DNA from: Macrostomum lignano
Lineage: Eukaryota
Assembly (NCBI GenBank): GCA_002269645.1
Contig: NIVC01004124.1
Span: 1-59,062 of the forward strand
Direction of reading: 5' to 3'
DNA: 59,062 nucleotides
How positions within the stretch are numbered: the first letter of the stretch is position 1; the number at the start of each line of letters is the position of its first letter. The position numbers were made by a program, and so were the translations under genes. The notes under the pieces are model-generated. The model saw nothing but the letters and a program-made list of their open reading frames with translations, did no database searches and had not been told where the DNA came from. Of this stretch, positions 1-59,062 are shown piece by piece.

Positions 1-240
1 GAGAGAGGGCGACAGGATGGCGACAGAGAGAGGGCGACAGGGATGGCGACAGGGAGAGGCGACAGGATGGCGACAGAGAGGGGCGACAGGGATGGCGACA
101 GAGAGAGGGCGACAGGGATGGCGACAGAGAGAGGGCGACAGGGATGGCGACAGAGAGAGGCGACAGGGATGGCGACAGGGAGAGGGCGACAGGGATGGCG
201 ACAGAGAGGGCGACAGGGATGGCGACAGAGAGGGCGACAG
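1..240. repeat. Tandem repeat, ~24-26-bp unit GACAGAGAGAGGGCGACAGGGATGGC
   Basis: Directly visible; truncated by the window start. Confidence 0.9.
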
Positions 241-460
241 AGAGACGGAGGCAGAAAGAAGAAGACACGGAGAAGTAAAAGGTGGAAGGGAAGGAAAGAT
301 TCTAGAAAGATGAAGATATGAAGAATAGAATGAGAAGCTGGAGAGGAAATAGCAGAGGTAGTAGAGAACTCACATTAAGAACAACATAGAATTGATAGTG
401 GCTCATGCAGTATAACTGAAAAGGGGCAGAACCACACGCAATATCTGCTCATTAACTCAC

Positions 461-1045
461 CGATTCCTAGCTGGCATGGAATCGGCGGCCCGCTGGAATT
501 TGGCAAGCAGGCAGATGAGGCTGCGCAATAGTTGATGATAGCCTCGCAGACTCTGCCAGACCGGATCGCCGGCCCGGCGCCGTAGCAGCTGATCGTAGGC
601 CTGAGCCAGACGGTGCAGCGGATAATCGAACTGGCAGAACGCGTTGACAACCCAGCCCTCCTCTAGGCGGGCTTCTATAGCGCGCTTCTCCAGTGTGGCT
701 ACAATCTGTACGGCTGGGAAAAAGTCTTCGCCATTGGCACCGCTGGAATAGGATCGGCCGAGCCTGCGCATGGAGAGCAACGGGCGCTTGGGCGATTGAA
801 TGCGGTTTATTTAAAAAAAATACCCCAGCGGCACTTTGGTTGCATAGCTGCATAAGCTGTCTTAGTGTCTGTCTGTCTGTCTTAGTGTCTGTCTTAGTGT
901 CTTAGTGTCTGTCTTAGTGTCTGTCTGTCTGTCTTAGTGTCTGTCTGTCTGTCTTAGTGTCTTAGTGTCTGTCTGTCTTAGTGTCTTAGTGTCTGTCTTA
1001 GTGTCTGTCTTAGTGTCTGTCTGTCTGTCTTAGTGTCTGTCTTAG

Positions 1046-1078
<33 letters not shown>

Positions 1079-2668
1079 TAGTGTCTGTCTTAGTGTCTTA
1101 GTGTCTGTCTGTCTGTCTGTCTGTCTGTGTTTGCAAGTCTACCTGTTTATTTAACTCTTCCAGAAAAATCGCTGGGGACAATGCTCCCGCTCAGACACAC
1201 CTGGCCAGAGTCTGCTGCACAGCCCTGAAGCCGGCCGGTCCGGCCAGCTCCCTGTCCAGCAGTTCCTCCCACAGCTGATTGACCAGCGCCTGGTCCCGGT
1301 GCCCCGCCGAGGCCACAATTCTCAGTTTGGCCAGCGGCAGGCGCAGCGGAGCGGCGAACTCTGCATAGAGCTCCGTGAGGGGAAACAGCTGACCGTTGAG
1401 CCGGCGCACAGCTTCGGCCATCTCGGGCGAGGCAGCCGACTGCGGATACCGCTGCTGCAGCTCCTCTAGCACGGCCGCTTGCACCGTGGCGGTGTCCAAC
1501 TCGTCCTCCAACTGTTGAAGCAATTCGCCAATGCCTTCGCCGGTCGACTCTTGGCGTCGACAATGGCCTGAGCCAGGTAGGCCTGACGCTGGGCCAGATC
1601 AGCGGTGTCGCAGGCTGCCACGGCCAGGTGTTCGAGTATTCTAGCCGCCTCTAGAACTTTGCCGCAGCGTTTCAAATGCCGGCAGAGCAATTCGCGCAAC
1701 TGTTGATCTTCGGGCGTTTTGCGCAGCCTATTGCGCAGGTAGGATTCTAAATGAGCCGAATCGTGACTAAGCATCTGCTCGGTCATGCCGTGTTGGCTCA
1801 GCCAGTTGAACATCTCGTAGTGGGCCAGCATGTCGTCTGAGTTTAGCGTCACCTGTTACCATGGAGATGAAAGCATTCTAAAAAATAACTTTCAATACAA
1901 GAGGCAAGGCGGCTGTGTCGCACAACCGGCGAGAAGGCATTACTACCCATTCCGCCGACTCCCTTGAGCAGGCACACAAGCGCGCAGATATGTACGTAGT
2001 CACAAGAGTGTACAGCGGCCCTAACTTTATTTATCGTTAGGAATGTACACTTCACTGTACCTTGGGGGTTGGCTATCCAGGGCGTTAATTGCACGAGCAG
2101 AGCCAAGCCAAGATTCCAATTTAGACCAAATTAATGTGAATTGCACTGGGAATCGAGCCTGGGCCGCTGGCACATCAGAGCGAAAGGCTACGCCCGCCCC
2201 GTACTAAGGAGTCTATACAGCAGATAACAGACTTGACGCACGCTGGCACAGCCACATACTGATTAGCTTAAAAAGAAGCAAATGTACTTTAAAGTGGCTC
2301 ACCCGGATAACATTGTCCAACACTCTGGCCATCTCGTGCTGACCCTGCTGCGCTTTGGCCGGCGATTGCGAGACAACGGCGGCTGCAGCTGCTGCTGCCG
2401 CGGCTGCCGCTGAGGAGTGCGGACTTACGCCGACTGGTCGGGGCGTCACGGCCACCGGCACGGTTGCAGCGCCAGCTCCGGTGGCTGCACGACGCAGACG
2501 GGTGCAAATGTCCAGCAGGGCCTGGTAGCAGCCGTGTCGGCCGGCGACCGCGTCTGCGTCCGCCTCCGTGTGCGGCTTCCGGCCTTCGCGTGTGAAGTGC
2601 AGAGCGCGATCCTGGTGGGCGGGGCGGCAAGGTAGGAATGCTAATGCGAAGCGGGCGGACTGACTGAC

Positions 2669-2723
<55 letters not shown>

Positions 2724-5700
2724 CACACACAGACGCGCACCTGAGGATCCCACTGCTTGGCCAAGGCCAGGCACAATCCGGCCATAGTCTCGTAGGCCTG
2801 CAGAGCCTCTAGCCGGGGCAGCACATCGGCCAGGCTGACGGAGGTGCCGGCCTCCCTGTACAGCCGGCCGGCCTCGGCCAACAGGCTGGTCCGACGGTCG
2901 AGCGGCTCGCCGGCAGCCGCTTGCAGCATTTCGTTAGCCTTGGCACACAGGGCATCCTGCGGAGTATAGAGCGATGAGCAGGCCTCCTGCAGCTTGTTAG
3001 AGATGCTGTCAACGCTGGCGCTGTCGGCCAGGTAGTGCTCAAGCAGACAGGCGATTAAACGATTGAGCAGTAGGCGATTCTTAGCCAGAAGTAGGTCTCG
3101 AAACCGCGTTCCACGAAGGTGTGCGCGCTCGTCTTCTGTCAGGCGTCTGTAAAACAATCGATTGTGGTCGGGGAGGTTCTTGAGGCTTGAAATTTCTGTG
3201 ACAATAGTGCAGAGCATGGGACACAATGGGTAATGTGCAGTATAAAGTATGGAACAAGGGGTAATGTGCAGTATAAAGTATGGGACAAAGGGTAATGTGC
3301 AGTATAAAGTATGGAACAAGGGGTAATGTGGAGTATAAAGTATGGGACAAGGGTAATGTGCAGTATAAAGTATGGGACAAAGGGTAATGTGCAGTATAAA
3401 GTATGGAACAAGGGGTAATGTGCAGTATAAAGTATGGGACAAGGGGTAATGTGCAGTATAAAGTATGGAACAAGGGTAATGTGCAGTATAAAGTATGGGA
3501 CAAGGGGTAATGTGCAGTATAAAGTATGGAACAAGGGGTAATGTGCAGTATAAAGTATGGGACAAGGGGTAATGTGCAGTATAAAGTATGGAACAAGGGG
3601 TAATGGGCAGTATAAAGTATGGGACAAAGGGTAATGTGCAGTATAAAGTATGGAACAAGGGGTAATGTGCAGTATAAGTATGGGACAAGGGGTAATGGGT
3701 AGTATAAAGTATGGAACAAGGGGTAATGTGCAGTATAAAGTACACAAGGGGTAATGTGCAATTTGAATCAGTACAAACCTGGCCACAAGATAGAACTGAT
3801 GCTCAGCCAGCAGTTTCCACAGGTTCAACAGTTCCAAATTAGTAGAAATCAATTGCAACAATTTGTAGGCCCGCTGTTGACTCTCAGCTTCAACGCGGCC
3901 CCTAGCCGAAGCGCTTAGCTGGGCTAGATTGGATTGCACAAATCTGAACAGGTGAGTCAGATGAGACGAGAACCAGCCAAGCTCGTCGGATTCTAATCGG
4001 CTGACTAAGAAGCAGCCGCGCCGTTCAGACACGATCGGGCTGTACCAGAGAGGCAGCAGGACTCTGGCGGCGTAGCGGGACAGGCCGGACAGCAGGGCAT
4101 TGGCCGACGGGTCGGCTGCCGCGGCGCTTGATGGAACCGGCGTCTGGCAATCGATTGAGGCGGCCATGGCGGCTGCGATGGGTGCGAAGATGGTGTAAAT
4201 TAATTATGCTTGAAATTTGATGGCATTTCATGTATTTATAAACTGCCGATGGGCCAGAATGGGTTGCCTACAGAAATAAAGATCTGTGAGGGTGGTGGTG
4301 GCCCAGCAACTGAGGATTTGTGAGGGTGGTGGTGGCCCAGCAACTGAGGATTTGTGAGGGTGGTGGTGGCCCAGCAACTGAGGATCTGGGAGGCTGGTCT
4401 AGCAACTGAGGATGCGGGAGGCTGGCCTAGCAACTGAGGATCTGGGAGGCTGGCCTAGCAACTGAGGATCTGGGAGGCTGGCCCAGCAACTGAGGATCTG
4501 GGAGGCTGACCTAGCAACTGAGGATCTGGGAGGCTGGCAGGTGGCTCAGCAACTGAGGATCTGGGAGGCTGGCCCAGCAACTGAGGATCTGGGAGGCTGG
4601 CCCAGCAACTGAGGATCTGGGAGGCTGGCCCAGCAACTGAGGATCTGGGAGGCTGGCAGGTGGCTCAGCAACTGAGGATCTGGGAGGCTGGCCCAGCAAC
4701 TGAGGATCTGGGAGGCTGGCCTAGCAACTGAGGATCTGTGAGGGTGGTGGTGGCCCAGCAACTGAGGATGCGGGAGGCTGGCCTAGCAACTGAGGATCTG
4801 GGAGGCTGGACCAGCAACTGAGGATCTGGGAGGCTGGCCCAGCAACTGAGGATCTGGGAGGCTGGCCTAGCAACTGAGGATCTGGGAGGCTGGCCCAGCA
4901 ACTGAGGATCTGGGAGGTTGGCCCAGCAACTGAGGATCTGTGAGGGTGGTGGTGGCCCAGCAACTGAGGATGCGGGAGGCTGGCCTAGCAACTGAGGATC
5001 TGGGAGGCTGGACCAGCAACTGAGGATCTGGGAGGCTGGCCCAGCAACTGAGGATCTGGGAGGCTGGCCTAGCAACTGAGGATCTGGGGACTGGCAGGTG
5101 GCTCAGCAACTGAGGATCTGGGAGGCTGGCCCAGCAACTGAGGATCTGGGAGGCTGGCCCAGCAACTGAGGATCTGGGAGGCTGGCCTAGCAACTGAGGA
5201 TCTGGGAGGCTGGCCCAGCAACTGAGGATCTGGGAGGGCTAGCTTAGCAACTGAGTATCTGGGAGGCTGGCTCAGCAACTGATGATCTGGGCAGCAGGTG
5301 AGGATCTGGGAGGGTGGTGGTGGCCCAGCAACTGAGGATGCGGGCAGCTGGTGAGGATCTGGGATAGTGGCCTAGCAACTGAGGATCTGGGAGGATGGCC
5401 CAGCAACTGAGGATCTGGGAGGCTAGCCCAGCAACTGAGGATCTGGGAGGCTGGCCCAGCAACTGAGGATCTGGGAGGCTGGCCCAGCAACTGAGGAGAC
5501 TCAAAATAAAAGTACCAACCATCTCTAACAGCCGCGGCAGTGCCATGCAGCATGACGGCGGCCAGCGCTCTCTCCCTAACTAGATCGTCGCTATCGCAGC
5601 AGGCTAGGATCAGACAGACGCAGCTGCTCTCCTCGGGGCCAAAGTGGGCAAACCAATCTGTCACCGGACGAGAATCCGGCTGATTGGCCGCTAACAAACC

Positions 5701-8694
5701 GGCCAGACGCATTAGCGGAGTCTGCAATTCCAGCAGCACAAGGCCGTGCACTGATACTAATAGAAACCGCCTGACCGGATCAACGTGTTGAGTCAGAAAC
5801 ACAGGAGGATACGGCCTGCCAACTAGGGGACCGTCGTGCAGCTGGGGATCGATGCCGATGTCCCGATAATCCAGCTGCGGGCTGGGCAGGCAGCACATGA
5901 TCCAGGCACGGCCAGGGGGCCAGGCCACGCTGCAGGCCTCCTGAATAAAGAGAAAAAATGAAGGAGAATATTTAATTTACTATTGCATGGCTAAGTTAAT
6001 TAAGTTAAAGTGTGTACGGCTAATTAGGTGGAACCCATCTGAAATACAGTGCCGTTGGATTGGCGTCACACTGAAGCATTGGTAAGTAAGACTGGCGTCA
6101 CACTGAAACATTGGAGAGTGGCTGGACTGGCGCCACACTGAAGCATTGGTAAGTGGCTGGACTGGCGCCACACTGAAGCATTAGTAAGTGGCTGGACTGG
6201 CGCCACACTGAAGCATTGGAAAGTGGCTGGACTGGCGCCACACTGAAGCATTGGTAAGTAAGACTGGCGACACACTGAAGCATTGGAAAGTGGCTGGACT
6301 GGCGCCACACTGAAGCATTGGAAAGTGGCTGGACTGGCGCTATACTGAAGCATACAGTACAATGGATACTAGAGACTGGCGCTACACTGAAGCATTGGTA
6401 AGTGGCTGGACTGGCGCTACACTGAAGCACATAAAGTACACTCTGAAACCATAAAAGTACACGCAATGAAACGCAATAGTACATAGAAAAGCCCCAGGCG
6501 CACCTGCAGCTGCGGTCTCCTAGGAAACGGGTCCGGACTGAGCACATAGAGTGTGTCCCGATCCTCCCCTCGACTGGCCAGCATCAGGACCGTACCGCGG
6601 CTCTCCGTGGCCAGCCGAATATCGGCCAGCCTAGGCAGACTCGGACACATCGGGCCTAGCCGAACGTGAGCCAGGCGTAGGCGAGCATCGAAATAGAATC
6701 GAACCCCGGACCCGGTGACGGCCATAAGATAGAGCATAGCGGAATGCTGAGCAGTCAGCGGCGACAGGTGTACAATATCGGTTAGACAGCTGCGATCGAC
6801 CATGTGAGCAATGCGGGCAGCATGAGCGGCCAGGTCTGAGCCGCGCAGGGCCGCCACCCGCCTGGCCGCCGTATCGCCAGCCTCGGCAGACAAGGCATAG
6901 GCAAACACGGTCGACTCCTGCGATCTGGTGTACACTAATCGTCTGCTGTCGTCTACGCACACCTGGCATATTGGATCGTCGGCTGCCGCTAAACTACTGA
7001 TGAAGCTGGGCACTAGGCGGGAGAGGCTGGACACGCTGTGATTGATTAAGCGGCCCTGTACCTGAAAAGATGCGAGTGTAACAATTATCTTTAATGTACT
7101 TATGTACTGCTTTAAGTAGCAATACTATCAAGTTAGTTTTTAGTTTTTAACTCAGTAAGTCAGTCAGTCAGTCAGTCAGTCAGTCAGTCAGTCAGTCAGT
7201 CAGTCAGTCAGTCAGTCAGTCAGTCAGTCAGTCAGTCAGTCAGTCAGTCAGTCAGTCAGTCAGTCAGTCAGTCAGTCAGTCAGTCAGTCAGTCAGTCAGT
7301 CAGTCAGTCAGTCAGTCAGTCAGTCAGTCAGTCAGTCAGTCAGTCAGTCAGTCAGTCAGTCAGTCAGTCAGTCAGTCAGTCAGTCAGTCAGTCAGTCAGT
7401 CAGTCAGTCAGTCAGTCAGTCAGTCAGTCAGTCAGTCAGTCAGTCAGTCAGTCAGTCAGTCAGTCAGTCAGTCAGTCAGTCAGTCAGTCAGTCAGTCAGT
7501 CAGTCAGTCAGTCAGTCAGTCAGTCAGTCAGTCAGTCAGTCAGTCAGTCAGTCAGTCAGTCAGTCAGTCAGTCAGTCAGTCAGTCAGTCAGTCAGTCAGT
7601 CAGTCAGTCAGTCAGTCAGTCAGTCAGTCAGTCAGTCAGTCAGTCAGTCAGTCAGTCAGTCAGTCAGTCAGTCAGTCAGTCAGTCAGTCAGTCAGTCAGT
7701 CAGTCAGTCAGTCAGTCAGTCAGTCAGTCAGTCAGTCAGTCAGTCAGTCAGTCAGTCAGTCAGTCAGTCAGTCAGTCAGTCAGTCAGTCAGTCAGTCAGT
7801 CAGTCAGTCAGTCAGTCAGTCAGTTAGTTAAGTAACTCTGTATATTGTGTCTTATCATTTAACACCTCTATATTTTCCACACCCAGATCCCCCACCCACC
7901 GTGTACTGGCCGCTAAGCCATCCAACTCGGCGCTCCTCATACGCCACCTCGAGCAGGCAGCCAGACTGGGTGCCAGCGAACAGCCGGCCAGTCGATCGGC
8001 TGCCTTCAATACAGGTGACAACCTGTCCATCAGTTGGCAGGCGCAACAGCGGTTCGGCCAGCAGGTGCACCTGGCCAGACTGATAACTAACGCCTAGCAC
8101 AGCTAATTCTAAAGGCGTAGCCAGGCACAACAGATGGTGCACCTCGTCTGCAAACACATCTCGCCTAGGCTGTACAAATCCAACAGCAACAATAGCGTCT
8201 TGAAGCCCGTCATAATAAGCTAAATCGCTGCCGTCCTCGTAGTTCCACAAGAAGAATTCGTTATCAACAGTCAGCCAGGCCCGGCTAGCCTCCGGGAACA
8301 CGCCCATGAGGCAGTTGGTCTGCATAGCGCCCAGTTTCTCCATTAGTTCGCCTGGCAGCGGAGTGACGCGCGAGATCGACACTTCGCCGCCTGAGCCATT
8401 CGGACTAGGCGGATAGGCCGCCACGTCGGTGCCGCTCATGGTCACCCGATCGCCCACGCCGCCTAGCAGGGTGGCCAGATCCGGGTAGCTGCGCTCCGAT
8501 TGGACGAACGGCTCCAGGAATTGCAGGCCCTCCTCGATCAGGTCGCCGCCTGGCGCGCCGGACGCTGCAACGCCGGACGCTGCGGCCGACGGGGTAGCGG
8601 CGATTCCGCAGCTGCCAATAGCAATGCCGCTTGATGGCGGAGTCTGCTGCTGATGCTGTTGCATGATGGCGACTGACGGCGGTCCATTTACCAT
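461..8694 (-). CDS. NUP155: Nucleoporin Nup155 (Nup170/157 family); 3'-terminal exon lies outside the window
   Basis: Phase-consistent GT-AG exons (minus): 8694-7900, 7061-6504, 5940-5520, [4267-4244 candidate microexon], 4172-3779, 3146-2741, 2611-2303, 1852-1201, 763-461. Recognisable segments: MGVFPEASRAWLTVDNEFFLWNYEDGSDLAYYDGL, LLRLPTDG, INHSVSSLSRLVPS, LWKLLAEHQFYLVARRLTEDERAHLRGTRFRDLLL, FFPAVQIVATLEKR. One frameshift at ~1547, repaired by one extra T. Last donor at 461 is phase 2 with no acceptor exon in the window. Confidence 0.93.
858..1127. repeat. (GTCT)n / TTAGTGTCT compound microsatellite in NUP155 intron
   Basis: Directly visible. Confidence 0.95.
1912..2200 (-). mobile_element. 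SINE family B copy in NUP155 intron
   Basis: Reverse complement aligns by eye with 36371-36690 (CGCTCTGATGTGCCAGCGGCCCAGGCTCGATTC; CAAGGTACAGTGAAGTGTACAT; GAGTCGGCGGAATGGG). Confidence 0.8.
2660..2733. repeat. (CAGA)n microsatellite in NUP155 intron
   Basis: Directly visible, starting within 10 nt of the donor at 2740. Confidence 0.95.
3228..3762. repeat. 30-31-bp minisatellite CAGTATAAAGTATGGGACAAGGGGTAATGTG
   Basis: About 17 copies, in the NUP155 intron 3147-3778. Confidence 0.95.
4283..5495. repeat. 28-bp minisatellite GCAACTGAGGATCTGGGAGGCTGGCCCA (array 1)
   Basis: Fills nearly the whole intron 4268-5519. Confidence 0.95.
6060..6430. repeat. 35-bp minisatellite CTGGCGCCACACTGAAGCATTGGTAAGTGGCTGGA
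   Basis: About 10 copies, in NUP155 intron 2. Confidence 0.93.
7158..7824. repeat. Apparently pure (GTCA)n microsatellite, ~166 units
   Basis: Directly visible, in NUP155 intron 1. Confidence 0.97.
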
Positions 8695-8974
8695 TTTGTT
8701 AGGACTGACATGAAATTAGCGCGACGCTATGGGCTTTAGCTGGCAAAAATGTACTAAATCTGGCATATTTATTGTTGGGGCAACTGTACAGGATATCCGT
8801 TCTGCCTCTCCTGTATTAGGAATCTGGGATAGCGACACAAAGGGTAGAATTTAGGGATTTGGACACTCAAATTGAAGATATGGGATGCCATAAAATGAGG
8901 ATTTTTGAGGGTACCAAGGTAGCCTACGGATCTAGGAGGGTAGCAAAGCTATTAAGGATCTTTGAGCGTAGCAG

Positions 8975-9400
8975 TGGTTCAGCAACCGAGGATCTGGGAG
9001 GCTGGCCTGGCAACTGAGGATCTGGGAGGCTGTGGCCCGACAACTGAGGATCTGGAAGGCTGTGGCCCGGCAACTGAGGATCTGGGAGGGTGGCCCGGCA
9101 ACTGAGGATCTGGGAGGGTGGCCCAGCAACTGAGGATCTGGGAGGCTGGCCTACAACTGAGGATTTGGGAGGCTGGCCTAGCAACTGAGGATCTGGGAGG
9201 CTGTGGCCCGACAACTGAGGATCTGAGAGGCTGGCCCAACAACTTAGGATCTGAGAGGCTGGCCCAGCAACTGAGGATCTGGGAGGGTGGCCCAGCAACT
9301 TAGGATCTGGGAGGCTGGCCCAGTAACTGAGGATCTGGGAGACTGGCCCAGAAACTGAGGATCTGGGAGGGTGGCCCAGCAACCTGGGAGGGTGGCTCAA
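8975..9400. repeat. 28-bp minisatellite GCAACTGAGGATCTGGGAGGCTGGCCCA (array 2)
   Basis: Same unit and orientation as 4283-5495; lies between IRF and NUP155. Confidence 0.93.
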
Positions 9401-9769
9401 CCTGTTGATCTATAAATTATTATTACACATAAAATCCCAAAGGTCGTAAAATAATCCGTCCTGATCTAAAATTACTTACCTTTATTCTTATTCTTCTAAC
9501 TGGTAATTAGATAGCAACCCAAATGTTGAAAAAATAACTAAAAGGCCTTTAACAACGGTAAGTAAATAGACAAACGTGTGAAATAATTTAAATTTTGATA
9601 ACATATATTTAGAATCAAGTCATGCTAATCATTGATGTCCGATAAGCGATAACATATCCATGGGAATATGATAACATATCTATACACCATTAATACTGTA
9701 CTGAGTAGACAAAAATTGAAATGAAATGGAATACAATCAAACAAAGCAAGCCACAGTTATTTGAAGTGA

Positions 9770-10483
9770 TCAGGATTGCAGCAAGCCAGCCAAGGCGCTG
9801 CCGCTGGAATGCATGCACGGATCAATGCTGGACACCAGCGGCGACTTGTCGATCAGCCAATCAATGATAATTTCGTTGTCAATGTCAACAGTATGCTTGG
9901 CAACGGGTTTACAATCGAATTGGTCATAGTTTTCATTGGCCGCAATGTCAAAGCTGGCATCTGTGGGGGTGCTAGCAACACTAGTAGCTGGCGTAGACAA
10001 AACGGCGACGCGACTGTTGGCGTCGTTAGCAACGAACTGGTAGACTCGGTAGGCGTTGGCGCCCCGCGCCGGCTTAGGTCGCGCCGATAGCGCAGATAGC
10101 GCCGGCTGCCGTTTAGGGCGCAGCGAAAATTTTGTTTAAGTCGGCGCCATTCAGCCGGGCTGTCGCGGCCTGCGAATTTAGTAAGAGGGCAACAATGTGC
10201 TACAGATATGCTGAAGTTATAAATGTACTTTAGTACAGTATATAAAATTGATACGGAACTACTCTGCTGGAGTCCGCTTAGCAAAGTATTTTTACCTATT
10301 AATCGATTGATAAGGAAATTGAATGTATTAGACAAAACTGCAAGGTATTACAAGACAAAGATAGAATAAGAGATATGATGATATACATACTAACAAACAG
10401 ACAGATGCGCAAAGGAACGACAGACAGACTGACTAACGGGACAGACAGATAGGCAGTGCAGACAGGCATATAAGAAAAGGGGC

Positions 10484-10566
<83 letters not shown>

Positions 10567-10645
10567 GTCACACAGACAGACACTAAGACAGACAGACAGA
10601 CAGATAGAAAGACAGACGGACAGATAGACACACCGACAGACAGAC

Positions 10646-10724
<79 letters not shown>

Positions 10725-10849
10725 GTCACACAGACAGACACTAAGACAGACAGACAGACAGACAGACAGAGTCACACAGACAGACACTAAGACAGACAGA
10801 CAGACAGATAGAAAGACAGACGGACAGATAGACACACCGACAGACAGAC

Positions 10850-10932
<83 letters not shown>

Positions 10933-11062
10933 GTCACACAGACAGACACTAAGACAGACAGACAGACAGACAGACAGAGTCACACAGACAGACACTAAGA
11001 CAGACAGACAGACAGATAGAAAGACAGACGGACAGATAGACACACGGACAGACAGACAGAGG

Positions 11063-11128
<66 letters not shown>

Positions 11129-11537
11129 GAGACAGGCAGACAGCCAGACGGACAGACAGGCAGTCACCTCGATACCGGTGCCAGGCAGTGAATACGCTAC
11201 CACGGCCGCTGCCGCAGTCCTCAGCAGCAGCGGCAGCAGCAGTTCCACAGCCGTGTCCTCCGCAGTCAGCCGGCCGCAGCCGCCGCCTGTCACACTGCCG
11301 CCGATGCCAATCGATGCGAAACAGGCCGCTAGCCCTGTCCAGCCAGACTAGATCTGGCAGGTAAGCCGAGTCCAACTGGCTCAGCAACCATCTGTCGATG
11401 CGATCGCAGCACCGATTCGAGCCAATCAATGTACAATGCGGCCGAGGCCGCCGCCTCCGAGGACGAAGCTGACTCGGCGATTCGGCGTGGAAATCTTCAT
11501 CATCATTATTGTTTTCATCGCCACTTTTATTAAACAT
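9770..11537 (-). CDS. IRF: Interferon regulatory factor (IRF)-family transcription factor, DNA-binding domain plus short C-terminal region, ~256 aa
   Basis: Exons 11537-11168 and 10169-9770, phase-1 junction RYR-G-RDSP. IRF tryptophan pentad: [47 protein letters not shown]. Frameshift at the A4 run 9999-10002 joins to ORF 9770-10000. Without that repair the frame stops at 9853. Confidence 0.82.
10395..11160. repeat. (CAGA)n microsatellite with a higher-order duplicated block, in IRF intron
   Basis: The block GAGTCACACAGACAGACACTAAG..GATAGAAAGACAGACGGACAGATAGACAC recurs three times. Confidence 0.95.
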
Positions 11538-12334
11538 TTTCAAATAGATAAAGCTTTTTTTAAATATTTCACTGCTTGCCGATGGCCATTTTTCACGGCT
11601 ACTATTCAATAATAAAAGCTGCGGCGGTCTCTCGATATGAAACATATATACACAGAGCGCGTGTACATAGGAGCGCAAGTACATCCGCAACAGGAAACAG
11701 ACCCACAGCAGCTCTACAGACTGTGTACTTGAACTAGGCTATCTGCGTAAAAAATTTCAGACGCGTATTCAGCAAGTACAACACAATGTCATTCTCAGTC
11801 ACGGAGTTTTCTTGGAAATGAGAGCAGTGTACAAAAATTGAGGTATGTCCTAGGGCATAAATGTTAGTTTGCTGCAGTTTGGCTCTTGCATACTGAGAAC
11901 AAAACTGAGAGAAAGAGAGAGGGGGAGAGGGAGAGAGAGATATTGTGAGGTACGGAGACTCAGAGAGTAAATCAAACAATATAGAAAAGCATTACCAAGC
12001 GGAGAGAAGTTGTTGAACGTAACGGCAGAAACTGATAATTATATTGCTCGAATCTGAGTGTTAAGACACAAATATGCATATATACAGTAGAAGGTGACGT
12101 TAAATGTAATTTTGTTTTGTAGCTTAACACTTCGAATTTACAGAATTTGACACTGACAGATAAAGAAGGCAATTTCGAGTAGCCAATAAGCATTGTGCAC
12201 TAAAACAAAAGTACAATTAATACACTTGGAATGTCCTTCGTCTGTCCTGCACTTTCACCTGTTCATACTTGACATAGTAAAGGGCTGGAATAACTGACTA
12301 GCACAATAGGAGTCAAAGGCTGCATGAATGAATA

Positions 12335-13530
12335 CCCGTCACCCATAAACCCTTCCCTACCCTCCGATCCGTCACCCATAAACCCTTCCCTACCCTCCGA
12401 TCCGTCACCCATAAACCCTTCCCTAATCCCTACCCTCCGATCCGTCACCCATAAACCCTTCCCTAATCCCTACCCTCCGATTCTTTACCCATGAACCCTT
12501 CCCTAATCCCTACCCTCCGATTCTTTACCCATAAACCCTTCCCTAATCCCTACCCTCCGATTCTTTACCCATAAACCCTTCCCTAATCCCTACCCTCCGA
12601 TTCTTTACCCATAAACCCTTCCCTAATCCCTACCCTCCGATTCTTTACCCATAAACCCTTCCCTAATCCCTACCCTCCGATCCGTCATCCATGAACCCTT
12701 CCCTAATCCCTACCCTCCGATTCTTTACCCATAAACTCTTCCCTAATCCCTACCCTCCGATCCGTCACCCATGAACCCTTCCCTAATCCCTACCCTCCGA
12801 TTCTTTACCCATAAACCCTTCCCTAATCCCTACCCTCCGATTCTTTACCCATAAACCCTTCCCTAATCCCTACCCTCCGATCCGTCACCCATGAACTCTT
12901 CCCTAATCCCTACCCTCCGATTCTTTACCCATAAACTCTTCCCTAATCCCTACCCTCCGATCCGTCACCCATGAACCCTTCCCTAATCCCTACCCTCCGA
13001 TTCTTTACCCATAAACCCTTCCCTAATCCCTACCCTCCGATCCGTCACCCATGAACCCTTCCCTAATCCCTACCCTCCGATCCGTCACCCATGAACTCTT
13101 CCCTAAACCCTACCCTCCGATCCGTCACCCACGAACCCTTCCCTAATCCCTACCCTCCGATCCGTCACCCATGAACCCTTCCCTAATCCCTACCCTCCGA
13201 TTATTTACCCATGAACCCTTCCCTAATCCCTACCCTCCGATCCGTCACCCATAAACCCTTCCCTAATCCCTACCCTCCGATTCTTTACCCATGAACCCTT
13301 CCCTAATCCCTACCCTCCGATTCTTTACCCATGAACCCTTCCCTAATCCCTACCCTCCGATCCGTCACCCATGAACCCTTCCCTAATCCCTACCCTCCGA
13401 TTCTTTACCCATAAACCCTTCCCTAATCCCTACCCTCCGATTCTTTACCCATAAACCCTTCCCTAATCCCTACCCTCCGATTCTTTACCCATAAACCCTT
13501 CCCTAATCCCTACCCTCTGATCCCTCACCT
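12335..13530. repeat. 40-bp C-rich minisatellite CCCATAAACCCTTCCCTAATCCCTACCCTCCGATTCTTTA
   Basis: About 29 copies; rows 120 nt apart are identical. Confidence 0.96.
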
Positions 13531-13615
13531 ATGAACACCACCGATCCTTCACTCATAAATCCTACCCGATCCTTAACTCATAGACCTACGCATACAAAAG
13601 TAAAAAGCTCACCAA

Positions 13616-14020
13616 TTAATCAGTTTTGCTCCTCTCCGCAAGCTCCAACTGATTCAGATGCCGGGTCAAAGCGTCCAAGTCTAATTGATGCATCATGGTT
13701 GGCAGGCCGCGAATTTTAAACACGGGTATATCGTAGCGCCACACCTGATACCGCTCATTCTCTGGCAAGTCGATGTCAACCCGACGCAGTACAATCCGAC
13801 CAGCGTCGATCAAATGTTGAACCTCTTCAACCGCATCTTCGCACAGAGTGCAACCCGGCCGAGTATACATTGTTAGCACTGCTGGCTGTTCTGGCGAACT
13901 CTGATTCGGCTTGGAACTGGCGGCAAAAGAGCGACTGCTGCTGACCGATAGTAGCTGGGCAAACCGAGCAGCGCCGCCACCGCCACCGCTACTAACGTTT
14001 GAAATTAGTCTGCTGAAAAT
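13616..14020 (-). CDS. C5orf63: Glutaredoxin-like protein, C5orf63/YDR286C (DUF836) type, with putative mitochondrial presequence; no in-frame ATG at the 5' end of the exon
   Basis: VLTMYTRPGCTLCEDAVEEV (CxxC) ... RRVDIDLPENERYQVWRYDIPVFKI ... MMHQLD. The frame is open from 14020 (IFSRLISNVSSGGGGGAARFAQLLSVSSSRSFAASSKP, Arg/Ser-rich with no acidic residues) and is bounded upstream by TAG at 14023-14021. Confidence 0.85.
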   Translation of the reverse strand: MFSRLISNVSSGGGGGAARFAQLLSVSSSRSFAASSKPNQSSPEQPAVLTMYTRPGCTLCEDAVEEVQHLIDAGRIVLRRVDIDLPENERYQVWRYDIPVFKIRGLPTMMHQLDLDALTRHLNQLELAERSKTD

Positions 14021-14030
14021 CTAAATTTGG
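14021..14030 (-). promoter_or_regulatory. Candidate unpaired 3' splice (trans-splice) acceptor of the C5orf63-like gene
   Basis: CCAAATTTAG|ATT: the AG is directly followed by the first in-frame codon of the open frame. No upstream ATG-containing donor exon was found. Confidence 0.45.
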
Positions 14031-14684
14031 CGACAGCACTACTGTTAGTAGAAGGGTCTGCGATGTTAATAAAAATAACGTGATAGAAAAACCTGGCTTC
14101 GATTTCTGATATTTTACTGCCCCGAGGATAAAACTGTGGAGATTTCACTGAATTTTTCTGCTGAAAACAAAACTATCAACACTACTGCAAGTAGCTAAAA
14201 GGAACCCCAAAGACATCTATGACACTAAGCACTTAGAATTTGAATAAACAAAATAAAAACACAAAGAATGTTGAACTACAGATTTATAATAAAATAAACA
14301 TAGCAATTATAGTCAAAGTTATTTGTATTATTTCTATTCGTAATTTTTGTAAGAGTCAGACAGCGTTACAAGTTGCAAAAATATTACACAATGCAATTAT
14401 TTGGAAAAAAAATTGTCTCCAAATATATGGAGAATAGAAAATGCCTTATGACCCACAGTTTATCAATAAGCATGCAGAATACTAGATTATCAGCACGGTG
14501 GTTGCACTACTTAATAAAAGTAGCACTGTAACAGAATTAATTCCTTTTAAAAACATTTAGCTGCACCAGAACATTCAAGGAAAAGACTGGCTTCTTCTTC
14601 TTCAAGATCTTTCCCAGCGGAAAATAAACTGGTTAAACGAACATTCTGGAGACACAGCACTGAGTCACGACACAAGAAGATAGA

Positions 14685-14807
14685 GACAGACACACAGACA
14701 GAGAGACAGACACACAGACAGAGAGACATGCAGGCAGGCAGACAGACAGACACAGACAGAGAGACATGCAGGCAGGCAGACAGACAGACATACAGACAGA
14801 CAGACAT

Positions 14808-14838
<31 letters not shown>

Positions 14839-14839
14839 T

Positions 14840-14936
<97 letters not shown>

Positions 14937-14963
14937 TAGACAGACAGACATTAAGACAGACAT

Positions 14964-15030
<67 letters not shown>

Positions 15031-15098
15031 TACAGACAGACAGACAAACAGACAGACACACAGACAGACAGACAGACAGACATACAGACAGACAGACA

Positions 15099-15174
<76 letters not shown>

Positions 15175-15199
15175 CCAAGACAGACAGACAGACAGACAC

Positions 15200-15235
<36 letters not shown>
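14685..15235. repeat. (CAGA)n microsatellite between CDC16 and the C5orf63-like gene
   Basis: Directly visible. Confidence 0.95.
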
Positions 15236-15239
<4 letters not shown>

Positions 15240-15252
15240 CAAGATACAAGAT

Positions 15253-15331
15253 GAGTCGGCGGAATGGGCAGTGATGCCTCTCGCCGGTTGTGTGACAATG
15301 TCGCTTAAAGTGCGCCAGAGTGCACACAGCC
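15253..15331 (+). mobile_element. SINE family B 3' fragment
   Basis: GAGTCGGCGGAATGGGCAGTGATGCCTCTCGCCGGTTGTGTGACAATGTCGCTTAAAGTGCGCCAG matches 36634-36700. Confidence 0.75.
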
Positions 15332-15528
15332 TCTGCCTAAAACAAAAGAAATTCCCTACAATTTTTTTCTTTACACATGCCAATTCTACTACTGTCATAA
15401 AAAGTAGCCACACGTATCGACACTGGCGGAGAATAGAGAGTGACCTTATCTTATGTAACTAACTGAGTCTGCAAGACTGTTGAATTCCCACTGTACTAAA
15501 ATTGCCGCAGCAAAATATAACAATATAA

Positions 15529-16154
15529 TCAAATATCCATAGAAACGTCTTCCATATCGACACTTTCCACGCTGCCAGCCGACATGGTCAGCTGACGCTG
15601 CTGCTGCTGCTGCCGCAGTCGCATAGCAGAATTCGGCGTCTGTGTGGTAGCCGACTGCAGCCACCGACCGGACAGCGAGGCGCCGCTAGGAGATTCCATA
15701 GCCAACGACGCCGGTTTCCGGTCGGGCAGGTCTTGCCAGTTCATGGTTGGCAAACTGTCGCCCCGATCGCCTAGTAGACAGTCTAACCAGGGCAGGTGAG
15801 TCTCCGCCATCACTTCAACCAGTTTGCTGAGCAATTGCGAACTAAATTTATCGTCAGAGTTTAAACTAAGCGACCGGGTCAGGTGATCAACGGCTCGATC
15901 GAAATCGCCGTTTAAAGCGAACGCGTAGCCAAGAGCTGTCAGGGTGGCTGCGTTGCCGGGATACAGGGACCAGGCTCGCTGGTGGTGCTGGATGGCCTCA
16001 TCGTATCTGTGGTATTGAGAACAATAGCAGTAATAATATCCTGCTTACAAACTATCCGGTTGATTCTATACGTTTTACTGATCAGAATACTATAGCTACT
16101 ACTTATGGTAGTTATGGTATGTTATAGGAGAGGGTTTACTTATGGTATAGGAGA

Positions 16155-16201
<47 letters not shown>

Positions 16202-19200
16202 CAGTTGGTTGTGATTCAGTCAGACACCTCTAGATGCATGTTTAAATATGGTTCACCCGCTGAATGCATTTCTGCTGAGTGATGGCATTCATCGAGACCT
16301 CTACATCTCGCTTGAGCACTAACATGGGTAGCTGCTTGAGCCAAGTTTCTGTCAGCGACTTCACATTATATGGCCTAAATTTTGTTTCACTGCCGCTTTC
16401 AGTGCTGATTCTGCAGGATCCGATAAAGGGTGAATTTGGCGGCAGAAAGCGTCCGACATCTATAGCCGACCGACATCCCAGAAACGTCAAGATGAGCCCT
16501 TGCTTCATCTTTACAAATACAAATGCTCTCCATCATAGCATCGCTGAAAGACCTCCGTTTGACACCTCCTCGAGGCAAGATTCTCAATACGACCAGTTGT
16601 ATTAAACTGTCCAACTATGTGAGACACGGTTCTTCGTGCTCATGGGAAATTGCTGAGATGGGGGATAGCTGAAATCCTGCGACTCATGGGGGTGCTCAAA
16701 TGCATTGAGCCAAAGCTCATAAGGGATCTGATATCTTAAGCTAGACAGCTGGCTTTCAGGCCCATACTTTTTTGCTTGAACAATTTTACTTAACGATTAA
16801 AAAGTGACTTACAAGGTGCTAGTTTATACTATTATTGCTACTAATTTAAAGTACAAAAAGCAAACCTCTTCAATTTCCGGCAGGTGTGCCCGAGATTATT
16901 AAACACGGGCTCCCAGAATGAGCTGGGCATTTCGCCGGACAGTTCATCGATCCGGCCAACAGCCAGCCGGAATTGCTCCTCAGCCTTGGCATAGTCGCGC
17001 GCATTGAAATACGTAACTCCGCGCTCGTGCAATAAGAATGGATCGTTCGGGCACAGTTCAACAGCTTGATCAAAGAATTCGCTAGCCAATGGTAGATTAT
17101 TTGTGAGGCCGTACTCTAAGCCGATGTACAAGTAGGGCACGTGACTGCCCTGCATAGCCTGTATAGCCGTGGTGTAAGCAGCTATGGCCTGATCGTGCTC
17201 AGTGTCCTCAGCTAGAGCGTGGCCAAGAGCGATCCAACCAGGCCCGAAGTAGCGATTCATTCTGGTGCACTTCATCAAGTAGCTACAATGCGTGGGCGGA
17301 TTGTAGCTGAAGTGAACTAATTCGCAACTAGAGTGAACTAAGTCGCAACTAGAGTGAACTAAGTCGCAACTAGAGTGAACTAATTCGCGACTAGAGTGAA
17401 CTAATTCGCAACTAGAGTGAACTAATTCGCAACTAGAGTGAACTAAGTCGCAACTAGAGTGAACTAATTCGCAACTAAAGTGAACTAACTCGCAACTAGA
17501 GTGAACTAAGTCGCAAATAGAGTGAACTAAGTCGCAACTAGAGTGAACTAAGTCGCAAATAGAGTGAACTAAGTCGCAACTAGAGTGAACTAATTCGCAA
17601 CTAAAGTGAACTAACTCGCAACTAGAGTGAACTAAGTCGCAAATAGAGTGAACTAAGTCGCAACTAGAGTGAACTAAGTCGCAAATAGAGTGAACTAAGT
17701 CGCAGCGAGAGTGAACTAATTCGCAACTAAAGTGAACTAAGTCGCAAATAGAGTGAACTAAGTCGCAACTAGAGTGAACTAATTCGCAACTAGAGTGAAC
17801 TAAGTCGCAACTAGAGTGAACTAAAATTAAAAAAACAATTCTGACTAATCCCATCTGGCATCCTAGTTTTGAACTTTGGTATTCTAAACTTGGACTTTAG
17901 AAGATAGTTGAAACGCGCGACAGCCCATCCGCTGAGAATATAGGATATAGGAGTGCTTAAATGTCTAGGTCACGAGTGCACGAGTGTCATAGACATTTAA
18001 GCACTCAAAACCAAGTATTGATCCTATATTCTCAGCGGATGGGCTGCCGCGCGTTTCAACTATGTTCTAATGTACGCGTCTAGACTGAGACCGAGAAAGT
18101 CGCACACACTGCGTCTACTGGTAGTAGAAAGAATGAAATATTTAAACTCACCGTCTAGCCATCTCCTTGTCGTGTATGCACAGATAATAACAGCCAACAG
18201 CGTACCAAGAAATAGGCCTAGACGGATATAATTCAACTAGTTGATGCCCGAGCAAAAACAATTGATTATCTTTGCCTAATTCTTTCAAAGCGGCGATGTG
18301 CAATGGTAGGCAGAGATCGTTAAACGGATCGTTGGCCAATACGCTCGATGTTAATTGTTGGCATTCGTGGAAGTGGCACGCGTAGAAGTAGCGCTCAGCC
18401 AGGCTAGTTACCAGGTCGCCATTGTCCTGAATGAGATTAGGGATGGTATAAAAAGTTTTTTTTATCAATTTGTGCAATTATGCGCACCAACTCCCCATTC
18501 ACAATCACCAAGGCACAGGGCGTTGAGGTGCTATTTTTTACCTCAGAAAACAACAACAAAAAACGCTATGACTATGACTAGTCAGGGCCTTAATCCGTGA
18601 GATGGCCAATTTATTTCAGTGTGCACTAAAATCCACACCTTTTCAGTATGGATGAAAAAGTCAGGGCCGCTGTCTGCCTCCTGCCAACTAACAATAATGA
18701 TAATAGTATTTGCGTGAAGATTGTGGGCATCTTGGCGCCAACGCATTCGGTGACATTGTCCTACAATGAGTGCTGACGGCCACTCTGCACGTACACCCAC
18801 TCATACACACGCTCACACAGGGTGTACATCGACCCCAGGCCAAACCTGCTTTCAATTGAGCGAGCTCACCTTCAGCGCCACAATCGAGTCCGGCACTTCC
18901 AGCTCCTTTGGTGGGCCGTACTTATTAACCCGATTGCCGTACACCAGCTGCAGTAGCTTAGCCTCCTCGGGAGTCTGGCAGGCCTCATCAAAATGCAAAT
19001 TTGCTAATAGTTCGGCCTCCTCGGATGCGCGCAAATTCTGCGAACCGAATAGCGCTTCGAATGCTTCGTAGCAATAGGCATCTTTGCGCAGGGCGTCTAC
19101 AAAGCAGTGAACTGCGCGTGGCCTCACGCCCAGAGATTCGAACACGCGACCTCGTAGCAGAGCCAGCGAACCGGCAAGCGGACGGCATGGCAGACCGAAT

Positions 19201-19661
19201 TCGTCCAACTGTGGCAGCTGTTGCCATTCGGTTGATGCTGTCAAATTATCATCGTCAAGGACCCGACTAGCGCTGGCTAACCATTGGCTGGCATTGAAGC
19301 CGCCAGTGTCAGCAGCCGTGCCGCCATTACCAGCGGCCGCACTGTCTAGCACCGCCAAGGCGTCATTGAATTCGCCACTATCATAGTGGCACAGTGCGGT
19401 CAGATGGCAGCCAGCCACTGTGCGAACGTGCAATTGGCGCTGCTTCAGGTGGTGAATAGCCCGATGATACTGCTTAGTCAAGTACAAGCACTGGCAATAG
19501 TTGTACACATCTTTCGGTTGGCCACGGCTTAAACTAACAAGCTTATCGGCCCAGAATGCGGCAGATTTGTATTGCATTCTGGATAAATAAGATTGCACTG
19601 TGGCGCGCAATCGGTCAACAAGTTGCTGCTCGATACCTGACGGCGCCGGGGTTGCTGACAT
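15529..19661 (-). CDS. CDC16: Anaphase-promoting complex subunit 6 (CDC16/APC6), TPR protein
   Basis: Exons 19661-18870, 18426-18152, 17282-16866, 16006-15529, all GT-AG and in phase. Motifs: YKSAAFWADKLVSLS, SLAERYFYACHF, SWYAVGCYY, ARRYLMKCT, FGPGWIALGH, YLYIGLEYGLTNN, WEPVFNNLGHTCRKLKRYDEAIQHHQRA. No frameshift found. Confidence 0.95.
16157..16198. repeat. (GA)n microsatellite
   Basis: Directly visible. Confidence 0.9.
16242..16700 (-). mobile_element. Possible degenerate, internally deleted Tc1-like transposase remnant in CDC16 intron 3
   Basis: Broken frames give RTVSHIVGQFNTTGRIENL (HTH-like) and a C-terminal QQKCIQRVNHI resembling Tc1/mariner ends. No TIRs or DDE motif identified. 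Confidence 0.3.
17310..17823. repeat. 21-bp minisatellite AGAGTGAACTAAGTCGCAACT
   Basis: About 24 copies, ending ~27 nt from the CDC16 exon 3 acceptor. Confidence 0.95.
17898..18069. mobile_element. Hairpin MITE-like element (~170 bp) in CDC16 intron 2
   Basis: ~49-bp outer arms (TAGAAGATAGTTGAAACGCGCGACAGCCCATCCGCTGAGAATATAGGAT and its reverse complement, 2 mismatches) plus 17-bp inner arms (GAGTGCTTAAATGTCTA). TA at both ends. Confidence 0.75.
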
Positions 19662-19673
19662 AACCGTTGTTGT

Positions 19674-19685
19674 CTGAAATATTAA
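19674..19685 (-). promoter_or_regulatory. Candidate unpaired 3' splice acceptor 12 nt upstream of the CDC16 ATG
   Basis: TTAATATTTCAG|ACAACAACGGTTATG: consensus TTTCAG, in frame with the ATG. Confidence 0.5.
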
Positions 19686-19871
19686 CAGCAGTTTTGAAAT
19701 AATACACCTAGGTATGAAAGGTACGATTTGTAGCTGGTACCAGAACTTACAACGCAGGCACACAAAATGCAAGAACATGGATGAAATTCTTGTCGCCAGC
19801 GCCCTCCAGACCATCGAGATATGGAAAAAATTCTGCCAGAAGGCCAGATTTTTTCAATAAGCACTAGTGTA

Positions 19872-21171
19872 CGAGGGTCAGTCAAAAAGTAATGATAATT
19901 TTGTTCTCACGAGTCTCAAACTTTAAATGGAAATCTACTTTTCAACATAGTCCCCCTCCAGGGTCAGGCACTTCTCCATGCAGTGTCGCCATCTCTCCAG
20001 GCCGTTTGCGTAGAACTCAGGAGGCTGTGATGCAAGCCACTGTACAGTAGCCTTTTTGGCAGCCTCTTTGTCCTCATCTTGGACTCCTTTGATTGCTTCC
20101 TTCAGCTTGGGAAGCAAAAAAAGTCCGAAAGAGCCAAACCAGGGCTATATGGAAGATGCTGGAGGATTTCCCAGCAGAAATCTCGCAGGGCTTCATGGCA
20201 GAGCCGAGAAGTGTGAGCTGGTGCTTTGTCGTGGTGAAAGAGAATCCCAAGGTGCAACTTGCCATGTTGCTTTTTGGCCAGTTCGGTGCGGAGCTTTTAC
20301 AGAAGCGACTCATAATAGGTGGCATTGATGGTCTTCTGGCTTTCCAAGAAGTCCACCGTCACCACTCCCTCAACATCCCAGAGAATTGTCGCCAAGACCT
20401 TCGCTGCAGACCATTCCGAATGGAACTTCTTGGGGCCTGCTGAATCTCGTGGCAGCCACTCCTTGGATTGGACCTTGGACTCGGGATTGCATTGAAATAT
20501 TCATGTTTCATCCCCGGTCACTAAGCGCTGGTAACTGTTTTCTGAATCAGCGTCCAAGCGGTTCAGCAGGTTGATGGCGCACTCAGTGCATTGAACCCGG
20601 TGTTCAGGCCGCAACAGCCGCGGGACCCAGCAAGCACTCAGCTTGCTCAGACCAAGATAGTCCATCACAATGGAGTGAGCACTGCCATGAGCAATGCCCA
20701 CTTTTTCAGCAATATTGTCTATGGTCACGCGCCGATCCAGCTCAATCACTGGCTGCACAGCTACCACATTTTCCCCTGTGCGCGATGTTGTGGGCCTTCC
20801 CGACCGCTGGGCGTCTTCCGTGGACTCTCGGCCTTCCTTAAAAGCCTGAATCCAGCAGTAAATGGTTGGATCTAGTGGAGCAATGTCCCCATAGACCTTC
20901 TTCAAAGCGTCAATGATTTCGGCTGGCTTCCAACCAAGCTATACAAGAAATTTCACGTTAGTATGAGCTTCGATTTTTGAATTTTCCATTGCTTAAAGGA
21001 TATACTGTGATTAGAGTGTCACCATGCAAGCATCAATCACTTTAGAAGAACCAAAACTCTGTCAAATAAAGATCAAAAGATGTTTTTTTCAAATGAAACC
21101 AGTTGCAGTTCAATAACTCTGATATTTTAGGCGGTACAACAAAATTATCATTACTTTTTGACTGACCCTCG
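19872..21171 (-). mobile_element. Full-length (1300 bp) mariner transposon, irritans/Hsmar2-like, with inactivated transposase
   Basis: Perfect 34-bp TIRs (CGAGGGTCAGTCAAAAAGTAATGATAATTTTGTT) with TA on both sides (19870-71, 21172-73). Transposase 20989-19935: MENSKIEAHTNVKFLV*LGWK, RSGRPTT, LSACWVPRLL, LVTGDET*, HHDKAPAH, PYSPGLALSDFF, LEGDYVEK. Three in-frame stops and one frameshift. Confidence 0.95.
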
Positions 21172-24100
21172 TATTTTGCCAAGCCTCCAGTCCAAATCTC
21201 ATCATCACATCGACAAATGTGTCTGGAATTTGATCACTGGCCTTCACCCAAGCGCAGCTTCTAGACCTTCAACATGTAACATCAGGTGACTATGGACACC
21301 CTATTGTGTTATTAAAGTTCGCTATGGACACCCTATAGCAAACTTCAACTGCTAGACATCATCAGCTAGTCTTTCAAGCATTCTGTCATCATCTCAATGC
21401 TGTTGGAACTTTCAACAGATGCTACTAGATGATTACGGACACCACTTTGCTAATTTACTTGATTTTGCTGACCAAGCTTTAATAATGGGCAAACCTCAAC
21501 TGCTTAACATCCTTAGCGAGTCTTTCAAGCATTATATCATCACCTTGACGCCTGTGTCAGACAATGTTCTTGAATTTAATGTACTTATATTGCTCTGTTC
21601 TGGTGCAGCAAAACATTAATACCCCTCTTGGTAGTTTTACTGTTAATCCAAGTTCCATACTTATTTAGTAGCTTATAGTAACCTATTTATATATTATTTG
21701 AAGTATCAATAAGCATTTGGATTTCGAGATTTCTACTGATTGTAAAATTTGAATAATATATATCTATAAATAAGGAATCTGCAAACTTTTGCAACTTCTG
21801 TAGTTTAGAGAGGTGCAGCAATGTAAAAAGTATAAGTAAAGATTTTGATATGCTATTTAATTTGACTTTTTGATTGATGCTAAATTTCATTCTGGTTATT
21901 AATTTGGCACCTTGAATTTAGATAAAAAATGCTTATATAAAAGGCTCACTTATATATAAAATATTCTTCAAAATAAACTAATAGAATTAAAAATTGCTTT
22001 TCTAACAGATAAGCTTGGAAATGCCAAGGCAAATAGATTTTGTTTATTGTTGATAATTGAAAGGTTACTATAAATGCTTAATTTTAAGATTTATTTTTAC
22101 ACACTAAAATTTAAGAAAACAACTATATTAGCATTTTTATAAATATTTTTGATATTATTCTGCTACTTTATTTGTTGCCTTATAAATGGGGGCTGATTGC
22201 TATTTTCTACTAAAACAATAAATGATACTATATTATATAAATTATAATTATATAATTATAAATATGTCATGGCAACCTTTCTATTTAATTTGTTTTTGAA
22301 GCAGATGCCCAAATCAATGCTTAAAAGATATAAATTATTTCCTATCATCAAAATTTTATATATTTAGGATATCCATGTCCATGATGGATAAAATCACTAA
22401 AATGAAACTAGCAAATAACAAATAAGATTATACATATACTACTATAGAATTATTATGTCAGAAAATATAAAAACTTATCTTTTTAGTTCTTTTTAGGTTT
22501 TGATTAGGCCTATTGTCTACTCTATTTTGGTTTACTAAATATATATATAAACAAATGCATAAACTCTGAAACTATATTGGCTATGCAACTTGTTTTATTT
22601 TTTATTCTCTTTTCTTATTGTAAACAATGGCCATTTTATGGATAATATCTAATATAAAATAGCTTAGTGGTAATGTAGCAATGAAATGCAAAGGGAATAA
22701 AAAAGTTGCATATAAGGAATAAAAGGTAAGGGAGCTAAGGCAATATAGGAAGGCAAAAAAGGCTATGTTAAGCTGCAATATATCAAAGTAATCTAGATAT
22801 CTAATAAAAGAAAAAGGATTTCTAGTATTGTTTAGACCTTGCTTCAATAGGGTTCTCTTTTTTTGCTTTGCAATACCTTTTTGCCTTTTCCATTTTTGCT
22901 TTCCTAAACTATAAATTTTTGGCTTTTTGTTTCTTTATTTATTTTGAAATTTAGGCCTACCAAGTAATATTTATACTAAAAAATAATGGTAGGCCTAAGG
23001 CTTAATTACTAGTATAGAACAGAAAATTTTAACAATAGAAAACAAAAACTTTTTTTCTTACTCTAATTCAAAATAGCTAAAGAAAGATATTTAGAAATGG
23101 GCAACATTAGGCCTTAGGGCTAGGCCAAATTGATTTCTATTAATTTAATAATCTAACCTACTTATCTGCTTATACCATAGGATAGGCCTAGGGCCCAACT
23201 TTAAATTTGCAAGATAATATTATTTTCAATTGTCTTAATTAGTATAAAACATAGTATTAGGCCTTAGACTAGGCCAAAATTTTTAATAGGCCTATTTTAG
23301 AAATATTGAAAATAAAAATAGCTAGACCTAATCTCTAACTATAAAAATCAAAACTCTGTCTTTGTATTTGTTTACAATTTTATTTGCTATGGTTATAGAC
23401 TTCAAAACCACTCAACCAATATAGACATTTTTAATTACCTTTTAGGGGTTTGTGCACCTACAAAAACAGCTTTTCTAGGGTGAATGGGGGGCTCTAGCCA
23501 GCAAAGCCCCCTCCTCTGCATTTGCTACTGCTTAGGTGTATAGCCAGTATATATACTTTTAACAAGTTAATTGAATTAGCAAAAATCAATGCAAATTTGG
23601 CTGCAATTCACTTGTAGATCATGACTAGGAAACTAAGAAATACTATAAATACAAAGATTTAAGATCCACTATATTAGAGAGTGCAATGCAAAACTTATAA
23701 TTAGGTAGAACCAGGCAAAAAAACATATTGTCTATATAGGCAAAGAGGTATTATACTTCCAAATTTGCACCTTTGATAAGCAAAGAAATTTGCACCATAT
23801 CTTTAGAATTTGTGCTTTTGCGCCTATGACAATCAAATTTATGCCAGGTGCAAATTTGCACTTGTCGACTTGACTCTAAAGACTATTTAAGTCTTCTTAC
23901 CTAAAAAGTGCAAAAAAACTGCTTAAACATGTGATTTTTTCACTAAATTCTCTATAGGCCTAGTGTTACTTTAGTTTTACCAATCTTCTTTAAATTTGAC
24001 ACAATCAATTTTTTTATATTTTGACACAATTACCTAAAATTTTGAGGTTCAAAGTCAGTCTTGAATGGCATTGTGCACTTTAAGTTAGTCTGCTTTTTTT

Positions 24101-24328
24101 AGCATAGCAACCACTTTAACCTTTATCTTTTTCTCTTTCAATCCCTGGCCTTATGTGGCTAGATGTAGAAAAAAGGGTTTCAAAACTGACTAACTTTGGC
24201 TATTATAAGTTTGCTTTACATAAAGTGATTGACTTCAATTTTGACACAATTCTTCATTGACTTATTCCCTAACTAAATGTAAATTCTCAACTCTGTAACT
24301 CAATCAAGACAGAAATTGTGGCATAGGC

Positions 24329-24803
24329 CAGCCTTATCTTAGTTTCTTGCATTAAATTATTTTGAGTTAAAAATTGACTCAATAAGTTAAAACAAGTTAG
24401 GCCTAGTCCATAGTAATCAATAGTCTGCTGAGCTTACTAAATCACATAATAATGGGCAACCCAAAACAAGAAGTTGCCAAAGGTCGAAGAATTTCTCTAG
24501 GTAAAGGTGATACCAGAGGTCTCATTCAAGTGTGAATTGAATAAGTTATCACTGGTGCCATATATGTTCTTGAACTTTGCCTTGACATGCGCCCAAGTCC
24601 TTTCAATGGCATTCATATGCAAATGCAAAGTTCTTAGTTTCTAACTAGTTTTGGATTGCTCATTATTATGCTAGGGCCTATGCCATTTAGTGAGCTCAGT
24701 AGACTATCAATTGAGTGCTATCGATTATGGACTAACTTGTTTTAACTTATTGAGTCCATTTTTAACTCAAAATAATTTTATGTGGGAAACTAGGATAATG
24801 CTG
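24329..24803. mobile_element. Degenerate foldback/MITE-like element with ~135-bp imperfect inverted arms
   Basis: 24329-24466 is the imperfect reverse complement of ~24648-24803 (e.g. AATTATTTTGAGTTAAAAATTGACTCAATAAGTTAAAACAAGTTAG vs CTAACTTGTTTTAACTTATTGAGTCCATTTTTAACTCAAAATAATT). Confidence 0.6.
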
Positions 24804-26085
24804 AAATTGTAAACATGTGAATTTTGTCTGCTTTTTCTATTGTCATATTTATTTACTAATAGGGGCCTGATAGTGATATTGTCACATTAATCAATGATAT
24901 ACAAAAATTAATATGGGCGAAAGGTCTTTAATTAATTCATATTATTTTGGGTCTATCTATAGTAGGCTAAGCCTAGGCCTAGATTAGGCAATTAAGTCAA
25001 GTCAGTTATTTTGCATGCAAACATAGTCATACTGCTCTGCTCTAGTTTTTGGGTTACAATTTAATGCAGAATAAGGCCAAGCTGTCGATAAGACGTTAAG
25101 CCTATGCTGACTTGACAGTTAAGAAGTAATTAATTTTTGTTAACTGCATTAAAAAGGCTCCCCTAGTGGGCGAGGAGCTGAGCTATACGATAGGACTAAC
25201 TAGCCATGCAGATATTGCAGCAATCATAGACCTAACGTGACAAAAGTCGTATTTTAAAGTACAGTTTTATTCATTTTAACAGATGACTTGCAATTTTTAA
25301 GAAGATAACGTGAGTATGCGCGTAAATCAGAACATATGACCTAGAGTTTTCTTTATTAAACATAAAAAAGACTATACTAACAACAATTATTACGTGTCTT
25401 TAGAAATGCGCAAAAAGTTTTGGCTCTAATTCAATTTTTTACTCTGCGTTCTAGCTTAATTTTAGAACACATCGCCCGCTGGCATTACTGCAAATCACCT
25501 GAATTTTCACGCACTCGTCTATACCCTATACCTTCCTACTGTTTCCGGCTTATAAGCAAAGTCGAACGTATATTTGGTTAGTAAACATGTAGAAAGAGTT
25601 TGAATTCTTTACAAACTCTTTTTCGGTTTTTGTACATCTTTACGGCTATTTACAACATGCTCAAACGTTTGGTTGCAATTTAGTAGTAACAACCTACGAT
25701 AATAATTTCTCATTCCTAGCAAATATTGTAGTTTGAGGCTATAGTTTTTTTTCTTACATTTAATGCCTACTGCAGAAGCTCTAGTTTACTATAATATGAA
25801 TTTTAGCTTTATTAATTCTCATGTGATTCCTGTCATATTTGAATTAGTATCATTCAACGCAATATAATTTTATAGTAGAATAAGTTTAACTAACTTCAAG
25901 CGTTTTCAGTATGTTTTATAAGACTTAATAAAAATAGCTTCAAAATTGGATGCGAAATACCAAAATTGCACATGGTATTAGTATTACGTAATGAATTTGA
26001 GAATTTTTAATACTTAAAAATCTACTTGCTTCTTCAGCATGACGATCCAGAAGTAACATTACAGACTTTAAAAAACATAGCCAGC

Positions 26086-29000
26086 ATGTCATCGGATGGA
26101 GCGGTGTCCTACATGGACTCTCGCTGTTACAGTCATCGCGGCAGCATCACAAGCTGCTACTCAGGCGACGATCCTATGCTGGGCGCGTCCTTGTTTAATC
26201 TGAACGAGGCGCAGAACTCTCTAATCGCCAAGGAGTCCGTTGAGCTGCACCAACTGCAGGAAGAGTCTCCAGAATCTGCCGCAGAGGCTGAAAAGCTGGT
26301 GGCTCTGGGAAAAATGGAGCGCGGGCTGCGCATAATCTCCGCCATGGCATACATGCCCTCTACAGGGATGCCGTTCTCTTGTCGCTACAGTCTGCCGGAG
26401 AGCGGTCTTTTCCTCACTGGCGAGCGGTTGACCTTCAGCGTGCGCGAAGGTCAGAGCGGCGTCGGGTCGGCCGGCGGCAAGCAGCGAATGCGCCAACTTC
26501 GGCGTGGAATTCAGCGCTTGCTGAACCTCGACCTGAGCTTCGAAATCACCTTCAGCCACGGCATCTTCACGTGGACAGTCACCCGGAAGTGGAGTCATTG
26601 GAGACGGCTCTACCCCTTGCTGCTGGCATCGGGCCTGCTCCCACATATGGGCACTAAGCCGAGGCGCGAGCACGGGACCTCGATGATCGAGTCGAGCAGC
26701 CAACAGCAGCACCGGCGAGATTCAACAGTATCGGCGGTGCTGGACAACGAAGAGTTCAAAAGTCCCGCTTTGAGGAGCAGCTGAAAAAGATTCTAGATAA
26801 GCTGGACAGCCTTGAGCGAACTCTGAACCTGCTGAAGTTTCTTGGCGTATCGCGACTCTCCTTTGTTCGAGGAGTCGGCGGCAAGTGCGGCGAAGCGGAG
26901 GTCAGCGTTCACATTCAGCGTTATGCGGCCTCCCCGCTGACCGGCTGCCAGTCCTGCATTGGACTGTTCGCGCGGAAAAAGACAATGTGAGCCATTGCTG
27001 ATCCTGGCATATAGCACTGTCTACAGTTCTTCAATCTCTGATGTTTGTTGACAATTCATTGTTGCACACTCTTTTTCAGGTGGATGGTAATCAAAGAGCG
27101 CTGCATCGTCTTCCTGAAGGACAACCTGTCCGAAGTCAAAGAGGTGTTCCTGTTGGACTCTACCTGCCTGATTATCAACGGCTTGGACCCGTCTATGCGG
27201 AACTACTTATCTGGCTTTGTGCTGAGAAATTCCAGCATGTAAGCAAATAAACGTTTTGCTATGATAAGAGCCTACAGCTCGTATATGCTGTTCAATTCGG
27301 TCATTGATCGCACTGGAAAGTTATTTTTTACAAATAAAGCACTGTCGACATTAGGAACGAGTGCTAGAAAATATAGTAGAAACGGATAGAAGAAACACAC
27401 AGTATGGTAGAAACATACTAGAAACAATTCGCGTCGAAATCCGTATTTACGTATCTCAGAGACTTGAATATAAACTTAGATCCACCTTTTCCGACTGATT
27501 CCACAGGTTGATGATCATTCAGTGCGATTACGGAGACTACCCGATGCTGGCTGCGGAGATGACTCGCATTAAGGAGCTTCTGTCTACGCAGCATCAGAGC
27601 CTGCTTGATCCGACTCCCAGGCAGCAGAGCCAGCAGCGTCGGCACCGGCAACAGCATCAGCAGCTCCAGGACAGCAGCTGGAGCTCATCGTCACGCACCG
27701 AAGTCGCGGTCTCAGGGTGGTGGCCAGCACAATTTTGGCAGCTTTGCTGGCACTCGTGCCAACTGTCCAGCTAAATGGTACGTGGACGGTGCCACCTACT
27801 TTGCTGACATCTTCGACGCCATGGAGCAAGCCAACGAAGAGATCTTCATCTGCGATTGGTGGCTAACGCCAGAGGTACATCTAAAAAGGCCGGACGATGA
27901 CGGGCACTACAGACTGATGAATGTGCTGCAGCGCCGAGCGGATGCCGGCGTGCAGATCTTCATACTCATCTATAAGGAGGTGCGCGTTGAGGCGATGCAA
28001 AACTATATAGCTTGGGTTGCTGATCTCCATGAGTTAACCGACACTAAGTTTGAACTAGAGCTCCCTGTAGAGTGTGAGCTCGATCTTGGTGACAGAGAGT
28101 TCACCACAGAGTGAGTCCTACTCAGCTTGATCTTGGTGACAGAGAGTCCCCCACAGAGTGAGTCCTACCCAGCTCCATCTTCGTGACAAGAGTTTCATAC
28201 AGAGGGATTCCTATGCTTAGATCAATTTTGTATGCTCTAGGCAATACTTTCTCGTAATTTGACTGACACTCCATAGGTGAAATACACGCTGAAGATTGAC
28301 AGCTGGTACACGAAGCTGATGCTGCGCACGCTAAACAAGTGTAACATTCACGTGTTGCGTCATCCAAATCACCTGTCCTCCTGGGAGTTCCTGTGGGCGC
28401 ATCACGAAAAACTAGTAGTGGTCGACCAGAAGCTGGCTTCGTTGGCGGAATCGACCTGTGCTGGGGGCGCTGGGACACTCAGCAGCATCGAATTACGGAC
28501 TTGGGCGACTCAGACTGGACCAAGTACCCGCCGCTCATTCCCGTGCTAACAGTAAGTTTGCTGCATTGCGTACGTATTTAAATCTTGTTTAGCATAGTGG
28601 AGTTTAGCAAAATTATTCCAGAAACTGTGCATAATTAAATTTAATCAGCTTATATTAGACTTTAATAGTACACTCGTACAGGGATTATCGTCAGCTGTTG
28701 CATCAAACAGCTCACTAGGATTAGTGTAAAGATATTTAATACGAACCAATGCCAATCTAGTTCTGCGAAAATTTTCGACTAATGCTGTTGATCCAAAAAG
28801 TTATGGATTTTCTCTACCAGCCCCAGATCTGCTCTATAATACAGCTTGAAGCGCATTTGATATGATGGGAGTCCCAATGCTAAGTGCTAATTTGTCGTGT
28901 AAGAGTTTAATGACATTAAGGCAGGCTGATAGTCTGCAGCATCTTATATATGATTCTGTAGAACTGGGCTAACTCTCTGCCACAAACACCCAGAAGTGCT

Positions 29001-32000
29001 GATGACATAAGCTCTTGTCCTATGATAAAGTCATTTATTTCATAGCCCTCGTGAGTTTTGGCATAAGCGATAGCAAATTTAGCCCATAAGGGAGTTGTAG
29101 CCCAGTGGTTAAAGCATCGGACTCACGACTTGAAGAACAAATGTATGTCCTTGAGCAAGATACTTAACTCTGCATTGCTCTATAAAATAGGTGCCAGTAT
29201 TAGCTAGCTGGGGTTATTGAGGGTTGTGTGTGTGGCGACCCCCCCCCCAGTCCTTGGACTGAACAGCCGTACCTAACCTTCAGATGCGCCGCGCAATATC
29301 TGCATCTGGCCCAATTGGGGCAGGTGTAATCCATCATTATTATTTTTAATAACATTAGCCTATAGTTTCCCATTTCAATGTGTATTCTGCGTAAATGCCT
29401 GGCCAATTGACGTTAGCGAATCAAAAGCTTTTGCTTTTGTATCTTTTGGCTAGCTACCGTACATTTCCCTGCGTACAATCGTTCTAAAAAGAGAAACAAC
29501 GCCAACCACCACCCCAAAAAAATGGACAACTTCGCCAATTCGCAGTCGTTGCACTCGCCGAACTCGTCGCGCAGAGCCGATTTGAGACGAGCCGCTTGGC
29601 TGCACAAGCTTCAGGAGTTGCAGCACTTTTCCAGACTATACGAGTCTAATGCTTCACGCCGCAGGGCACTATTCAAGTCAGTTGGCGCTTAGCCCGTGTC
29701 TCTCTTTCAGTTTTCTGTCTATACAGTGTGCTCACGCTTTACTATGCTATCCTATGCCCAGCTGAATCAATTTAGGCATTTTCTCATTCATCTGCTTGCT
29801 TCTTTTCACTACTAGCCCTTGAACTTGCAAACAATAGCAGGTCTACATCAAGAGCGTGACTTTCTATTGTGAATTATTAGTTTAGGAAACTTGAGACAAC
29901 TATTAGTTTGACAAAAGACACTCCCTGGCTGCTTTAGAGCTACAGTTCAGGTAGCTGCTTATTGTTCGAGAATATTGGTCCGAGGGGCATGATTAAGCTG
30001 ATATATGTTCTACATATATAGATGTACTATGCAGAGAAAACACTGGTGTAGAGCAAATCAAGAGACACTCGCTCTAATTTGAGTTGAAAGCAACACCAAC
30101 ACTCTAAAATGGTGGCAAAATAGTTGAAGGCCGATTTTTCTTTTCCCTATAAATTTTGATAAGTCGCACGTATGAAGATGATGTTTTAACTTTTAATCTG
30201 ATATATTATATTATATCGACAGCTCAACACATGGTTCAGAAAATTAGAGTGTTCAAAGTCAACTGAAAACTTTTGCATAGATTGACAGGCCACAAAATAG
30301 TAGGCATACAGGACTAGCTATACTATAGCTATGCATTATTTGCTATATAGTTAAAATGTAAATAAATCGAAGCAAACATTAAATTCCAAAGAAAGCAATA
30401 TAAAACAATGTCGGCAAGGTTCAATGGAAACAAATATTTTGATGTCTTGCAACGATATAGTATGGTCAAGGTGTTGCTTTTGGTTAAAAAGTATAAAATT
30501 CCCATCTCGCTAATGCATTTTTCGTCGAAAATCGACCTTCAACTATTTTTCCACGAATCGTGAGTTTTACGTCCTCTTATATGCTAGTGGTCCTTGGGCG
30601 TGAACCGGGTATATTCACGTCAATAAACTAGGGGAGGGGGGTTGAGTGCCAGATAAGACAAGGATGGGGTGGAGTGCGCGACGAAAGAAAGAGGCGAGAT
30701 CGAAGAGCCAATCAGAAGGCAGCGAGGAGAGAGAAAAAATAACAAGACTGAACCAGAGAGAGAGAGAGACAACAATGACAATTAAGTGAAGATCGATGAA
30801 CTAAAGAATGAATAGGAAGGTCGCGACAGTACATTATTAATCAATAATCAATAAACCAATAAATGAGTCAACTCATTTGAAGCGTTTCTTCTTACGGTTT
30901 ATCACGGACAACTGCATGCACTGGTAGAAGGACGCTCGTGCAAGTTTTTCCTGAAAAAATGCATTACATTTAAATTCTCAATATCTCACCTTGTAGACTT
31001 ATAAATTACAAATGAAGCAAGTGTGTGTCTTTATAAGTTTATCAAGATGTCTTATTCCTGAACCGGCGAAAGCCTATTTAGCGCAGTGCAAAACAAGCAG
31101 ATCCTTGATTCGAAATCCGCTGAAAAAACACTTTTTTCTATTTTTCTCAACAAACTTGTGAGCGCACTTCGGATAAAAGACATGCTGGCTCAATTTGTAA
31201 TTCGGAAGTCAAGAAACTGAAATATTGCGAATTTAGTGCTAAAAAACTGAGCACTTCCTATCTCCCCAGTGCATTTTGCAACGAAATTTAAAGTTGTCCT
31301 TCCTCATTTTTTTGTTTCACTCTTTTACGGTTTATTCTTTCTGCTATCGCACAATAAGAATCATTGCATGCTCTAATGCAGTTTTTGTTCTCTGGGTAGT
31401 AGAGAACTTGACTATATTCTAAACTTACTGTGGTATCCAGATGTCTAGATCCTGTGCTTTTCTTTAGCAATGTTTTTGCAGACGTCTTCTTCTTTGATAA
31501 AAATCATAAATATTACATGTTCTGCTTGTACTTTTAAATGCACAGCCTCTGCCTGAGAGAGGTCTTCCTTTATTTGCACTAAAAGTGAACTCACAGGGCT
31601 GTAACTATAGTCAATAATTACTAAGACAAATATTCCAAACTCTCTCGTTTCCAGGTGAAACCGGCCGGAGTCTCAGCCACTACAAACAGTGTAAGTTGCC
31701 TAATGTATAAAAACTCCAGGTTTCTGTTTGACTGCCTAAACGGGTCATGGGACCACTTTGGCATTGAAAATCGCTTGTCAAGGCGTGCTTGTACTCTAAG
31801 ACGACAAGTTGAGATGGTTAACCTTGCAAGCGAAACGAAGGAGTAAAGGGAAGAATTAGCTCCAGTTTATCCCAGTCGACGCCATCTGCTCCCCAACCCC
31901 AACCCTGTACTTCTCCTCTCTCCTCCTGAGACCTTAGCTGTACAGGTCTGACTCGCTTAATCCATCTTTACTGCTTTGCTCAACAATAATCCGCGAGGCT

Positions 32001-35000
32001 GTTTTGTGAACCCTGAGTAGACCCCTGTAAAAAACTGTCAGCCAGCCTATGGAACAAAATGCATAATACATGAGGCCCTCGGTTTATTGCATGCAAGTTT
32101 GCTAATGCAGACAATTGAATGAAAAAATCCAACAAAAGAGACTACCCGACATGTATGTTGTCATGAATGAATTAGCAAACAGAAAATCCTGTAAAAAACA
32201 ACAACAAATGCAACAAAGAAAGAAACGATAGTAAAATAATCAAAACAACGGCAGCCACAGCAACAACCACAACAACAGCAACAAATAAATAAACAAACAC
32301 AACAACAACAACCACAACAACAGCAACAACCACAACAGCAGCAACAACAACAAACAAACAAACAAAAAACAGCAACAAAAACAACAAAGCAAAAACAACA
32401 CAAAACCGACACAAAAAACGACACCTTGCAGCAAAACGCGGCGGCAGATCGCCGAGCCGACAGCGACTCCGAATCATCCGCCGGCGATGACACGTCCGCT
32501 GGCCCGGCCGGGATGGACAGAATCTCAGAGTTGAGCTCAGCCGACGAAGTCGGAGGCCAGGACACTCGTCGGACGGTAGTTCTGGTGACAGAGCGAGCTG
32601 AAGATGTCGCCCAGAAGCAGCAGCAGCAGCCCCTGCCCGACCGTGCCTGGAGCCGCGCCTCAGTTGTCAGCGATCGACTACGCAAGATCCTTCGTCGCGG
32701 AGGAGACGCTGGCGACGTCGCCGGAGGCGGCGGCAGCGGCAGCGACTCTGTCGTGCTCCGCCGCTACGCTTCCACAGCGGAGGCCGCTGACGCCGTCGTG
32801 GCTGCAGCGGGCGTCGGTGCCGACGTCGAGGTCGATACGGCCAAGGAGCGTCGCGCCGACGACGATCGCCGCCTGGTTGCGGACACACCGGACGCGAAGC
32901 GGCTGAAGGACGGGCAGGTGCAGGTGCGTCATTACGATCCCGTCATGCAGCGGATGGGCAATTTTCTGCGGAGCAACGCCGAGAAACGACGGGTGACGCG
33001 TGGCGTCAGGGAGCGCCTGCGTCGAGGCGAGCACAGCAACGGAATGTGAGCTCCCGGTCAAGCTGCTGTGTGCGTCATCAGTGTCTGAGCTGCTGAAGCC
33101 TAATGATTCTCCTGCCGCAGTTTCTCATATCAAAATTTCTCATGTCCCAGTTTCTCATGTCCCAGTTTCTCATGTCCCAGTTTCTCATGTCCCAGTTTTT
33201 CATGTCCCAATTTCTCATGTCCCAGTTTCTCATGTCCCAGTTTCTCATGTCCCAGTTTCTCATGTCCCAGTTTCTCATGTCCCAGTTTCTCATGTCCCAG
33301 TTTCTCATGTCCCAGTTTCTCATGTCCCAGTTTCTCATGTCCCAATTTCTCATGTCCCAGTTTCTCATGTCCTAGTTTCTCATGTCCCAGTTTCTCATGT
33401 CCCAGTTTCTCATGTCCCAATTTCTCATGTCCCAGTTTCTCATGTCCCAGTTTCTCATGTCCCAGTTTCTCATGTCCCAGTTTCTCATGTCCCAGTTTCT
33501 CATGTCCCAGTTTCTCATGTCCCAGTTTCTCATGTCCCAGTTTCTCATGTCCCAGTTCCTCATTTCCCAGTATTTCATGTCCTTTTTCAACTTCTATAAG
33601 CACCAAAACTTTTGACTAGCGGAAATTCTATGCCTTCAGGTTGCGCTTAAACTCATTGTAGCCACAAACTCTGAATTCACATTGTTTCTCCTGGGTTCTT
33701 CAGCGCTCCTAGTTTTTCCGTCTCTTTCTAAGCTTTGCCTGCTTAGGCCCTCTCTTACTAATTTAACTGACAATTGCTAATTAATTAGTTGGTTAGTCTT
33801 CACCGCTGCTGAGCAAATTTTGTACTCAAGGACCTACCTATTGCCTGCTAGCAAACACGCGCACACACAGCAGCAGCGCCACTTTTGTTTTTTGAGAATC
33901 CCCAATAAATCACCGGGGGAGGCATGCTATGCACTGCCTATTGGCTATTTAAGTGGCCATATATGCTAGTGCTGACCTGAATAGCGTTGTCAAGGATGCC
34001 TGCACTTCACCTGCCTGTCTTTTTATCTGTTCCCTTCTGCCTCTGTCCATCTCTGCTGCCGACTCAACTGCATTATTTTAACTTTGCCGCCGAGATATAA
34101 GTTGAAAGATCGGATTCTGAAGCATAACATTACTAACCTGAGACTTATAGCTCAGATTCTGAAGCCTCACATTACTAACCTGAGACTTATAACTCAGATT
34201 CTGAAGCCTCACATTACTAACCTGAGACTTATAACTCAGATTCTGAAGCATAACATTACTAACCTGAGACTTATAACTCAGATTCTGAAGCCTCACATTA
34301 CTAACCTGAGACTTATAACTCAGATTCTGAAGCCTCACATTACTAACCTGAGACTTATAACTCAGATTCTGAAGCCTCACATTACTAACCTGAGACTTAT
34401 AACTCAGATTCTGAAGCATAACATCCTCTCAGCTCCCCTCTGTCTCTTTGTCTCTACATTCGTCACTATGCCGCCCAATTCAATAGGAAAGTTTAATCGG
34501 GACCTGTGCACTTTCCTATTGCATTCAATCCCATACCGCCCGCTTCTCTCCCCTCATCTCGGGATTTTCTGTCTCCCCTGTGGAATTCCAATTCTTCCCC
34601 AGTGCCTAAAGTGCGCCAATCCTGGGTTAGCGCGCTTATGGCTGAAAAAATCCCTTACTGAATTTTTGCCCTTAACTACTGGCTGATGGAGCGGCGGGAT
34701 AGTGGGGGAGTCTATAGCTTACGCCGCTGATTATCAGTTCTTAAACAATGGCGCCATCTCGTCGTCTGTTCCTGTTGGCTGCTCCCGCATCTGCCCTGCT
34801 GCATCCATAGTCATTGTGGCTCTGTCTGCTTGCCATTCACGAAAGCTTTACTGGCTTGTGGGGGGGGGTAATCATCCAAGGCAAATAAATCAACCCCGTG
34901 TATTGGAAAAGGCAAATATATTTGTACTACCTCTATCTCTATTTCGTCTGTAGAAGGGCAAAAATATATAACACCTGTGTTGTATAGGAGGCCATAAATA

Positions 35001-38000
35001 AATAACCTGTGTTATAGGGGAGGCCATAAATATAACACCTGTGTTGTAAGAGAGGCCATAAATATAACACCTGTGTTGTAAGAGAGGCCATAAATATAAC
35101 ACCTGTGTTGTAAGAGAGGCCATAAATATAACACCTGTGTTGTAAGAGAGGCCATAAGTATAACACCTGTATTGTAAGAGAGGCCATAAATATAACACCT
35201 GTGCTGTAGGGGAGGCCATAAATATAACACCTGTGCTGTAGGGGAGGCCATAAATATAACACCTGTGCTGTAGGGGAGGCCATAAATATAACACCTGTGC
35301 TGTAGGGGAGGCCATAAATATAACACCTGTGCTGTAGGGGAGGCCATAAATATAACACCTGTGCTGTAGGGGAGGCCATAAATATATCTAAAAAACCCGT
35401 CCTGAAAACCCGGAAATGCATTTCAGCTACGAGATCGACCCCAACTTCGCCATCAGGCCGGACGAGGCTGCGAAAATTCGGATGTGGCGTGGCAAAGACT
35501 ACGTCAACTGGATTCTCAAGGAGCCCGTGCGACTGCACCTACCCGAAGAGGGTGAGCTGGTCTTTTATTTTCAATATGAAACGTTTGCTTTATTTAGTTT
35601 CTTACTCTACATATCGGCTAAAAGTAAACTTCGGTAATGTGTATAAATTTTGGCTTAATAAACTGAGTTGCGCTACATATCGGTCAAGTCCGGATTATTC
35701 CTACATGTATATAATTTGTTTTTCATATGGTACGCAGATATCACTCATCAGGTAGCTAATAACGACAGGTTACGATTTTACGAACCCGACACTCTATAAC
35801 AAAATCAGAATCATTCTACTTGCAGTAAAGCATTGTGTATAAAAGCGACTAATTAGAAATTTTACATTCCATAAGTTACTCTTGCTATTAGCAAGCCATA
35901 TTCCATGCCTCTCAGAATCCCAATCGATATTCTCGCGATTAGCGAAATTGATTAAAAGGGATTTTAAAAGGGGAAGATAATTATCCACTTCATACTCACA
36001 CAGCTCTATAGTCTATAAAAGTTTTTCGTGGTCGTAAGCTACTTATCGGATTTACCGCTTTCTGGAATAAATTTTAAAGCACAGATCTATAGCAGCTGCT
36101 GAGGCCTGAGAAGGAGGTTTCGAACCGAGAGTCGCGACAGGGACCCCCGGAACTGTTCTGGACTGGAGGAAAACTGGGGGAAAGCACAAACTTTACATGT
36201 ACTAAACTGATTTTTTGCGTTCTCTTTGTATTTCTGTCAACCTAAAAAGTGTAGACTAAACTTTTTGAGAAGCTGGGCAGGGGGTCACTTATTTAAAGGG
36301 ATTCTTAATTTTTCCGAAAGGGGCAGGAAAGGCTAGTCTATCTACTATGCTAAAGTTGTAGGGGGCAGACGGGGGGCGTAGTCCAGTGGTCCAGCGCGGC
36401 GCTCTGATGTGCCAGCGGCCCAGGCTCGATTCCAGCCACATTAATTTGGGGCTGAATTGGAATCTCGGCTTGGCTCTGCTCGTGCAATTAACGGTCTTGA
36501 TGGCCAACCCCAAGGCACAGTGAAGTGTACATGCCTAACGATAAATAAATTTAGCGCCGCTGTACACTCCTGTGTGAGTGTGTGCCTGTGCGTATGACTG
36601 CGTACGTATCTGCCGCTTGTGTGCCTGCTCAGGGGAGTCGGCGGAATGGGCAGTAATGCCTCTCGCCGGTTGTGCGACAATGTCGCCTAAAGTGCGCCAG
36701 CACACAGCCACAAACGGTGCCAATCCAGGAAATTTTTGAGTCCTGGGTTCTGAATAGTTTCATCCCCTTATTCAGCTTGTTTCATGCTTCAGTCTTTTTT
36801 TCGTAAGATAAAGACTGAGTGAGCAATGCAGGCAAGGCTGGGATAATCCGCTTCTCGTCTCCCCACAGCTGCTCCGCTTCACTGGGGAGATGAAGACACA
36901 CTTTCCTTCCTCTCTTTCTCTGCTTCAGCTGAGTTTCAGAGAAGGAATATAGAGGTCCCCTCTGGTTGATAGCGGTCTCACCATCGTGCATCTGCGTGTT
37001 TTTAAAAAGATAATTAGCACCTTTGAGCTCACTCCCCTCAGTACCTTCCATCTGTGAGATTGTCACTCTGTTTAGTTCTTCCATCTGTGAGATTGTCACT
37101 CCCCTCAGTACCTTCTATCTGTGAGATTGTCACTCTCTTTAGTCCTTCCGTCCGTGAGATTGTCACTCTGTTTAGTTCTTCCATCTGTGAGATTGTCACT
37201 CCCCTCAGTACCTTCTATCTGTGAGATTGTCACTCTGTTTAGTTCTTCCATCTGTGAGATTGTCACTCCCCTCAGTACCTTCTATCTGTGAGATTGTCAC
37301 TCTGTTTAGTTCTTCCATCTGTGAGATTGTCACTCTGTTTAGTTCTTCCATCTGTGAGATTGTCACTCTGTTTAGTTCTTCCATCTGTGAGATTGTCACT
37401 CTCTTTAGTTCTTCCATCTGTGAGATTGTCACTCCCCTTCCGAATCGTCAAGTTTTTGGGAAGTTTCGAGCTTGAACCCTCCCGCCCGACCGCAACCCGC
37501 AGAGCTGGTTGACCGCGGCCGCGTGCCCCGGATGCCCTGGCACGACATCGGCTGCGTCGTCGGCGGCAACGCTGCCCGCGACGTGGCCCGACACTTCATC
37601 GAGCGCTGGAACTTCACCGTGAAGAGCAAGTCCAACTGTCAGCTGCCGCTGCTCATGCCGAAATCTTTGAAGCCGGAGCCGGCCGGGCCGGACAACAGCG
37701 ACTTGGAGCCGGACGCTGACGGCGAGAATGCGGCCAGCGCGGCCAAGCAGCCGGGGCAGCGGCGCACTTTTCTCGGGCTGCTGGACCGGCTGCATCACCA
37801 TCAGCCTCAGCAGCAGCAGCAGCAGCAGCAGCATCAATACCAGGTAAAATCTGACCTGTCCCAAACGGACTCGAACAGCAAGCCGTCGGTCCGTCAGCCG
37901 CCGTTGCCATTCAAGAGCATCGCGCCAAAGTCTGCCAATCGAGTGAACGTACTGCGCAGCCTGGGCATGTGGTCCGGCGGCATCGAGGAGCCCGAGACGT

Positions 38001-38998
38001 CCGTGCTCAGCGCTTTGTGCGACGCGATCGACAACTCCGAGTACTATGTCTACATTGAGAACCAGTTCTTCATCAGCTGCGCAGACGAGACCCTCGGCCG
38101 GAAGTGGCCGGTGCAGAACCCCATAGCCAGCCGGCTTGTCCAGCGGATCGTCCGAGCCAATCGAGAGGGCCGGAAATTCCGCGTCTACTTGGTGCTGCCG
38201 CTGCTGCCGCAGTTCGAAGGCGACGTAGCCGAGAGTCCCAGCAGCGCTGACAGCATCAAGAAGATCCTGCACCACACCTACGCCTGCCTGTGCCGATCTG
38301 AGAGCTCCATGATGGCCCAGCTGTCCGATGCGGGCATTCAAGCGTCCGACTATTTGTCCGTTTGCGCGCTGCGCACCTGGGGCCAGCTGGCTGGCGGCGA
38401 GCTGGTCTCCGAGCTCATCTACGTGCACAGCAAGCTGATGATAGCGGACGATCGAGTCGCCATCATCGGCTCCGCCAACATCAACGACCGGTCGTTGCTA
38501 GGCTACCGGGACTCGGAGATCGCGGTTCGATTCGAGGACTCCGGCTCGGATTTGGCACCGGCCGACTGGCAGGCGGCGGCGTCAGCCGCTCCGGCCCAGT
38601 CCGGCTCGTTCTGCGGCTCGCTGCGCCGCTGCCTGATGCGCGAGCACCTCGGCCTGTCCATCTCGGATCCCGCCAACCAGGCTCTGGCCGACCCAACTAG
38701 CGACCAATTCTTCCACGAGGTCTGGTCGGCCACGGCCCGGCGAAACACGGAGATATTCGAGCAGGTGTTCCACTGCTACCCCACTGACCGGGCCAGCAAC
38801 TACAAGGAGCTTCGAGACTGGGTTAGCGAGCCCAGCCTGGCCGCCACCGACCGGGAGCAGGCGGTGCACCAGCTGGAGACCGAGGTTCGCGGCTTCCTGG
38901 TGGAGTTTCCGCTGAACTTCCTGGACGGGGTCAGCTTGGACTTTCAGGTTGGCCGGATTTCTAGCGCCTCGCTGCTGCCGCTGATCACCTGGCTGTAG
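26086..38998 (+). CDS. PLD: Phospholipase D1/2-type (PX-PH-2xHKD)
   Basis: Exons 26086-26986, 27080-27238, 27507-27979, 28277-28551, 32432-33045, 35427-35551, 37503-38998, phases consistent. Motifs: AKWYVDGATYF, EEIFICDWWLTPE, LWAHHEKLVVVD (HKD1), FVGGIDLCWGRWD, WRGKDYVN, PRMPWHD, YIENQFFIS, IYVHSKLMIADD..IIGSANINDRS (HKD2), FLVEFPLNFL. Three frameshifts (~26760, ~27600-27720, ~28438). Exon 32432-33045 is assigned by phase and position only. Confidence 0.93.
28040..28205. repeat. Diverged ~47-bp tandem repeat, ~3 copies, in PLD intron 3
   Basis: GATCTTGGTGACAGAGAG..CACAGAGTGAGTCCTAC at 28082 and 28129. Confidence 0.7.
29090..29349 (+). mobile_element. tRNA-derived SINE, family A (copy 1, B box partly deleted)
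   Basis: GGGAGTTGTAGCCCAGTGGTTAAAGCATCGGACTCACGAC head (A box), core GTCCTTGAGCAAGATACTTAACTCTGCATTGCT, C-run, ATT-rich tail. Colinear with the reverse complement of 41848-42893. Confidence 0.8.
30111..30556. mobile_element. Possible non-autonomous DNA element bounded by a short inverted repeat
   Basis: AAAATAGTTGAAGGCCGATTTT (30117) vs AAAATCGACCTTCAACTATTTT (30528): 21/22 inverted match. No TSD resolved. Confidence 0.3.
32190..32420. repeat. Degenerate (CAA)n microsatellite next to the PLD exon 5 acceptor
   Basis: Directly visible. Confidence 0.85.
33117..33590. repeat. 15-bp minisatellite TTTCTCATGTCCCAG
   Basis: About 30 copies, in PLD intron 5. Confidence 0.96.
34110..34422. repeat. 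42-bp minisatellite ATTCTGAAGCCTCACATTACTAACCTGAGACTTATAACTCAG
   Basis: About 7 copies. Confidence 0.95.
34965..35385. repeat. 32-bp minisatellite ATAAATATAACACCTGTGTTGTAAGAGAGGCC
   Basis: About 13 copies, ending ~40 nt before the PLD exon 6 acceptor. Confidence 0.95.
36371..36709 (+). mobile_element. tRNA-derived SINE, family B (most complete copy)
   Basis: GGGGGCGTAGTCCAGTGG (A box) ... GGCTCGATTCC (B box-like), followed by a body shared with 1912-2200, 15253-15331 and 55771-55901. Confidence 0.8.
37030..37440. repeat. 33-bp minisatellite CTGTGAGATTGTCACTCTGTTTAGTTCTTCCAT (two variants)
   Basis: About 12 copies, ending ~60 nt before the last PLD acceptor. Confidence 0.94.
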
Positions 38999-39074
38999 CA
39001 TCTTGAACCCCTACACCGAGGCTGGACTTTGAACCAGACCTGGAAATGTAACACCGGAGCCTGAGTATTGAGCA

Positions 39075-41010
39075 CCGGGATCTGAAACTTGAATACCGTG
39101 ATCTGAAACTTGAACACCGTAGTCTGAAACTTGAACACCGGGATCTGAAACTTGAACACCGTAGTCTGAAACTGGAACACCGGGATCTGAAACTTGAACA
39201 CCGTAGTCTGAAACTTGAACACCCGGATCTGAAACTTGAACACCGGGATCTGAAACTTGAACACCGGGATCTGAAACTTGAACACCGGGATCTGAAACTT
39301 GAACACCGAGATCTGAAACTTGAACACCGTAGTCTGAAACTTGAACACCGGGATCTGAAACTTGAACACCGTAGTCTGAAACTTGAACACCGGGATCTGA
39401 AACTTGAACACCGTAGTCTGAAACTTGAACACCGGGATCTGAAACTCGAACACCGGGATCTGAAACTCGAACACCGGGATCTGGAACTTGAACACCGGGA
39501 TCTGAAACTTGAACACCGGGATCTGAAACTTGAACACCGGGATCTGAAACTTGAACACCGTAGTCTGAAACTTGAACACCGTAGTCTGAAACTTGAACAC
39601 CGGGATCTGAAACTTGAACACCGTAGTCTGAAACTTGAACACCGGGATCTGAAACTTGAACACCGTAGTCTGAAACTGGAACACCGGGATCTGAAACTTG
39701 GACACCGGGATCTGAAACTTGAACACCGGGATCTGAAACTTGAACACCGTAGTCTGAAACTGGAACACCGGGATCTGAAACTTGAACACCGGGATCTGAA
39801 ACTTGAACACCGTAGTCTGAAACTTGAACACCCGGATCTGAAACTTGAACACCGGGATCTGAAACTTGAACACCGGGATCTGAAACTTGAACACCGTAGT
39901 CTGAAACTTGAACACCGGGATCTGAAACTTGAACACCGTAGTCTGAAACTTGAACACCGGGATCTGAAACTCGAACACCGGGATCTGAAACTCGAACACC
40001 GGGATCTGAAACTTGAACACCGGGATCTGAAACTTGAACACCGGGATCTGAAACTTGAACACCGGGATCTGAAACTTGAACACCGGGATCTGAAACTTGA
40101 ACACCGGGATCTGAAACTTGAACACCGTAGTCTGAAACTTGAACACCGGGATCTGAAACTTGAACACCGTAGTCTGAAACTGGAACACCGGGATCTGAAA
40201 TTTGAACACCGTAGTCTGAAACTTGAACACCGTAGTCTGAAACTTGAACACCCGGATCTGAAACTTGAACACCGTAGTCTGAAACTTGAACACCGGGATC
40301 TGAAACTTGAACACCGGGATCTGAAACTTGAACACCGTAGTCTGAAACTTGAACACCGTAGTCTGAAACTGGAACACCGGGATCTGAAATTTGAACACCG
40401 TAGTCTGAAACTTGAACACCGTAGTCTGAAACTTGAACACCCGGATCTGAAACTTGAACACCGTAGTCTGAAACTGGAACACCGGGATCTGAAACTTGGA
40501 CACCGGGATCTGAAACTTGAACACCGGGATCTGAAACTTGAACACCGTAGTCTGAAACTGGAACACCGGGATCTGAAACTTGAGCACCGTAGTCTGAAAC
40601 TTGAACACCGTAGTCTGAAACTTGAACACCCGGATCTGAAACTTGAACACCGGGATCTGAAACTTGAACACCGGGATCTGAAACTTGAACACCGGGATCT
40701 GAAACTTGAACACCGTAGTCTGAAACTTGAACACCGTAGTCTGAAACTTGAACACCGGGATCTGAAACTCGAACACCGGGATCTGAAACTCGAACACCGG
40801 GATCTGAAACTTGAACACCGGGATCTGAAACTTGAACACCAGGATCTGAAACTTGAACACCGGGATCTGAAACTTGAACACCGGGATCTGAAACTTGAAC
40901 ACCAGGATCTGAAACTTGAACACCGTAGTCTGAAACTTGAACACCGTAGTCTGAAACTTGAACACCGGGATCTGAAACTTGAACACCGGGATCTGAAATT
41001 TGAACACCGG
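39075..41010. repeat. 21-bp minisatellite GATCTGAAACTTGAACACCGG / GTCTGAAACTTGAACACCGTA, ~92 copies
   Basis: Starts ~75 nt after the PLD stop codon, with degenerate precursors from ~39003. Confidence 0.97.
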
Positions 41011-41847
41011 ATGACAACTGTAACCCAAATACAGAAGTGATTGTTATATAAATGCTTTCAGTCATATTCACCGTGTTTCATATCTTTTAACGGAATAAAC
41101 TATTGTTATATTTTCTATTTATGATTTTTTCGCAAACTGACGTTATTTCCTATTTTTCAACTTACAGATGGTTGTGCTTCGAGTTTCTATTGTTGTTGCT
41201 GTCTCAGTTTGGTTTGAAAAAGTCTAAGCCAAGCAAAAACCCAAGTCAAGTAACTCACTTTTTAATAGCAACGAATTGTTTTAAACTCATAGTGTCTTTT
41301 TGCCTATAATAGAATCGCATTCATTCAGATCAAATTGATTTGCTGTTAATTTGTACAAACAAAAGCCGGTGAGGAGACCCAAGTGACACCAAGCTGCCCT
41401 TGTACCCAGGACATACTGACCAAATTCTGTTGAAACATTTTGCTTTTTCTGTGGCAAAATTAGGCCCTTCAAATAAACTGTCCATGACACAAACGCCCTG
41501 GATACATCGGCAACCTCCTATTCCTTCTTGTAAAGCAAATTAATCTGCTTCTATTTGTCTTTTATTGATCGATTTTTATGCTGCCGAATCTCTTACATAA
41601 CTTGCTTTCAAATCTAATTACAAAATTTATTTTTCTTTTCAAATTTTCTTCAAGACGTGCCAGTCCAATGCGAACTGTTTTTGCCAAGATTGTCTTTTAA
41701 AAGCAAAATAAAAGAAGCTTATTTTGTGTGTGCCAAGAATATATGGCCTGAAAAACTTCAGTGTGGCTTCTGTGTTTCTCATATTGGTGAACTTGGGCGG
41801 CTTAAAACAGTGCAAGGTTCTGTTTTTGTTCAAGCTGGTTAAACTAC

Positions 41848-42893
41848 TAATTATAATTATGATACATCACCTGCCCTGATAGGCAGATGTGCAACCGACA
41901 GCTCAGCCGCAGCTATTGCGCGGTGCATCTGAAGGCTGCGTACGGCTGTTCTGTCTAAGGACTGGGGGGGGGGGCTGCCGCACAACCTCAATTACCACAG
42001 CTAATGCTGGCACCCATTTTACAGCTGGGTGAACTGAAGCAATGCAGAGTTGAGTGTCTTGCTCAACAACAACAACAGAATACGCAGTTGCGTCACAGGG
42101 CGCGCTTCAAGGCCAGGTCGCGAATGAACGCCACGTCGCCGGGCGAATCCGGGGCGCCGGCGTCAGCCAGCAGGCAGTCGACGAAACGCCGAGTGCGCCT
42201 GCCCCCGCCGGTAGGGTGCCTGCAGCGTTAGCAGCAGCACCTCCGGCACCGGCTCGGGGCAGTACGACTCGGCGCGGATGATATGACCTGCCAGCTGGAG
42301 TCGCCGACGGCGCAGCAGGTCGCTTGGACGGACCAGGCCGGCGCGGCGATACAAAGCCGCGTTGGTCACTCGCTCGTAGCCGATCTTGAAGGCGGCGCGC
42401 AGCAGGCCAGCGTGCGCCGCGTCAACTTGTTGCTCGAGCGACTCCGTCAGCGTCCAGGTCTCGGCGTTGTACAGCAGGACGGTCTCGATCACCGCCTGGA
42501 ACAGCGCCGCCCTCTGGCGGTCAGGTAAGGCCTCGGACTGCAGGACTGCCTTCACAGGCAGCCCAGGGAAGCCCGCGGCGACGCCGCAAATCTTCGCGGA
42601 CGCCGGGAACCAGACCGCCGAGGTAGACGAACTGCTGACAACGCGGAAGCTCTGTCGCCTGTCCATCAGCGCCTCGGCACAAAATCGCAGCCTCGCACAA
42701 AATCGCAGCCTCGGCACAAAATCGCAGCCTCGCACAAAATCGCAGCCTCGGCACAAAATCGCAGCCTCGGCACAAAATCGCAGCCTCGCACAATCTTGCT
42801 CAAGGACACAAATAGTTCCGAGTAGAATCGGGAATCGAACCCCCGACCTTCAAGTCGTGAGTCCGACGCTCTAAACACTAGGCTACAACCCCC
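41848..42893 (-). mobile_element. tRNA-derived SINE, family A (copy 2), split by a LINE insertion
   Basis: Head 42893-42804: GGGGGTTGTAGCCTAGTGTTTAGAGCGTCGGACTCACGAC..GGTTCGATTCC (A and B boxes). Body resumes at 42066-41848 and matches copy 1. Confidence 0.85.
42067..42793 (-). mobile_element. 5'-truncated RTE-like non-LTR retrotransposon 3' fragment with (TTG)n tail and 10-bp TSD
   Basis: C-terminal RT-ORF motifs CQQFVYLG, FQAVIETVLLYNAETWTLT, RRRRLQLAGHIIR. TCTTGCTCAA is duplicated at 42057-42066 and 42794-42803. A 19-20-bp tandem repeat forms its 5' end (42676-42790). Confidence 0.85.
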
Positions 42894-44075
42894 ATTGTAC
42901 GCAAGAAAGAAGCTTAGGAAGTGACTCAACAACACGTTTCGACGATGTGAAGCTTTCGAGCTTGTGAACTTTCAAGCTTGTAAAACGCCCTTTCCAGAAT
43001 CGAGCCCGGGACCTCTTGTACAACCAATCACACGGGACGCAGAGAATCAGAAATAAAATTCACCAATTAAAGACACTAAGATAAAAAATTTTCATTGCTT
43101 CAAAACGCGAATGTACTTTTATTTGCAGTTGAACCAAGATTATAGCATTTAGCGATGAAACACTACTAGCTAACACTATGCTCTACTAACACAGTTCTTG
43201 AACATTATAACAATAGCACTGCAACAAATTCAGTTGAAGGGCATGCAAGATCGATATAAAATGAGTAGTTAAAATTTATTGTTTCAATTTATAAGCAGAA
43301 TTCAGTTAGTCTTGTCCACAGATACTAAAATGACTAGATGGGCCACTCAGGCGTATATACTTGGTAAAACAGCTTTCTACTTTCAGTTCAGTAGCAAAGA
43401 AGAATACATAAGCTATTTTATGAAAATAAAGGCAGCTGAAATGACTTTGATAAGTTTAGAAGCTCAAGCTTGCAGGCGTAAGCAACTTGCTAATTGGTTC
43501 AGCCATAATGTACATTGGCCAGTCCACTGAAATGTACATGGCAGATTTAGGCTGGAATTTCGAGAAAGGCTAAAATTTGGGAGGGTAAGTGTGGAAAGGC
43601 GCGGCTGGGGGGGGGGAGGTTTAAGCTGGGAGAGGTAAAAGCCATAAAATGAGCCTTGGCTTTAAAATGCATTAAAATGCTTCTGTTTAACTTATACTAC
43701 TGAACTGAAAGTAGCTTAAACGCAAATGTGCTGAGTGGCCCAACTAGATATTCCAGTATCTGTGGTCTAGACAACTATATTTTTTATCCACATAAAAGCT
43801 GTCTGACTTCATTGTGTGAGTATGCGCTTGTACGTGCGATCAAGTGGCGTTGAAATGCAAAGCACGAAAGTTGTAAAGCGTGGCGCTGATCCTCTGTCAA
43901 AAAAATAACAACCTTGATCTGCGAGCGCACGGATGCCCTTCAATTAAGCGTAGGTGTCAATCACAAATGAGGTGAGGCTTGTTAGTCAAACTGGAGCAAA
44001 TATTTGAATGAAGCAAATTTAGTTGGTGTTGCTTGAAAGGCAGATGAAAATTGAATAGCCAAACTCTTACTTTGA

Positions 44076-44260
44076 CAGCTCAGACTGAGCACTCTCGGGA
44101 CTCTCATCGGTGACAGCTCAGACTGAGCACTCTCGGGACTCTCATCGGTGACAGCTCAGACTGAGCACTCTCGGGAATCTCATCGGTGACAGCTCAGACT
44201 GAGCACTCTCAGAACTCTCATTGGTGACAGCTCAGACTGAGCACTCTCGGGACTCTCAGG
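44076..44260. repeat. 38-bp minisatellite GACAGCTCAGACTGAGCACTCTCGGGACTCTCATCGGT
   Basis: About 5 copies, immediately downstream of the WS/DGAT stop. Confidence 0.93.
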
Positions 44261-44272
44261 GGAGACCCCAGC

Positions 44273-47200
44273 TCAGACTTCGTACTCCCAGGTCTCGAAG
44301 CGCCGGCTGGTGAACACCGTGATATTGGGCTGCTCCATAGACGAGCCGCCGACAACCGCCAGACCGACCTGCGACGAAGTCGAGCGCCGTCGGCCGAACG
44401 AGCGAAGCGACACAAGTGACTGCTTGCGCCGCGCCGCCGGCACCCGGTCGAATTCCGGATCGTCGAAGTCGCCGTCGCCGCGGTTCGTCTTTCGCCGACG
44501 CAACTCCGTCATGAGCAGGTGGAACTCCGCCTTCAGCAGGTCGCGCTCGTCCGGGGCAAGGCCGTCGGGATCCTGCAGCCGGAGCTGAACGCCGGCAAGT
44601 CGCAGCTGCAGGTCGTCGTAGCTGGCTGTCTGGGCCGCCAACAGCAGGGCGGAGGCCTCCAGCTGGTGCGGCTCCTCGCTGGATTCACGGCTTCCTCGAG
44701 GTGTCGATGCCACCGTCAGGCTGTCCGCCGATGACATGGCAAGAGCCTGGTCGGAGCCGCCGCCAACTCCGAGGCCGCTGAAGTCGCCAGGCTGTGGCGA
44801 CGGCGACCTGCGACGCGAATTCAACGCCGCGGACGAAGTCGACGAAGCCTCCGGGTTGTTTACCGCGGCGATTCGAGCGGCTCGATTCCGTTTGGCGAGC
44901 TCGCGGCCCTCGCCTGGAACTCGGCGATGCTCTAGGAGCTTGCTCAGCGCAGCGGCCTGCAAACAGAAGGCGAGGGCGGTCCGCTAAAGATCGATACTGA
45001 TCTCCAAGTCGGAGCCATGTTGTGGCCTGTACGAGTCGCTCCCTCCTTCTCGAAAGCTGATTAGTTGACGCCTCTTGGCTCTCTAACCACACCCCTTTCC
45101 ACAGGTCGTTCCTACTCGAGAGCTGATTGGTTGACGCCTCTTGGCTCTCTAACCACACCCCTTTCCACAGGTCGTTCCTCCTCGAGAGCTGATTGGTTGA
45201 CGCCTCTTGGCTCTCTAACCACACCCCTTTCCACAGGTCGTTCCTCCTCGAGAGCTGATTGGTTGACGCCTCTTGGCTCTCTAACCACACACCCCTTTCC
45301 ACAGGTCGTTCCTCCTCGAGAGCTGATTGGTTGACGCCTCTTGGCTCTCTGACCACTCCCCTTTCAACAAGTCGTTCCTCCTCGAGAGCTGATTGGTTGA
45401 CGCCTCTTGGCTCCCTTACCACGCCCCTTTTCACAAGTCGCTCGCTCCTCCTCCTACGTTAAAAAAGTACGGTATTTTAGTGTACTGCCTCACTGCCTCA
45501 CTGCACAGCCTCAAAGCAAGCGAGTAGGTAACCAGCCCATTCCGCTGGCCCCTGAGCACGCACACTTTCTAATCGTCAGGCATGTCCACTCTATGTGCTA
45601 TAGGGGGGGGAGGGGGGGTCGGCCCTCATGAGCACTAATTGCACGAAAAATTCCAGGCCAACTTTTCTCGGATATTTAAATAATTGTGTTTTAATCGAGC
45701 AAAAGCTTTGAAGCTTCCAGTTGTTACACAAAGTTCGTCCGCAAAAGACAGCCACGCCAACATCAGGCCGACAGTCAGAGAGAAGGGAGCTCGTTCCCAC
45801 GCTCACGTGAGTTGTAGAGAGTCTTCGGTTTAAACTTAGTTAGGGCTGCTGGTTCGGAAGAAGATAAATGAGAGTGGGGAAAGAAAAAGTAGGATAGTAG
45901 CTACAGGATTTTGCTCTGTTCCTCTGTTTGAGCCGCTTCTAACTCGCACTAGCAGTGGGATAACACAGGACGGCGAGAGAGTGAGAAGGGTGCGCTCGTA
46001 TAGAAAAACTACGATGGGATGGAGATGGAGAGAAGTCCCTCGAGGCAGAAGATTAGGGAAGGGGGTTGGGCGCCGAAGCGGGAGGAAGTGAAAGCAGATC
46101 GTCGAACTTGCTTGGCCCTGAGCAGAAAATGTTTGCGGGCCCTGAGGTGACTGTGTCAGGGTGAGAAAGCTCGGTTGTGTTGGATCAACGGCACCGCCAT
46201 TCGAGTTTGGAAATTTGATTATAATTAGAGTATTTGTACCGGTATACCTGTCGTTTAGAATCTCATACTTCGAATTAATATACCTGTCCTATGCAACATT
46301 GTACCTGTCCTATGCAACATTATACCTGTCCTATACAACATTATACCTGTCTTATACAACATTATACCTGTCTTATACAACATTATACCTGTCCTATGCA
46401 ACATTATACCTGTCCTATGCAACATTATACCTGTCCTATACAACATTATACCTGTCCTATGCAACATTATACCTGTCCTATACAACATTATACCTGTCCT
46501 ATACAACATTACACATGTCCTATGCAACATTATACCTGTCCTATACAACATTACACATGTCCTATGCAACATTATACCTGTCCTATGCAACATTACACAT
46601 GTCCTATGCAACATTATACCTGTCCATTGGACGTTATCCCAGCTCAGCCGACTCTTACGACTCACGTCAAAATCATAAAAATCAAAATAAAAGATTGCAC
46701 TTTTCCAACGGGACGGGATAAATTTGCCAGCTTTCTAAATAATCCCAACCCTTCTCAGCTTGGGGGAGATTAATTGGCTGGCAGTTGCTCCATCCCGTCC
46801 CAAGCTGCGGGCAACAATTAGGCACCCCGCTGCTTCCCCCCCTGGGCGGGCTGAAGCGGCACTTCTTCTGCTTCTTCTAAAAGAGAAAGGAAAGCGGGCA
46901 AAAAACTTAAAGCAGCTTTGGGAGGATAGATTCTCGAGATTGAGCGATGGAGACTCAGCCTATTTTAAGCCTGAGGCTGAGTCTTCTAAGTTGCAGCAGA
47001 GCCAAGCAGACTTTCTAGGTGGTATAAAATATATCAAATATGACAAAGATGGAGAGAAGGGGCGGATGCCAACTGAGAATTCAGTGCAGCTTAGCGGAAC
47101 TTCGAAGCGTTTTGCTGCATCTGCGACAAGGCAAACGAAAATTCACTTCTACTGCTCCACACTTAGGGGTGGTGTTCGGTAAGGGTGGGAATTAGTCATT

Positions 47201-50052
47201 CAATAAGAAATCGGTCATTCAAGAATCGGTCATTCAAGAAATCGGTCATTCAAGAATCGGTCATTCAAGAAATCGGTCATTCAAGAAATCGGTCATTCAA
47301 GAAATCGGTCATTCAAGAAATCGGTCATTCAAGAAATCGGTCATTCAAGAATCGGTCATTCAAGAAATCGGTCATTTAAGAAATCGGTCATTCATGAAAT
47401 CGGTCATTCAAGAAATCGGTCATTCAAGAATCGGTCATTCAAGAAATCGGTCATTCAAGAAATTGGTCATTCAAGAATCGGTCATTCAAGAATCGGTCAT
47501 TCAAGAAATTGTCATTCAAGAATCGATCATTCAAGAAATCGATCATTCAAGAAATCGGTCATTCAAGAAATTGGTCATTCAAGAAATCGGTCATTCAAGA
47601 AATTGGTCATTCAAGAAATCGGTCATTAATCAGGCTACCAAGTCACAGACCTGAGCCCGCATGCAGCGGATGAGCAGGCGCGGACACCGGACAGACTGGC
47701 TAGCCGACAGGCAGACGGATAGGCTGTCCGAATAAGAATAGAATGTCACGGACAGCCGGACGGGCTCGGACGCGGGGAACCAGAAGCAGACGCCGTCAAC
47801 CGGACAGCCGTCCAGCCACAGCGGGCCGGCCGGGCCGGGCAGGCACAGCGCCAAGCAGCTGGCCCTGTCCGTGTGCAGCCGGACAGCCCGGCTGGCCAAG
47901 CCGGCCGGCAGAGCGCAGAACATCAGCGAGTCCACCAGGCGGACAGCGCGAAACCGGGCCTCGGCTCGGAGTTCGGCGAGGCGAGCCCGAAGCTGCCAGA
48001 GCTGCGGCAGCATGCCTTCGACGCTGACTGGCAGCCGCACAGTGGACAGCGCGTAGCGACTGCCCAGGCGGCCGGCGGCCTCGCCACCGCCAAGGTCGAC
48101 AGCCAGGGCGGCGCGGCAGTCGGGCGGGTGCGGCAGGCCCAGCAGCTGATTGTAGGAGCGCAGCGCCCCGGTCAGCAGCAGCAGGCAGGCATCATTAAGG
48201 CTGGTCCGAGTCACCTGGCGGACGCGCCACACCTGGCGGGCGTCGAGACTCGCCCGAAGCTGCGCCGGCCGCCGCCGCCTGGCCAACCTCTGCGGGCCGC
48301 CGTGCAGTGGGTTGCAGTCCGGCCGGCCCAGCAGGTAGTGCAGCAGCAGCACCGATGGCGCCAGGAAGAGGCAGCGGGCCTCCTCGAGCAGGCCGGCCGC
48401 TGTGACTCCGGGCTGCTGCGCCGCCGCTGCCGAGGTTGCTGCCGAATTTGTCGCCAACGTGGACGCCACATCGTGTGCTGGCGAGTCGCAGAGAGCGCCG
48501 GACAGCAAGCGGGTCATGCTGAGGCCGTCGGCGAAGCTCGGGTGCTGCCTGTAGACCAGCAGGGCGTCGCCCGCCGAACCGTAGGCGGCCTGGAACTGCA
48601 GCTCCAGAGCGGGCGGTCGCGCGCGAACGGGCGAGCCGTCGCCGAGGCCAAGAAGGCGGACAGGTCGGCGGGGCCGCGCAGTCGCGGTTGGATCTCGCGG
48701 ACATGATCATCTAAGCTGAAGGTGGTGTCGGTTGCCCAAACTGGGCCTGCGCAGGTGTCCTGCAATCGGTAATATAGGTGGTAGAAAAGGTTTAAAAAAG
48801 TTTCTAACACACTGAAACCATCGTATTCTTTCCGCCACCCAACTCCCCCTGGAAACCGCCTCACTCCTCCTGCACAGCCACTCTCACTCCTCCTGCACAG
48901 CCACCTCACTCCTCCTGCACAGCCACCTCACTCCTCCTGCACAGCCACTCTCACTCCTCCTGCACAGCCACCTCACTCCTCCTGCACAGCCACCTCACTC
49001 CTCCTGCACAGCCACCTCACTCCTCCTGCACAGCCACCTCACTCCTCCTGCACAGCCACCTCACTCCTCCTGCACAGCCACCTCACTCCTCCTGCACAGC
49101 CACCTCACTCCTCCTGCACAGCCACCTCACTCCTCCTGCACAGCCACCTCACTCCTCCTGCACAGCCACCTCACTCCTCCTGCACAGCCACCTCACTCCC
49201 CCTGGAAACCCCCCACTCCCCCTACACAGCCACCCCACTCCTCCTGCACAGCCACCTCACTCCCCGTACACAGCCACCTCGCTCCCCCTGCACAGGCAAC
49301 CAGCCGTCCCAACAGACCTCGACACGCTGGCTAAATCTTGGATAGCGCCTCTCGCCAGATTTATCCTCGGCGCCGATCACTCGCTGGCCGACCAGCTGAC
49401 GCAGCCGAGCCAGCGTCAGACCGCCGCCGGTACTGCCGCCGTTATTTCGCACGTCCAGTCGAGCTACAACGGCTCTGGCGTCCCGGCGGAACCAGGCGAG
49501 CTCCCTGTGGCTCAGCGGAGTCTTGCCGAACGCGCCGGCAGCTAGTCGGAGGCAGGCCAGCGGCAGGCAGGCCATGCAGGCCAGCGCCAGCAGCGGCAGG
49601 CAGAGGAGCGACAGACCGGCGTAGCGCAGCACCCAGCTGCAGAGCTCGGCTGCCGGGTTCTGCTCGGTGGGGTGCCGGACGCTGCACGGCTCGGACAGAG
49701 TCGGGTAGTGCAGCCCGAGCCCGCCGCCGTTCATCAGCTCCTCTTCCTCCTCGGCGTCCTCCTCGTCGTCAATTTCTTCGTCGGCTTCGTCCTCCTCGGC
49801 GACGTAGGTCTCCAAGTCATCCTCGCCGAGCTCTGCAGGATCTGTTGTCTCCGCCGCCACCGCCGCCGCTGCCGCCGCCGTCTCGCCGTCCAGCTGGTCA
49901 ACTTCGTCAACGAATTCTTGTTGAAGACGGCGATGTTGATAAGGAGCTCCTCCTCCACCGGCGCCGTTGATCCGCTCCGGCTCTGTCCACAATGGTTTTG
50001 TCGCGTCGACAGTCGAATCCGACGCCGATGCGGCCGACGCTAGACGGGACAT
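44273..50052 (-). CDS. WS/DGAT-family (wax ester synthase/diacylglycerol acyltransferase) protein, ~842 aa, with acidic N-terminus, hydrophobic helix and long C-terminal tail
   Basis: Exons 50052-49318, 48759-47651, 44956-44273, both junctions phase 0 (RVE|DTC; RAQ|AAA). Motifs: RYPRFSQRV, FSLDDHV, PFARDRPLW(E), LVYRQHPSFADGLS (HHxxxDG-like), TSLNDACL, RLGSRYALSTVRLP, LPGPAGPLWLDG, LSVTFYSYSDSLSV. Frameshift at 48604-48605, repaired by one extra G. Confidence 0.85.
45055..45420. repeat. 66-bp tandem repeat, ~5.5 copies, in WS/DGAT intron 2
   Basis: AGCTGATTGG recurs at 45121 and 45187. Confidence 0.93.
46272..46622. repeat. 21-bp minisatellite ATACCTGTCCTATGCAACATT
   Basis: About 16 copies. 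Confidence 0.95.
47193..47628. repeat. 16-bp minisatellite GAAATCGGTCATTCAA
   Basis: About 27 copies, beginning ~20 nt from the donor at 47650. Confidence 0.95.
48860..49290. repeat. 22-bp minisatellite CACTCCTCCTGCACAGCCACCT
   Basis: About 18 copies filling WS/DGAT intron 1. Confidence 0.95.
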
Positions 50053-51039
50053 CCGACTCGGCCGCCGCCGCGGTGCCTGTCGAGCTGCCCGTCAGCGTCG
50101 GGCATCGACAGTAGAGAGACGAGAAGAAGGCAGATTGGCGCCGGCAACCCAAGGCCGATCGGCTGAACTTTGTTGAATCTGAGCTGGCTGGGAGATTCCG
50201 GGACTTGGAGAGAGCGAAATCTTGCCTTGCCTCTACGCTCGTAGTTGAATTGGGATAAAACGCGTTTCTTTTGCTGGGGAGTTTGCTAGGAAGCGAAGGA
50301 GGATGAGGAAGCAGCGGGCCGAAGGGAAAAGTGTGTCGGAGCTGGGGAGATGCTGGGAGATGAAGCAGAGGATGAGGAGACGAAGGGGAAGAGAAGACGC
50401 TGGGATATCTGGGAGAAATGATGCCGCGCGTAGGGCGGAGAGGAAACGGCTGGGGGTCGCCGGGGGGGGGGGGTCGGTTGATGCAGAGCCAGGCAGAGAG
50501 AGAGGCGGGGGTGGCTGGTGTACGAAAAACACAAGTCGAGCTTAGGACTGCGGGGGAGGGCGGGGAGGTCGTGAGGGAGGGCTGGGGTAGCGCCAGGGGG
50601 TCAATTTGCATGTCGCATCCCCACGGCTCCCTGTTCCACCGCATGGCAAGCGGGAGGCACACACGCAGGGGCAGTCCCTCTTCCTCCCTCACCTCATCCT
50701 CCAGTTCCGCATCAACTGGAGAAACCAATGGGTGCGCATGGAGGGCTGGAGGTCCCTGCCTGGCTGGGTGGGGGAGGGGTATGGCGTGATCTGTGCGGGC
50801 TACGGTCTTGGTTGTGTATCCGTTATACGCCACTCACTAGCCACTCCATGGGATCCACAGGCTGCGCCTCCGTTAGCTGCCTATGTTGCTTGCTCTGCAA
50901 CTCAATCTCGCTCACTTGGGCATTCTGTCAGTCAGTCAGCTGCCACCCCACATAAAATTGCAGCGCGTGGCGCATTTGATCGGCTTGTCTGGCTTTAGGA
51001 ACTATAGCTGGACTGCGTTAATTCTAATCACTCGTAGGC

Positions 51040-51490
51040 TAGCAATCCATCATCCTTGTTGAGTAGGTTAAGAAATCATCAAACTCGTTGGCTAGATTAG
51101 CAATCCATCAAACTCGTTGGCTAGATTAGCAATCCATCATTCCAGTTGGCTAGATTAGCAATCCATCATTCCAGTTGGCTAGATTAGCAATCCATCATAG
51201 ATGTAGGCTAGATTAGCTATCTATTCTAATCCATCATCCTAGTTGACTAGTTTAGCAATCCATCATAGATGTAGGCTAGTTTAGCAATCCATCATAGATG
51301 TAGGCTAGATTAGCTATCTATTCTAATCCATCATCCTAGTTGACTAGATTAGCAATCCATCATAGATGTAGGCTAGATTAGCAATCCATCATAGATGTAG
51401 GCTAGATTAGCTATCTATTCTAATCCATCATCCTAGTTGACTAGATTAGCAATCCATCGTATATGTAGGCTAGTTTAGCAATCCATTCCA
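51040..51490. repeat. ~29-bp minisatellite with core GGCTAGATTAGCAATCCATCA and higher-order units
   Basis: Directly visible. Confidence 0.9.
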
Positions 51491-52409
51491 ACCAATTAAA
51501 CATGCTCTAGTTCCCTCTTCAATTAGGAAATATTGCATGTGAAGGACAGTTAAAATCAAAATTGGAAATTTCACCCGGAACTTTGCTTGCCTGCCGGTTT
51601 CTGATGGCATTTCATAGAAAAATTGTTTAGTAAAATTGTGAGGGTGGGATATTAGGAATTCAGGGCTAAGAAACAGAAAATTCATAATCTCGGCAGTGCA
51701 TTTTGCAGCAGAAAACCACCCCCAGCGCAATCTGCACGGCTTGCGAGTGTAGTGATCTTCTGCTTCTGCGAAATTTTTTTTATATTGCATATACGAGTAT
51801 TGTATTTTTATTGCAGCTTTACTGCGTACTGCAAATTTAAATACATTTGCCCCAACGATACTACTATCTGCAGAAAGTAGAGTAGTGTGATTTTAGCTAG
51901 TAATATTTTTTCAAGCTTTCAAATTCGGTTTTTCGAAAAAAAATCAACCGATTTTGTCGAGACACGGTTCGCCAAATACCGTTGACCTCGGTTACTATAG
52001 CAACGGCTGTTTATTTTGCCAGACAACGACAATGGGCATGTTAACAATCTGTATTTAAATAATCAGATTGCTTGCAGTTCGTGTTCCAATTCTACAAAAA
52101 AGCACGGCAGCAAATGAGTGCTATCAGGTTCTGTTTCCAGATTCAAATTTGCACAGCTTCATCTAGTTGTCTTGAGTTTGAACACCTGAGAACAGCTCCG
52201 TGCCGATCACACGGTCCATCCGACGGTCTGAAATCTATTGACAGTTTTAACACTATGCGATTGAGCCTGGTGTGGGTTTTTCTTAGAAAAAAACTGACAA
52301 ATTGTCAGTGGCTTGCGAGTATCTTATTTCAAGGTTCGATCTTGAGTTGTCTGATTAGGCTGCAGAGAAGTTTTTTACTCGCAGTTTGAAAACCTGTGTG
52401 CCATCTCTG

Positions 52410-53320
52410 GAGGTTGCTGATGGGACTGTGGGGGTCACTGGAGGTTGCTGATGGGACTGTGGGGGTCACTGGTGGTTGCTGATGGGACTGTGGGGTCAAT
52501 TGTGGTTGCTGATGGGACTGTGGGGTCAATTGTGGTTGCTGATGGGACTGTGGGGTCACGAGTGGTTGCTGAGAGGACTGTGGGGTCACTGGTGGTTGAT
52601 GAGAGGATTGTGGGGTCACGGGTGGTTGCTGAGAGGACTGTGGGGTCACGAGTGGTTGCTGAGAGGACTGTGGGGTCACTGGTGGTTGCTGAGAGGACTG
52701 TGGGGTCACGGGTGGTTGCTGAGAGGACTGTGGGGTCACGAGTGGTTGCTGAGAGGACTGTGGGGTCACGAGTGGTTGCTGAGGGGACTGTGGGGTCACG
52801 AGTGGTTGCTGAGAGGGCTGTGGGGTCACGGGTGGTTGCTGAGGGGACTGTGGGGTCACGAGTGGTTGCTGAGGGGACTGTGGGGTCACTGGTGGTTGAT
52901 GAGAGGATTGTGGGGTCACGAGTGGTTGCTGAGAGGACTGTGGGGTCACGAGTGGTTGCTGAGAGGACTGTGGGGTCACTGGTGGTTGATGAGAGGATTG
53001 TGGGGTCACGGGTGGTTGCTGAGAGGACTGTGGGGTCACGAGTGGTTGCTGAGAGGACTGTGGGGTCACGAGTGGTTGCTGAGGGGACTGTGGGGTCACG
53101 AGTGGTTGCTGAGAGGGCTGTGGGGTCACGAGTGGTTGCTGAGAGGACTGTGGGGTCACTGGTGGTTGATGAGAGGATTGTGGGGTCACGGGTGGTTGCT
53201 GAGAGGACTGTGGGGTCACGAGTGGTTGCTGAGGGGACTGTGGGGTCACTGGTGGTTGATGAGAGGATTGTGGGGTCACGGGTGGTTGCTGAGGGGACTG
53301 AGGGGTCACTGGTGTGGGCT
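52410..53320. repeat. 30-bp minisatellite GTGGTTGCTGAGAGGACTGTGGGGTCACGA
   Basis: About 30 copies. Confidence 0.96.
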
Positions 53321-53329
53321 GAGGAGGTT

Positions 53330-53447
53330 CCTGGTCTCTCCTGGTCTCTCCTGGTCTCTCCTGGTCTCTCCTGGTCTCTCCTGGTCTCTCCTGGTCTCTC
53401 CTGGTCTCTCCTGGTCTCTCCTGGTCTCTCCTGGTCTCTCCTGGTCT
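53330..53447. repeat. 10-bp tandem repeat CTGGTCTCTC
   Basis: About 12 copies abutting the 30-bp array. Confidence 0.95.
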
Positions 53448-53939
53448 CAGGCAGTGCGATGAGTGTCTGGATGCAGATTTTCCGCAATGAGGCTCAGAAA
53501 TAATTATGGCTGATAGAAGTGCAAACTGCTCCTGCAGAGCAACGCTGCACACTGACAAAAGAATTTATACAGATATTGCTAAATTTACGAGCGTATATTG
53601 GTAAATTCAATTATCACATTTCGCTTCACGCCTCAGCTCGCTGTCCTCTGACGGTGTCGCGAATGTTTATTCCGGTCTGCAATCCCGAAAAAATCCCATC
53701 GCAGTGGCCATTTCGTTGATGAATTAGTAACGCGAATAAGGGCTGGCAGTCAATCACTATTTCTAGGAATTCTGGCATTGCAATCGGCCTCTATAGCGGA
53801 TTGAGCCTCAATTGAAAAGGCTGAGTCCGTTCTAATCTGTGAGGGATTAGGTGGTTCATTTTTGCGAACTCCTAGCAGATTATTTCGGAGGGATTCGGAA
53901 TACTGGAGCGCTGGCACTTCGGCAGTGTAGGTGAAATCA

Positions 53940-55108
53940 GGGTGGGTAGATCTCGGGTGAGACTGTGGGTAGATCTCAGGTGAGATTGTGGGTAGATCTC
54001 GGGTGAGACTGTGGGTAGATCTCAGGTGAGATTGTGGGTAGATCTCGGGTGAGACTGTTGGTAGATCTCAGGTGAGATTGTGGGTAGATCTCGGGTGAGA
54101 CTGTGGGTAGATCTCAGGTGAGATTGTGGGTAGATCTCGGGTGAGACTGTGGGTAGATCTCAGGTGAGATTGTGGGTAGATCTCGGGTGAGACTGTGGGT
54201 AGATCTCGGTAGAGATTACGGGTAGATCTCGGGTGAGACTGTGGGTAGATCTCGGGTGAGATTGTGGGTAGATCTCGGGTGAGACTGTGGGTAGATCTCA
54301 GGTGAGATTGTGGGTAGATCTCGGGTGAGAGTGTGGGTAGATCTCGGGTGAGAGTGTGGGTAGATCTCGGTAGAGATTACGGGTAGATCTCGGGTGAGAG
54401 TGTGGGTAGATCTCGGGTGAGAGTGTGGGTAGATCTCGGGTGAGAGTGTGGGTAGATCTCGGGTGAGAGTGGGTAGATCTCGGTAGAGATTACGGGTAGA
54501 TCTCGGGTGAGAGTGTGGGTAGATCTCGGGTGAGATTGTGGGTAGATCTCGGTAGAGGTTGCGGGTAGATCTCGGGTGAGAGTGTGGGTAGATCTCGGGT
54601 GAGAGTGTGGGTAGATCTCGGGTGAGAGTGTGGGTAGATCTCGGGTGAGAGTGTGGGTAGATCTCGGGTAAGAGTGTGGGTAGATCTCGGGTGAGAGTGT
54701 GGGTAGATCTCGGGTGAGAGTGTGGGTAGATCTCGGGTGAGAGTGTGGGTAGATCTCGGGTGAGAGTGTGGGTAGATCTCGGGTGAGAGTGTGGGTAGAT
54801 CTCGGTAGAGATTACGGGTAGATCTCGGGTGAGACTGTGGGTAGATCTCGGGTGAGATTGTGGGTGGGATCGCAGGTGAGATTGTGGGTGAGATCGCAGG
54901 TGAGAGTTTGGGTGAGATCTCAGGTGTGAGTGTGGGTGAGATCGCAGGTGAGAGTGTGAGTGAGATCTCAGGTGAGAGTGTGGGTGAGATCTCAGGTGAG
55001 AGTGTGGGTGAGATCGCAGGTGAGAGTGTGGGTGAGATCTCAGGTGAGAGTGTGGGTGAGATCTCAGGTGAGAGTGTGCGTAGATCTCAGGTGTGAGTGT
55101 GGGTGAGA
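53940..55108. repeat. 23-24-bp minisatellite GTGGGTAGATCTCGGGTGAGAGT
   Basis: About 50 copies. Variants alternate in the first part (46-bp period) and drift to a 24-bp form at the end. Confidence 0.96.
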
Positions 55109-55337
55109 TAGGCTAGTTCCATAAAGACCATTAAGAAAATCCCACAGCAAAGAGGGAAGGACCCGGAAGCGATGTCTTTCAATGGACCGCGCAATTCCAC
55201 GCGAATCTGATTGGCCGACGCAGATAAGGCGGGTTCCAATAAGCATTGCAGCTACAAAACTGACAATCTGTTCTCGCTGCTTGACTCTCAGCCCACATCG
55301 CTCCCGATTCTAGCTTACCGAGCAGTCACTGAAGCAT

Positions 55338-55593
55338 ATGGAGAACCTGACTCTGCCTGCGGTGCCGTTCTGGGAGGTGAAGCTCAGCACAGAAGTTCTG
55401 GTGGTCATCACAGCGGCCTATGCCCTAGAGTTCCTATTGTCTCTGATTGGCAACTTCGTTGTCATAGCAACCGTGTATCGTATACCATCGATGCACACAA
55501 CTATAAATTATTTTATCTGCAATTTGAGCACAGCGGACATTCTAATGGCGATTTTCTGCCTGCCGCTGAACAACATCTCCAACGCGTTCTCCA
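55338..55593 (+). CDS. First coding exon of a rhodopsin-family (class A) GPCR, neuropeptide-receptor-like (TM1-TM2)
   Basis: MENLT (N-glycosylation sequon) ... LLSLIGNFVVIATV (TM1 GN) ... MHTTINYFICNLSTADILMAIFCLP (TM2 NLxxAD). Donor A|GTGAGT at 55593/55594. No downstream exon recognised in the window. Confidence 0.85.
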
Positions 55594-55770
55594 GTGAGTC
55601 TGTGCAAATTGTTTTGTGCATTAACTGTGGGACTTTGTAAGCAACATCTCGACGTGATCAAGATTTTTGTCTGAGAACTCGGTCAACTGAAGCAGAAGAT
55701 CGCTACACTGGCAAATCGTGCGAATTCCCTAGACGCTGCGAAATGCATTTTTTGCAATTGAATTCCCTAA

Positions 55771-55901
55771 CTTAAGCGACATTGTCACACAACCGGCGAG
55801 AGGCATAACTGCCCATTCCGCTGACTCCCCTGAGCACAGTGAGCAGGCACACACTCACACAGGAGTGTACAGCGGCCATAACTTTATTTATCGGTAGGCA
55901 C
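55771..55901 (-). mobile_element. SINE family B 3' fragment in GPCR intron
   Basis: Reverse complement matches the family B 3' half (GATAAATAAAGTTATGGCCGCTGTACACTCC ... GCGGAATGGGCAGTTATGCCTCTCGCCGG). Confidence 0.75.
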
Positions 55902-55979
55902 TAGCAAGCAGCGCCCCCCGTTGGGGACCCAAAAAAGAATGGAATAAAACTTTTGAATAAACTACATGTAGCTTCCGAC

Positions 55980-57098
55980 CTCTAAGCCTTGACATCTCAT
56001 CAATTCCCCCTGTAAGCCTTGACATCTCATCAATTCCCCCCTGTAAGCCTTGACATCTCATCAATTCCCCCTGTAAGCCTTGACATCTCATCAATTCCCC
56101 CTGTAAGCCTTGACATCTCATCAATTCCACCCAGTAAGCCTTGACATCTCAGCAATTCCCCCCTGTAAGCCTTGACATCTCATCAATTCCCCCCTGTAAG
56201 CCTTGACATCTCATCAATTCCCCCCTGTAAGCCTTGACATCTCATCAATTCCCCCCTGTAAGCCTTGACATCTCAGCAATTCCCCCCTGTAAGCCTTGAC
56301 ATCTCATCAATTCCCCCCTGTAAGCCTTGATATCTCAGCAATTCCCCCCTGTAAGCCTTGACATCTCAGCAATTCCCCCTGTAAGCCTTGACATCTCAGC
56401 AATTCCCCCTGTAAGCCTTGACATCTCAGCAATTCCCCCCTGTAAGCCTTGACATCTCAGCAATTCCACCCAGTAAGCCTTGACATCTCAGCAATTCCCC
56501 CCTGTAAGCCTTGACATCTCAGCAATTCCCCCCTGTAAGCCTTGACATCTCAGCAATTCCCCCTGTAAGCCTTGACATCTCAGCAATTCCACCCAGTAAG
56601 CCTTGACATCTCAGCAATTCCACCCAGTAAGCCTTGACATCTCAGCAATTCCACCCGGTAAGCCTTGACATCTCATCAATTCCCCCTGTAAGCCTTGACA
56701 TCTCATCAATTCCCCCCTGTAAGCCTTGAGATCTCATCAATTCCCCCCTGTAAGCCTTGACATCTCAGCAATTCCACCCGGTAAGCCTTGACATCTCAGC
56801 AATTCCACCCGGTAAGCATTGACATCTTAGCAATTCCACCCGGTAAGCCTTGACATCTCAGCAATTCCCCCTGTAAGCCTTGACATCTCAGCAATTCCAC
56901 CCGGTAAGCCTTGACATCTCAGCAATTCCACCCGGTAAGCATTGAAATCTTAGCAATTCCACCCGGTAAGCCTTGACATCTCAGCAATTCCCCCTGTAAG
57001 CCTTGACATTTCAGCAATTCCCCCTGTAAGCCTTGACATCTCAGCAATTCCACCCGGTAAGCCTTGACATCTCAGCAATTCCCCCCAGTAAGCCTTGA
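55980..57098. repeat. 30-31-bp minisatellite GTAAGCCTTGACATCTCAGCAATTCCCCCT
   Basis: About 36 copies, in the GPCR intron. Confidence 0.96.
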
Positions 57099-57283
57099 CT
57101 GCGGAACTTGCAGGAACTATCCATTCTCTCTCGAATCGCTTAATGTGTCAATCTACAATTCAATTCAATTGATATTGAGTTAAAAACTCAACTATCTGCT
57201 ATCTTTGCCTTTAATAAGATTCCTAAGAAAGTGCCTCGCTACTAGGGGAGAAGGGGCGCCCTATAAAGTGCGCACTATCATAG

Positions 57284-57778
<495 letters not shown>

Positions 57779-57824
57779 TAAAGTAGGCAAAAGTGACGTC
57801 ACTAAAAGACTTACAAATAGAAGT

Positions 57825-58201
57825 CTTCTCAGTCTCAGCCTTCTCAGTCTCAGCCTTCTCAGTCTCAGCCTTCTCAGTCTCAGCCTTCTCAGTCTCAGCC
57901 TCTCAGTCTCAGCCTTCTCAGTCTCAGCCTTCTCAGTCTCAGCCTTCTCAGTCTCAGCCTTCTCAGTCTCAGCCTTCTTAGTCTCAGCCTTCTCAGTCTC
58001 AGCCTTCTCAGTCTCAGCCTTCTCAGTCTCAGCCTTCTCAGTCTCAGCCTTCTCAGTCTCAGCCTTCTCAGTCTCAGCCTTCTCAGTCTCAGCCTTCTCA
58101 GTCTCAGCCTTCTCAGTCTCAGCCTTCTCAGTCTCAGCCTTCTCAGTCTCAGCCTTCTCAGTCTCAGCCTTCTCAGTCTCAGCCTTCTCAGTCTCAGCCT
58201 T
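57825..58201. repeat. 15-bp minisatellite TTCTCAGTCTCAGCC
   Basis: About 25 copies. Confidence 0.96.
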
Positions 58202-58519
58202 TCGGAACGAATCACCGGCAGCGCCTCTGCTTTTTCTAAGCCGCTTTCTGCGGGCCTCCCCTTCAATTTGTGCTTCGCTCTTCATCTTCTAATAATCTGC
58301 TTTTGCCCAAACGCGAGCACCGAATTCGGACAAAGCAATTAGGGCCCTCCTGGACAAAGGCCTGCAGTGCCATTCGTGTTGCTCTAGAATCTGCTTTTAG
58401 AAGAAAAACCGGGAAAAACACTTTGAGTCCGAGCTCGACAGCTGATTTTGACAGCAAAGAGCACCTGCAAAATTTAATATTAGTTTTTTGCACAAGTGCC
58501 CCTGCACTGATAGGGTCTG

Positions 58520-59062
58520 AGCTGGGTTGCTAATCTAGCCAATATCAATGAAGGAATAGAATGGATTGAATCTAGATCATGAAGGATAGAATGATTGCTA
58601 ATCTAGCCAAATTCAATGAAGGAATAGAGTGGATTGCTAATCTAGCCAATATCAATGAAGGAATAGATGGATTGCTAATCTAGCCAATATCAATGAAGGA
58701 ATGAGTGGATTGCTAATCTAGCCAATATCAATGAAGAATAGAGTGGATTGCTATCTAGCCAATATCAATGAAGGAATAGAGTGGATTGCTAATCTAGCCA
58801 ATATCAATGAAGGAATAGAGTGGATTGCTAATCTAGCCAATCGTCAATGAAGGAATAGAGTGGATTGCTAATCTAGCCAACATCAATGAAGGAATAGAGT
58901 GGCATTGCTAATCTAGCCAATATCAATGAAGGAATAGAGTGGATTGCTAATCTAGCCAATATCAATGAAGGAATAGAGTGGATTCTAATTAGCCAACATC
59001 AATGGAAAATAGAGTGGATTGCTAATCTAGCCAACATCAATAAAGAAATAGAGTGGATTGCT
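58520..59062. repeat. 39-bp minisatellite GCTAATCTAGCCAATATCAATGAAGGAATAGAGTGGATT
   Basis: About 14 copies, truncated by the window end. Confidence 0.94.

Follow-up and report, generated by a model that had tools for sequence, protein, structure and literature searches.

A conserved glutaredoxin-like gene of Macrostomum lignano without a genomic start codon for its presequence-like extension, and the spliced leader as a plausible source of one

Initiation at an AUG carried by the spliced leader (SL) has been established in flatworms since the work of Cheng et al. (2006, as cited in PMC9851317 and PMC12582326). The closest described precedents are the flatworm slORFs (Cheng, Cohen, Ndegwa & Davis 2006, J Biol Chem; as presented in PMC9851317), in which an SL ending in AUG is joined to a conserved open reading frame that has no AUG in cis; by that account 28% of S. 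mansoni trans-spliced cDNAs have the SL AUG in frame, and more than 40 need it. Macrostomum lignano possesses a single 35-nt SL, CGGTCTCTTACTGCGAAGACTCAATTTATTGCATG, whose 3' end (…TTATTGCATG) closes with ATG (PMC8629364), and which is present on 30-39% of its genes (PMC8629364, PMC5730564). The top trans-splice acceptor motif of this species is [T/C]TNCAG, and its cis donors are mostly GT[G/A]AG (PMC8629364, PMC5730564). The choice among neighbouring acceptors has been described in trypanosomes, where alternative trans-splicing at close SL acceptors alters the N-terminus or targeting signal of the protein (Nilsson et al. 2010, PMC2916883); the trypanosome SL carries no initiator, and acceptor choice there includes or excludes a genomic AUG.

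Here, we analyze a conserved glutaredoxin-like gene in contig NIVC01004124.1 of the M. lignano assembly Mlig_3_7 (GCA_002269645.1), the whole of which (59,062 bases) forms the window, and confirm that this gene has no cis start codon for its presequence. An earlier note on this DNA had proposed that an SL joined at position 14020 starts the protein, on the premise that flatworm SLs end in AUG and that this AUG can initiate. The premise holds: the M. lignano SL does end in ATG, so that the case the note had named as contrary to its reading, a species with no such leader, is not this one, and initiation has the precedent of Cheng et al. as cited above. As in the slORFs, an SL joined at a phase-0 AG would complete the open reading frame. 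In S. mansoni the in-frame junction has been seen in cDNAs, by the account in PMC9851317, whereas for the M. lignano gene the in-frame site is predicted, and the junctions that its models imply put the SL AUG out of frame. Close acceptors would alter the N-terminus or targeting signal as in trypanosomes, except that the SL would bring the AUG and acceptor choice would set its phase. The locus also contains a CAGCAG of the kind known from NAGNAG tandem acceptors, here in trans- rather than cis-splicing; both variants fall in the 5' leader, where the difference amounts to one codon of a uORF and the protein is unaffected. An SL-supplied initiator methionine has thus been known in flatworms since 2006, at least as that work is cited, and the 14020 case is at best another example.

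The open frame and its protein family

On the minus strand, 134 codons and a TAA stop (13618-13616) are open from 14020, immediately after an in-frame TAG (14023-14021) that is followed by ATT TTC AGC AGA CTA; the frame reads IFSRLISNVSSGGGGGAARFAQLLSVSSSRSFAASSKPNQSSPEQPAVLT-MYTRPGCTLC… (Table 1). The earlier note's description of this frame, open from 14020 with no ATG before 13870, was borne out by the sequence, as was its statement that the nearest upstream ATG (14216) runs into a stop: that frame closes at TGA 14147-14145, and a scan of the minus strand from 14216 to 14020 found no ATG between these positions. Its further argument, that the bounding TAG supplies a phase-0 AG, is correct as to sequence but carries little weight alone, because open frames are always bounded by a stop and about one-third of stops are TAG.

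The gene is the M. lignano orthologue of the glutaredoxin-like protein C5orf63 (DUF836 family), and its closest solved structure is mouse 1WJK. The Pfam Glrx-like match has an E-value of 1.6e-11 and 44.8 bits (cut-off 26), the named relatives are entered as 'glutaredoxin-like protein C5orf63 homolog', and a profile of 24 family members matches PDB 1WJK, the structure of the mouse C5orf63 homologue, with E = 1.9e-41. An AlphaFold (AF2) model built from the 24-sequence alignment places strands at residues 47-53, 76-82, 100-103 and 106-110 and helices at 58-72, 86-93 and 115-133, with pLDDT of about 76-92 across the domain and disorder over residues 1-41. Alignment and model together contain both a CxxC following beta1, in which C57 and C60 are invariant across the homologues, and a thioredoxin-like beta-alpha-beta-alpha-beta-beta-alpha fold. 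These features, and a length of about 120-140 aa, are common to the family (PF05768; mouse C330018D20Rik, PDB 1WJK; yeast Mgp12/YDR286C), whose members also share with the M. lignano gene an N-terminal extension bearing an R-x-[F/L] motif. Within Macrostomum, the homologue search returned only the M. lignano protein itself, and orthologues from other Macrostomum were not among the matches.

Most sampled homologues start with their own Met, and the M. lignano gene differs from them in having none; the exceptions are two entries without an initial Met, at least one of them a partial record, and one that starts with Val. As the earlier note had claimed, the first genomic in-frame ATG falls inside the first beta-strand: in the AlphaFold model, Met51 is residue 5 of the 7 in beta1 (aa 47-53, AVLTMYT). 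The family consensus here is Leu, and its replacement by Met in M. lignano creates a misleading internal ATG. The window reads PAVLTMYTR where homologues read LPVLTLYTK, and because homologues share the V-L-T ahead of Met51, the residues upstream of ATG 13870 are conserved coding sequence.

Table 1. Features of the glutaredoxin-like gene and its 5' region in the window
Feature	Position	Strand	Remarks
Complete open frame	13616..14020	-	134 codons + TAA; presequence-like extension + Glrx-like domain
Glrx-like domain PF05768, aa 49-122	13655..13876	-	Pfam; CxxC (C57-T-L-C60) at 13841-13852
GenBank CDS for the contig, 130 aa, 5'-partial, starts LISNV	13616..14008	-	locus L004 10001-10393 = 14008-13616
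50-codon extension without ATG	13871..14020	-	no acidic residue before Glu44; 3 Arg, 1 Lys; Ser/Ala/Gly-rich
R30-S31-F32 codons	13925..13933	-	aligned with R-x-[F/L] column of homologue N-terminal extensions
First genomic in-frame ATG (Met51), inside strand beta1	13868..13870	-	context ACAATGT
In-frame GTG (Val48), possible near-cognate start	13877..13879	-	would keep beta1
In-frame TAG with candidate phase-0 acceptor TTTAG/ATT, exon start 14020	14021..14023	-	AG = 14022-14021
TTTTCAGCAG, tandem NAGNAG acceptors, exon starts 14012 and 14009	14010..14019	-	fits species motif [T/C]TNCAG; annotated 5' ends agree
uORF from SL AUG at 14012 (MQTNFKR, stop) or 14009 (MTNFKR, stop)	13992..14012	-	stop TAG 13994-13992
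TACTAAC, perfect branch-site consensus	14044..14050	-	branch A 14045; putative branch site
Second TTTTCAGCAG copy, possible alternative acceptor	14158..14167	-	SL AUG there opens out-of-frame ORF
Nearest upstream ATG (14216) and its 23-codon frame	14145..14216	-	TGA overlaps weak donor-like CA/GTGAAA, GT at 14148-14147

Spliced-leader junctions, gene models and other possible starts

In GenBank and UniProt this gene is entered as 5'-partial, without a start codon; evidently its annotators, like the earlier note, were faced with an open reading frame that has no start. In addition to the CDS in the window, PAA61177.1 and PAA71970.1 ('BOX15_Mlig027778g2, partial'), from two other copies of the gene, start RLISS, and UniProt A0A1I8IG53, apparently a separate annotation that we infer to derive from an older assembly, starts LISSV. 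The first full codons, at 14011 or 14008, fit transcript starts at 14012 and 14009, right after TTTTCAG and the next CAG; 3 nt separate the annotated 5' ends of different gene copies or models. Mlig_3_7 was annotated with the TBONE pipeline, which cuts.g1/.g2 genes from transcriptional units at SL-read signals and takes ORFs from TransDecoder (PMC5730564). The g2 tag therefore indicates that the 5' boundary of this gene was set by an SL signal, and the tag together with a 5'-partial CDS that starts 1 nt after consensus AG acceptors identifies the gene, indirectly, as SL trans-spliced. A search of papers and their supplements found no mention of Mlig027778. The 220-aa A0A1I8IG53 agrees with the Glrx-like sequence as far as …ENERYQ, beyond which it is unrelated; the divergence point fits a cryptic donor CAG/GTGTGG (13743-13744, minus strand, inside the domain) spliced to a downstream exon. 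Either the model is mis-spliced or chimeric, or it represents a real isoform in which the fold is destroyed.

Neither junction implied by the available models (14012, 14009) puts the SL AUG in phase. Joined at 14012 (…TTGCATG/CAGACTAAT), the leader is out of frame and reads AUG CAG ACU AAU UUC AAA CGU UAG, a 7-codon uORF; joined at 14009 (…TTGCATG/ACTAATTTC), it is likewise out of frame and opens a 6-codon uORF, and the shared stop lies 122 nt before ATG 13870. These are the mRNA ends that the earlier note had named as its 'untargeted' alternative. An SL joined at 14020 (…TTGCATG/ATTTTCAGC) yields one unbroken 135-aa ORF, MIFSRLISNV…, and 14020 is the sole site at which the SL AUG opens the full precursor. 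A 14020 junction would have given IFSRL… or MIFSRL…, but the three independent 5'-partial gene models all start elsewhere, and in an exact look-up of the protein collection the MIFSRL…, IFSRL…, SL-read-through and GTG-start forms were absent, with only the two GenBank forms present. The protein cluster of the gene in that collection contains no RNA-seq-assembly members, and the 'peak' choice of TBONE is described too loosely to exclude a minor or even sizeable 14020 signal (PMC5730564). The proposal that an SL at 14020 starts the protein is only partly supported, since the models point to the out-of-frame junctions at 14012 and 14009. The earlier note had considered its reading incompatible with SL reads joining only at 14012, a situation that the models approach without reaching it; what they reveal is which sites are used, rather than that 14020 never is.

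The arrangement of the acceptors is compatible with use of 14020. The acceptor AGs for exon starts 14020, 14012 and 14009 lie 24, 32 and 35 nt downstream of TACTAAC, and the AGs 3 and 6 nt past its branch A are too near for use, leaving the TAG at 14022-14021 as the next AG. The 14020 acceptor is a YAG, and no other AG far enough from the perfect TACTAAC for use precedes it; as a site it appears mechanistically reasonable. The TTTTCAG of the 14012 site agrees with the top trans-splice motif whereas TTTAG does not. Under the first-AG rule known from yeast and mammals, the TAG at 14022-14021 should compete well; if acceptors are chosen by a U2AF-type preference, as [T/C]TNCAG implies, it should not. 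The 10-mer TTTTCAGCAG occurs twice in the 59 kb, 148 nt apart and both times upstream of or at the 5' end of this gene, against 0.32 occurrences expected (3 of 100 shuffles reach two). The upstream copy may be a second trans-splice acceptor; an SL AUG joined there would open an out-of-frame ORF that closes at TAA 14007-14005. An Rfam scan of the window gave no match, and no SL RNA gene lies in the window.

The mRNAs implied by the models could also be translated from a codon other than AUG. Non-AUG starts are known for mitochondrial isoforms of dual-localized proteins in other eukaryotes, and initiation here might use AUU 14005-14003 or, on the 14012 form, near-cognates inside the SL. The in-frame AUU exists, and in the 14012 form no stop interrupts the main frame across the SL (…TQFIAC-RLISN… when the SL is joined to the window sequence). 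AUU is, however, a weak near-cognate in poor context, the 14009 junction creates an in-frame UGA (GCA UGA CUA), and such initiation is not known from M. lignano; we consider it improbable. We regard it as extremely improbable that the SL AUG at 14012 or 14009 is really in frame and is masked by an assembly error of one inserted or deleted nucleotide within the first ~20 nt of the exon. Mlig_3_7 is a long-read assembly and one copy of the gene shows several 1-nt homopolymer differences nearby, but the four copies, each assembled independently, differ by a single A/G substitution over the 18 nt from 14012 to the uORF stop.

A start codon could instead be supplied in cis, by a mini-exon running from ATG 14216 to 14149 whose donor, CA/GTGAAA, is spliced to 14012 or 14009 to give MSLGFLLATCSSVDSFVFSRKI(H-R/Q)LISNV…. 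Splicing from the donor-like site at 14148 would keep the frame with both annotated acceptors, the putative 68-nt exon is identical in all four copies while its flanks differ slightly, and flatworm cis- and trans-splicing often share acceptors (PMC12582326). Against these points, the donor has no G at either -1 or +5 and departs from GT[G/A]AG, the ATG context is poor, the exon is absent from all models, and any GT would be in phase with one acceptor phase by chance in two of three cases; moreover, an SL would be needed for the cap if the gene is downstream in an operon. Such an exon is therefore very improbable. A systematic enumeration of upstream cis exons produced 657 formal ATG-GT-acceptor solutions, mostly in (GTCT)n, among which only the pair ATG 14216/GT 14148 stood out, with its poor donor.

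In M. lignano, an operon has been defined by a same-strand upstream gene, a repeat-adjusted distance below 1 kb and SL trans-splicing of the downstream gene. The upstream gene here encodes a 657-aa TPR/ANAPC3-domain protein; its CDS ends at 15529, which leaves a gap of 1.5 kb that includes 551 nt of (GTCT)n. This (AGAC)n/(GTCT)n microsatellite, at 14684-15234 between the two genes (~138 copies), yields spurious long ORFs, such as 288 aa of CLSV repeats, as well as most of the formal upstream-exon solutions. A 337-aa minus-strand ORF at 16841-17854, within the span of the TPR/ANAPC3-domain gene, consists of ~25 tandem 8-aa units (CDLVHSSC/ELVHSSC) followed by TPR-like sequence, and probably arose because the ORF finder read through an intronic minisatellite. 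On the other side of the glutaredoxin-like gene, ~95 nt past its stop codon, lies a 40-nt minisatellite (12387-13521; 28.4 copies, 93% matches, unit TCCCTACCCTCCGATTCTTTACCCATAAACCCTTCCCTAA on the plus strand) whose copy number and unit vary between paralogous loci and which accounts for a GC skew of -0.54 in the 12-14 kb bin. Elsewhere in the window, two blocks, at 22001-26000 and 48001-50000, contrast in composition, one AT-rich (GC 0.28-0.33) and the other GC-rich (GC 0.665), against a background of ~0.5.

The N-terminal extension and the copies of the gene

Whether the models' junctions suffice depends on what the 50 codons ahead of Met51 are. If only 14012 and 14009 were used, the gene would produce a short untargeted glutaredoxin-like protein, and the presequence-like extension would be a relic 5' UTR that has not yet decayed. 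Ribosomes would bypass the SL AUG, which has a weak context (U at -3), or reinitiate after the 6-7-codon uORF, and would start at AUG 13870, in the good context ACAAUGU, or at GUG 13879. The annotated 5' ends agree with this account, the uORF geometry is suited to reinitiation, and bacterial family members of ~80-90 aa lack the extension altogether. Starting at Met51, however, would cost 4 of the 7 beta1 residues in the AlphaFold model, including the conserved V-L-T, and the sampled eukaryotic homologues that have an initial Met all have it upstream of beta1.

The composition of the extension is also improbable for a UTR. A 50-codon open frame is by itself unremarkable, since shuffling this stretch yields one 13% of the time and 22% of all 150-nt frames in the repeat-rich window are open, but the acid-free composition with four basic residues is found in about 4% of open frames of such length, and the two are jointly expected by chance in well under 1%. 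Most homologues carry R-x-[F/L] in the alignment column of R30-S-F32, about 10-15 residues before beta1; this motif presumably corresponds to an R-3-type processing-peptidase motif, the usual look of a matrix-processing-peptidase site. Family extensions vary widely in length, from a few residues to about 100, behind their own Met. Taken together, the composition, the conserved VLT and the aligned R-x-[F/L] make it very unlikely that the extension is accidental, and argue that in all probability it is a genuine presequence or has only very recently ceased to be one. The earlier note had described an Arg/Ser-rich, acid-free mitochondrial presequence: the alignment and the predicted disorder mark the extension as typical of the family, and the protein is presumably mitochondrial.

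Comparison of the four genomic copies, ~99% identical over 1.4 kb, bears on the same question. The extension is free of ATG in all four; between copies it has 3 non-synonymous and 2 synonymous changes and one 3-nt indel, while the domain has synonymous changes only and no non-synonymous ones. The faster change of the extension favors a relic UTR, but at ~99% identity the copies are too close to measure selection, and constraint on the extension is at most weak or untestable from them. A further point on that side comes from copy L001 (NIVC01000525.1), where a 1-nt deletion (CGCCAG to CG-CAG, window ~13893) breaks the extension frame ~30 nt upstream of the ATG; L001 is also the sole copy annotated as complete from the internal ATG, with 84 aa. 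Since A0A1I8IG53 has the neighboring substitution of L001 with the frame intact, the deletion is private to L001 or an assembly error. On balance, we judge a relic extension with exclusive use of 14012 and 14009 to be doubtful. L001, which also shows the homopolymer differences mentioned above in its upstream non-coding DNA, may be in decay, or its differences may reflect errors of the long-read assembly. The nucleoporin (Nucleoporin_N/C) gene downstream, from the 15306-equivalent onwards in L004, has 1,092 residues there versus 1,328 on the paralogous contigs L001 and L002; gene models therefore differ between near-identical copies.

Acceptor choice and its consequences

The best explanation of the locus is a single-exon, SL trans-spliced gene whose coding sequence extends 50 codons upstream of its sole genomic in-frame ATG. 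A start supplied by the leader is plausible from the sequence, and initiation at an SL AUG joined at 14020 would be the most economical route to translating the extension, a reading that we favor with some reserve. We propose that mRNAs with the SL at 14012 or 14009, where the SL AUG would be out of frame, yield at best an N-terminally truncated, untargeted 84-aa product from AUG 13870, and that the full-length, presumably mitochondrial protein would come from an unannotated isoform in which the SL is joined 8 nt further upstream, at TTTAG/ATT, so that the AUG falls in frame and opens the 135-aa precursor. This in-frame isoform, probably a minor one, is tentatively the most likely source of the targeted protein.

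Three AG acceptors within 11 nt might further act as a switch that sets whether the protein is made and where it is sent, an idea that we think somewhat unlikely. At the first acceptor, 14020, the AUG would be in frame and would give the mitochondrial precursor, with a start codon that exists only in trans; at 14012 and 14009, the same AUG would open a short uORF, leaving at most the truncated protein.

If 14020 goes unused, the locus would pose a small puzzle, a conserved presequence that cannot be translated from any AUG of the annotated mRNAs. For annotation, a Macrostomum model marked '5'-partial' where an SL joins may encode a complete protein, and pipelines that trim the SL ATG will systematically miss such starts; in the M. 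cliftonense and M. hystrix assemblies the SL ATG was left in place on purpose by the authors, for an annotation reason akin to this one (PMC10468722). If 14020 is used, a transgenesis-ready flatworm would offer a conserved organellar protein whose initiator and targeting peptide are supplied only by trans-splicing, with a start that would be tunable through acceptor choice over 8-11 nt.
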